This document shows positions 1 to 40,498 of a stretch of 40,498 nucleotides of DNA, piece after piece; the first letter of the stretch is position 1; the number at the start of each line of letters is the position of its first letter. A program made the position numbers and the translations under genes. This DNA comes from Gemmatimonadaceae bacterium. GTDB taxonomy: Bacteria > Gemmatimonadota > Gemmatimonadetes > Gemmatimonadales > Gemmatimonadaceae. Location of the stretch: positions 1 to 40,498 of the forward strand of contig DATCGU010000410.1 in NCBI GenBank assembly GCA_036508735.1. The letters are read 5' to 3'. The notes under the pieces were generated by a model, which saw only the letters and a program-made list of their open reading frames with translations, did no database searches and was not told where the DNA came from.

Positions 1-888
1 CCCGCCGCGAGCGGTGATTTCGTAGCTGCGGAATCGTGACACGATGCGAAACACCGCGCGTGTGTCGCCAATCAATGGTGGTGTCGCCTGTGTCTCGAAG
101 CGCTGGTACGACGGCAACCAGTATCCGGATTCCACTTCACTGTTCACCAGGTCCACGAAGGCTATGGCCTGCGGATCGGGCCTGGGCTTTCGGCCACTGA
201 CGTACACGAAGTAACCACGCATGCGCACGACATGCTTGCGACCGGCGTCCAGGTCAACCTCGCCGGTAAAGAGCACGGTGGCGCCGGGCACATCATCGCG
301 GGGTTCGACGTCGACTCGAACAATCGGGACCTCCCGGTGGTTGACGCGAAGCACCTGAACCGTATCGCCCCCGCGATAACGGTAGACCCGTTCACGGTCC
401 TCCGCCAACGGATGAATGGCATACACAGTCGACCGCTCAATGCGCGCGCCCCGCACCGGCGGCCAAAGTGGGTTGGAGTCCCGCCCGAACAGCAGCGCCA
501 GCCTGTTGCCGTAGAGGAAGGGCACCGCCCAGGCATTCCTGAAGAAGCCGATGGATGCAAACCGCATTCCCACTGCCTGGGAGCGGTATCCGGTGACCCG
601 TTGCTCGAAGACTCCGGTGCTGCTCCACGTCAATTCGCTGGCCACCTGTTCCACGGAGACCGGGAACTCCCCACGTTCTGGGCGTTGGCTGCCAATGACA
701 ATCTCGCTTTCCATCTGGGCCCGGTAAGTGTCAAGCCCGGGAGGGACGCGCCGGTTGAGCCGGGAAGCCTCGGTGATGATTGCACGAAGCGCCGGAGACG
801 CGTACGTGGCCGTATCACGAACCACCGCCTGTGCTCCCGCGGTTGTAAAGACCGCCTGCACAGCGAGAACCAAGCAGAGGGAGATCAA
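1..888 (-). CDS. hypothetical secreted protein, partial (3' end lies outside the window)
   Basis: The minus-strand frame has no stop from 888 to position 1 (296 codons). It is absent from the ORF track because it runs off the edge. TTG at 888-886 gives the signal-peptide-like N-terminus MISLCLVLAVQAVFTTAGAQA, and third codon positions are G/C-rich. No family recognised. Confidence 0.55.
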   Translation of the reverse strand, partial: MISLCLVLAVQAVFTTAGAQAVVRDTATYASPALRAIITEASRLNRRVPPGLDTYRAQMESEIVIGSQRPERGEFPVSVEQVASELTWSSTGVFEQRVTGYRSQAVGMRFASIGFFRNAWAVPFLYGNRLALLFGRDSNPLWPPVRGARIERSTVYAIHPLAEDRERVYRYRGGDTVQVLRVNHREVPIVRVDVEPRDDVPGATVLFTGEVDLDAGRKHVVRMRGYFVYVSGRKPRPDPQAIAFVDLVNSEVESGYWLPSYQRFETQATPPLIGDTRAVFRIVSRFRSYEITARGG

Positions 889-917
889 CGGATCACGAAT
901 GGCATGGGAGCGCTGCG

Positions 918-1820
918 TTAGCGGCGCCCGGAATAACGAGTGCGTGCCGTGAGCTTCCTTGTTTCCGGTGCACCCTTGCCCCTGTAGATCGTTTCCCGAA
1001 GCCAAGCAAGCTCCTCTTCCTGCGTCTCCTCGGCGATTTCCTTCTGCCACGCCTTGGCGCGATCCGGTGTGCCATTGTCCCATTGGTAGTTGCGCGCCTT
1101 CAGCAGATCCTTGGTGTCAAAATGCGAATTGACGGCGCGCACCAAGACCGTATGCTTTCGGCTCGCCTCGAGCAAGTGCTGCATGGGCAGCGAACCATCG
1201 TCGGCAAACGGCGTGGCGAGAATGTGGATGGCCGCCAGGCAGTCGTCTTCGGCGCGGTGCGCCCTGAAGTACCGCCCGGCGTGCTCCATGAGGAGCCAGC
1301 CGAGTTTCACCGACCCCATGCCATGTGCATCCCAAGGCACGTCGTTGATCGAACACGCCCAGTGTTTGTCTTCGAAGCAGGGAAATCGTACCTCAAGGAA
1401 TGGTCGGTCGAACTTGGCGTTGTGCGCGATTACCAGCTGCGCGTTGTCGGCGAGAGTCTTCACCTCGGTGTCGTCGATGCGCTGGCCCGCGACCATCTCG
1501 TCCGTGATGTGCGTCAGGCGCACGATTTCCGGCGGCATGGGACGCCCGGGATCTTCCAACGACACGACGGGAGTGCCAACATTGATGATGCGCCCGCTGT
1601 CCTTGCCGAACGTAAACGGCACGCCGGCAAACTCGATGATCCGATCGGTCATCCAGTGCATTCCCGTCGTCTCCACGTCGACAAAGAGCGCGGTACGCGC
1701 CTCTTCGCCCCCCTCGACCTCACCATAGGACGAACGGGGAACGAACCGGCGCAACACCTTGAACTCGCCGGTGTCGTCAAGCTGGCGAGCCAGGGCTTCG
1801 AAGTCGCGGCGGGTCGTCAT
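918..1820 (-). CDS. DEDD-family 3'-5' exonuclease (DnaQ/ExoX-like) with a C-terminal extension
   Basis: Exo motifs are present: FVDVETTG, a HNAKFD-type motif and a later H-x4-D (HRAEDD). Start trimmed to ATG at 1820 (MTTRRDFEALA); the track start at 1910 adds an R/S-rich leader. Confidence 0.8.
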   Translation of the reverse strand: MTTRRDFEALARQLDDTGEFKVLRRFVPRSSYGEVEGGEEARTALFVDVETTGMHWMTDRIIEFAGVPFTFGKDSGRIINVGTPVVSLEDPGRPMPPEIVRLTHITDEMVAGQRIDDTEVKTLADNAQLVIAHNAKFDRPFLEVRFPCFEDKHWACSINDVPWDAHGMGSVKLGWLLMEHAGRYFRAHRAEDDCLAAIHILATPFADDGSLPMQHLLEASRKHTVLVRAVNSHFDTKDLLKARNYQWDNGTPDRAKAWQKEIAEETQEEELAWLRETIYRGKGAPETRKLTARTRYSGRR

Positions 1821-2398
1821 GGTGGGCTCGGTGGAAGGGACTCCCGAGAATCTCTCGCGTGGCGTCCGGCTGCGGTAGTGTGAACTGGCAGACGCTTTTG
1901 CCTCGCACACAGGCCAAGATGCGCGAGATCATCAAACGGAGTTCGCCTGGGACGGCAGCCGACGTCACGTTTGACGATGGATATCCGCCGATGAGCGAGG
2001 CCCTGAGCTTACGGTCAGCTTACCGCCAGCGATCCGGCGTGGCGTGGCGTGGCGCCGGTGACCTCAGCTTCGTGGCACCGCAAATCGTTGGAGTGGAAGA
2101 ACTCGGAGCCATAGGGAACGGGTCGCATTCGCCAAAGGAACCCGTGAATCTGCCCTCGCTCGTCACGCGGACTGAGCGCGCTGTCGTGATGCTGTATCGA
2201 CTCCCGCAGGAGAAGGTTGAGAATTTTTGTCGGAAGCCCTCGATGGAGCTCGCGATGACATCGCGAGGCACGCCTTATGCTGGAGTCAAATGGCGCACGG
2301 CAAGAGCACGCCGAATTACCTCACACTGGTGTCGGATGATCCACTATTCCCGTTTTCCCTGAATCAGTGCATGGTGGTCCTGCGTCCACTTCGGGGAG

Positions 2399-2899
2399 GT
2401 GATTCCGATGCCGTTGATGCGCAGGAAACCAGCCCGAGCCAAGCGGTCTTCGACGCCGTCCAAGTCATCGACGCATCGCCGTTCCAGTTCCGATCGACAA
2501 AGTCTCATCAAGCGAGTCCTTGCTGGCCTCGCTCCCTATGTGCCGGAGGGCACACTTAAGATCGACGAGACGGGGATGATCGTGGTTGGAGTGGATGGCG
2601 TTCCCCTGGGAATCCAGGTGGAAGAAGAGCCGCCCGTGGTAAGGGTCCTCGGTACTGTGTGCTCCGAGGTGCCGTTCAGCGAGGATCTCTGTGCGTGGCT
2701 TAACGAAGTCAACGCAAACCGTTTACGCATCGGCTATGCGTATTGGAGGGATGACGAGATCCGATACGCCATCGAGGATATCGCTGTTCCGTTCACCATG
2801 GAACACGTTCTCGATGCCCTCGCGGCAGCTTCGGACATGGTACCAGCCTTGGCCCGAGACGCAGGACTCTGGTTTCCTGCACCGATGGTGATGGCGTAG
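2399..2899 (+). CDS. YbjN-like (putative sensory-transduction/chaperone-like fold) protein; start uncertain
   Basis: The C-terminal ~125 aa (LKIDETGMIVVGVDGVPLGIQVEEEPPVVRVLGTV...LNEVNANRLRIGYAYWRDDEIRYAIEDI) resembles the YbjN family. The first ~35 codons are R/S-rich and probably not translated. There is no canonical start codon just upstream of the conserved part. Confidence 0.45.
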   Translation: MIPMPLMRRKPARAKRSSTPSKSSTHRRSSSDRQSLIKRVLAGLAPYVPEGTLKIDETGMIVVGVDGVPLGIQVEEEPPVVRVLGTVCSEVPFSEDLCAWLNEVNANRLRIGYAYWRDDEIRYAIEDIAVPFTMEHVLDALAAASDMVPALARDAGLWFPAPMVMA

Positions 2900-2977
2900 G
2901 ATACAACTGAGCCGAAGTGACAACGCACGGGGTGCCGACTTGATCAACCGGCGCCCCGTCTGTCATTTGCGGCTGTA

Positions 2978-3121
2978 TCTCACGGAGACCGGAGGAGCAC
3001 GAAATTCACAGAGAACGACAAAACACTTGAGGGGTATGGCGGAGAGTCTTGTCCGCCACAGCCCCTTTAGAGTTGTTGCCGTTCTTCGTGCTCTCCGTGC
3101 TGCTCCGGTCTCCGTGAGAGA
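2978..3121. repeat. full copy of the ~143-bp palindromic intergenic element (copy 1)
   Basis: Termini are TCTCACGGAGACCGGAGG ... CTCCGGTCTCCGTGAGAGA, with a central hairpin GGCGGAGAG-TCTT-GTCCGCC. It lies between convergent genes, and the helicase stop is 9 nt from the right end. Confidence 0.85.
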
Positions 3122-3130
3122 AGCACTGAT

Positions 3131-4810
<1,680 letters not shown>

Positions 4811-5169
4811 CCTGAAATCTAACCCACATTTTGGGTCATCTCTTGGGATTTGTCGCATACCGTCCGCCAAGCAGGCACCAACTTGTCCCCACCGACACGC
4901 GTGATCCGGTGGCCGAGACGCGGGCTGGGTAGTGAACCCGAGACGGGCCAGAGGGTGCCACTTTCCAAGATCAGTGTCTCCCGCCGAAGCACCCAGCGTG
5001 TTCTTGTCGTAGTTCACCACGAAGCCGAGCGTACTTCCGAACGTGATGCCCGTATGAACACCGAAGCCGGACCAAGAGCCCAGCTTCTCGGCCGCATCCC
5101 GTAAGTGAACGATGCGCCAGTCGTCTGCTCGCCGACATACAAGCCTGTTTGCGTGGGCAATGGTGACCT

Positions 5170-5784
5170 TCAGGCAGGCCGGTTGATCCCCGTCAGCAGC
5201 CAGCTGAATCCGCGGGCTTCGTATGGCGCTACCAGTTCCGGGGTCATTCCAAAGATGCCCAGTGGAACGCCTGCCCCGCGGCATGCCGACTCAATGCTGG
5301 CGACGGCCTCGAGATACGCCGGATCATCGAACCGCTCCGGAGTCCCCAAGCTTCGCGTCAGGTCGTGTGGACCAATGAGCACCCATTCGATGCCCGGTGT
5401 TCGCACGATGGCCTCGATATTCCGCACCGCTTGGGCGGACTCTGCCTGTACCACCACCTTGGCTCGCGACCATCGGGAGGTGCGAACGCAGCGCACTGAT
5501 TCCTCCGCCTGCGCCGGGGTATCGACGTTGGGGATGATGACGCCTGTCGCCCCTGCTTCCAACGCATGGTTGATCAGCGCGCTGTCGAGCGTGCGAACGC
5601 GCGCATAGCACGGAAGGCGGTCACCGATGATCGTCAGCATGGTCGTCATTTCGGACAGCCCGACGCTCGCGTGCTCGCCATCGAGCATCAGCCAGTCGAG
5701 TCCGGAAGCGGCAATGCGGTCAAGGAGCGTCCTGTCAGTTGTCCTGATGACGGTCGCGTGCCTGGGCATCAAGGGTACCAGCAA
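5170..5784 (-). CDS. HpcH/HpaI aldolase/citrate-lyase family protein, unusually short
   Basis: Family-like blocks are GLDWLMLDGEH, GATGVIIPNV, VVVQAES..AV.NIEAI and IGPHDLTRSLG. It is about 50 aa shorter than typical members, at the N-terminus and around the substrate-binding Arg loop. Confidence 0.6.
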   Translation of the reverse strand: MLVPLMPRHATVIRTTDRTLLDRIAASGLDWLMLDGEHASVGLSEMTTMLTIIGDRLPCYARVRTLDSALINHALEAGATGVIIPNVDTPAQAEESVRCVRTSRWSRAKVVVQAESAQAVRNIEAIVRTPGIEWVLIGPHDLTRSLGTPERFDDPAYLEAVASIESACRGAGVPLGIFGMTPELVAPYEARGFSWLLTGINRPA

Positions 5785-5909
5785 TGCATGGTCTTTCCCC
5801 TGGAAGGTTCGCTGCGTGCTGACTCCTCAAGGACCAGCCGTAAGTGCAGGCTCAGCGGAAGAAGAAGACGATCCGCTGAGTCCTTGCACCGCGAATGACA
5901 GAGGCGAGG

Positions 5910-6902
5910 CTACGAAGGCATCGCCTTCTTCTTGTCTGCCATCATGCTGACCATGGCCCCCACAAGCAGAATTCCCGCGACAAGCCCCAGCATCCAGAAG
6001 TTCAGGCTCTCGCCAATCCACGCCTGCAGCCAACGCACCACCAGCATCTTCAGTCCGACGAGAGTCAGGATCATGCTCAGCGAGACCTTCAGGTAGCGGA
6101 ACTTCTCGATCAGGCCGGCCAGTCCGAAGTACAGCGACCGCAGGCACAGGATGGCAAACACGTTCGAGGTGAACACGAGGAACGGATCGGCCGTAATCGC
6201 GAAGATCGCCGGAATGCTGTCCACCGCGAAGATCAGGTCCGTCGTCTCTACGAGGACCAGGGCGACCATCAGTGGTGTCAGGAAGGTCCGGCCGTTCAGG
6301 TTCACCAGGAAGCTCGTACCGTGAAACTCCTCGGTGATCGGGAACCGCTTGCGCAGCTGGGCCATCACCCAGCTTTCACCGGGGGCATCGTCCTCATCCT
6401 TGGTCAGCAGCATCCGCACGCCGGTGTACACCAGGAACGCGCCGAACAGGTAGAGTACCCAGTGGTAGCGCGCCACCAATGCGGCCCCAACACCGATCAT
6501 TGCTCCGCGCATTGCCAGCGCACCTAGTATCCCCCAGAAGAGCACCCGGTGTTGCAGCACAAGGGGGATTCGAAGGTGCCCAAACAGCAGCGCGATCACG
6601 AACACGTTGTCCATGCTGAGCGACAGCTCAATCACATAGCCGGTGAGGAACTTCACCGCCGCGAGTCGCCCGTCATTCTCCTGGTTGTCCACTGCGTCCA
6701 GGTGGGTCCCCAATCCCTCCCAGCCGTTGTGGTACGCCACCCACACGAACGCCGTGAACATCAGCGCCAGCACGACGACGCCCGTGGTGAAGCCAAGCGC
6801 TTCCTTCATGGACGGCGTACGCGCCTTCTTGTTGAAGACGCCCAGGTCCAGCGCCAACAGCATGAAGACGAACAGCAGGAAGCCGCCCCACATCCAGATC
6901 AC
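5910..6902 (-). CDS. TerC/Alx family integral membrane protein
   Basis: TerC signature FLTGYVIELSLSMDNVFVIALLF plus a second DSIPAIFAIT repeat, and the protein is polytopic. Start set at GTG 6902-6900, which overlaps the upstream stop as GTGA. Confidence 0.85.
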   Translation of the reverse strand: MIWMWGGFLLFVFMLLALDLGVFNKKARTPSMKEALGFTTGVVVLALMFTAFVWVAYHNGWEGLGTHLDAVDNQENDGRLAAVKFLTGYVIELSLSMDNVFVIALLFGHLRIPLVLQHRVLFWGILGALAMRGAMIGVGAALVARYHWVLYLFGAFLVYTGVRMLLTKDEDDAPGESWVMAQLRKRFPITEEFHGTSFLVNLNGRTFLTPLMVALVLVETTDLIFAVDSIPAIFAITADPFLVFTSNVFAILCLRSLYFGLAGLIEKFRYLKVSLSMILTLVGLKMLVVRWLQAWIGESLNFWMLGLVAGILLVGAMVSMMADKKKAMPS

Positions 6903-7252
6903 TTGTCGGCCTCCGTCCACGCCTTCCAGGCGGCCACCGCCTCACCGATCGTCAGTTGCTGTTGCCAGCGCACCAGGGGCATGGCCAGCAACAACGGCTC
7001 ATCCACCAGCTTCTCCATCCAATGAGCGTCATCCAACCGGGCAGCACCCAAGCCCAGGTCCGCGTAGCGGCGGCTTGTCTTGTCGATCAGCGCGGTCACG
7101 CCGAACTTTTGTGCAAAGCGCTGCAGTTCACCCTTGCTCGCTGCGCGTTCCTTGAGATCCACGAAGTGCACCTTCACCCGACGCTCGGCGAAGAACCGCT
7201 GGGCTGAGCGGGTGGCTGGAGACTTGGCGATGCCGAAGATCTGGACTTCCAA
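6899..7252 (-). CDS. ArsC/Spx/YffB-family protein lacking the usual N-terminal Cys motif
   Basis: IFGIAKSPATRSAQRFFAERRVKVHFVDL aligns with the ArsC-family N-terminus, but Ser replaces the catalytic or redox Cys. Start is TTG at 7252 (MEVQIFGI), giving 117 aa, a typical family length. Confidence 0.7.
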   Translation of the reverse strand: MEVQIFGIAKSPATRSAQRFFAERRVKVHFVDLKERAASKGELQRFAQKFGVTALIDKTSRRYADLGLGAARLDDAHWMEKLVDEPLLLAMPLVRWQQQLTIGEAVAAWKAWTEADK

Positions 7253-7405
7253 GGGAAAGTGGATGGGGGATGGTAGAGAGTGGATAGTGGATCCTGTGCG
7301 GCCACTATAATACAGGTAAGCAAGGCGACCCGCACATACAAACAAGCGCTCCGTTGTCCCTTTCGCCGCCGTGCCCTTTGCTTCTTCGTGACGCGAACGT
7401 CCAGA

Positions 7406-8398
7406 ATGCCTGAAATCAAGTCAGACTATCGCCATGCGTGGTGGCTCCCGGGCGCCCATATCCCCACCGTCTGGGGCAAGAAGGTGCGTAGGCAGCCCGC
7501 CGTCCATGACCGGATCGAACGGTGGACTACTCCCGACGACGACCATATTTCCCTCGCACGCGCCGGAGTCGTTGGATCGGGTGTCCCACACCTCCTTGTC
7601 CTTCATGGCCTCGAGGGAACGGTGCGGTCAAACTACGCGCAGGGGCTACTGGCCCAGGCGCGCGCTCGTGGCTGGTCGGCCGACTTGATGCTCTTTCGCT
7701 CATGCGACGGAGTCATCAACACCGCACGTCGGCTGTACCATTCCGGCGAAACGTCCGACATCGACTTTGTGGTCCGCACGCTCATCACCCAGAGCCCGGA
7801 CATCGATATCCGTGTAGTCGGGGTCTCCCTGGGGGGTAACGTCGCGCTCAAGTGGCTGGGCGAGCAGGGAGATCAACTCCCCGCCAATGTCACCTGTGCC
7901 GCTGGCGTCTCGGTTCCCTATGATCTGGCCGCGGGGAGCCGGTACCTTGAACGCGGCCTTGGCCCCCTGTACACTGCCCATTTCATGAAGGGGTTGCGGG
8001 CAAAGACGTTGGCGAAGCTGGAGCGCTACCCCGATCTTTGCGACCGAAATGCACTGATGCGGGCAAAGACGTTCTGGGAATTTGATGGCTGGGTCACCGG
8101 ACCGGTGCACGGATTTGTCGATGCCCGGGATTACTACACCAAATCAAGCTCAATGCAGTTCATCGCGAATATCCGCCGGCCTACACTTCTCTTCAATGCC
8201 GTCAATGACCCGTTCCTGCCATCGTCTGTCTTGGACGAGACGAAGATAGCTGCTAAAGGCAATGACTACTTATACTTGGAGTTTCCAAGACAGGGAGGTC
8301 ACGTTGGCTGGACGGAAGGGTCTCCATGGTCACCTCGCTTCTTCATGGAAGATCACGTGGTCAGTTGGCTGGCTAATACTCCAATAGGAGTAAAATAA
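7406..8398 (+). CDS. alpha/beta-fold hydrolase (YheT/COG0429-like)
   Basis: HGLEG oxyanion region, nucleophile elbow GVSLGG, and a late D...H (GGHVGW). Start is ATG at 7406 (MPEIKSDYRHAWW). Confidence 0.8.
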   Translation: MPEIKSDYRHAWWLPGAHIPTVWGKKVRRQPAVHDRIERWTTPDDDHISLARAGVVGSGVPHLLVLHGLEGTVRSNYAQGLLAQARARGWSADLMLFRSCDGVINTARRLYHSGETSDIDFVVRTLITQSPDIDIRVVGVSLGGNVALKWLGEQGDQLPANVTCAAGVSVPYDLAAGSRYLERGLGPLYTAHFMKGLRAKTLAKLERYPDLCDRNALMRAKTFWEFDGWVTGPVHGFVDARDYYTKSSSMQFIANIRRPTLLFNAVNDPFLPSSVLDETKIAAKGNDYLYLEFPRQGGHVGWTEGSPWSPRFFMEDHVVSWLANTPIGVK

Positions 8399-8512
8399 AC
8401 TAGGCGCTTGATTACTCTAGCGTGAGTATCATTGGCGTTTCGTTCACTCGAGACCTTCTGGCTCATCGGCATTTCTCTTCCCGTATCGCCAACAGACCGT
8501 TGGTGGCCGCCG

Positions 8513-9580
8513 TTACGGCTTCTTCCATTTCCCGGGTTCAGCTATCAGGTCAGCCACGGTGATCAGTGTCGACCCTGACCACGCGCTCGGTACTGACCTG
8601 ATGAAGCTCACCAGCCCGTCCTTGGGCGACTTCACGTCGGCGATCTTTCGCCCCCAGTAGTCAGTGGTATATCCAACCACCTGCCCGGCCTTCACCCGCG
8701 TATCGCGGTCCACGGTGGCCACCCACATCACGTTGCTATCGGCTCGCACGCGCGCATCCTCCCCCATCCAGATAATGCGCATCGGGGCCGGAGGAGCTGG
8801 GGTGGCCCTGGTCAGCATCCCAAGGGACGTGAAAACGTTCAGCAGCCCGTCCTCCAGGGAGCGCACATCACCGGCGTCCGTACGTGCCCAGCGTCCGGCT
8901 TCCGCTACCAACACCACCTTGCCTAGCGATTGAGCGTAGCCGCTGGCGCTGCGCGTGCTGGCCGCGTTCGTCAGGTCGACATCTCGAACTATGATGTGGT
9001 CAAGGCCAAAAGCATTGGCGAGGACCAGACCCGCCGAGTCGAGTGCGGCGCTTCCCGTCCGCGTCCAATAGGAGTACGGGCGCAGGTTTTCGTCGATGTC
9101 GCCGTTGTGCAGGTCCACCACCACGTCGGCCTTCTGAATCACCTCGCGTGCAATCAGGTCGAGCGCGCGCTCCGTTTGCGTTCCCGTGGGCTTTCCCGGG
9201 TAGTTGCCATTCATCGACTTTTCGTCCACGGGGTTCATGTGCACCCGCATCCGTTCGAAACTCGCCCGGTTAATGAGCGGCACTATGATGACCGTGCCAC
9301 TCAGCCGCTTGGCGTCGATGCGTGGAATGACCCGCTGCGCGGCCACGATGCTCGCGTATTCGGTGCCGTGCGCACCACTCAGGACGGCCACCGTCTTGCC
9401 GGCTTTCACCCCGTGGATGAGAGCGAAGGGAATGAAAGTCGCTGAGTCGACGCCGGCAGGGACGTCGAGCCTGCCGTAGACAGTCTGGCCAGCAGCTGCC
9501 GTGGTAGATCCTACGGTGAAAGTCTGCGCACCAAGTGGCGCGGAAATGCAAAGTCCAACAAACAGGGCGCGAATGATCAT
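8513..9580 (-). CDS. succinylglutamate desuccinylase/aspartoacylase (M14-like) family protein, secreted
   Basis: Zn-site-like GAHGTEY and the VVDLHNGD block are present. Start at ATG 9580 gives the signal peptide MIIRALFVGLCISAPLGAQ. Confidence 0.75.
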   Translation of the reverse strand: MIIRALFVGLCISAPLGAQTFTVGSTTAAAGQTVYGRLDVPAGVDSATFIPFALIHGVKAGKTVAVLSGAHGTEYASIVAAQRVIPRIDAKRLSGTVIIVPLINRASFERMRVHMNPVDEKSMNGNYPGKPTGTQTERALDLIAREVIQKADVVVDLHNGDIDENLRPYSYWTRTGSAALDSAGLVLANAFGLDHIIVRDVDLTNAASTRSASGYAQSLGKVVLVAEAGRWARTDAGDVRSLEDGLLNVFTSLGMLTRATPAPPAPMRIIWMGEDARVRADSNVMWVATVDRDTRVKAGQVVGYTTDYWGRKIADVKSPKDGLVSFIRSVPSAWSGSTLITVADLIAEPGKWKKP

Positions 9581-9846
9581 GGAAATCCTCAGGGTAGGAA
9601 ACACCAGGAAACTATACTTCTTGGGCTTAATATCCTCCAATTCCCGGACGTTCGATACAGAGCCTCCGCGTGAAGAGACACCGGGTCTTCGTCCAGAAGG
9701 AAATGGAACGCTCCTTCCATACTAGTGTTCGTACAAAAGACATCGCAGAGCCAGGAGCCACTGGACGATGCACGCACGAAGGTGCATCGTTTCCCGGCGC
9801 CCGACATTCATCTTCTGGAATCCGCACACCACTGGAGCCCCCCTCT

Positions 9847-10776
9847 ATGCGTGTCCGCTACTTGTTCCCACTGGCTGCGCTTGTCGCTGCCTGCTCGCGT
9901 GAACCGGCCCAACAACCCGCTGCTGCCACCGCCTCCATGGCCGACCCGCATTCCGGCCATGTCATGAGCGAAATATCCGGGGCGGCAGTTCTCGACCCAA
10001 TGTCCAAGATGCAGGGCACCCCCGGCATTCCCGCCGGGGCTGCCGACGCGGCCGCGCGACTCGGCGCCTCCACTCGGCACGGAGAGTGGGTGAAGATCGC
10101 GTGGGAGCCTGAATCCGCCGACTCACTGATGGCCTGGATCGTCTTCCCGGAAACCAGGAAGAAGGCACCTGTGGTCGTCGTCATTCACGAGATCTTCGGC
10201 CTGTCCACGTGGGTGCGCGGTGTCGCCGATCAACTCGCTGCCGATGGCTTCATCGCCGTCGCTCCCGACCTGCTGTCACGCATGCGTGGTGGTCCATCGG
10301 CCGACGAGCTCAAGAGCGACTCGGCCACCAAGCTCATCCGCAGCGTGACCGTTGCCGAGATGAACAAGGGCGTCTTTGCGGCCGCACAATATGGCTTGTC
10401 GCTCCCGGCAGCCACGAAGAAATACGGCGTCGTCGGCTACTGCTGGGGCGGATCGGCGACGTTCAACCATGCGGTCTTCAATGGCAAGAACTTCGGTGGT
10501 GGCGTGGTCTATTACGGTACCTCGCCCGCCAAGGACTCCCTGCCCAGGATCCAGGCGCCGATCCTCGGTCTCTACGGCGGCAACGACGCGCGCGTCAACG
10601 CCACCATCGGCTGGGCCGACACGACGATGCAGGCACTCAAGAAGAGCTATGCGTACAAAATCTTTGACGGCGCCGGTCACGGGTTCCTGCGTGCACAGGA
10701 CCAGCCCGCCAACCTCGAAGCGGCCAAGCAGGCCTGGCCAATGACCATTTCCTTCTTCAGGGCGAACCTCAGGTAG
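9847..10776 (+). CDS. dienelactone hydrolase family lipoprotein
   Basis: VVVIHEIFGL, the GYCWGG nucleophile motif and the terminal GAGHGF are present. ATG at 9847 gives MRVRYLFPLAALVAAC, which has a lipobox. Confidence 0.8.
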   Translation: MRVRYLFPLAALVAACSREPAQQPAAATASMADPHSGHVMSEISGAAVLDPMSKMQGTPGIPAGAADAAARLGASTRHGEWVKIAWEPESADSLMAWIVFPETRKKAPVVVVIHEIFGLSTWVRGVADQLAADGFIAVAPDLLSRMRGGPSADELKSDSATKLIRSVTVAEMNKGVFAAAQYGLSLPAATKKYGVVGYCWGGSATFNHAVFNGKNFGGGVVYYGTSPAKDSLPRIQAPILGLYGGNDARVNATIGWADTTMQALKKSYAYKIFDGAGHGFLRAQDQPANLEAAKQAWPMTISFFRANLR

Positions 10777-10795
10777 CCCGCCGGTATTGAGGCAG

Positions 10796-10810
10796 TCTCT
10801 CACGGAGACC
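10796..10810. repeat. 15-nt fragment of the palindromic-element left terminus
   Basis: TCTCTCACGGAGACC is identical to the element's left end and then diverges. It sits between convergent stops (10776 and 10824). Confidence 0.35.
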
Positions 10811-10823
10811 TCCACCGACCAGT

Positions 10824-11138
10824 TCACTTGGGCGCCGAATTCGTGAAGTGTTCGCGCTCCGCCATGGCGTACACCAGCAGCCAATCGGGCCAGTTGCCGC
10901 TCAAGTCGAAGAAGTCGTCAAAATAGACCAGTCCGCGCCCCTCGAGTTCGGCGATGACCGTTGCCAAAGCCTCGGAATCGTACACCGGGCCAATTGCCAC
11001 GAGGTCGCCTTCCACCCGAAACTCATCGGCCGTCAGGTGCAGGGCTACGTCGAAGTCGGCGCGCGCCAGCGCGTGCTGCTCAAACGCACGCTTGCGGATG
11101 AGAAGCGTTGGGGAGGTGTGGGCAATGGGAATCGGCAT
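10824..11138 (-). CDS. hypothetical small acidic protein (104 aa)
   Basis: Clean ORF with non-repetitive composition, divergent from mnmG. No family recognised. Confidence 0.5.
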
Positions 11139-11233
11139 GCGCTGGTCCGTCAGAGGGATGCCGCCAATCTAATGCCCTCAGCCACGCACACGATGCCGCT
11201 TCGCTGCCGGCGACCGTACCTTTCGTAACTCCC

Positions 11234-13198
11234 ATGCGCACCGAATCCTCCTTCGACGTCATCGTGATCGGCGGTGGCCATGCCGGCACCGAAGCGGCGG
11301 TGGTTGCCGCGCGCCTCGGCTGCCGCGTGGCACTCATCACGAGCGCGCTCGAGACCATCGGACAGATGTCGTGCAACCCGGCAATCGGCGGCGTGGCCAA
11401 GGGCACCGTGGTACGGGAGGTCGATGCACTCGGCGGTGTCATGGGCCGCGCGACTGATCACGCGACCATCCAATTCCGGATGCTCAACCGCAGCAAGGGG
11501 CCAGCGGTCTGGGCTCCCCGCGCCCAGTGCGATCGAGGCCTCTATCGTCGCGCGGTGCGGTCGCTGGTCGAGTCACATCCCAACGTCACCGCCATCCAGG
11601 GCACCGTTTCCCGTCTCATGCTCGACCACGGACGCGTAATCGGCGTGGAGTCCCTCGACCAGCGTCACTTCAATGCACGTGCCGTCGTGGTAACCACAGG
11701 AACGTTTGGGCGCGGCAGGATCCACATCGGCACCACCACGCAGCTGGCCGGCGGTCGTGCCGGTGAGTCGTCCACTACGCACCTGGCCGAACAGCTCGCC
11801 GAGGTTGGCCTCGAAGTGCGCCGTTTCAAGACCGGCACTCCACCACGCATTGATGGCCGTAGTGTGGATTATTCGAGGTGTACGCCACAGTACAGCGAGC
11901 TCGAGGATTTCAACTATGCCTGGTCGCACTTCGAGACGACAGACGATAGACGACAGACGATAGGGAGCGGACGGCGTGCAACGTACAGCGTAGAGCGTAC
12001 AGCTTCTTTTCCGCTGCAGCAGTTGCCCTGCTGGATCACCTATGCCGGCGCAGCTGCCAAGGCGGTCGTGACATCCAACATCGACCTCTCTGCCATGTAC
12101 GGCGGGTCCATCGACGCGCGGGGGCCCCGTTACTGCCCGAGCATAGAGGATAAAGTCGTTCGCTTTGCTGGCGCCGAACGACATCAGGTGTTTCTCGAGC
12201 CCGAGGGGCTCGATACAACCGAACTGTACGTCAACGGTCTCTCCACGTCACTGCCGGCCGAGGTACAGCTCCAGATGCTGCGCGCGGTTCCGGGACTCGA
12301 GCAGGTACAGATGACGCGCGCGGGGTATGCCATCGAGTATGACTACTACCCGCCTACACAGCTCGACCTAACGCTTGAAGTTCGCCAAGTTCCCGGCCTG
12401 TACCTCGCAGGTCAGATCAACGGCACCACCGGCTACGAGGAAGCTGCGGGGCAGGGGCTTGTCGCCGGACTCAATGCGGCACTCGCCGTGCAGGAGCGCG
12501 ATCCGCTGGCCTTTGGCCGGAACACTTCCTATGTAGGCGTCCTCGTGGACGACATCGTCACCCGCGGCGTGGACGAACCGTATCGCCTCTTCACCTCGCG
12601 TTCCGAGTTCCGCCTCACGGTCCGACAGGACAACGCCCTGCGCCGGCTCGCGCCTCTTGGCATCGCACTCGGCCTGTACAGCGACGACGAGCGCCGTTCC
12701 ATCGACACCCGACTGAACGACGAAGACCGCGCGGCGCGCATGGCCGCCGATACCAGCGTACGCCCCGAGCAGGTGCGGGCCTTGCTTGAACGCTCCGGAT
12801 CGGCACAGCTCGTTCATGCCGTGAAGGTCATCGAGCTTGCCCGCCGGCAGGACGTTGCCCTCGCCGACCTGTTCATCGCCGTCGAACTGCACGATGCGCC
12901 AATCGGTGAAGCCGTGATCACCACCGAGCTCGAGATCAAGTACGCGGGATATTTCACGCGGGAGCGCCGGGCCGCGGAGCGGCTTCGCCGCATGGGTGAC
13001 TTCGCGCTCGCCTTGGAGCTTCCGTACGGTGAGATGATATCCCTGTCCCTTGAAGCGCGGCAGAAGCTCGCCCAGCGTCGCCCGGCATCCCTCGCTATGG
13101 CGTCGCGCCTGTCGGGCGTCAGCCCGGCCGACCTGCAGAACCTCGTGCTCGAGGTTGAGCGGCGGCGGCGCGGTGCGGCTTCAGCGAGCGTCGCGTGA
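11234..13198 (+). CDS. mnmG: tRNA uridine-5-carboxymethylaminomethyl modification enzyme MnmG (GidA)
   Basis: [19 protein letters not shown] motif, [11 protein letters not shown], and the [16 protein letters not shown] block. Start is ATG at 11234 ([11 protein letters not shown]). Confidence 0.95.
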
Positions 13199-15321
13199 AC
13201 GACGGCATGCCGCCGGCGTCGCGAGGACAGGGCGCGTGGCCAGCACGCGCCGCGGCAGCTGTGCTCGTCGTGCTCGGTTTCATCCCCTTCGCCGCGTTTC
13301 TCGACACTGGCCTCGAGATGCCCTGGCTGGGAGCGCAGTTGCGCGACTGGGGAACCGGGTCGCTTCTCACGCTCGGCATCGGCGTGCTCGCCTGGCTTGC
13401 TTCCAGCCGCGGGCACTGGCCGTCGTTTCGGCCGCGCCGGTCGCACCCGTGGAGCCTCGACACCCGCCTGGTATTAGTAGCACTCAGCTCCTTAATACTG
13501 TACATGCTGGTGGCGACGTTCGTCTTCTCGCGGCGTCCGCTGCTCATCGACGAGATGGCCCAACTGTGGCAGGCGCAACGCTACGCCGAATGGCGCCTGT
13601 GGATTCCGCCGCCGCCGCATCGCGAGTTTTTCTCGTTCCTTCACCTCGTCGACCTCGGCGACAAGGTCTACTCCCAGTTCCCGCCGGGCGGACCGTTCAT
13701 GCTCTGGTTCGGCGTTCTTGTGGGCACGCCGTGGTTGGTGGGACCGGTATGCGGCGCCCTTTGCGTCTGGTTATTCTCGCGGCTCGCGCGTGCCGTGGAA
13801 CCCCATGCGGGCGATGGCTGGGTGCTGGGTGCCACGCTGCTCTTCGCGGTAACGCCCTTCGGTGTTTTCATGTTCGGTTCGCACATGAATCACGTCACTG
13901 CGTTGCTGTGGATCCTCGTGGCCGTCGTGGCTCTCGTGCATCTGATCCAAGTCGATTCCACTGCCTTGCCACCGAAGAACGCAGAAAAGGAACAGACACG
14001 CACAGGGGATCCATCGGGTTTCCTTCAGCGGTGGTCCGTGTTCATCCGTGAAATCCGTGGCGAGGCTGTTGTACCTGCGCTCTTGGTTGGATTCGGCTTG
14101 GGTGCGGCGGCGACCATCCGTCCGCTCGATGCCTTTGCGTTTGCGCTTCCGGCGGCCATCTGGCTCGTGGTGCGCGCCGGCCGCTCGCCGCAACGCTGGC
14201 TCGAGAACATTCTTGCTGGATGCGGCATTGCCGTTCCGTTCGCCGCAATGATGTACGTCAACGTGCAGACAACCGGGCACCCGCTGCTCTTCGGCTACGA
14301 GGTGCTGTGGGGCGTCACGCACGGACTCGGATTCCACGCGGCCCCGTGGGGAGTGCCGCACACGCCGCTGCGGGGACTGGCGCTCGCCTCGCTCTACCAG
14401 TGGCGACTGCAGAGTTACCTCTTCGAGGCGCCGTTTCCTTCGCTGTTGCTCCCGGTCATTTCGCTCTTGCTTGCGAAGCGCGTGAGCGCGCTCGATCGCT
14501 ATCTCCTGGCGTCGAGTGCACTCGTCATCCTGTTCTACCTGCTCTACTGGCACGACGGATTCTTCCTTGGCCCCCGTTTTGTCGTGCCACTGCTGCCGGC
14601 GCTCGTACTCTGGACTGCGCGTCTGCCGCGGGCCCTCGCTGAGCGGGTGCACTCGGTTCACGCGCGCGCCGGCCTTTCGGCCGCGCTTGCATTCGGCGTC
14701 GTGGGAGCGCTCGTATTCAACCTCCCCGTACGCATTTCCAGCTATCGGGCGGGACTCACTTCTATGCGCGTGGACTACGCGCACGCTGCCGAGCAAGCCG
14801 GCGTGCGCGATGCGCTCGTGTTCGTGCGCGAGAGCTGGGGTGCCGAGTTGGTTGCCCGACTCTGGGCGCTGGGTGTTTCGCATCCCAAGACGGAGGCGAT
14901 CTATCGCGGTGTAGACGCCTGCAACCTGGAGCGGGAGATTACCTCGCTGGAACGCGAGGGTGTGCGCGGCCCGGCAGCCGAAGCGCGTCTTGCGGTGCTT
15001 GTGGCGTCTGATTCAGCGTCGGTGGTCGGCAGCGATTTTACCGAGCATATGCGCTCCGGGGTGCAGTACACGCCGGTGTGCCTGCAGCGCATTGCTGACG
15101 ACCGCGGGGGCTTCCTGCACCTTCCGCCGCTTCGACTCGTAACGACCGGCAACAACGTGTATGCCCGCGACCTGCAGGCGCACGACTCTCTACTGCTGGC
15201 ACAGTTCCCCAAACGCCGGGTATATCTGCTCAGGCGCGCCGGCACTCAACCGGATGACCCGCTCGAATACCTCCCGTTGAGCCGGGATTCCCTTTTCGCG
15301 GCGTGGCGCGGCGCTCGCTAG
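13195..15321 (+). CDS. polytopic membrane protein, GT-C (ArnT/PMT-like) glycosyltransferase fold, tentative
   Basis: More than 10 predicted TM segments, a first-loop acidic motif ([11 protein letters not shown]) as in GT-C enzymes, and a large C-terminal soluble domain. GTG at 13195 overlaps the mnmG stop as GTGA; ATG at 13207 is an alternative start. Confidence 0.6.
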
Positions 15322-15462
15322 GCCGGAGTTCTATGCGGCAAAGCGGGCGCGGTGGGCCTTCCGACGCAGGGACCGGTGCGACATGGCACCCCACATGGAA
15401 CTGCTGCGCGGATGGGGGACCGCCAAGGACAGGGAGGCGATCGCCATACGATCATTCGCCTA

Positions 15463-15497
15463 GGCCACGGCTCATGCGTACCGTGGTGGCCGTTTAT
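15463..15497 (+). terminator. possible intrinsic terminator after the membrane GT-C-like gene
   Basis: GGCCACGG-loop-CCGTGGTGGCC followed by GTTTATT. The stem is short and imperfect. Confidence 0.3.
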
Positions 15498-15551
15498 TAG
15501 TAGCGCTTTGATACTAAACAAGCTTGCTTTCCGCACTCCGAGGACATCCCC

Positions 15552-16268
15552 ATGCGTACCATCATCATCGGTTCATTGCTCGGCGCGTTCTTCGGCGTCG
15601 CTCCAGTTACCGCACAGCAGACTGCGCCGCCTGTTCCTCAGGTGGTCACGGTTGGTCGCGGGGACGTTGACATCAAGCCCGATCGCGCCCAAGTACTGTT
15701 CAGCGTCGAGACACGAGCGTCCACCGCGGCAACCGCCGCCGCGGAGAACAGTCGCCGGCAACGCGCCGTGCTCGACACCCTGCAGCAACTCGGTGTTGCT
15801 CCCGATCAACTCCAGACCGCCTACCTCCAGGTGACGCCGGAAATGGTGTACCCAGGCCAAGGACTTCCCCCAAAGGTCTCCGGATACCTCGCCCGCAACT
15901 CGGTGCGGGTGGAAGTCTTGAAGCTCGACCAGACCGGAATTCTTGTGGATGCGGGACTGGCCAAAGGGTCCACCGGGATTGGCGGACTCCAGTTCTACTC
16001 GTCGAAGGAGGCCGAATCACGGCGCGAGGCACTCTCCAAGGCCGTCATCGCAGCCCGGCTGGACGCCGAAGTGATGGCGAAGGCTGCCGGGTATCGACTT
16101 GGTGAGCTGCTGGAGATTATAGGAAATCAGCAGCCAAGCAGCCCAGTGTCGTTTGGCATGGAACTGCGCAGCGCGAGAGCCTCGATCGACACAGGTCCAA
16201 CGCCGGTTAATCCCGGGGAAATCAAGATCTCGCAGACAGTGACGGTTCGATGGGCCGTGAAAATGTAG
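15552..16268 (+). CDS. SIMPL (DUF541) domain periplasmic protein
   Basis: Signal peptide MRTIIIGSLLGAFFGVAPVTAQ followed by a typical SIMPL N-terminal block (VTVGRGDVDIKPDRAQVLFSVETRA.TA..A). Confidence 0.75.
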   Translation: MRTIIIGSLLGAFFGVAPVTAQQTAPPVPQVVTVGRGDVDIKPDRAQVLFSVETRASTAATAAAENSRRQRAVLDTLQQLGVAPDQLQTAYLQVTPEMVYPGQGLPPKVSGYLARNSVRVEVLKLDQTGILVDAGLAKGSTGIGGLQFYSSKEAESRREALSKAVIAARLDAEVMAKAAGYRLGELLEIIGNQQPSSPVSFGMELRSARASIDTGPTPVNPGEIKISQTVTVRWAVKM

Positions 16269-16302
16269 GTCGTGGCTTTTTCAGCTGATCTTGGCGTCGG
16301 AT

Positions 16303-16318
16303 TGTTCCACGTGAAACA
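16303..16318. promoter_or_regulatory. parS: parS centromere site
   Basis: TGTTCCACGTGAAACA is an exact match to the canonical 16-bp parS consensus tGTTNCACGTGAAACa. It lies 88 bp upstream of parA. Confidence 0.85.
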
Positions 16319-16405
16319 TTTTGGCTAGCATTTACAGTGACGGGAGGCCAATATTCGGCCTCTCGTTCTCTTTCCAGTTGGACCCTTGGTGGAGCCGTAC
16401 GTATC

Positions 16406-17191
16406 TTGGCGCGAATCATTGCCATCGCAAACCAGAAGGGTGGGGTCGGGAAGACGACCACCGCCGTGAACTTGGCAGCCAGTCTTGCCGCGGCTGAACA
16501 GCGCGTGCTGCTGGTGGACGGCGATCCACAGGGAAACGCCACTAGCGGCATTGGACTTTCCCGTGACGAGCTTCGCCTGACCACCTACGATGTGCTCCTG
16601 GAGCCATCCACCATCGATCATGCCGTGCTGCACGAGGTCCAGTTCCGCTTCTTGGACGTGCTCCCGGCAACGTCGGACTTGGCCGGTGCAGAGGTCGAAC
16701 TTGTCGGGAAGGAAGATCGCGAACTTTCCATGCGACGAGCGCTCGAGCGGGTGACTAGCACGTACGACTTTGTGCTGATCGATTGCCCGCCATCGCTTGG
16801 CCTGGTGACCCTCAACATGCTGGCCGCCGCAGATTCACTGCTCATTCCCCTGCAGTGCGAATACTACGCGCTCGAAGGATTGAGCCAGTTGCTCAATACG
16901 GTGAACCTCGTACAGCAGGGCGTGAACCCGTCGCTGGGCATTGACGGCGTGCTCCTTACCATGTACGACGCGCGACTGAACTTGTCGCGCCAGGTAGCGG
17001 CTGATGCGCGCGAGTATTTCGGCGCCAAGGTCTTTCAGAGCATCGTTCCCAGAAATGTCAGGCTCGCAGAAGCGCCTAGCTTTGGCAAACCAATCATCCT
17101 GTATGATCTCGCCTCGGTTGGCGCACAGGCTTATATGAGCGTGGCGAAGGAGCTAATTGACCGGACGGTCTCTGGGGCCGCAGCACGCTAG
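16406..17191 (+). CDS. parA: chromosome partitioning ATPase ParA/Soj
   Basis: Deviant Walker [15 protein letters not shown] at 16406 gives the typical [14 protein letters not shown]-terminus; the track start at 16337 adds 23 atypical residues. Confidence 0.9.
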
Positions 17192-17261
17192 AAGGACTTT
17201 TTGATTGATCTTAGAAATTTCGCGGCATCATCACGACATTATAACACCACTATAACCTTAT

Positions 17262-18182
17262 ATGGCTGATAAACCGCGTTTGGGTAGGGGTTTGGAAGCC
17301 CTGCTTTCGAGCCGCCCCATCGCTCGGATCGACCCGACTTCCCGTTCGGCCGTTGATCGTGAGGGGCTGCATCGCATTCCGGTAGCTCAAGTTCGCCCGA
17401 ACCCGATGCAACCACGCAAGGAGTTTCGCGAGGAAGATCTCGCCGACCTCGAAGCGAGCATTCGCGTGAACGGCCTTCTTCAACCGGTGACCGTGCGTCC
17501 GTCGCCTTCTGGCACTGGCTACGAACTCATCGCAGGGGAGCGTCGTTTCCGCGCCGCACAGCGCCTCGGGTGGGTCGAGATACCTGCGATCGTCAGGGAG
17601 ATTGGAGACCGGGAGCTGCTCACGCTTGCACTCGTAGAGAACCTGCAACGCACCGACCTTAATCCCATCGAAGAGGCCGAAGGATACCAGCAACTGATGT
17701 CCGCCTTTTCGCTCACGCAGCAGGCGACAGCGGACATCGTTGGCAAGGATCGCTCCACCGTGGCGAACATGTTGCGCCTGCTCGGACTGCCGGCGTCGGT
17801 ACGGCGCCAGGTGCGTGAAGGTGTCATCTCCCTTGGCCATGCGCGCGCGTTGCTCTCGCTCGGCGATGACATTCGAATCGCCGAGCTCGCGAAATTAGTG
17901 ACCACCGAAGGGCTCAGTGTACGCGAGGTCGAGCAACGCGTGCGCGAAGCTACCGGTGCGCGATCCCGCGCTGACAAGAGCGCTGTGGCAAAACCTGGTG
18001 AAACGCGCCCGGCCGAAGCACGCCAGATCGAAGACCAATTGCGTCGCCGGTTCCAGACGGACGTGAAGCTCACTCTTAGCGGCAAGGCACAGGGAGAGAT
18101 TCGACTGGCGTTCTACAACAACGACGACCTTTCACGCCTGCTCGATCTCCTGCTTGGCGGCACCGAACGGGGCATTGCATGA
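17262..18182 (+). CDS. parB: chromosome partitioning protein ParB/Spo0J
   Basis: LGRGLEALL N-terminus, the GERRFRAA arginine patch (CTPase motif), and an HTH region. Confidence 0.95.
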   Translation: MADKPRLGRGLEALLSSRPIARIDPTSRSAVDREGLHRIPVAQVRPNPMQPRKEFREEDLADLEASIRVNGLLQPVTVRPSPSGTGYELIAGERRFRAAQRLGWVEIPAIVREIGDRELLTLALVENLQRTDLNPIEEAEGYQQLMSAFSLTQQATADIVGKDRSTVANMLRLLGLPASVRRQVREGVISLGHARALLSLGDDIRIAELAKLVTTEGLSVREVEQRVREATGARSRADKSAVAKPGETRPAEARQIEDQLRRRFQTDVKLTLSGKAQGEIRLAFYNNDDLSRLLDLLLGGTERGIA

Positions 18183-18619
18183 GCCCCCCGGAACATGAAT
18201 CCGGCGAGCACCACCACGGCGACGTCTTCGGCCGCGGGTCGGGCGACATGTTCATTCACGTCCAGCGCGCCACTGGGCTCGCGCATCGCACGCTGGTACT
18301 GCATCCGTGGCAGGTGCAGGCGCTTCGACTGGTGGCGTCCCGGTGGTTTGCGGCCGTGCTGACCATCGCCGTCCTGAGTTGGGGCTACTTTGCGTTCCAG
18401 GCGGCCCGCGTGCCGTTTCTCACGCGACGCATCAGCCATATGGAACGGGACGGCGCAAAACTCGATACGCTGCAGGCCACGCTCGAACAGGTCCAGAAGC
18501 GATATGATCAGGTGCAACAGATGTTGAGTGCGTCGAAACACACCACGCCGGCTGCGGTCACGCCAGCACCAAAGTCCGGTTCAGCCGCAACCAAGACCGC
18601 GAGCGTCATCGCGCACTGA
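18179..18619 (+). CDS. hypothetical bitopic membrane protein with a coiled-coil ectodomain (His-rich N-terminus)
   Basis: The ATG overlaps the parB stop as ATGA. It has one TM segment (WFAAVLTIAVLSWGYFAFQ) followed by a heptad-like segment LDTLQATLEQVQKRYDQVQQML. No catalytic domain. Confidence 0.55.
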   Translation: MSPPEHESGEHHHGDVFGRGSGDMFIHVQRATGLAHRTLVLHPWQVQALRLVASRWFAAVLTIAVLSWGYFAFQAARVPFLTRRISHMERDGAKLDTLQATLEQVQKRYDQVQQMLSASKHTTPAAVTPAPKSGSAATKTASVIAH

Positions 18620-18633
18620 CTCAGGGAGGATAC

Positions 18634-19041
18634 GTGGCACTGCTCAAGAAGGACGCCGATAAGGGCGACACCCACGGCGGTATGTCTGCGGCGGCGCTCT
18701 CGATCATCGCCGCTGGGGTGCACATCACGGGCGATGTCGAAACGAATGGCACGATCAAGGTCGACGGACGCATCGACGGCTCCGTCGTTGGTGCCCGGCA
18801 GGTGATGCTCGGCAGAAACGGCGCCATTCACGGCAACGTGCACGCCGATGAAGTCGTGATTGGCGGCCTGGTTGACGGCGCCATTGCCGCTGACGATCGA
18901 CTCGAACTGCAGAGCTCGGCCGTGGTCAATGGCGACATCGACACCAAGTCAATCGTGGTCATGGAAGGCGCTCGCATCAATGGGGCTGTGCGAATGCAGG
19001 AAATCCGACTGGTTGGCCTGATGGCAAGCTCCGGCGCCTGA
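18634..19041 (+). CDS. bactofilin (DUF583) polymer-forming cytoskeletal protein
   Basis: Repetitive beta-helix pattern G.V.G.I...G.I.VDGRIDGSV.G. A strong SD (GGGAGGA) lies 3 nt before GTG at 18634. Confidence 0.9.
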   Translation: MALLKKDADKGDTHGGMSAAALSIIAAGVHITGDVETNGTIKVDGRIDGSVVGARQVMLGRNGAIHGNVHADEVVIGGLVDGAIAADDRLELQSSAVVNGDIDTKSIVVMEGARINGAVRMQEIRLVGLMASSGA

Positions 19042-19079
19042 AGCCGTGACCAATCAACCAGAATAAACATGCCGATTCG

Positions 19080-19088
19080 TTATCCACA
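19080..19088 (+). promoter_or_regulatory. perfect consensus DnaA box inside an AT-rich island
   Basis: TTATCCACA is an exact match. It lies in the 19042-19155 intergenic tract, whose 3' half (19111-19155) is roughly 20% GC. A single site could occur by chance. Confidence 0.4.
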
Positions 19089-19155
19089 GGCAACTGTTCT
19101 GCAATACATATGTTTGTGATAATTTCATAATTCATTATTATACAATACTATTGAA

Positions 19156-20190
19156 ATGTTTCGGATCTGGCGCTCTGTTGCTGTCTTGGCCGTTATCCAC
19201 ACGACTGTTGGCATTCTTGGGGCGTGCTCAGTGCCGAAGAATGACGGCGGATCTGCTGCTGCTGGCGCCAAGAGTTCCTTTAGCGTCGCGTTACTGACGC
19301 CTGGCCCCATTTCCGACCAGTCATGGAATGGTGGTGCCTACGACGGATTATTGCGCATTCGCGATTCATTGGGCGCCAAGGTCAGTCATATCCAGACCAA
19401 GACCCCGGCGGAGTTCGAGGAGAACTTCCGCCAGTACGGAGCCGAGGGCTATACGCTCGTCTTCGGCCATGGCTTTGAGTTTCAGGACGCCGCGGCTCGC
19501 GTGGGCCCGGCATTTCCCGCGACGACCTTCATCACGACAGGCGGCACACGCACCAGCGCGAACGTGGCCGCCATGTCATTCGCATTCGAGCAGCCGTCGT
19601 ATCTGGCCGGCCTGGTGGCGGCGAGCGTGAGCAAGTCGGGTGTCATCGGTTGCATCGGCGGAACGGAGTTGCCGCCGGTCAAGGCGGGTTTCGTGGCCTT
19701 CGCCGATGGTGTGCACGCGATCAACCCACGGGCACGCATCGTCACCGCGTACATCGGCAACTGGGAGGACGCCAGCGCGGGCAAGGAACAGGCACTCGCC
19801 CAGATGGCGCGCGGCGTGGACGTCATCTACCAGAACGCCGATGCTGCCGGACTGGGCATCTTCCAGGCGGCGAAGGAAACGAAGGGCGTCTACATCATTG
19901 GTTCCAACTCCAACCAGAACAACGTGGCCCCCACCGTCACACTCGGTTCGGTGGTGATTGACCTCCCGCACGCCTTCATCACCGTGGCGCGCGAGGTGAA
20001 GAACCATACCTTCACGCCGCGCGTCATCACGCTCGACATGAAGAGCGACGTCATGCGGTGGGTGGTGAACCCCGCCATGACCTCCATCATCCCGGCGCGC
20101 ACGATGCATATGGTGGATTCGGTGACGCGGGCCATGGTCAATGGTACCTTCACGTCGCCGTATCCATCGCGCCCGGAGGAAGACCAGTGA
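19156..20190 (+). CDS. BMP-family (PnrA-like) ABC transporter substrate-binding lipoprotein
   Basis: Lipobox ILGAC and the BMP block LLTPGPISDQSWNGGAYDGL. It is followed by a cognate ATPase and two permeases. Confidence 0.85.
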   Translation: MFRIWRSVAVLAVIHTTVGILGACSVPKNDGGSAAAGAKSSFSVALLTPGPISDQSWNGGAYDGLLRIRDSLGAKVSHIQTKTPAEFEENFRQYGAEGYTLVFGHGFEFQDAAARVGPAFPATTFITTGGTRTSANVAAMSFAFEQPSYLAGLVAASVSKSGVIGCIGGTELPPVKAGFVAFADGVHAINPRARIVTAYIGNWEDASAGKEQALAQMARGVDVIYQNADAAGLGIFQAAKETKGVYIIGSNSNQNNVAPTVTLGSVVIDLPHAFITVAREVKNHTFTPRVITLDMKSDVMRWVVNPAMTSIIPARTMHMVDSVTRAMVNGTFTSPYPSRPEEDQ

Positions 20191-20996
20191 ACACGGCCGC
20201 CGAACTCGCCCAGTTGGCCAATGAGCTGCTGCGCTGTCGCGAAACACCCGACTACGCGCTGGCGCTCAACGGCCTCCAGGTGGACAATCGTTCACCCGTG
20301 ACACGCATCGCGGCTGCGGTCGACTGTTCGCTACGCTCCATCCGCGGCGCCATCGACGCCGGAGCCAACCTCCTCGTCGTGCACCACGGCCTGTTCTGGG
20401 GTGGATTGCAGCCGCTCGCCGGCGCGCACCTCGAACGCGTCCGCCTGCTGCTGGAACACGACGTCGCCCTTTACTCCGCGCACCTCCCACTCGACGCGCA
20501 CGAGACATTCGGCAACTCGTTCCTTCTGGCCCGCGAGCTCGGACTGGCGCCAGCCGGCGGTTTTGCGCGATACCAGACCATCTTCTGCGGCGTGCAGGGA
20601 ACGGCGGACCTTCCGACGGTCGATTTAGTATCAGCTTGCGATCAATTCGCCCGTGGTCACGGCGGACGGGCCATCTCATCGGCGGTGGCACCCGAAGCGC
20701 CCGGGGCACCCCGGGGGGCCGGGGGAGCCAGCCGGCGCACGCTCCGCTGGGCGGTGGTCACCGGCGCCGGCATCAACGCCGACACCATGCATGAAGCCGT
20801 CGAACTGGGGCTCGATACGATCATCACGGGCGAAGGGCCCCACTGGAGCGCGGTCGACGCTGAGGAGAAAGGGCTGGTGATCGTGTACGCCGGGCACTAT
20901 GCCACCGAGACTCCAGGCGTACGTGCCCTGGCGGAGTGGCTGGCGGCGCGTGCCGGTGTCCCGTGGAGTTTCGTGGCGGCTCCCACCGGGCTGTGA
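20187..20996 (+). CDS. Nif3-like dinuclear metal centre protein (YbgI/GTP cyclohydrolase 1 type 2 homologue)
   Basis: LLVVHHGLFW, SAHLPLDAH and the terminal GHYATE motifs are present. GTG at 20187 overlaps the upstream stop as GTGA. Confidence 0.85.
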   Translation: MNTAAELAQLANELLRCRETPDYALALNGLQVDNRSPVTRIAAAVDCSLRSIRGAIDAGANLLVVHHGLFWGGLQPLAGAHLERVRLLLEHDVALYSAHLPLDAHETFGNSFLLARELGLAPAGGFARYQTIFCGVQGTADLPTVDLVSACDQFARGHGGRAISSAVAPEAPGAPRGAGGASRRTLRWAVVTGAGINADTMHEAVELGLDTIITGEGPHWSAVDAEEKGLVIVYAGHYATETPGVRALAEWLAARAGVPWSFVAAPTGL

Positions 20997-22444
20997 ACGA
21001 CACCGCCCTCGTCCTGCGCGCCATCGACAAGCGGTTCGGCGCCACCACGGCGCTTGTCCAGGCGTCGCTTGCCGTCCGCCGGGGCACGCTTCACGCGGTA
21101 CTTGGCGAAAATGGCGCTGGCAAGACGACGCTGATGCGCATTGCCTTCGGCATGCTGCACTCCGACGCCGGCACCGTGGAAATCGATGGCGCGGAGGTGT
21201 CATTCTCCTCGAGCGCCGACGCCATTCGGCATGGGCTTGGCATGGTGCACCAGCACTTCACGCTCGTGCCGGCGATGACCGCCGCCGAGAACATCGCGCT
21301 GGGAGGAAACGGGTTGTTCCGGGCGGGCGATGTGGCGGCGCAGGTGCGTTCGCTCGTCGAACGAACGGGCCTTGCCGTCGCTCCAGACGCGAGGGTATCC
21401 ACCCTTGGCGTTGGTGCCCAGCAGCGCGTGGAAATCCTGAAGGCGCTCGCGCACCGCGCGCGCACCCTGATACTCGATGAACCGACGGCCGTCCTCACTC
21501 CCAGGGAGTCGGAAGAGTTGTTCGGTTGGCTGCGTCGCTTCGTGGCCGAAGGGGGCACCGTGGTGCTGGTAACGCACAAGCTGCAGGAAGCGCTTTCGGT
21601 GGCCGACGAGGTCACCGTGCTGCGCGCAGGCACGCAGGTGCTCACCGCGCCGGCTGCCGGCCTCGACGTGCATGCCCTAGTTCGTGCGGTGACCGGCGAG
21701 GAACGCACCGGACCGCCGCTGCGCACGCGCACACGGCTGGCGACACGCGGACCCTGCGTGGCTCGCCTCGTGGACGCCAGTGCACGCGACGCGCGCGGCG
21801 TGGTGCGCCTGCAGCCGGTCACCATCGAATGCTTTGCTGGGGAAATCGTTGGCATCGCCGGCGTCGAGGGCTCGGGGGTGCACGAACTGGTGCGCTTGCT
21901 CGCTGGCCGGCTGGCGCCCACCTCGGGTTCAGTGATGCTGCCGACGACGATCGGCTTCGTGCCAGAGGACCGGCTGCGCGACGCCGTGATCGAGACCTTT
22001 TCTCTGACCGAGAATCTTGCCCTGCGCGATGCAGCAACACGCACCGGTCGCATGCCATGGCCGGCGCTCGAGGCGCAAACCGGCACGGTCATTCGCGCGC
22101 ACAACGTGCGTGCGCCGTCACCGGCCACGCCGGTCGGTGCGCTCTCCGGAGGCAACCAGCAGAAGTTCGTCCTTGGCCGCGAACTCGAGGCGCGTCCCGC
22201 GCTCGTGGTTGCCGAAAATCCGGTGCGTGGCCTCGACATTCTCGCCACCGAGCATGTGCTGCGCGAACTCGGCATTTCGGCCGATGCCGGGAGCGCCGTG
22301 GTGCTCTACTCGGGCGACCTCGACGAACTGCTGCCCATGGCCGATCGCATGTTCGTGATGTTTGCCGGAGCGCTGAGCGAAGTGCCCGTGAACCGCAGCG
22401 CCGTGGCGAGCGCCATGGTGGGTGCCATGGTGGGTGCATCGTGA
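20993..22444 (+). CDS. ABC transporter ATP-binding protein with two fused ATPase domains (sugar/nucleoside type)
   Basis: Walker A GENGAGKTT, the signature LSGGNQQK in the second half, and the Walker B LILDEPT. GTG at 20993 overlaps the Nif3 stop as GTGA. Confidence 0.9.
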   Translation: MNDTALVLRAIDKRFGATTALVQASLAVRRGTLHAVLGENGAGKTTLMRIAFGMLHSDAGTVEIDGAEVSFSSSADAIRHGLGMVHQHFTLVPAMTAAENIALGGNGLFRAGDVAAQVRSLVERTGLAVAPDARVSTLGVGAQQRVEILKALAHRARTLILDEPTAVLTPRESEELFGWLRRFVAEGGTVVLVTHKLQEALSVADEVTVLRAGTQVLTAPAAGLDVHALVRAVTGEERTGPPLRTRTRLATRGPCVARLVDASARDARGVVRLQPVTIECFAGEIVGIAGVEGSGVHELVRLLAGRLAPTSGSVMLPTTIGFVPEDRLRDAVIETFSLTENLALRDAATRTGRMPWPALEAQTGTVIRAHNVRAPSPATPVGALSGGNQQKFVLGRELEARPALVVAENPVRGLDILATEHVLRELGISADAGSAVVLYSGDLDELLPMADRMFVMFAGALSEVPVNRSAVASAMVGAMVGAS

Positions 22445-23469
22445 TGCGCCGGCCCGACGCGCGCTGGGCGATTTCCGCGGCAACGGTGCTGGTCATCGTG
22501 CTCGCGGTGATGGCCCTCCTGCTCGCGGGCGGCCATGGCATCTCGGGTTCGCTGGCTGCCATGTGGAACGGCGCGTTCGGCAGCACCTACGCCGTGCTGT
22601 CGGCGACACTCGTGCGTGCCACCCCGCTGCTTTTCGTCGGGCTGGCGGTCGGCCTCGCTTTCCGCGCTGGTGTCCTGAACATCGGCGCCGAAGGCCAGTT
22701 GCTGGCCGGTGCCACGATGGCGATGACGATCGGACTGCTCGTTGGCGGACTGTCGCGGACACTGGCCCTGCCACTCGTACTGATTGCCGGTGCGGGGGCG
22801 GGGGCAGCGTGGGCTGGCGTGGCCGCGTGGCTGAAGCAGCGATTCGGCGTGCTGGAAGTGATCAGCACACTGATGCTCAATTTCGTGGCCAATTACATAA
22901 TTTCGTGGGCCGTGCGAGGGCCGTTGCAGGAACCGACGCACGTCTATCCTCAGACGGTCGAATTGTCAGACGCGGTGCGGCTTCCCACGCTGATTGCCGG
23001 CCAGCGGCTGCATCTCGGTTTCGTGCTGGCCCTCGCGCTGGCCCTGGCCCTCTGGTGGTTCCTCACCCGCACGGCGGCCGGCTTTCGTGTTCGTGCCGTG
23101 GGAGCCAGCGTCGACGCTGCACGCAGTGCCGGCGGCATTGACGCGGCGCACACCGCTGCCCTGGCGTTCATCGCAAGCGGCGCGCTTGCCGGGTTGGGAG
23201 GCGCCAGCGAGGTCACGGGCGTGACCTTCGCGCTGTACGAGGGCATTTCCCCTGGCTACGGATACAGCGCCATCGCGGTGGCACTGTTGGCCCGGTTGCA
23301 TCCGCTGGCCATTATTGGCACGGCACTCCTGTTCGGTGCACTGGAAGCGGGGGCGGCCGCCATGCAGCGCGACGCCAACGTGCCGTCGGTGATTGCCGTC
23401 GTGATTGAGGCACTCGTCGTGCTGGGTGTGCTGGCGCTCGACCGCGCGCGTTCGCGCCGGATGTCCTGA
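22444..23469 (+). CDS. ABC transporter permease (BMP/ribose-type)
   Basis: Polytopic, with FRAGVLNIGAEGQLL. ATG at 22444 shares one base with the last base of the ATPase stop (TGA 22442-22444). The upstream 306 codons of track ORF 21526-23469 are an out-of-frame overlap of the ATPase gene. Confidence 0.85.
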   Translation: MRRPDARWAISAATVLVIVLAVMALLLAGGHGISGSLAAMWNGAFGSTYAVLSATLVRATPLLFVGLAVGLAFRAGVLNIGAEGQLLAGATMAMTIGLLVGGLSRTLALPLVLIAGAGAGAAWAGVAAWLKQRFGVLEVISTLMLNFVANYIISWAVRGPLQEPTHVYPQTVELSDAVRLPTLIAGQRLHLGFVLALALALALWWFLTRTAAGFRVRAVGASVDAARSAGGIDAAHTAALAFIASGALAGLGGASEVTGVTFALYEGISPGYGYSAIAVALLARLHPLAIIGTALLFGALEAGAAAMQRDANVPSVIAVVIEALVVLGVLALDRARSRRMS

Positions 23470-24392
23470 TGACCGATGCGTTCGGTGAGTTCCTCCAGGC
23501 ATCGGTGCGCACGGCCACGCCGCTTGCGCTGGCGGCATATGGTGAACTCGTCGCCGAACGCGCGGGGATCATCAACCTTGGCCTCGAGGGCGCCATCATT
23601 GCCGGGGCGCTTGGCGCGCTCGTGGGTGCCGGCGCCGGCGGCGTTGGCACGGGATTCGCGGTGGCGATACTTGCCGGCTGCGCCACGGCGGTGGTGGTGG
23701 CTCTCGTCGTGCTCTGGCTTCGCGCCGACGCGATCATTGCCGGTACGGCCGTGACGATGCTGGCGCTCGGGCTTACGGGCACGTTGTACCGCACCATCTA
23801 CGGCACACAGGGTGCCGCGCTTTCCGTTCCCACGGTGGCACCGCACGCGCTTCCCCTGCTCTCAGGCATTCCGTTGCTGGGACGCGCCCTCTTCGTGCAG
23901 CCAGTGATCACCTATGTGCTGTACGGCCTAGCCGTGGCGCTCTGGTGGTGGATGACGCGAACGCATGCTGGGCTGGCCCTGCGTGCGACCGGCGAACGTC
24001 CGGCGGCGGCCTTTGCGGCGGGCATTTCACCCGTGCGAATGCAGGCCCTGGCGTTGTTGTTCGGAGGCGCGATGGGCGGACTTGCCGGCGGCGTGCTCGT
24101 GCTTGCCCAGGTCGGCACGTTCGCCGAGGGCATGTCGGCCGGTCGTGGGTTCATTGCCATCGCCATCGTCGTGCTGGGACGCTGGTCGCCGCTCGGCGTG
24201 GCAGCGGCGGCGCTGTTGTTCGGCGGCGCCAGTCAGCTGCAATACGTGTTCCAGTCCCTTGGTTGGCCCGTGCCGTATCAGCTCTTTCTCGCGCTGCCGT
24301 ACGTTCTCACGCTGCTGGCGCTCGCCGGCACGCAACGACGCGCCGTGGCGCCGGCGTGGCTGGGGCGTGCGCTCGAGGACGACGCGCGGTGA
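23469..24392 (+). CDS. ABC transporter permease (second subunit)
   Basis: Polytopic, with ERAGIINLGLEGAII. The ATG shares one base with the last base of the previous stop (TGA 23467-23469). Confidence 0.85.
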   Translation: MTDAFGEFLQASVRTATPLALAAYGELVAERAGIINLGLEGAIIAGALGALVGAGAGGVGTGFAVAILAGCATAVVVALVVLWLRADAIIAGTAVTMLALGLTGTLYRTIYGTQGAALSVPTVAPHALPLLSGIPLLGRALFVQPVITYVLYGLAVALWWWMTRTHAGLALRATGERPAAAFAAGISPVRMQALALLFGGAMGGLAGGVLVLAQVGTFAEGMSAGRGFIAIAIVVLGRWSPLGVAAAALLFGGASQLQYVFQSLGWPVPYQLFLALPYVLTLLALAGTQRRAVAPAWLGRALEDDAR

Positions 24393-24437
24393 ACCTGTGG
24401 CTTTTGTGTTTTGGAAAGCCTTACGGCAGAACTACCA

Positions 24438-24556
24438 AACTGCGGAACTCCCGATTGAACGGATAACGCGGATACACACGGATACAGCATTAAGGAACCC
24501 TGATGGCAGTATCCGTGGTTATCGGTGTGATCCGTTGAATCGGGAGTTCTGCAGTT
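24438..24556. repeat. 119-bp nested inverted repeat (long hairpin) between convergent genes
   Basis: Outer 27-nt arms AACTGCGGAACTCCCGATTGAACGGAT / ATCCGTTGAATCGGGAGTTCTGCAGTT have 2 mismatches. The inner perfect 9-bp stem is CACGGATAC/GTATCCGTG. Each arm carries three CGGATA (TATCCG-like) modules. Confidence 0.7.
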
Positions 24557-24566
24557 GCAGTAAGCC

Positions 24567-25409
24567 CTACTTCGAAACCCCACAGACGAGAGCATCGCTA
24601 CGCCACACGGAATGCCAGCGGGTATCATCGCGGGCCACGAGCTCGAGCTGCAGGGAACCCACGCCCTCACGGGCGATGGCGAGCCACGGGTGACCCTGGA
24701 TCATGAGCGCAGCCAGCAGATCCCACGACTCCACGGTCTCTTCGTCACCGGCAACACGCGCGACGTAGCGGAGTTGGTCGCCCTCGAGCACGGCAAGGCG
24801 CAGCTCCTCGTGCGCCGCGGCCTCGAGGTTGCGCAAGCGCGCCGCGCGCGCCACAACCAGCCGCTCCCCAGGCAGCTGCACCACCCACGCATCGCGCACC
24901 ACGACAGGCAGTCCGCGAAACTCCATTGCGCCCCCCGTGTCGGGCAGCGTGTTCAGCGCCCGCTGGATGCGCACGACGACCTGCTGTGAATCGGCATGGG
25001 ACAGATCCTCGAGCGCGTCGATCAGCAGCGGATGTGCATGCGCGGCGTCCAGCGCCAGGCTCCATCCGGGTGGTGCGTCTGTCAACCGCAACATGGCACG
25101 GGCCGCGCACGGCGAGGCGCGCACATCACGCAGCGCGGCGGGTGTGGCCACCGAGTCGTAACCGATGACACCAATGCGATTGGGGGTGACTGAGGTATCG
25201 TGCCGGAAGAGCAGGGCATCCCCGGTGGTGACGTTGGCCATGGCCATGAATTCCCCCACGGCGTCGGGCCACGGTGACGTGGAGGCGGTGGCGGAACCGT
25301 GTGTCGCCGGCGGCGGCGTCCCCGCCGGTGTTCGCGAGGCATCGGAAGCCGGTGATCCACAGGCCACCACCCCAACGGCGGTCAGGAGGGTGACGAACCG
25401 GCGTTTCAC
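24567..25409 (-). CDS. hypothetical lipoprotein
   Basis: GTG at 25409 gives MKRRFVTLLTAVGVVAC, which has a lipobox. It overlaps the upstream stop as GTGA. No family recognised. Confidence 0.6.
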   Translation of the reverse strand: MKRRFVTLLTAVGVVACGSPASDASRTPAGTPPPATHGSATASTSPWPDAVGEFMAMANVTTGDALLFRHDTSVTPNRIGVIGYDSVATPAALRDVRASPCAARAMLRLTDAPPGWSLALDAAHAHPLLIDALEDLSHADSQQVVVRIQRALNTLPDTGGAMEFRGLPVVVRDAWVVQLPGERLVVARAARLRNLEAAAHEELRLAVLEGDQLRYVARVAGDEETVESWDLLAALMIQGHPWLAIAREGVGSLQLELVARDDTRWHSVWRSDALVCGVSK

Positions 25410-25675
25410 GCGCGAGGCGGCAGGAACGGGCCGCCGAGGTCAAAGTGCCACGCATCGCGCCGCAGGCCGGTGCGTGGGTCCTTGAGCGGCTTGAACTGCA
25501 AGCGCTTAACGGGAAAACGAATGTCGACCGCCACCGCAATGAGTCGCGCGTGACTGGTCGACACGAGATGCGCCATGGCCCGCCCCATCCACATGTGACG
25601 ATGCAACCAGAGGCCGCCATCCATGGCGTGCAGCATGCCATCCATGCGCCGCTCGAATTCCTTCCACGGCGCCAC
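25406..25675 (-). CDS. hypothetical small Trp/His-rich protein; start uncertain
   Basis: The frame stays open after the pilin stop. The sequence WKEFERRMDGMLHAMDGGLWLHRHMWMGRAMAHL... is non-repetitive. Candidate starts are GTG 25675 and ATG 25645. The track start at 25816 would overlap the pilin gene. Confidence 0.45.
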   Translation of the reverse strand: MAPWKEFERRMDGMLHAMDGGLWLHRHMWMGRAMAHLVSTSHARLIAVAVDIRFPVKRLQFKPLKDPRTGLRRDAWHFDLGGPFLPPRA

Positions 25676-25701
25676 TTCCGGCCACCGCGGCTCAGGCAGT
25701 A

Positions 25702-26085
25702 CTACTGGCAGCCGATCAACCCTTCGACCGTCGCCGGGGTGGCGGCGGGAACGTTGCCTTGATAGAGCGCGCACGTCAGCGGATACGAGGCCGGGTGCGT
25801 GGCCCGAGCCGACCACCCTGACGACGTGGCCTGAACGATGGTGAGCACGACGCCAGGCGATGTGTTGAAGGACAGTTGGTTCACGGCCGTGGCGTACGAG
25901 TTGTTGTCGTAGAAGTAGGCTTCCTGCGCCGTCGCGAGGTTGCGGATGTCCGACTTGAGTGCCGCCGCGTTTGCCTTTCCCTTGGTATTCTGGAATTTCG
26001 GGATCGCGATGGCGGCAAGGATGCCGATAATCACGACCACGATGAGCAACTCGATCAGCGTGAAACCTCGGCGGTATACAGTCAT
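25702..26085 (-). CDS. type IV pilin (prepilin N-terminal cleavage/methylation domain)
   Basis: MTVYRRGFTLIELLIVVVIIGILAAIAIPKF is a class III signal peptide with G-1/F+1/E+5. There is a C-terminal Cys pair. Start is ATG at 26085. Confidence 0.85.
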   Translation of the reverse strand: MTVYRRGFTLIELLIVVVIIGILAAIAIPKFQNTKGKANAAALKSDIRNLATAQEAYFYDNNSYATAVNQLSFNTSPGVVLTIVQATSSGWSARATHPASYPLTCALYQGNVPAATPATVEGLIGCQ

Positions 26086-26319
26086 GGTCGGCGGGCTACA
26101 GGATGACGCACAAGTTGTGTCGCAGATCACAAGAATCGCAAGCGCGACGGTTCCCAGCCAGGACGGACACCGGAGAAACATGGCAACGCTGGGGCCACAA
26201 TGACCGGATACTCCTAAACGTATAAGGTACAACAGGTTCACCTGCAAGGTACCCAGGGGGAGGTATCACAAATCATGGCACGTTTCGCCGAATTCCTCGC
26301 AAGGTGCAACTGTCCCGAA

Positions 26320-29178
26320 TCAGGACTTGCTGTCCAGCCAGTTGTCGCCAACACCTATGTCGACGACCAGCGGGACGTCGAGCTCAATTGCCGTCGTCAT
26401 CTCGCGGTTAACCAGCACGCGAAGCTCGTCGATTTCCTCCGGGGGCGCCTCGAACACCAATTCGTCGTGCACCTGCAGCAGCATCGTGGCGGCGAGTTTG
26501 GAGGCGCCGAGTGATTCATGAATGCGGATCATGGCGACCTTGATGAGGTCGGCGGCTGATCCCTGGATGGGGGAGTTCTGCGCGGTTCGTTCGCCGAACG
26601 CGCGAATGTTGAAGTTGCGGTCCTGGAGTTCCGGGATGTACCGGCGGCGCCTGAAGATGGTTTCCACATAGCCACGCTGCTTGGCCTGCGCCACGGTGCT
26701 GTCGAGAAAGGCGCGCACGCCGGCGAATCGCTCGAAGTACGTATCGATGAACGCCTTCGCCTCGGCATGATCGACCTTCAGTTGCCGCGAAAGCGAGTGC
26801 GCACCCTGTCCGTAGATCGTGGCAAAATTGATCGTCTTCGCACGCGATCTCATCTCGCCGGTGACCGCGCCAAGCGGCACGCCGAAGATGACCGAGGCGG
26901 TCTGGCGATGGATGTCGCCCCCCGCCCTGAACACCGCCACGAAGGCCGGGTCACGCGACAGGTGCGCGAGCAGTCGAAGCTCGACCTGCGAGTAGTCGGC
27001 GGCGAGCAGCTTCCAGCCGCGGCGCGGCACAAAGCCGCGGCGGATTGCCTTTCCGAGCTCGCGGCGGATGGGAATGTTCTGGAGGTTCGGATCGGACGAC
27101 GACAGTCGCCCGGTGCTCGCCACCGTTTGGTTGAACGAAGTGTGCAGGCGCCCGGTCCCCGGATTCACCAGCGCCGGCAGGGTGTCGAGGTACGTGTTCT
27201 CGAGCTTCGCCAGCTCGCGGTACTCCATGAGCAGGGATGGCAGGGCGTGCCCTTCGTCGGCCAGTTCCTGCAGCACGGACGCATCGGTGGAGGCCCCGGT
27301 GGTGGTCTTCTTCTTCACCGGGAGCCCGAGCTTGCTGAACAGGATGTCCCGAAGCTGCGGATTGGAGTTGATGTTGAACTCCTGCCCGGCCGCTTCGTAG
27401 ATCTGCAGCTCCACCGCGCCACGTTCGCGCGCAAACCGTTCCTTGAGCGACGCAAACCACGGCACGTCGATGGTGATGCCTGCCCACTCCATGTCGGCCA
27501 GCACGCCAACGAGCGGCAGTTCCATGTCGTCGAGCAGCGCGGTGAGTTCGTGTTCCGCCAGGCGTGGGGTCAACAGGGCACGCAGCTGCAGCGCCACATC
27601 ACTGTCGGCGCAGGAGTAGTCGCAGGCCACGTCCACCGGCACTTCATCAAACGCGATGGCGTTCTTTCCCTTGCCGCACACCTCGGTGTAGTCGGTCATC
27701 GAGCGGCCCAGGAACTCGAGGGCCAGCGCGTCGATGGCATGCGAGCGGCGTCCCGGATCCAGCACGTAGCTGGCCAGCATCGAGTCGAAGTCGAGGCCGC
27801 GCAGGGTCACGCCGGCGCGGCGCAGCACCAGCAGGTCGTACTTGGCATTGTGCGCCACCTTCCGGACCACCGCGTCCTCGAGCATGGCGCGCAAGGGAGC
27901 CGCGTCATTGCTCAGCAACGGTGGCAGGTTGCGGATGGCCGTGTCCTCGACGACCGGCGCGGCATCGCCAAAATCGAGGTCCCCCTGGCCGGCGCGCCTG
28001 CCGCGGTGTGCAAACGGCAGGTAGTACGCCTCGCCAGGAGCGACGGCGATGGAGATGGAGACGAGGTTCGCGCGCAACGGCGTGACGATGGGCGGCGCGC
28101 CGGCATCGAGCACCGTCTCGGTGTCGACCGCAATGCTCCCGACGGCACGACACCGCGCCACGAGCGCACGCAGGGCGTCCACGGTGTCGACGGTCACGTA
28201 CCGCATCTGTGGGGTCGGCGGGTGCACGATGGCCGTGCTCGAGGCATCGCGCGGCGCCGCACCACCCGCAGCGGCCACCTGTGCGCCCGCCTTGCGAGCG
28301 GCAGTGGTGAACTCGAGATGAACGAACAGGTCGCGCAGCTTCGCCCAGTCGGGCGGCTCGAGCTTCAGCTTCTCGAGTTCCAGCGTGACCGGCAGGTCCT
28401 GACGAATGGTGACCAGCTCCTTGGACAGGATTCCATTCGCACCGAATTCCCTGAGCGCGTTGCGCGCGCGCGTCAACTCCACCTCGTCCACGTGGGCGAG
28501 GATATTCTCCAGCGGTCCCCAGGCGTTGATGAGCTCGACGGCGCCCTTGTCACCAATTCCCTTGACGCCCGGGACGTTGTCCGAGCTATCGCCCTTGAGG
28601 GCGAGAAAATCGACCACGCGGTCGGCGGGGACACCCAGGCGCTCCGTCACGTTGTCGGTGTCATACCACTTCTCGGTGGTGGCTCCCGGGCGCCCGTGCC
28701 AGGGATTCAGTATCCAGACGCCGGGGCGAACGAGCTGCACGAAGTCCTTGTCGCCCGATACCACCACGACGTTCACGCCGGCGACCGCGGCTAAACGAGA
28801 CATCGTCCCGATCACGTCGTCCGCTTCGTAACCCTCGAGCGAGAGAATGGGGATCCTGTAAGCCGCAAGTAATTGCTCGACGCGCGTGACGCCTTCGTCG
28901 AAGTCAACCTGCTGCTCCGGCTCGAGCCGTTCGCGCGTGGCCTTGTAGGCGGGATACAGCTCGTGACGGAACGACAGTCCCTTGTCGTGCACCCAGCCCA
29001 GGTACTCCGGCTGGTGCGTCTGGATGAGCTTGGTGATGAAGTCGTTGGTCCCACGGGCAATCGACGTGTTCTCGCCGCGGCTGCTGCGCAGCGGCTGCGC
29101 GCCGAGGGCAAAGAAGGCGCGGTAGATCAGCGCGTAACCGTCGACGAGAAAGAGGCGTGGGGCCTGTGGGCGGGGCAT
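26320..29178 (-). CDS. polA: DNA polymerase I
   Basis: 5'-nuclease N-terminus LFLVDGYALIYRAFFA, a 3'-5' exo domain, and polymerase motifs A (DYSQVELR), B (RSRAKTINFATIYG) and C (QVHDELV). Start is ATG at 29178. Confidence 0.95.
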   Translation of the reverse strand: MPRPQAPRLFLVDGYALIYRAFFALGAQPLRSSRGENTSIARGTNDFITKLIQTHQPEYLGWVHDKGLSFRHELYPAYKATRERLEPEQQVDFDEGVTRVEQLLAAYRIPILSLEGYEADDVIGTMSRLAAVAGVNVVVVSGDKDFVQLVRPGVWILNPWHGRPGATTEKWYDTDNVTERLGVPADRVVDFLALKGDSSDNVPGVKGIGDKGAVELINAWGPLENILAHVDEVELTRARNALREFGANGILSKELVTIRQDLPVTLELEKLKLEPPDWAKLRDLFVHLEFTTAARKAGAQVAAAGGAAPRDASSTAIVHPPTPQMRYVTVDTVDALRALVARCRAVGSIAVDTETVLDAGAPPIVTPLRANLVSISIAVAPGEAYYLPFAHRGRRAGQGDLDFGDAAPVVEDTAIRNLPPLLSNDAAPLRAMLEDAVVRKVAHNAKYDLLVLRRAGVTLRGLDFDSMLASYVLDPGRRSHAIDALALEFLGRSMTDYTEVCGKGKNAIAFDEVPVDVACDYSCADSDVALQLRALLTPRLAEHELTALLDDMELPLVGVLADMEWAGITIDVPWFASLKERFARERGAVELQIYEAAGQEFNINSNPQLRDILFSKLGLPVKKKTTTGASTDASVLQELADEGHALPSLLMEYRELAKLENTYLDTLPALVNPGTGRLHTSFNQTVASTGRLSSSDPNLQNIPIRRELGKAIRRGFVPRRGWKLLAADYSQVELRLLAHLSRDPAFVAVFRAGGDIHRQTASVIFGVPLGAVTGEMRSRAKTINFATIYGQGAHSLSRQLKVDHAEAKAFIDTYFERFAGVRAFLDSTVAQAKQRGYVETIFRRRRYIPELQDRNFNIRAFGERTAQNSPIQGSAADLIKVAMIRIHESLGASKLAATMLLQVHDELVFEAPPEEIDELRVLVNREMTTAIELDVPLVVDIGVGDNWLDSKS

Positions 29179-29227
29179 ATGCCGAAAGTTGGCCCCCACC
29201 GCGAGGGATTACCAGCCGAAACGATCG

Positions 29228-29258
29228 CGGCCGCCTGTCCTGAAGGGGTAGGCGGCCG
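29228..29258 (-). terminator. possible terminator hairpin downstream of csp
   Basis: 9-bp stem CGGCCGCCT/AGGCGGCCG. On the minus strand it is followed by ATCGTTTCGG, a weak U-tract. Confidence 0.3.
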
Positions 29259-29292
29259 TGGTCCAGTGCGTGGTTCCTTCGACGGGTCGTGC

Positions 29293-29493
29293 TCAGACTC
29301 GCGTGACGCTCGAGGCGTGGAGGCCCTTATCGCGGGTGGTCACTTCGAACGCGACGGTCTGGCCCTCGGCGAGCGTCTTGAAGCCGTCCATTTCGATGGC
29401 CGAGAAATGGACGAAGACGTCGTCTCCACCGTCCCGTTCGATGAACCCATACCCTTTGGCGTCGTTGAACCACTTCACCTTCCCTGTCAGCAT
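29293..29493 (-). CDS. cspA: cold-shock protein, CspA family
   Basis: The RNP1 motif KGYGFI and the RNP2 motif VFVHF are present. The protein is 66 aa. Confidence 0.95.
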
Positions 29494-29559
29494 TTCTGCC
29501 TCCAGCCCCAGTAGGATCCGTGCGCGTCTCAGCCGGCAGGGCCGCCAGCCCGCTCACTT

Positions 29560-29588
29560 GTTTTACCGTTGCCGGGTTTGGATGTCAA
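29560..29588 (-). promoter_or_regulatory. candidate sigma70-type promoter of csp
   Basis: On the minus strand, TTGACA (29588-29583), a 17-nt spacer, then TAAAAC (29565-29560). This predicts a 5' UTR of about 55-60 nt. Confidence 0.45.
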
Positions 29589-29600
29589 GCGAGCTCGGCA

Positions 29601-29660
29601 CTCTCACGGAGACCGGCGCTCTCACGGAGACCGGCGGAGTGCGCTCCGTGAGAGACAAGC
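29601..29660. repeat. internally deleted copy of the palindromic element with an 18-nt tandem duplication
   Basis: CTCTCACGGAGACCGGCG occurs twice in tandem (29601-29618 and 29619-29636). It is followed by GAGTGCGCTCCGTGAGAGACAAGCAC. The terminal 10 nt pair as TCTCACGGAG/CTCCGTGAGA. Confidence 0.8.
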
Positions 29661-29661
29661 A

Positions 29662-31074
29662 CTACCGATTGACCCTCCGCTGCCACTGCGACTGGAATTC
29701 CAGTTCGCTCGCGTTGGTCAGCCGCCAGCGACCAAAGCCGGTCTGGTCGTAGAACACAAGCTGGACATTGAGGCCTCGGTACTCCCACACCTGCGAGCGG
29801 CCACGGTCGCCCACGGTCGCCATGCCCTGGTCGTAGACCTGGGACGGTTCGCCAAGACCGAGGTACACCTTGCCCCGGTCGGTCCTCCATCCGGGCACTC
29901 CCTCTTCCTTGTAGCGGGCGGTCGCGACCAGCAAGCGCCCAAAGTAGTCAAGCAGGTCCTCGTTGACCGACGTCAACGGAGTGCTGTCAGTGGCCCTCAC
30001 GAAGGCGGCCCACGCCCCTGGACGTGCCTCTGGCGTGGTATCGGCCAATGTCTTCAGTCGCCAGGGCGCGGCAAACCACCGCAGGTAGGCGAGCATCTCC
30101 TCGAACTTCGCCACCGGCAGTTCCTCGCCAAACGCCACGAACACCGGTGCAATCACGGTATCGGCGCTGCCGGTGGGCCACATGGAGATCACCGCCACGC
30201 CAATGCCCACCTTTGACACCGGTACCGTGACGACGCCACTGAATAGTTCGCCGCGCCGCGGCAATGAAGTGCTGTCGCGCCAGAGCACGCGACCCTCGTC
30301 GTTGCGCGCAGCGACGGACACGGGAAAGACGTTGCCCTCGCCGTATCCTTCCACGTACAGCGCGATGGACGAATCCCGGCCAAAGACGGCGGTCGCCCGC
30401 GGGTTGCTCACCAAGTCGGCAATGGCCGCCCGCGAGCGGCGCGGCACCACCCGCAGGAAGGGCACCGGAGTGGACAGCGAGCGCGACGCGCCGAGACGAG
30501 GCACCGTGACCAGCATCTCCTGCCTGCTGTTGCGTCCGGTCCCGTCGTCACGGACCGACACGGCGAGTGCATACTGGCCCGGCGGCGCCGTCAGCCCCTG
30601 CTGGAACACGATACTTTCGTCGATTCGCTCCGTCTCCTTGAACGACACCACACGCACCGTTTCGTGGGCCTCGATGTCGCGCACCACAACGCCACCCCGT
30701 CGCAGCGTCAGGCCGACCGTATAGCCGGCAACGAACCGGTCATTGTCCCGCACAAAGGACAGCGACGTGCTGGTGATCGAGAGGCCCACGGAGAGGTTCG
30801 TGGAATCGGGTGCCGCGGCGGCGAGATACGACACGGCGCCGACAAACGGCAGCGGTGCGCCTGCCGACAGGAACCCCATTTGGGAATACAGGCGCACGGC
30901 GTCAAAATCAGGCCCGGCGTTGCTGGGGCGGGCGGGAGCACCGCCGCCGCCGGCGCGCGGCGCGGGCGCCCCGGCCGGAGGCTTGGCGCGTCCTCCGCAA
31001 GCGAGGGTTGCAAGCAGGCACGCGGCAGCGACGCGGCGAAAAGTGGCATCTGCAGTTGGATGAAGCATCGGCAT
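29662..31074 (-). CDS. GWxTD domain-containing lipoprotein
   Basis: The C-terminal GWRTDRGKVYLGLGEP motif is present. The N-terminus AAACLLATLAC is lipoprotein-like. Confidence 0.8.
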   Translation of the reverse strand: MPMLHPTADATFRRVAAACLLATLACGGRAKPPAGAPAPRAGGGGAPARPSNAGPDFDAVRLYSQMGFLSAGAPLPFVGAVSYLAAAAPDSTNLSVGLSITSTSLSFVRDNDRFVAGYTVGLTLRRGGVVVRDIEAHETVRVVSFKETERIDESIVFQQGLTAPPGQYALAVSVRDDGTGRNSRQEMLVTVPRLGASRSLSTPVPFLRVVPRRSRAAIADLVSNPRATAVFGRDSSIALYVEGYGEGNVFPVSVAARNDEGRVLWRDSTSLPRRGELFSGVVTVPVSKVGIGVAVISMWPTGSADTVIAPVFVAFGEELPVAKFEEMLAYLRWFAAPWRLKTLADTTPEARPGAWAAFVRATDSTPLTSVNEDLLDYFGRLLVATARYKEEGVPGWRTDRGKVYLGLGEPSQVYDQGMATVGDRGRSQVWEYRGLNVQLVFYDQTGFGRWRLTNASELEFQSQWQRRVNR

Positions 31075-31155
31075 TGTCTTCCCAGTACCCCCGAAGCGCG
31101 CTCAAGATCACCAACGTTGCTTGCCAGCAACGTGCCTCGCCACTAGGTTCGCCAA

Positions 31156-32076
31156 GTGGCTCGCGATCCCCTCGTCGGCACGACTGTTGCCGGCTACCTC
31201 CTGCTCGACCGTGTTGGAGAAGGTGGCACTGCCACCGTCTACAAAGCAAAGCACGCCGAACATGGTTTCGTTGCGGTAAAGGTACTGCGTGAACGCCTGC
31301 GCCAGGACCGGACCGCCGTCGCGCGATTCGTGCGCGAAGCCACTTTTGGCACGCAGGTGATACACCCGAAAGTGGTGCGGACCATCGAAACCGGTCAATC
31401 CGCCGAAGGGCTGCACTACCTGGCCATCGAGTGGGCGCCGGGCGAACTCCTCGAGACGTACGCCAAGCGGAACGCGCCCCTTGCACCCGACGAAGTGGCC
31501 ACCATCGTGCAGCAGATCGCCGAAGCGGTGAATGCCGCGCATGCCGCGGGTATCGTGCACCGTGACCTGAAGCCGGAAAACCTGATGTACGATGCCGAAT
31601 CGCGCGGCGTGAAGCTGCTCGACTTCGGCATCGCCACGGCCACCGACATCGCTCCCGACGAACGGCTCACCCGCGCCGGCTTCTTCGTCGGCACGCTGAT
31701 GTACGTCGCTCCCGAGGCACTGTCGGGCGAAGTCGTGACCCCGGCCGCCGACCAGTACAGCCTGGGGACCATCGCCTACCTGCTGCTGACGGGCGCCCTG
31801 CCGTACACGGCCAAGACGCCGCGCGAGATGTTCACGCAGCTGCTCTCACAGCCTCCCTTGCCGCTGAACAAGGCGCGAGCGGGCCTGCAGTACTCACCGG
31901 CCGTCGAACAAGTGGTGATGAAGTCGCTCGAACGCGCGCCGAAATCGCGGTTCTCCGAGGTCCTGTCATTCTCCGAGGCGCTCGGCAAGGCCCTGCTCGC
32001 TCCCGATGCCATGGACGCCGGTGACAGCAGCGGCGGATTCTTCGGCAAGATGAAGGGGCTCTTCCGCCGGGACTGA
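31156..32076 (+). CDS. Ser/Thr protein kinase (kinase domain only)
   Basis: GEGGTATVYKA glycine loop with VAVK, plus HRDLKPENL, DFGIA and APE motifs. Start is GTG at 31156. Confidence 0.85.
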   Translation: MARDPLVGTTVAGYLLLDRVGEGGTATVYKAKHAEHGFVAVKVLRERLRQDRTAVARFVREATFGTQVIHPKVVRTIETGQSAEGLHYLAIEWAPGELLETYAKRNAPLAPDEVATIVQQIAEAVNAAHAAGIVHRDLKPENLMYDAESRGVKLLDFGIATATDIAPDERLTRAGFFVGTLMYVAPEALSGEVVTPAADQYSLGTIAYLLLTGALPYTAKTPREMFTQLLSQPPLPLNKARAGLQYSPAVEQVVMKSLERAPKSRFSEVLSFSEALGKALLAPDAMDAGDSSGGFFGKMKGLFRRD

Positions 32077-32081
32077 GATCG

Positions 32082-32152
32082 TCTCGCACGGAGACCGGAG
32101 GAGCACCGAGGCCACGAAGAACGACAAACCCTTGAGGGGGTGTGGCGGAAGA
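32082..32152. repeat. left-arm half copy of the palindromic element
   Basis: TCTCGCACGGAGACCGGAGGAGCACCGAGGCCACGAAGAACGACAAACCCTTGAGGGGGTGTGGCGGAAG. The right arm is absent, and the histidine kinase stop follows at 32163. Confidence 0.8.
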
Positions 32153-32162
32153 AACCGTGGGG

Positions 32163-33254
32163 TTAGGCGCGCTCGATGGCGCGCAATTCCACGGCGCGCG
32201 GTTCCACGACATCGAACGGCAGCCAGACGGTAAAGGTGGAGCCCACGCCCAGCTCGCTCTCGACCGTGATGTCTCCGCCAAGCAGGCGGGCGAGCCGGCG
32301 CGAGATCGACAGACCCAGCCCGGTGCCTCGCCGCATGGAGTCGCCGCGCGGGCCGGCATCCACCTGCTCGAACTCCTCGAAGATCCGCTCCTGATCCTTC
32401 TCGGCGATGCCGGTGCCGGTGTCGCTCACCTGCAGGGCGACGAACGCCCCCCACTCGGCGAGTAGCGGGCGCCGGCGCGATCCGGCGGCGACGCGCGCCA
32501 CGGAACCATCGGCGACGTGAACGGCACGCACCGTGATGGCGCCCGCATCGGTGAACTTGATGGCGTTGCCGAACAGGTTCACCAGGATCTGCCGCAGGTG
32601 GGTCGGATCGGTCTCCACCTTCGGCAGGGTGGACGGCACCGAGATGCTGAAGCTCAGCCCCTTTTCATTGAGCAGTGATTCCACCTCGCTGGCGACGTCG
32701 ATCACGAAGGCGCGCAGGCTGAGCGACTCGGTGGACACCTCGAGGCGGCCGGCGGCCAGCTTGGACAGGTCGAGTATCCGGTCCACCAACTCACACAGGT
32801 GGTTGGCCGATGACTCGATGCGTTCCACGGGTGCGACCTGTCGCGGCGCGAGCTCGCCATAGGCACCGTCCCGCAACAGGTCGATGAACCCGACGACCGC
32901 GGCCAGTGGCGTGCGCAGTTCGTGCGACACGTTGGCGAGAAACTCGCTCTTGACGCGATTGGCGCGCAGCAGTTCCACCGACAGCCGTTCGAGTTCGTCG
33001 GAGCGATCGGCAATGCGCCGCGCCTGCGAGCGTTCATGCACCAGCGCGAGCACGAGCGCCGACAGCGCGCCAAGGGCACACACCCACAACAGGGTGCGCT
33101 CCCGCTGCAGCTCGGCCGTGATCCCCGCGCTCGACTCAAGTGCGGTGGCGTGCTGGGCGAGATGATCGCCCACCACGAGGCCGGCCACGACGCAGACCAC
33201 CACCAGCGCCAGGGCAAGCGACGACAGGCGCTGCCGCACGCGACGCTCCGGCAT
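32163..33254 (-). CDS. sensor histidine kinase (two TM, HisKA + HATPase_c), no adjacent response regulator
   Basis: H-box SHELRTPL, N-box LFGNAIKFT, and G-boxes DTGTGI and GTGLGLSI. Start is ATG at 33254; the track extension overlaps pyrE on the opposite strand. Confidence 0.85.
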   Translation of the reverse strand: MPERRVRQRLSSLALALVVVCVVAGLVVGDHLAQHATALESSAGITAELQRERTLLWVCALGALSALVLALVHERSQARRIADRSDELERLSVELLRANRVKSEFLANVSHELRTPLAAVVGFIDLLRDGAYGELAPRQVAPVERIESSANHLCELVDRILDLSKLAAGRLEVSTESLSLRAFVIDVASEVESLLNEKGLSFSISVPSTLPKVETDPTHLRQILVNLFGNAIKFTDAGAITVRAVHVADGSVARVAAGSRRRPLLAEWGAFVALQVSDTGTGIAEKDQERIFEEFEQVDAGPRGDSMRRGTGLGLSISRRLARLLGGDITVESELGVGSTFTVWLPFDVVEPRAVELRAIERA

Positions 33255-33290
33255 TGACCGCTCGTTCACTCTTTCGTAACCTCCGCCTTC

Positions 33291-33845
33291 ATGGATTCCC
33301 ACGCCAAGCTCATCGAAATGCTCGCCACGCGCTCCGCGCGCCGCGGCACGTTCACGCTCGCCTCCGGCCGTGTGTCGGACCTGTACATCGATGCCCGCCT
33401 CACCACGATGAGTCCCGATGGCCTGGCGACGATCGGCCAACTGGGACTCGCGCGCATTCGCGCCCGCGGATGGACGCCGGATGCCGTGGGCGGACTGACG
33501 CTCGGCGCCGATCCCGTATCGTACGCCATCGCCCATGCCAGCGCACTCGCCAAAGCTCCCGTGCGTGCCTTTACCGTGCGGAAGGAAACGAAAACCCACG
33601 GAACAGGCAAGCTCATCGAGGGGCCCTTCTATGCCGGCGACCGGGTGGTCGTGATCGAGGACGTGATCACCACGGGCGGCTCGGCGCTCAAGGCCGTCGA
33701 CGTCATACGCGTTGCCGGGGGCACGGTACTGGGCGTGCTCGCCGTCGTCGACCGGGAGGAAGGCGGGCGCCAAGCGCTGGAAGCGGCGGGGCTGCCGGTC
33801 GAGATACTTGCCGGCTTGGCCGAGATTGTGGCGAACATGCGATAG
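33291..33845 (+). CDS. pyrE: orotate phosphoribosyltransferase
   Basis: PRPP-binding motif VVVIEDVITTGGS and the typical PyrE N-terminus FTLASGRVSDLYID. Confidence 0.95.
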   Translation: MDSHAKLIEMLATRSARRGTFTLASGRVSDLYIDARLTTMSPDGLATIGQLGLARIRARGWTPDAVGGLTLGADPVSYAIAHASALAKAPVRAFTVRKETKTHGTGKLIEGPFYAGDRVVVIEDVITTGGSALKAVDVIRVAGGTVLGVLAVVDREEGGRQALEAAGLPVEILAGLAEIVANMR

Positions 33846-33852
33846 CTCTGTC

Positions 33853-33995
33853 TCTCACGGAGACCGGAGGGGCACGGAGGGCGCGGAGAAGGGCAAAACA
33901 CTTCAAGGGGGCGTGGCGGAGAGTACGGTCCGCCACACCCCCTTGTTCACAGCTTCCTTCGCGTTCCTCCGCTCCGCTCCGGTCTCCGTGAGAGA
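33853..33995. repeat. full copy of the ~143-bp palindromic element (copy 2)
   Basis: Same termini as copy 1, with the central hairpin GTGGCGGAGAG-TACG-GTCCGCCAC. It starts 7 nt after the pyrE stop and ends 13 nt before the GxxExxY gene stop. Confidence 0.85.
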
Positions 33996-34008
33996 CCCCC
34001 ACTACCCA

Positions 34009-34401
34009 TCAGCACACGAATCGCCGTACCCCGCGGGCCAGCAAGGCAACGTTGAAGTTGATCAGCAGCCCGCGCCCGAAACCGCCGGTCCTGATGTAGG
34101 TGAGCACCTGGGCACAGTGCACCGGTTTCACGGCCTCGAGTGACTTGAGTTCAACGACGAGCTGGTCCTCGACCAGCAGGTCAATGCGCAGGGACTCGTC
34201 GAGCAGGGCCCCCTTGTAGAAAACGGGAAGCCGGACTTCGCTGGCGAACGCAATGCCGCGAGCCAGAAGTTCCTGCTCCATGGCGCCCTGATAGAGCGAC
34301 TCCAGCAGTCCCGGGCCTAGTTGCCGGTGCACCTCGATGGCAGCACCAATTACCCGCTCCGAGTGTGTGTCGGGTGCAACCTTCAGGTCGAATCCAGGCA
34401 T
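34009..34401 (-). CDS. GxxExxY protein (PD-(D/E)XK nuclease-like small protein)
   Basis: VIGAAIEVHRQLGPGLLESLYQGAMEQEL carries the GxxExxY motif. IDLLVEDQLVVELK is a D...ExK motif, and GLLINFN is near the C-terminus. Start is ATG at 34401. Confidence 0.85.
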   Translation of the reverse strand: MPGFDLKVAPDTHSERVIGAAIEVHRQLGPGLLESLYQGAMEQELLARGIAFASEVRLPVFYKGALLDESLRIDLLVEDQLVVELKSLEAVKPVHCAQVLTYIRTGGFGRGLLINFNVALLARGVRRFVC

Positions 34402-34443
34402 GGTTCTGTGTGCTTGAGGGATGAGAATCTCTAGGGTTGAGAG

Positions 34444-34502
34444 TCTCTCAGTGTCTTTGCAGTTCTTCGTGCACACCGTGGCCCTGCGGTCTTCGTGAGA
34501 GA
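34444..34502. repeat. internally deleted copy of the palindromic element (left tip + right arm)
   Basis: TCTCTCAGTGTC...TTGCAGTTCTTCGTGCACACCGTGGCCCTGCGGTCTTCGTGAGAGA. The right flank GACAAGTCAC resembles that of the 29601 copy (GACAAGCAC). Confidence 0.7.
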
Positions 34503-34515
34503 CAAGTCACAAATG

Positions 34516-35400
34516 CTAGTGCAGCAACAACTGCCCCCGCCGATACCCGCACGGCCGCCCGGAGATGGGACGCAACTCGAGCAGTGCCTCGCGATGCGGG
34601 CGCAGCAGTTCATCGCGAAAGCGCAGCAACATTGCCCGTCCGTCGTGTGAACGGCGAAACTCGCCGGCGGTCATCCCGAGCACGGTCTTGACGTGCCGGC
34701 CAAAACTCTGCGCCGACGAGTACTCGAGCTGGTTGGCGGCATCGGCAATGCTGAGGCCCGGGTTCTCCATCAGCCGCGCCGCGCGCACCAGACGCGCCCA
34801 CGCGAGGTAGCGCTTGGGCGCGGGCAGCCCGGCACGAAAGAACCGGCTCATCAGCGTGCTCGGCCGCACACCCAGCGCGCGCGACAGCGTGCGCACGGTC
34901 GTGGCCGGCAGGCGCACGTGAAAGAGTGACTCGAAGAACCGCCAGCAGTCGTCCGGTGCGCTTTCGAGTTCCTCCCGCAACATCGCCAGGGCGAGGCGGT
35001 CGATGTCCCCCACGGCTTCGTGCGCCACGAACTCGCGCAGCCGATGCCACCCGGCGGCATCGCGCACATCGACGAGCGTCCGAATACCGCAATTGCCGAG
35101 GTTGAGCACGGCGTGCGGCGTGGCCTGATCAACGCGCGAGAGCAGGGCAACCATCGGCACGCGCGGAAACTCGCGAATCAGCCGCGCCACGCCGGGCGCG
35201 TGATCCGACAGCGATCGTCCGACCGACATGAGCACGGCCGCCGGGTTCACGCGCCGGACCTCACGGCGCAACGCATCCAGCGAATCGTGGTGCACTGCGC
35301 GATAGATGCCACTGCCCGCCGCATCGACGCGCGGGCGATCCGTGGGGTCGAGCCAGGTGAGCACGGCAACGGCGGACGGCGACGTCAACTTGAGATCCAT
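34516..35400 (-). CDS. AraC-family transcriptional regulator with an N-terminal receiver-like domain
   Basis: The C-terminal AraC HTH is LSIADAANQLEYSSAQSFGRHVKTVLGMTAGEFRR. The N-terminal ~120 aa have an alternating beta/alpha, receiver-like pattern. ATG at 35400 is preferred; GTG at 35454 is an alternative. Confidence 0.75.
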   Translation of the reverse strand: MDLKLTSPSAVAVLTWLDPTDRPRVDAAGSGIYRAVHHDSLDALRREVRRVNPAAVLMSVGRSLSDHAPGVARLIREFPRVPMVALLSRVDQATPHAVLNLGNCGIRTLVDVRDAAGWHRLREFVAHEAVGDIDRLALAMLREELESAPDDCWRFFESLFHVRLPATTVRTLSRALGVRPSTLMSRFFRAGLPAPKRYLAWARLVRAARLMENPGLSIADAANQLEYSSAQSFGRHVKTVLGMTAGEFRRSHDGRAMLLRFRDELLRPHREALLELRPISGRPCGYRRGQLLLH

Positions 35401-35560
35401 GGCAGCCTCGGGAGTCGCAGGATCGCCGGGGGTTATCGTCCACGCTGTACCCACCCGTCATAGCGTCGTCATACCAAGCATCACCAAACCGCGGAACACG
35501 TCACGCGGAAGAGCCTCGGCCGGCCTTCTTCGTACCGGCCGGGGGCGCTAGGTTGCAGGT

Positions 35561-35952
35561 GGACGTCGGTCGGCCGGACGGTCGCGTCGCGGGAGTGGCA
35601 TTTGCCCGCACCGAGGAAAGTCCGGGCTCCATGGGCACGCTGCCAGGTAACGCCTGGGCACGCTTGGGCACTTCGCCAGACGTGACGGACAGTGCAACAG
35701 AAAGGACACCGCCTTGGTGCAAACCGAGGTAAGGGTGAAATGGTGGGGTAAGAGCCCACCGCGCGCATGGCAACATGCGTGGCAAGGCAAACCCCAGCGG
35801 GAGCAAGGCCAAATAGGCGGCGAGCAGCAGTCCTCTGCGATCAAGACGCCGCGGGTTGGCTGCATGAGTCCGTGGGCGATCACGGGCCGAGAGAAATGAC
35901 CGTCCGGAACTTCGGTTCCGACAGAACCCGGCTTACAGGCCGGCCGTCGTCC
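35561..35952 (+). ncRNA. rnpB: RNase P RNA, bacterial type A
   Basis: Universal blocks are GAGGAAAGTCCGGGCTCC, CAGTGCAACAGAAAGGACACCGCC, GGTAAGGGTGAAATGGTGGGGTAAGAGCCCACCGC, AGCAAGGCCAAATAGG and ACAGAACCCGGCTTAC. P1 pairs 35561-35575 with 35938-35952. P2 pairs GACGGTC with GACCGTC. Confidence 0.9.
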
Positions 35953-35954
35953 CG

Positions 35955-35996
35955 CCCCGCTGTCGCCTCGTGCGGCAGCGGGGTGTCTGGTTTCTC
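35955..35996 (+). terminator. intrinsic terminator following rnpB
   Basis: 12-bp GC-rich stem (CCCCGCTGTCGC / GCGGCAGCGGGG, with one G-U pair), a 5-nt loop, then TGTCTGGTTTCTC. Confidence 0.7.
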
Positions 35997-36065
35997 GGCG
36001 CGCGGCAGCAGAATGTCTGCTACCCCGGCAGGAACAATCGTGACATCTTACAGAGTATCGCCTTC

Positions 36066-36950
36066 ATGCCACCTCTTCGTTTCGCCCTGCTAGCTGCTGC
36101 CGCCGCACTCTCCGCGTGTGGTGTCGTCGCGCGGCCCAGCACGCGCCCCGAGCCCACGGGACCCGCTGCGGGCGCAGCGACCGGCGGACTCAACACGGCC
36201 GGCCCGTGGCGTGTTGCCGCCTCGTACACCCCGCAGGGCGTCACCATCGCCACGCGCGCCGTGGTGGTGATCACCGGCGATCCATCCACGCGCACCGACA
36301 CGCTGGGCGCCACACTGGATGCGACGTATTCCTGGGCACCGGGGGGGGGCCGGGGGGCCGGCCGCCGCCGCGTAACCGGATCGCTCACCGGTTACCGCAT
36401 GGCGGTTGGAGGCGCTGCACCCGCAGTGCCGGCAGGGCTCAAACTGGCGCGCCCGTTCACCGCAGAGGCATTGCCGGCCGACGGCACCATGGCGTTCCAG
36501 CTTCCCGCCGAGAGCTCAGCCTGCACCGACCCTGCGCTCAGCGTTTTGCAGGGTATGCACGAAGCCTGGATTCCGCTGCCCGAGACGCTGACCATCGGCC
36601 AGGAATGGTCAGACACGACACGCACATTGTCGTGCCGGGACCGGCTTGCCGTGCGCGGCGTGAACGTGCGCCAGTTCCGCGTGCAACGCGCGGACGTCGA
36701 AAACAGCGGGGTGGTGGTGACGATCGACCGGCGCGCCAAGGGACGAATGACCGCCGACGGCGAGCAATTTGGCGAGGCGGTCTCGCTGGGCGGCGAGAGC
36801 AACGGGACGATGCGCTACGTGCTGGACGTAGCCTCGGGCCGGTTACTGCGCGCCAGTGGGACGTCGTGGCTCGATTTCAGCTTCAAGAGCCGGCGGCGGA
36901 ATCAAAGAGTACAGCAGTCGAGTGAGTTGACTTTAACCTGGAAGCCATAG
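36066..36950 (+). CDS. hypothetical lipoprotein
   Basis: ATG at 36066 gives MPPLRFALLAAAAALSAC, which has a lipobox. No family recognised. It contains a G9 and a G6 homopolymer at 36341-36357. Confidence 0.6.
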   Translation: MPPLRFALLAAAAALSACGVVARPSTRPEPTGPAAGAATGGLNTAGPWRVAASYTPQGVTIATRAVVVITGDPSTRTDTLGATLDATYSWAPGGGRGAGRRRVTGSLTGYRMAVGGAAPAVPAGLKLARPFTAEALPADGTMAFQLPAESSACTDPALSVLQGMHEAWIPLPETLTIGQEWSDTTRTLSCRDRLAVRGVNVRQFRVQRADVENSGVVVTIDRRAKGRMTADGEQFGEAVSLGGESNGTMRYVLDVASGRLLRASGTSWLDFSFKSRRRNQRVQQSSELTLTWKP

Positions 36951-36965
36951 GCTGAGATCGTAATC

Positions 36966-37108
36966 TCTCACGAAGACCGGAGAATCACAGAGGACACAGA
37001 GAACAGCCAAATTCTTAAGAGGGTGTGGCGGAGAAAGCTGTCCGCCACACCCCCTCAAAAGTTGTTCGTTTTTCGTGCTCTTCGTGCCCCTCCGGTCTTC
37101 GTGAGAGA
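36966..37108. repeat. full copy of the ~143-bp palindromic element (copy 3)
   Basis: TCTCACGAAGACCGGAG ... CTCCGGTCTTCGTGAGAGA with the central hairpin GTGGCGGAGAA-AGCT-GTCCGCCAC. It lies 15 nt after the lipoprotein stop and 10 nt before the dnaN stop. Confidence 0.85.
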
Positions 37109-37118
37109 CCCCCGGAAC

Positions 37119-38228
37119 TCAGTCCACTAACCGCAACGGCATCAGCAGGCAGAGATACTTGGCCGGATCGTTCCAGCCCTCGGGTTCGATGGTGGCCGCG
37201 CGCTCGGGCGCCTTGAAGCTCACCTTCACCTCGTCCGTCGGCAGGAACCGGAGAATCTCGAGCAGGTAGGCCGCGTTGAAGCCGATCTCCAGGGGATCCC
37301 CGTTGTAGCGGATGGCCATCTCGTCCTGCGCCTCGCCCAGGTCCGGCGTGGAGACGTTGAACTTGAGCATCCCCGCATTGAACGACAGGCGAATGCGGTG
37401 CGTCTGGTCCGACGCCACTACCGACATGCGCTTGAGCGCGCTGATGAACGCCGCCTTGTCGATGATGACAATCTTGTCGTTGTCCTTGGGGATGACCTGG
37501 TCGTAGCTGGGGTACGGCCCTTCGATGAGGCGTGTGTACACCGCGGTGAAGGGCGAACGAAAACCGAGATGGTTCTCGCCCTGCGCCACTTCGAGCTCCT
37601 CTTCTGGCGGAAAGAGCTTGCTGATCTGCTGTAGCGCCTTGGGCGGAATGATCAAATCGGCATTCTCGCCGGTGCCGTGCACGGGCACTTCCATCTTGGC
37701 CAAGCGATGACCGTTGGTGGCCACCATCCGCATGACGTCGGCCCGCAATTCCCAGAGCACGCCATTCAGGATCGGGCGGCTTTCCTCGGTGGATGCGGCA
37801 AACGCCGTGTGGGCAATGAGCTTCTGCAGCTCGCCCGACAGGATGCGAATGCTCTTCTCGAACGGAACTGCCGGAAAACTGGGAAACTCCGACTTGGGCA
37901 GCCCAAGGAGCTTGAACCGCGCACGACCGCATTCGAGGGTGATTCGCTGGTCGCCAGACGACGAGATCTTCACCGGCGCCGCGGGCAACTCACGCGCAAT
38001 CTCGGTGAGTTTCTTGGCCGGGATGGTAATTGCACCAGAGGTTTCGACGTCGGCCGTGACTTCGGTGGACACCGCGATATCAAGATCGGTGCCCGACAGG
38101 CGAATGCCCTTGTCGGTGGTTTGCACGAGAAGGTTGGCCAGAACAGGCAGTGTCGTCTTTGACGGCACCGCCGATGCCACGGCGCTCAACCCTTCCTGCA
38201 GCTTCTCTCGCGAGATAGTAAACCGCAT
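37119..38228 (-). CDS. dnaN: DNA polymerase III beta sliding clamp
   Basis: Typical DnaN N-terminus MRFTISREKLQEGL....V...TTLPVLANLL and a length of 369 aa. Start is ATG at 38228. Confidence 0.95.
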   Translation of the reverse strand: MRFTISREKLQEGLSAVASAVPSKTTLPVLANLLVQTTDKGIRLSGTDLDIAVSTEVTADVETSGAITIPAKKLTEIARELPAAPVKISSSGDQRITLECGRARFKLLGLPKSEFPSFPAVPFEKSIRILSGELQKLIAHTAFAASTEESRPILNGVLWELRADVMRMVATNGHRLAKMEVPVHGTGENADLIIPPKALQQISKLFPPEEELEVAQGENHLGFRSPFTAVYTRLIEGPYPSYDQVIPKDNDKIVIIDKAAFISALKRMSVVASDQTHRIRLSFNAGMLKFNVSTPDLGEAQDEMAIRYNGDPLEIGFNAAYLLEILRFLPTDEVKVSFKAPERAATIEPEGWNDPAKYLCLLMPLRLVD

Positions 38229-38253
38229 TCCAACCCTGTGTGTGAAGGTCACG

Positions 38254-38404
38254 TGTGGATTGGCGCGAAGGCTTTAACCAACCCATTAAGAATTGGATAA
38301 CGTGGCGGTAGTAGTAGTAAGGTGTGGAAAGTGGAAAAGCAAGACAAGTGGTTCAGTTGATTGAGCTTTCCTGCCCTCTGGTCACGTGGAACCGCTGTGG
38401 AATT
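38254..38404. promoter_or_regulatory. oriC: candidate oriC core: DnaA-box-like 9-mers flanking a DnaA-trio-like tract (38309-38320)
   Basis: Plus-strand 9-mers are TGTGGATTG (38254), ATTGGATAA (38292), TGTGGAAAG (38323), AGTGGAAAA (38330) and TGTGGAATT (38396), all in the same orientation. CGTGGCGG is followed by TAGTAGTAGTAA at 38309-38320. Confidence 0.6.
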
Positions 38405-38460
38405 CAGCGGGACCAGTGGGAGGAACATATGTCACCCTACGGCTGCCCACAGCCCAGTGT

Positions 38461-39852
38461 TCACCACTGGGAATGACGCACAGTTTCCCGCACCTTTTCC
38501 ACACGCCCCCGGAACACCGCATCCTCCCGGGACATCTCGGCAACCCGCTCAATCGAGTGGATGACGGTCGAGTGATCCCGACCCCCAAACGCCGACCCGA
38601 TCTCCACCAACTGGAGCCCGTGAATCTCCCGGGTAAGGTACATGGCCACCTGGCGCGGAACGGTGAGCACCTTGGTGCGGGTCTTGGAGGTCAGCCCGTC
38701 CACGGTGACCCCCCATTCGGCCGCCACCACCTGCTGGATCTGGTGCACCCGTTCCTGGCGGGTGGATCGCACCGGCACCGATTCGGACGAACGCAACTTG
38801 TCGCGCAGGGCCTCGCGGGCCAGCTCCACGGTCACCACCCGGTGCTTGAGCGACGAAAAGGCCAGCAGCTTGATGATGGAACCCTCGAGCTCGCGCACGT
38901 TGGCCTGCACGTGATCGGCGATGAAGTGCAGTACCTCGTCGGGAATGGTGTGCTCGAGATGGTCCATCTGCGCCTTGCGCCGCAGGATGGCAATGCGATG
39001 CTCGAGGTCGGGCGGCGAGACGTCGGCCACCATGCCCCACTCGAATCGGCTCTTCAGGCGGTCCTCGAGGCGCGGAATCTCCGATGGCCCACGGTCTGAC
39101 GTGAGCACGATCTGGCGCCCGGCTTCGTACAGCGCGTTGAACGTGTGAAAGAATTCTTCCTGAGTCTGCTGCTTGCCGGCGAGCACGTGCACGTCGTCCA
39201 CGAGCAGCAAGTCGGACTGCCGATAACGACGCTTAAACTCGTTCATCGACCGCTTTTCGATACTGTTGATCACATCATTCAGGAACTGCTCGGCGGTGAT
39301 GTAAGTAACCCGCATGGACGGGTCGCGCTGCAGGATGCGGTGGGCAATGGCCTGCATGAGGTGGGTCTTGCCCAACCCGGTTGCCCCATAAATGAAGAGC
39401 GGGTTGTACGACTTTCCAGGCGCCTCGGCGACCGCCGCCGCGGCCGCCGCGGCGAGCTCGTTTGACTTGCCGATGACGAAATGGTCAAAGGTATACCGGT
39501 CATTCAACTGGCTTAAAACAATCGTGTTATCGGCCTTTAGTGGCTCTATACTGGCTTCATTTTGAGGGACAAACAGGTCCATTTGAGGGCGTGTACGCCG
39601 CTCTTCCTGGACCTTGAGGACGACTTTGAGGGGATGGCCGAGGCAGATTGGGCCCAGGTTTTCCAGGTAGGAGGCGTGTTTGGAGGAGACCCAGTCGACG
39701 GCGAATTGGTCGGGAGCGGCGAGGGTGAGTGTTTCCCCGTCGAAGTCCAGGGCAGCCAATGGGGCGAGCCACTGGTCGGTGGTATGGGCTGGCAGGTCGT
39801 TGCGGACGCGGTCGAGGAGGCGGGACCAGGCGTCGCTGGCAGACAATGGCAT
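38461..39852 (-). CDS. dnaA: chromosomal replication initiator protein DnaA
   Basis: AAA+ Walker A GATGLGKTHL, Walker B LLLVDDVH, and the C-terminal DNA-binding domain with the FGGRDHSTV signature. Start is ATG at 39852 (MPLSASDAWSRLL). Confidence 0.95.
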   Translation of the reverse strand: MPLSASDAWSRLLDRVRNDLPAHTTDQWLAPLAALDFDGETLTLAAPDQFAVDWVSSKHASYLENLGPICLGHPLKVVLKVQEERRTRPQMDLFVPQNEASIEPLKADNTIVLSQLNDRYTFDHFVIGKSNELAAAAAAAVAEAPGKSYNPLFIYGATGLGKTHLMQAIAHRILQRDPSMRVTYITAEQFLNDVINSIEKRSMNEFKRRYRQSDLLLVDDVHVLAGKQQTQEEFFHTFNALYEAGRQIVLTSDRGPSEIPRLEDRLKSRFEWGMVADVSPPDLEHRIAILRRKAQMDHLEHTIPDEVLHFIADHVQANVRELEGSIIKLLAFSSLKHRVVTVELAREALRDKLRSSESVPVRSTRQERVHQIQQVVAAEWGVTVDGLTSKTRTKVLTVPRQVAMYLTREIHGLQLVEIGSAFGGRDHSTVIHSIERVAEMSREDAVFRGRVEKVRETVRHSQW

Positions 39853-39859
39853 TAGTGCG

Positions 39860-39912
39860 ATCGGGTGTGGAAAAGCGAAGGGGGACGATGCTACCAATCG
39901 GGTGTGGAAAAG
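39860..39912. promoter_or_regulatory. two 16-bp direct repeats, each carrying the DnaA-box variant TGTGGAAAA
   Basis: ATCGGGTGTGGAAAAG occurs at 39860-39875 and again at 39897-39912 (37-bp period). Both are in the dnaA-rpmH intergenic region, just upstream of the dnaA start. Confidence 0.6.
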
Positions 39913-39946
39913 TCAACGCTCGTGAGTCCAAACCAAATTTGGTGGG

Positions 39947-39975
39947 TTGACCTATCTCCATCGCGTAGCTACGTT
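39947..39975 (+). promoter_or_regulatory. candidate sigma70-type promoter of rpmH-rnpA
   Basis: TTGACC (39947-39952), a 17-nt spacer, then TACGTT (39970-39975), about 45 nt upstream of the rpmH ATG. Confidence 0.35.
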
Positions 39976-40019
39976 TAGCGTTCTGTTCGCGAATTGAAGT
40001 CACGCATTGTGGAGTCATT

Positions 40020-40184
40020 ATGGGCAAGCCAACTTATCGTCCCCGGAACAAGCGTCGTCTCAGGACGCACGGGTTCCGTGCGCGGATGGAAACCAAGTGG
40101 GGGCGCGAGGTGCTCAGCCGCCGCCGCAAGAAGGGGCGGAAGAGCCTCAGTGTGAAGCTTCCGTCGAAGTACGCCGGCGTTTAG
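40020..40184 (+). CDS. rpmH: 50S ribosomal protein L34
   Basis: [45 protein letters not shown]... is 54 aa. It is missing from the ORF track because it is under 60 aa. Confidence 0.95.
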
Positions 40185-40188
40185 CCGT

Positions 40189-40498
40189 CTGCGATTTCCG
40201 CGCGCGTCGCGCCTGACGCGAGAGCGGGATCTCGAGGCAGTCCGTTTGCAGGGGAAGCGAGTACGCACCGCCCAGCTCGAGGTGCGATACCTCGCTTCCC
40301 CTTTTCTGCATGCGCGCATTGGCGTGATCGTGCCGCGCTACGGGCATACGGCGGTGGACCGCAACAAGGTGAAGCGCCGGCTGCGCGACCTGGTGCGCAC
40401 GGAACTGCTGCCGTCGCTTGCGGCACTCGACGTGGTGATCAGGGCCGCGCCGAGTGCCTATGCCGCCAGCTACGACACGCTGCGCACGGCGGTGAAGA
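40189..40498 (+). CDS. rnpA: ribonuclease P protein component, partial (3' end outside the window); start codon uncertain
   Basis: The frame is open from 40156 to the window edge. It encodes RLRFPRASRLTRERDLEAVRLQGKRVRT...RIGVIVPRYGHTAVDRNKVKRRLRDLVR, with the RnpA RNR-type motif NKVKRRLR. There is no ATG, GTG or TTG upstream of the conserved N-terminus, so CTG at 40189 is taken provisionally. Confidence 0.7.
   Translation, partial: MRFPRASRLTRERDLEAVRLQGKRVRTAQLEVRYLASPFLHARIGVIVPRYGHTAVDRNKVKRRLRDLVRTELLPSLAALDVVIRAAPSAYAASYDTLRTAVK

Follow-up and report, generated by a model that had tools for sequence, protein, structure and literature searches.

A family of long palindromes that lie between genes in a Gemmatimonadaceae bacterium probably consists of ORF-less, non-autonomous derivatives of selfish elements, which are bounded by terminal inverted repeats and carry a gene for a GxxExxY nuclease. 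The stretch of DNA in which we characterised these palindromes, hereafter the window, is 40,498 nt long and comes from the replication-origin region of a chromosome with 64% G+C; its genes include dnaA, dnaN, RNase P RNA, gidA, parA, polA, deaD and csp, and no transposase was found among them. Two observations are central to this proposal. A GxxExxY gene within the window is bracketed by one full palindrome and one further arm, and the heptamer arrays that form the arms of the palindromes are shared with GxxExxY gene-carrying units elsewhere. Derivation of the window palindromes from GxxExxY units is strongly supported.

Three full palindromes of ~145-148 nt are present in the window, in agreement with the original prediction: copy 1 (2975-3122) and copy 3 (36963-37111), both ORF-less, and copy 2 (33849-33998), which contributes its outer arm (33849-33897) to the gene-carrying unit as the distal inverted repeat; none is assigned to a strand. 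All three have TCTC(TC)ACGRAGACCGGAG ... CTCCGGTCTYCGTGAGAGA as their ends and GTGGCGGA-N8-TCCGCCAC as a central hairpin, and 11 occurrences of the core 11-mer CACGRAGACCG were counted in the window, compared with an expectation of 0.11. Each full copy folds into a single long hairpin, as had been predicted, and does so on either strand, with an RNA minimum free energy (MFE) of -83 to -111 kcal/mol. Measured against 200 dinucleotide shuffles, these folds have z-scores of -11.1 to -13.3, and none of the shuffles was as stable. The DeaD helicase gene (3131-5284, minus strand) has its stop codon 8-12 nt away from copy 1, copy 2 lies 10-13 nt past the stop codon of the GxxExxY gene, and copy 3 is located between the stop codons of a hypothetical gene (36950) and dnaN (37119). 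The three copies had been proposed to share one orientation; the GAG/GAA asymmetry at their centres is real, but there is no consistent polarity at the level of the family. Palindromic repeats of this kind also create spurious ORFs and C-terminal extensions in annotation.

The four shorter forms that had been predicted as truncated copies are also present, again without an assigned strand. At 29601-29660, abutting the stop codon of a GWxTD gene (29662), is an internally deleted copy of which the termini alone are left, the left terminal unit being tandemly duplicated; its orthologue in locus L010 (6158-6306) is a full copy. Between convergent kinase and histidine-kinase genes, a left arm and part of the centre remain at 32080-32158; the orthologous spacers, of 16 nt in L010 and 31 nt in L029, are empty. 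A solitary 16-nt terminal hairpin, GTCTCTCACGGAGACC (GTCTC-TCACG-GAGAC), is found at 10795-10811, 20 nt past the stop codon of a dienelactone hydrolase gene. The fourth form, at 34444-34504, is a genuine single right arm, but it is the upstream inverted repeat of the GxxExxY gene rather than a truncated copy: in the sense orientation of the gene it reads TCTCTCACGAAGACCGCAGGGCCACGGTGTGCACGAAG..., with the ATG 42 nt further on, and the orthologous position in L010 is occupied by a full palindrome. We also identified a second, different palindrome of like architecture between convergent genes (24438-24556, no strand assigned). Its arms consist of ATTGAAC plus CGGATA / CGCGGATAC / CACGGATAC, phased at ~10 nt, and its fold has a z-score of -12.6. 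The ATTGAAC end also occurs in a Gemmatirosa element.

We searched 185,579 species genomes for an exact pattern in which both termini lie 97-127 nt apart. This identified 32 loci, all but one of them from Gemmatimonadota MAGs: MAG H51-bin165_1 accounts for 24, a second MAG for 4 and an 'uncultured Gemmatimonas' MAG for 3. The remaining locus is a 1.5-kb contig binned as Dehalococcoidaceae. In this one scan, then, the window-type family is confined to Gemmatimonadota. A hidden Markov model (HMM) built from 37 copies detected further full and partial copies in the scanned loci. The repeats break assemblies, and many homologues are on contigs of 1-2 kb. Synteny with the window is found in three of the scan loci. 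Copy 1, at the deaD stop codon, has a counterpart at the orthologous site in L022, and the copy 3 site is also occupied in L033, L036 and L037. Among the 37 copies, from five genomes, the nearest stop codon is a median of 16.5 nt away, which extends the placement near stop codons originally described for the window. These copies lie between tandem (22), convergent (14) and divergent (1) genes; all spacers of the same loci comprise 93 tandem, 37 convergent and 30 divergent. The description of the palindromes as a dispersed, REP/MITE-like intergenic family at gene 3' ends holds. The family had not been recognised as a described one, and neither Rfam nor the literature provided a match. With Rfam 15 at gathering thresholds, RNase P alone passes in the window, with no family for the palindromes; E-value mode returns plant miRNA-precursor hairpin models alone, all sub-threshold (46 bits vs 168). 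In the literature, the motif strings occur solely as unrelated primers, the REP surveys consulted do not mention Gemmatimonadota, and none of the papers listed connects this phylum with REPINs, RAYTs or MITEs.

The intact GxxExxY gene of the window (34009-34401, minus strand) encodes a 130-aa protein of the PD-(D/E)XK nuclease family (PF13366, PDDEXK_3), with E = 1e-38 for both Pfam PF13366 and TIGR04256. Both the catalytic D...ExK residues and the GxxExxY residues are kept. The AF2 model of the protein has a pLDDT of 91.3; its closest solved folds, all distant (TM ~0.4-0.5), are lambda exonuclease, Cas4 SSO0001 and Hjc resolvase, and I-Bth0305I is a weak structural neighbour. We detected no match to the nuclease in a PDB sequence search, PADLOC or PHROGs. 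The function of the PF13366/TIGR04256 family is given as 'unknown' (PMC3424549), and none of the three papers found to contain 'GxxExxY' deals with repeats. The gene is bracketed by copy 2 on one side and the arm at 34444-34504 on the other, with 82% complementarity between the outermost arms (33849-33897 and 34456-34504). This arrangement suggests the gene product as a candidate cognate protein of the repeats.

Full palindromes flank the GxxExxY gene on both sides in L010, L033, L036 and L037, and a related gene on a Gemmatirosa kalamazoonensis megaplasmid is likewise flanked by full palindromes. In both L033 and L037, elements are dense near the gene (5 within 8.4 kb), so the presence of palindromes on either side of it is, taken alone, weak evidence in those genomes. 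In the L029 MAG, the gene is absent from the locus, where one full copy and a fragment remain, and the copies are the most divergent that we observed (0.667, n=3); this gives weak support to our explanation. Across Gemmatimonadaceae the gene is apparently single-copy, and its synteny (dnaN-hyp-RNaseP-AraC-gene-PRTase-HisK-kinase) is kept in at least 5 genomes. We conclude that the gene is vertically inherited in this family, and we reject the idea that it is recently mobile cargo here. Elements lie 25-40 nt upstream of its start codon, between co-directional genes.

Each arm of a palindrome consists of three or four heptamers, C[A/G]C[A/G][G/A]AG, spaced at 8-9 nt. The window arms have a 9-nt period (CACGGAGA / CCGGAGGAG / CACGRAGGN / CRCRGAGAA) and contain the heptamers CACGGAG / CCGGAG / CACGRAG / CRCRGAG. 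One defining feature of the class, as we delimit it, is an arm with at least three heptamers C[AG]CN[AG]AG at a spacing of 8-9 nt that read inward from the end, and the window copies possess it. At the same intergenic sites, the more distant Gemmatimonadaceae of loci L033-L038 have ~150-nt palindromes of another subfamily, with ends GGCTTTTTCAYCACGGAG, four CACGGAG units per arm and a different central hairpin. The ends of window-type copies form GGTCTC-TCACG-GAGACC hairpins, while the whole element forms one hairpin; this terminal hairpin is found in the window lineage alone, and the sister subfamilies, which end TTTTTCAYCACGGAG, do not have it. The existence of a sister subfamily with other ends and another centre indicates that it is the phased heptamer array that the superfamily conserves, and not the terminus of window type. 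A terminal unit of 16-18 nt is often tandemly duplicated, at times symmetrically on both sides. We considered whether the complementary flanks in L005, L007 and L010 are pre-existing hairpin targets; they are mostly extra nested or duplicated terminal units. Neither end of the 37-copy consensus, which ends GGGGTCTCTCACGGAGACCGGAG..., carries a GTAG or CGTC tag.

The same arrays surround PF13366 genes in other lineages. Three distant PF13366 genes have unrelated contexts (rpsA/accA; an aldehyde dehydrogenase gene/efp; after ubiA), and inverted repeats of the same heptamers, e.g. CAGTTCACCACGGAGTGCCGGAGGGACACGGAGAGGCACGGAG, bracket the gene in all three. We scanned metagenomes with a 20-protein alignment, which yielded 80 loci, and analysed 76 loci with usable flanks, consisting of metagenome loci together with L039, L041 and L043. 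A bracketing repeat was called significant if its score exceeded that of the best of 20 shuffles by more than 3 points. By this measure, a significant inverted repeat brackets the gene in 66 of the 76 loci, which are relatives at 47-67% identity to one query and not a random sample of PF13366; the other 10 have no significant bracketing repeat. Across the 76 loci, the mean number of heptamers is 2.91 upstream on the plus strand and 3.13 downstream on the minus strand, compared with 0.72 and 0.82 on the respective opposite strands and a background of 0.44, and 61 loci have at least two inward-facing heptamers on both sides. Taking the arrays as the starting point, 147 of 169 phased arrays (at least three heptamers) are within 330 nt of the gene. 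The others are mostly ORF-less palindromes or clusters, and no array was found to bracket a transposase in ~0.23 Mb. Gene-carrying units are ~440-700 nt long, with usually three heptamers per arm at a spacing of 8-9 nt and an outer boundary that is sharp at (T)TTCA|CC. Cultured organisms provide two examples: in Bacteroides finegoldii the unit is positioned between radA and the gene for an FAD-dependent protein, and in Sphingomonas parapaucimobilis it lies within the fabD-fabG spacer. The PF13366 gene is essentially chromosomal: it was absent from all 50,697 phage records, and it turned up on just 7 plasmids out of 72,556 and on a single contig among 2.9 million viral ones; this near-absence leads us to reject carriage of the nuclease gene by phages or plasmids.

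These gene-flanking repeats can be aligned with the arms of the window copies, with the consensus TTCACCACGGAG-N-CACGGAGGACACGGAG. The outer end (T)TTCACC is not found in the window lineage, where copies end TCTCTCAC, and sister Gemmatimonadaceae end TTTTTCAYCAC; we read the window terminus as a lineage variant. The initial REP/MITE-like reading was correct in describing a dispersed family but missed its apparent origin in the terminal inverted repeats of a GxxExxY unit.

Several observations suggest mobility and continuing copying. Dispersed gene-carrying units are 76-89% identical at the nucleotide level, yet their flanks have no homology, even by tblastx, and the homology between units ends at the repeats. 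Some pairs of copies at different loci of MAG H51 are 91-92% identical, against a mean of 73%, and the Gemmatirosa megaplasmids each have at least 39-40 matching places for their own 91-nt palindrome, which has no match on other plasmids among 72,556. Copies from one genome have an identity of 0.82, compared with 0.762 for same-site copies of different genomes (the window vs H51, and among the L033, L036 and L037 genomes) and 0.768 for copies at different sites. Since similarity is higher among the copies of one genome than between orthologous sites, we conclude that there is ongoing copying or conversion, i.e. concerted evolution or turnover. We reject the alternative that orthologous copies are slowly diverging vertical relics, because same-site pairs are no more alike than others. 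Ordinary recombination between repeats could also give within-genome homogenisation. No target-site duplication is visible in 40 ORF-less copies, and in 56 gene-carrying units direct repeats of 2-8 nt are not in excess, whatever the offset. The only recurrent neighbours in 33 loci are syntenic orthologues and aldehyde dehydrogenase paralogues, with no recurrent transposase or other gene. No insertion polymorphism was seen between the near-identical contigs L033/L034/L035 or L037/L038.

We propose that the heptamer arrays are putative DNA binding sites of the nuclease, and that the resident nuclease would act in trans on gene-less copies. It would cut at or near the arrays, and repair or recombination would then copy, replace and homogenise copies; if the cut is not staggered, no target-site duplication would arise. 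Selection against promoter disruption could leave copies at 3' ends, and effects on transcript ends, if any, would be secondary. We infer that the nuclease binds the arrays and drives copying and homogenisation because the association of gene and repeats spans phyla, because the repeats co-vary with lineage and are homogenised within genomes, and because no other candidate emerged from the loci covered. To our knowledge, no PD-(D/E)XK nuclease is known to move an element alone, and the syntenic, apparently single-copy gene behaves like a resident gene in Gemmatimonadaceae, which counts against this explanation. The broader form of the proposal is more tentative, and we hold it at somewhat less than an even chance: PF13366 proteins may be the nucleases of an unrecognised, phylum-spanning class of selfish elements that have inverted arrays of phased heptamers as their boundaries and produce no target-site duplication, with a single resident, vertically inherited copy sustaining dozens to hundreds of palindromes in Gemmatimonadaceae through copying or gene conversion that the nuclease triggers. 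The palindromes and their nuclease would then constitute a second REPIN/RAYT-like system of a replicator plus a domesticated enzyme, with a different enzyme fold.

If the palindromes were instead RNA hairpins selected by the host, as bidirectional terminators or 3' stabilisers of mRNA, compensatory and G·U-compatible changes should be in excess on the strand that is transcribed. The original prediction favoured such a role from the placement of the copies, and also described arms that differ between copies yet remain self-complementary within a copy, and a compensatory change between copies. An excess of complementarity to the own arm does exist but is marginal. The interior arms match their own copy at 0.712 and the arms of other copies at 0.694, the own arm is the best partner in just 3 of 40 copies, and chimeric hairpins are only slightly less stable than the real ones (-54.7 vs -57.3 kcal/mol; permutation p ~0.02-0.03). 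We therefore reject copy-specific compensatory evolution of the arms as anything more than marginal. The variable R/Y pair is GC in 18 cases, AU in 8, AC in 6 and GU in 5, such that the AC and GU mismatches are about equally common. In the repeats of 60 gene-carrying units, with the transcript strand set by gene orientation, 57 mismatches are compatible with sense G·U pairing and 70 are of A·C type, and transversions (135) are as frequent as transitions; with no G·U signature, we also reject RNA-level pairing of the two repeats of a unit. We found neither a family-wide polarity nor one strand that folds better. A terminator scan identified 5 terminator-like sites, against 5.7 expected from shuffles. 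The centre of copy 2 is the only one among the three full copies to be flagged (minus strand; a hairpin followed by GTGTTTTG), and the outer stems end GAGAGACCCC with no T-run. Weak compensation, together with the lack of G·U bias and of polarity, leaves an RNA-structure role unsupported. We conclude from the mismatch and polarity results that palindromy reflects inverted arrays of DNA motifs from a palindromic master copy, and not selection on each RNA helix.

Hence, we consider a terminator or stabiliser function to be unlikely, despite a very stable fold on both strands, the short distance to stop codons, the scarcity of copies in divergent spacers (1 of 37, vs 30 of 160 for all spacers), the occupation of orthologous sites across genera and the terminator-like centre of copy 2. 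Besides the RNA-level results, it is opposed by elements that lie between co-directional genes and immediately precede the GxxExxY ATG, a position at which termination would shut the gene off, by decayed remnants where relatives hold full copies, and by copy sequences that follow the genome rather than the site. Distinctly unlikely, in our view, is that the palindromes are MITEs or mobile insertion cassettes, with a conventional (e.g. DDE) transposase recognising the heptamer repeats and GxxExxY as cargo. The terminal inverted repeats with sharp ends and the coexistence of gene-carrying and gene-less forms speak for such a model, and a lone PD-(D/E)XK nuclease is no known transposase. However, the lack of 2-8-nt target-site duplications in 56 units, the lack of any other gene recurring beside the elements in 33 loci and the placement of 147 of 169 arrays beside PF13366 genes, with none around a transposase in ~0.23 Mb, all argue against it, and the persistence of the gene-repeat pairing across phyla is unexpected for interchangeable cargo. 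It is very unlikely that the elements are REPIN-like, consisting of inverted REP hairpins (GGTCTC-TCACG-GAGACC) served by a RAYT encoded elsewhere, which would be flanked by TCTCTCACGGAGACC units, with GxxExxY as a bystander. In favour of this are termini that form small hairpins, the occurrence of the family in single form (10795-10811), as doublets and as tandem 'stutters' of the 16-18-nt terminal unit, the absence of target-site duplication, copies at 3' intergenic positions and long-lived vertical inheritance at fixed sites, as is described for REPIN-RAYT systems. Against it, the GTAG/CGTC tag is absent, the terminal hairpin is limited to the window lineage and missing from sister subfamilies, repeats homologous to the arms are found around PF13366 genes in several phyla, no Y1_Tnp domain was detected in the ~40 window ORFs scanned, and the gene that the repeats flank is a PF13366 gene. 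Each of these alternatives fails at least one test.

By analogy, the system resembles REPIN-RAYT and MITE-IS pairs in behaviour, without the defining features of either. REP sequences of the GTAG/CGTC superfamilies are 20-40-bp imperfect palindromes with a terminal GTAG or CGTC (Di Nocera 2013; PMC3733652), and REPIN-RAYT systems have been described previously (Bertels & Rainey 2011, PMC3116915; Nunvar 2010, PMC2817692). Like these, the elements studied here are high-copy, hairpin-forming, non-coding intergenic palindromes that lack target-site duplication, occur as singlets, doublets and clusters, and have lineage-specific repeat variants, and the associated single-copy, vertically inherited gene is itself flanked by repeats. 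Unlike REPIN-RAYT systems, the flanked gene encodes a 130-aa PD-(D/E)XK nuclease (PF13366) and not an HUH/Y1 transposase (PF01797), phased heptamer arrays take the place of a tagged 20-40-bp REP, and outside Gemmatimonadaceae the gene-carrying unit is dispersed in unrelated contexts. The likeness to MITE-IS pairs is that a short, non-autonomous, intergenic form corresponds to the two ends of a longer gene-carrying unit, with terminal inverted repeats that have a sharp boundary; IS231/MIC231 in Bacillus cereus is an example of a mobile insertion cassette. Here, in contrast, target-site duplication is absent, palindromy extends over almost the whole length of the ORF-less form, and the longer form encodes only the PF13366 nuclease and no recognisable transposase.

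Other small elements share some of these properties. ERIC/IRU, Correia, RUP and BOX elements are imperfect palindromes of 100-150 bp, intergenic or at 3' ends and co-transcribed with flanking genes. The elements described here are similar in size, imperfect palindromy, dispersal and intergenic and 3' location, but we detected no sequence similarity by the methods applied here, the phylum is different, and those families have no associated nuclease gene that the same repeats bracket. Homing endonuclease genes lack terminal inverted repeats and generate no ORF-less palindromic copies, and the insertion sites here are many and unrelated. In common with free-standing homing endonuclease genes, including those of PD-(D/E)XK type, there is a small nuclease gene between housekeeping genes and no transposase, and no target-site duplication would be left behind if spread occurred by cleavage and repair. 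The intervening sequence of Coxiella 23S rRNA, which carries a small ORF, S23p (PMC4990558), is similarly a selfish insertion of 400-700 nt with pairable inverted ends and one short ORF of unknown function; its insertion sites are within housekeeping transcription units, and it relies on read-through by the host. The units described here differ in being outside rRNA, in having heptamer-array ends with no G·U-type end pairing, and in carrying an ORF of a different family.

PF13366/TIGR04256 is a very large family with thousands of homologues, and in many phyla its genes are found dispersed among housekeeping genes. If our interpretation is correct, recognition and cleavage of heptamer arrays would be the first testable role for this family, and an enzyme that is neither HUH nor DDE would join the short list of those tied to dispersed bacterial repeats. 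The palindromes and their nuclease would also offer an independent system in which to address the long vertical persistence of REPIN-like populations.

The window covers the origin region of the chromosome, as shown by the presence of dnaA (38461-39897), dnaN (37119-38252), gidA/mnmG (11108-13198) and parA (16337-17191). Of its seven repeat pieces, six (29.6-37.1 kb) are grouped no more than 8 kb from dnaN. A class A bacterial RNase P RNA is encoded at 35566-35951 on the + strand (286 bits), with a terminator-like GC-rich hairpin 3' of it at 35953-35985. At L037, a locus from a more distant member of the Gemmatimonadaceae, an element separates RNase P from the gene that follows it, a position at which the window has none.

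The neighbourhood of copy 1 differs between the window and L022, a locus of a related MAG with window-type repeats. Two additional genes, encoding a DNA-3-methyladenine glycosylase-like protein and a 413-aa phosphodiesterase-like protein, adjoin the copy 1 orthologue in L022 (4646-6681, versus 2960-2978 in the window) and are missing from the window. The two loci differ here by an indel, one edge of which lies at the element. We also observed a separate hairpin at 2925-2960 of the window, 3' of a TY-Chap1-like gene (ACGGGGTGCCG...CGGCGCCCCGT, then CTGTCATTTG). L022 also has a hairpin in the corresponding place (about 6705-6740). The window hairpin is likely a genuine terminator, distinct from the ~145-nt repeat.

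Repeat units are duplicated or clustered at several loci. At L010 (1620-2045), the final ~45 nt of the GxxExxY nuclease gene and the full palindrome are duplicated in tandem, and an 18-nt unit, CCGTGAGAGCCMRGAACA, comes next in three copies. Many copies show a 'stutter' of the terminal unit, including those at L017, where it is symmetrical, at L021, and at 29601-29639 in the window. The GxxExxY gene of the metagenomic locus L115 is flanked by 6 + 6 heptamer arrays (1664-2116 and 3957-4596); these are arranged in tandem with 66-nt spacing, forming a large repeat-unit cluster. In some units, the GxxExxY ORF itself extends into the downstream repeat (L041, 3405-3447; L127, about 940-975; protein P0080), such that the C-terminal tail, e.g. 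...SPLRALRDLRGETS, is a translated heptamer array. Spurious ORFs also arise from the repeats of the window, e.g. 33703-34002 (-).

A window-type element was found on a 1.5-kb contig (L012, CAYGHU010000276.1) of a MAG labelled Dehalococcoidaceae; this contig most likely belongs to a Gemmatimonadota genome and entered the MAG as a binning contaminant. At the end of the L036 contig, about 150 nt of near-pure C/G low-complexity sequence (4580-4731) directly abuts the element that lies downstream of the GxxExxY gene, and looks like an assembly artefact at the repeat. A single exact match to the 11-mer CACGGAGACCG occurs at 652-662 of the window, within a probable coding region (ORF 232-921, with no Pfam hit). 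Other features of the element are absent around this match, which could be a chance occurrence or an old remnant.

At L111, the GxxExxY gene lies between two 132-nt repeats (2292-2423 and 2883-3014), each with an internal hairpin that follows the heptamers. The loop region of this hairpin, GGCGGAGAGTAC, is a 12-mer identical to the centre of window copy 2, which hints at the source of the central hairpin in ORF-less copies.

A second palindrome of 119 nt lies between convergent genes at 24438-24556 of the window (z = -12.6). Its arm units (ATTGAAC + CGGATA / CGCGGATAC / CACGGATAC) have no sequence kinship to the ~145-nt repeats. We found relatives at L017 (about 7140-7180) and at L024 (about 2990-3090); in the latter, the order of the arms is reversed, tail-to-tail. 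The 119-nt palindrome probably belongs to the same class as the ~145-nt repeats, as a second subfamily.

Follow-up and report, generated by a model that had tools for sequence, protein, structure and literature searches.

A GxxExxY-family gene and its flanking palindromic repeats: a candidate repeat-associated nuclease system in the Gemmatimonadaceae

The closest described systems to the locus considered here are Ssn/NTS, in which a dispersed hairpin repeat (NTS/SRM) borders the gene of its small GIY-YIG nuclease and is cut by that nuclease as ssDNA (Chenal et al. 2025, PMC11893778), and the REP and REPIN populations with their RAYT (TnpA-REP) genes (PMC5581495, PMC3733652, PMC8049555). A Gemmatimonadaceae draft genome contains a gene of the GxxExxY family (TIGR04256; PF13366, PDDEXK_3) between two copies of a palindromic element, and this locus appears to work like both systems while belonging to neither: The defining domains were looked for and not found, and the enzyme fold and the repeat architecture differ. 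PF13366/TIGR04256 is a very large family, with members in bacteria, archaea, and viruses; a 2012 survey of the PD-(D/E)XK proteins lists PF13366 as function unknown. The name "GxxExxY" is rare in the literature searched, with a passing mention in one paper, and that literature yielded no description of a GxxExxY–repeat system. We lean, with somewhat more confidence than doubt, toward reading the locus as a nuclease system associated with repeats, operating in the manner of REP/RAYT or NTS/Ssn but with a Cas4/lambda-exonuclease-like fold.

Like Ssn/NTS, the locus pairs a small nuclease gene of a single domain with a hairpin-forming repeat of its own on one side or on both; many dispersed copies of the repeat exist, with co-occurrence of gene and repeat across genomes and with repeat variants that differ by homologue. 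The enzyme, however, is of the PD-(D/E)XK type with a QxxxY motif, Cas4/lambda-exonuclease-like rather than GIY-YIG; the repeat is a 150-nt palindrome of phased 8–10-nt units with a central hairpin, whereas NTS is a short single hairpin; and ssDNA cleavage has been shown for Ssn, whereas the nuclease here is a predicted one. The likeness to REP/RAYT lies in a single-copy, vertically inherited gene flanked by its repeats, in a gene-less repeat population that persists with the gene and dwindles without it, and in different paralogues having different families. Unlike REP/RAYT, there is neither an HUH Y1 transposase (PF01797) nor a GTAG- or CGTC-tagged REP, and the repeats are long near-perfect palindromes with internal phased units, accompanied by an enzyme class without known strand joining.

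The window, a stretch of 40,498 nt, is contig C410 of a 3.64-Mb draft genome in 429 contigs (designated G000 here). The gene (34009–34401, minus strand) encodes a protein of 130 aa from an ATG at 34401 that is common to all orthologues. An initial annotation, made from the letters of the window alone, had called it a GxxExxY protein, and profile searches agree, with 132 bits to TIGR04256 (cut-off 35; model positions 3–116, covered end to end) and 132 bits to PF13366 (cut-off 22; model positions 3–117); beyond these two, no other Pfam or NCBIfam domain was found in the ORF, and no GIY-YIG domain (cd10448). The neighbors are those named in that annotation, pyrE (33291–33845, plus strand) and an AraC-type HTH gene (34516–35454, minus strand). 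An nhmmer search with a profile made from three full palindromic copies in the window places a full element downstream of the ORF at 33850–33999 (143 bits; 139 bits with the covariance model R1) and, in combination with an alignment, a 55-nt copy upstream at 34449–34503, between the AraC-type gene and the ORF. The proposed copies on either side of the ORF are thus real, their profile-defined ends lying within 3–5 nt of the earlier coordinates, and the spacers measure 42–47 nt between the upstream copy and the ORF and 9–13 nt between the ORF and the downstream copy. The upstream copy retains the left arm and the final ~10 nt of the right terminus, and its description as internally deleted can be kept, because the closest relative (G018) has a full copy of 145 nt at the orthologous position.

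The protein carries the motifs GPGLLESLY (G31-L-L-E34-S-L-Y37), D74, E84-x-K86 (here E84-L-K86), and Q98xxxY102. The residues E34, Y37, D74, E84, K86, Q98, and Y102 are invariant in 17 sequences from the genus; the orthologue in G009, which lies outside this alignment, has Ala in place of the Glu of ExK and Pro in place of the Gln of QxxxY. An AlphaFold2 model calculated from the 17-sequence alignment (pLDDT 89, pTM 0.83) has lambda exonuclease (1avq) and the Cas4 protein SSO0001 (4ic1) as its top Foldseek matches, both weak (E ~3e-3, TM ~0.45); a search of the PDB by sequence gave no match. The predicted fold is restriction-endonuclease-like and would place the protein in the QxxxY branch of the PD-(D/E)XK superfamily.

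The flanking element, designated family A, is a nearly perfect palindrome of ~150 nt. Its terminal stem comprises 18 bp (GTCTCTCACGGAGACCGGAG pairing with CTCCGGTCTCCGTGAGAGAC), its arms consist of about four phased C(A/G)CGGAG-type units spaced 8–9 nt apart, and its center is a hairpin of 14–17 bp that shows compensatory changes between copies (e.g., GTGTGGCGG/CCGCCACAC vs. GCTCGGCGG/CCGCCGAGC). Further copies in the window are full length at 2975–3125 (157 bits with the covariance model) and 36964–37112, a half copy with the left arm and half of the center at 32080–32150, and a short 51-nt form at 29619–29669, for which the orthologous site of G018 holds a full 150-nt copy; an element of a second family, B, lies at 24438–24556. 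Simple unit patterns (CGGAG, CGGAT, etc., with gaps) proved too insensitive for family counts, and covariance models were used instead. Across the 3.64 Mb of G000 there are ~35 family-A loci, 17 of them full length and the others half copies or 41–58-nt forms of the two termini. The only Rfam match of the element, to a plant miRNA family, was dismissed as chance (42 bits against a threshold of 168).

Elements in many intergenic spacers of the window, and the same spacers occupied in several species, are what would be expected if a REP/MITE-like family mobilized by some other factor had accumulated passively and the GxxExxY gene merely sat in one permissive spacer. We strongly disfavor such a coincidence and give it very little credence: Family A occupies about 1% of the intergenic spacers, so that by chance about 1 gene in 10,000 would be expected to have a copy on each side. 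The termini of family A (GTCTCTCACGGAGACC), family B (ACTGCGGAACTCCCGAT), and a third family, C (GCCACAGATGAAC), have no GTAG or CGTC 5′ tag of REP hairpins, and 16 of the 19 genus genomes, including G000 and the most repeat-rich, have no match to the Y1 transposase of RAYT/IS200 (PF01797), which we accordingly rejected as the mobilizer.

Four GxxExxY paralogues are encoded in G000, all of them with flanking inverted arrays of phased 8–10-nt units. Had the 150-nt element been a general companion of the family, it should have recurred at each; family A adjoins the 34009–34401 paralogue alone, so that this part of the original expectation fell, and what stood is that each of the other three lies beside its own type of array. 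The paralogue on contig C302 lies within the loop of an inverted repeat of CACGGAG/CTCCGTG-type units, that on C363 within the loop of an inverted repeat with GCCACAGATGAACACAGAAGAAC units, and that on C1 follows one and a half copies of another palindrome, with terminus ACTGCGGAACTCCCGAT and GAT units in a 10-nt phase. Three of the four unit types also form gene-less hairpin families in G000 (A with ~35, B with ~26, and C with ~18 loci): The arm types of C363 and C1 are among them, and no gene-less family was found in G000 for paralogue b.

We collected the 148 nearest homologues from metagenome and genome collections (47–67% identity), which come from the Planctomycetota, Bacteroidota, Verrucomicrobiota, Acidobacteriota, Chloroflexota, Chlamydiota, and other phyla; no close relative was found in these collections, the best match being 67% identical. 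An inverted repeat (score ≥16) frames 61% of the 148, compared with 0 of 214 windows shifted by 900 nt, and its arms mostly consist of three units of CAC(A/G)GAG, or of CACGAAG or CGCAGAG, abutting the ORF. Arrays of the CRGAG/CGAAG (GAG/AAG) type accompany 114 of the 148 homologues (77%) and GAT-type arrays none, whereas of 29 c/d-type homologues from this phylum 6 have GAT-type and none GAG-type arrays; control windows contain arrays at 4% and 0.5%. The association of unit type with protein subfamily in the two homologue sets is strong (Fisher p = 3e-10). Arrays at 61–77% of homologues in other phyla against 0–4% of control windows, and a unit type that tracks the protein subfamily, are hard to reconcile with a gene that has landed in one permissive spacer.

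The CACRGAG unit and its 8–10-nt phasing are kept from the Bacteroidota to the Acidobacteriota, the Chlamydiota, and this genome. At such protein divergence neutral DNA would be randomized, so the unit sequence must be under constraint, and it varies with the protein subfamily; most simply, the units would be the sequence that the GxxExxY protein reads.

Within the genus, the araC–pyrE synteny is conserved in all 12 congeneric genomes in which the locus is assembled. The ORF is present in G018, G004, G001, G003, G007, G015, G008, G009, and G016, with protein identities of 58–90% that track the identity of the neighboring genes. It is absent from G011, which retains a short and a full element, from G017, which retains one degenerate element, and from G005, which has a plain terminator hairpin only. 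Seven genomes from other genera of the family have 28–155 nt between araC and pyrE and no ORF there. In a two-gene tree, the three species without the ORF fall at separate points within the clade that carries it; this scatter points to one old insertion of the ORF into the araC–pyrE spacer at the base of the genus, followed by vertical descent and three independent losses. The ORF is under purifying selection (median dN/dS ~0.16, with dS 0.48 to G018 and >1 to the others). A comparison of the interval in relatives had been suggested as a check on the pairing of ORF and repeat, and the two are indeed kept together: A palindromic element lies immediately upstream of the ORF at 8 or 9 of the 10 ORF-bearing loci (including G000), and at several of them there is one downstream as well. 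The elements at these orthologous loci have species-specific sequences, all of them built from CAC(A/G)GAG units and a central hairpin.

Repeat abundance was compared with the state of the gene (gene a, the one adjoining family A). Family-A matches were counted with the covariance model R1 on both strands, up to 150 candidates per genome being scored. Nine genomes with an intact gene a have 65, 81, 85, 70, 117, 27, 116, at least 150, and 114 matches; after loss of the gene there are 45 in G011, 1 in G017, and 11 in G005, and G009, with its mutated catalytic residues, has 18. Intact and lost or mutated genomes differ (exact Mann–Whitney p = 0.006), a contrast that comprises three or four independent events in draft genomes 76–99% complete. 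Each of the four loss or mutant lineages has a lower count than its sister species, as in G017 (1 vs. 81–116), G005 (11 vs. 27 to at least 150), and G011 (45 vs. 65 and 117). The repeat models were trained on G000 copies, and diverged families in distant species are missed by them.

Two further pairs of paralogue and repeat co-occur in the same way in the close clade, where the arms of families B and C were counted with the sequence-only models R2 and R3. G000, with genes a, b, c, and d, has 65, 48, and 26 matches to A, B, and C, respectively; G018, with a, b, c, and a fourth gene behind a cluster of B arms, has 117, 29, and 10; G004, with a and d, at least 150, 14, and 1; G003, with gene a only, 27, 0, and 0; and G012, with c and d, 62, 12, and 11. 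G011 is an exception, as it keeps its 45 A matches after the loss of gene a and has 15 C matches with no gene c detected in a 76% complete assembly. Another genome, G002, has 59 A matches with no GxxExxY gene detected; its pyrE is at a contig end, and the araC–pyrE locus is not assembled (pyrE was sought in G002, G006, G010, G012, G013, and G014 and found in G002 only, cut by the contig end). Across these few independent events in draft genomes, the way in which repeat abundance goes with the gene state is suggestive; it hints at a mutual dependence of the gene and its repeat family, the co-loss fitting either direction of dependence. The proposed link between the ORF and a hairpin repeat holds in a more specific form than first envisaged: Each paralogue has its own unit type, and the repeats collapse with gene loss.

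The stems may also have a role in RNA, possibly alongside the recognition by a nuclease that we favor. As a full account of the locus, a device acting at the RNA level seems improbable to us: The arms would form stems in the transcript that are cut by RNase III as in the 23S rRNA intervening sequences, or act as terminators or stabilizers, allowing expression or insulation of the small ORF with no harm to its neighbors, and the dispersed elements would be ordinary terminator- or REP-like hairpins. In its favor, the region is predicted to be much more stably folded than shuffled sequences (z = −7.7), and in one (centroid) fold the upstream arm pairs with the distal arm of the downstream copy, enclosing the ORF. 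The central hairpin of the downstream element (33904–33945, minus strand), followed by AAGTGTTTTG, is terminator-like on the ORF strand in a consensus scan, having 17 pairs of which 12 are G–C; with one site against 0.7 expected from shuffles, it is weak evidence when taken alone. The elements also tend toward gene 3′ ends, 10 of 28 lying between convergent genes against a background of 20%, on crude gene calls that cover 72% of the genome. A stem, however, needs complementarity, yet here the sequence and the phasing of the units are conserved across phyla and differ by protein subfamily, and an RNA device leaves unexplained why repeat abundance should follow the state of a nuclease gene.

The initial annotation had also raised the possibility of a mobile or selfish cassette. 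In its strongest form, the gene and its arms would be a still-active transposable or homing unit, the nuclease its mobility enzyme, and the 150-nt elements MITE-like derivatives. The ORF is an insertion relative to the other genera, compact units of gene plus arms with the same motif occur in many phyla, fitting horizontal spread, the gene-less copies share the arms, and in G018 the 3′ end of the ORF is tandemly duplicated together with an element. Against this stands the fixed synteny of all four orthologue groups across the genus at dS above 1, each orthologue being present in one copy with no duplicate within any genome of the genus. The sole multicopy case encountered, in a Waddliaceae MAG, was rejected as evidence of movement, since its cassettes are passengers inside a 1.77-kb IS630-type element. 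Moreover, a lone PD-(D/E)XK nuclease can cut, and strand joining by such an enzyme is not known. The elements do resemble MITEs and their parent insertion sequences in their terminal inverted repeats, in the large number of short copies without a gene, and in the occurrence of forms with internal deletions; they differ from MITEs in that no target-site duplication was seen, the sole gene-bearing partner is a 130-aa nuclease and not a transposase, and the gene-less copies are full palindromes rather than deletion derivatives with remnants of the gene.

A search for traces of movement in the elements themselves gave a similar picture. Most of 20 full G018 copies are at sites that are also occupied in G000, often by short or partial forms, and those G000 sites that seemed empty opposite a full G018 copy still hold terminal relics; they were therefore rejected as insertion boundaries, and the differences between the two genomes appear to be mainly due to decay and internal deletion. 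Some sites are unoccupied in G011, G007, or G018 (G000 and G018 being separated by a dS of about 0.5, with relics at the unoccupied G000 sites): At 36964–37112, G011 and G007 lack an element, and G001, G015, and G008 have variants particular to each species; at 32080–32150, G011 and G018 lack one, while more distant species have their own element variants in the same spacers. No direct target-site duplication was found at the ends of 39 copies, whose flanks are no more related than controls. Perfectly inverted flanks of 14–16 nt occur at 2 of the 39, and the idea of an inverted target duplication was dropped, as it applies to just these two. Neither for the element nor for the gene was a fresh or clean new insertion seen in the genus comparison. 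The ORF has stayed at one position throughout the genus, and active mobility of the cassette is not supported there; the gene itself does not seem to be moving today, and we consider it unlikely that an autonomous mobile unit explains the locus.

The copies group by genome, the nearest neighbor belonging to the same genome as the copy for 36 of 41 (permutation p < 0.0002). Orthologous copies of G000 and G018 are 74–78% alike and paralogous ones 75–79%, the G018 copies compared being the best-scoring ones, against a neutral identity of ~64% expected from dS = 0.48 (a Jukes–Cantor estimate). This excess indicates that the family consensus is being kept, apparently by selection on the sequence or by homogenization among the copies.

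The reading that we favor, of a nuclease with its own repeats, would combine these observations as follows. The 130-aa GxxExxY protein would be a minimal Cas4/lambda-exonuclease-like PD-(D/E)XK enzyme, encoded beside or between hairpin-forming repeats that are most likely recognized by it. In these repeats, three or four CACRGAG-type units, each about a helical turn from the next, make up an inverted array; where a central hairpin takes the place of the gene between such arms, they form the gene-less population of ~35 loci in G000. The protein would bind the phased units, probably as an oligomer, and cut the element in its single-stranded or hairpin-extruded form; repair that uses other copies, or some copying step, would then maintain the family and the likeness of its members. 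The copies on either side of the gene would be its own recognition sites, and may also end its transcript.

A broader generalization can be offered tentatively, as a possibility to which we give less weight than to the reading of this locus and which we think may well prove wrong: The GxxExxY proteins would be sequence-specific readers and cutters of phased arrays, with CACRGAG recognized by one subfamily and GAT-type units by another, and would form a third phylum-spanning class of repeat nucleases beside RAYT/REPIN and Ssn/NTS, in which each paralogue maintains its own family by cutting extruded hairpins, with repair from other copies homogenizing and spreading them. The model of a cognate repeat makes the PF13366/TIGR04256 family open to a concrete and cheap test. 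Should its proteins prove to be nucleases specific for their units, they would account for a common class of long palindromic repeats at which metagenome assemblies break, would bring the enzyme folds among the repeat-associated nucleases to three, and might, like Ssn, supply programmable-looking site-specific nucleases; the correspondence between unit and subfamily hints at a readable specificity.

The locus also bears a resemblance to the intervening sequences of 23S rRNA with their four-helix-bundle ORFs (TIGR02436), in which, as predicted here, a long stem encloses a small ORF in its loop; in contrast to these, the site is outside rRNA and the protein is of another family. The initial annotation had likened the contexts of GxxExxY proteins to those of the four-helix-bundle proteins, and this holds: Four such ORFs are encoded in the same genome, and at least one of them is framed by short-unit arrays, lying between arrays of heptamers.

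The GxxExxY gene together with its flanking unit arrays, or arms, is found inside an insertion sequence in a Waddliaceae MAG, where a 1.77-kb repeat is present in five copies of 99.8–99.9% identity (loci L195, L196, L201, L202, and L203; positions ~2290–4055). Within every copy lie a gene for an IS630-type DDE transposase and an entire GxxExxY cassette, whose arms are CACAGAG; the Waddliaceae cassette is a hitch-hiker on an insertion sequence.

In the Gemmatimonadaceae genome, the hairpin family B has ~26 loci, and on contig C1 one and a half copies lie immediately 5′ of the GxxExxY paralogue; the family is restricted to the genus clade that carries this C1-type paralogue. The window itself contains a family-B palindrome of 119 nt (24438–24556); after its terminus, ACTGCGGAACTCCCGAT, GAT units recur with a 10-nt period. 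A pair of inverted arms similar to those of family C, the type found beside the paralogue on C363, is also present at 13969–14050 (GCCACCGAAGAACGCAGAA and CACGGATGAACACGGAC, ~80 nt apart), and this pair may be a decayed in-frame element. The 20-kb contig C33 of the same genome is unusually rich in all three hairpin families: Matches to A, B, and C occur at roughly ten sites in the stretch from 2.1 to 16.3 kb.

For family A, which adjoins the GxxExxY gene of the window, the copies at L090 (contig C10 of the closest relative, G018) and L066 (C55 of G018, 6157–6307) each have two flanks that form a perfect inverted repeat with one another for 14–16 nt past the element ends: Either a hairpin was already there when the element inserted, or the palindrome later grew outward. 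At L006 (C55 of G018, 1620–2060), the 3′-terminal ~40 nt of the GxxExxY ORF, along with the element downstream of it, are duplicated in tandem, an arrangement suggestive of slippage or recombination at the repeats. A 10-mer containing a stop codon, CTGAGATCGT, occurs 5′ of two family-A copies in the window (32073–32082 and 36952–36961) and was not observed at other copies. Immediately past the AraC-type gene that neighbors the GxxExxY gene is a gene for bacterial RNase P RNA class A (35566–35951, + strand; Rfam RF00010, 286 bits, full length).

The genome that contains the window also has four genes for the four-helix-bundle "23S rRNA IVS protein" (TIGR02436): One (L101; C295, 2256–2576) is bracketed by inverted arrays whose units are 7 nt long (GTACGCT/AGCGTAC), and another (L102; C158, 2323–2556) is followed by units of the AATCG/ATCC type.
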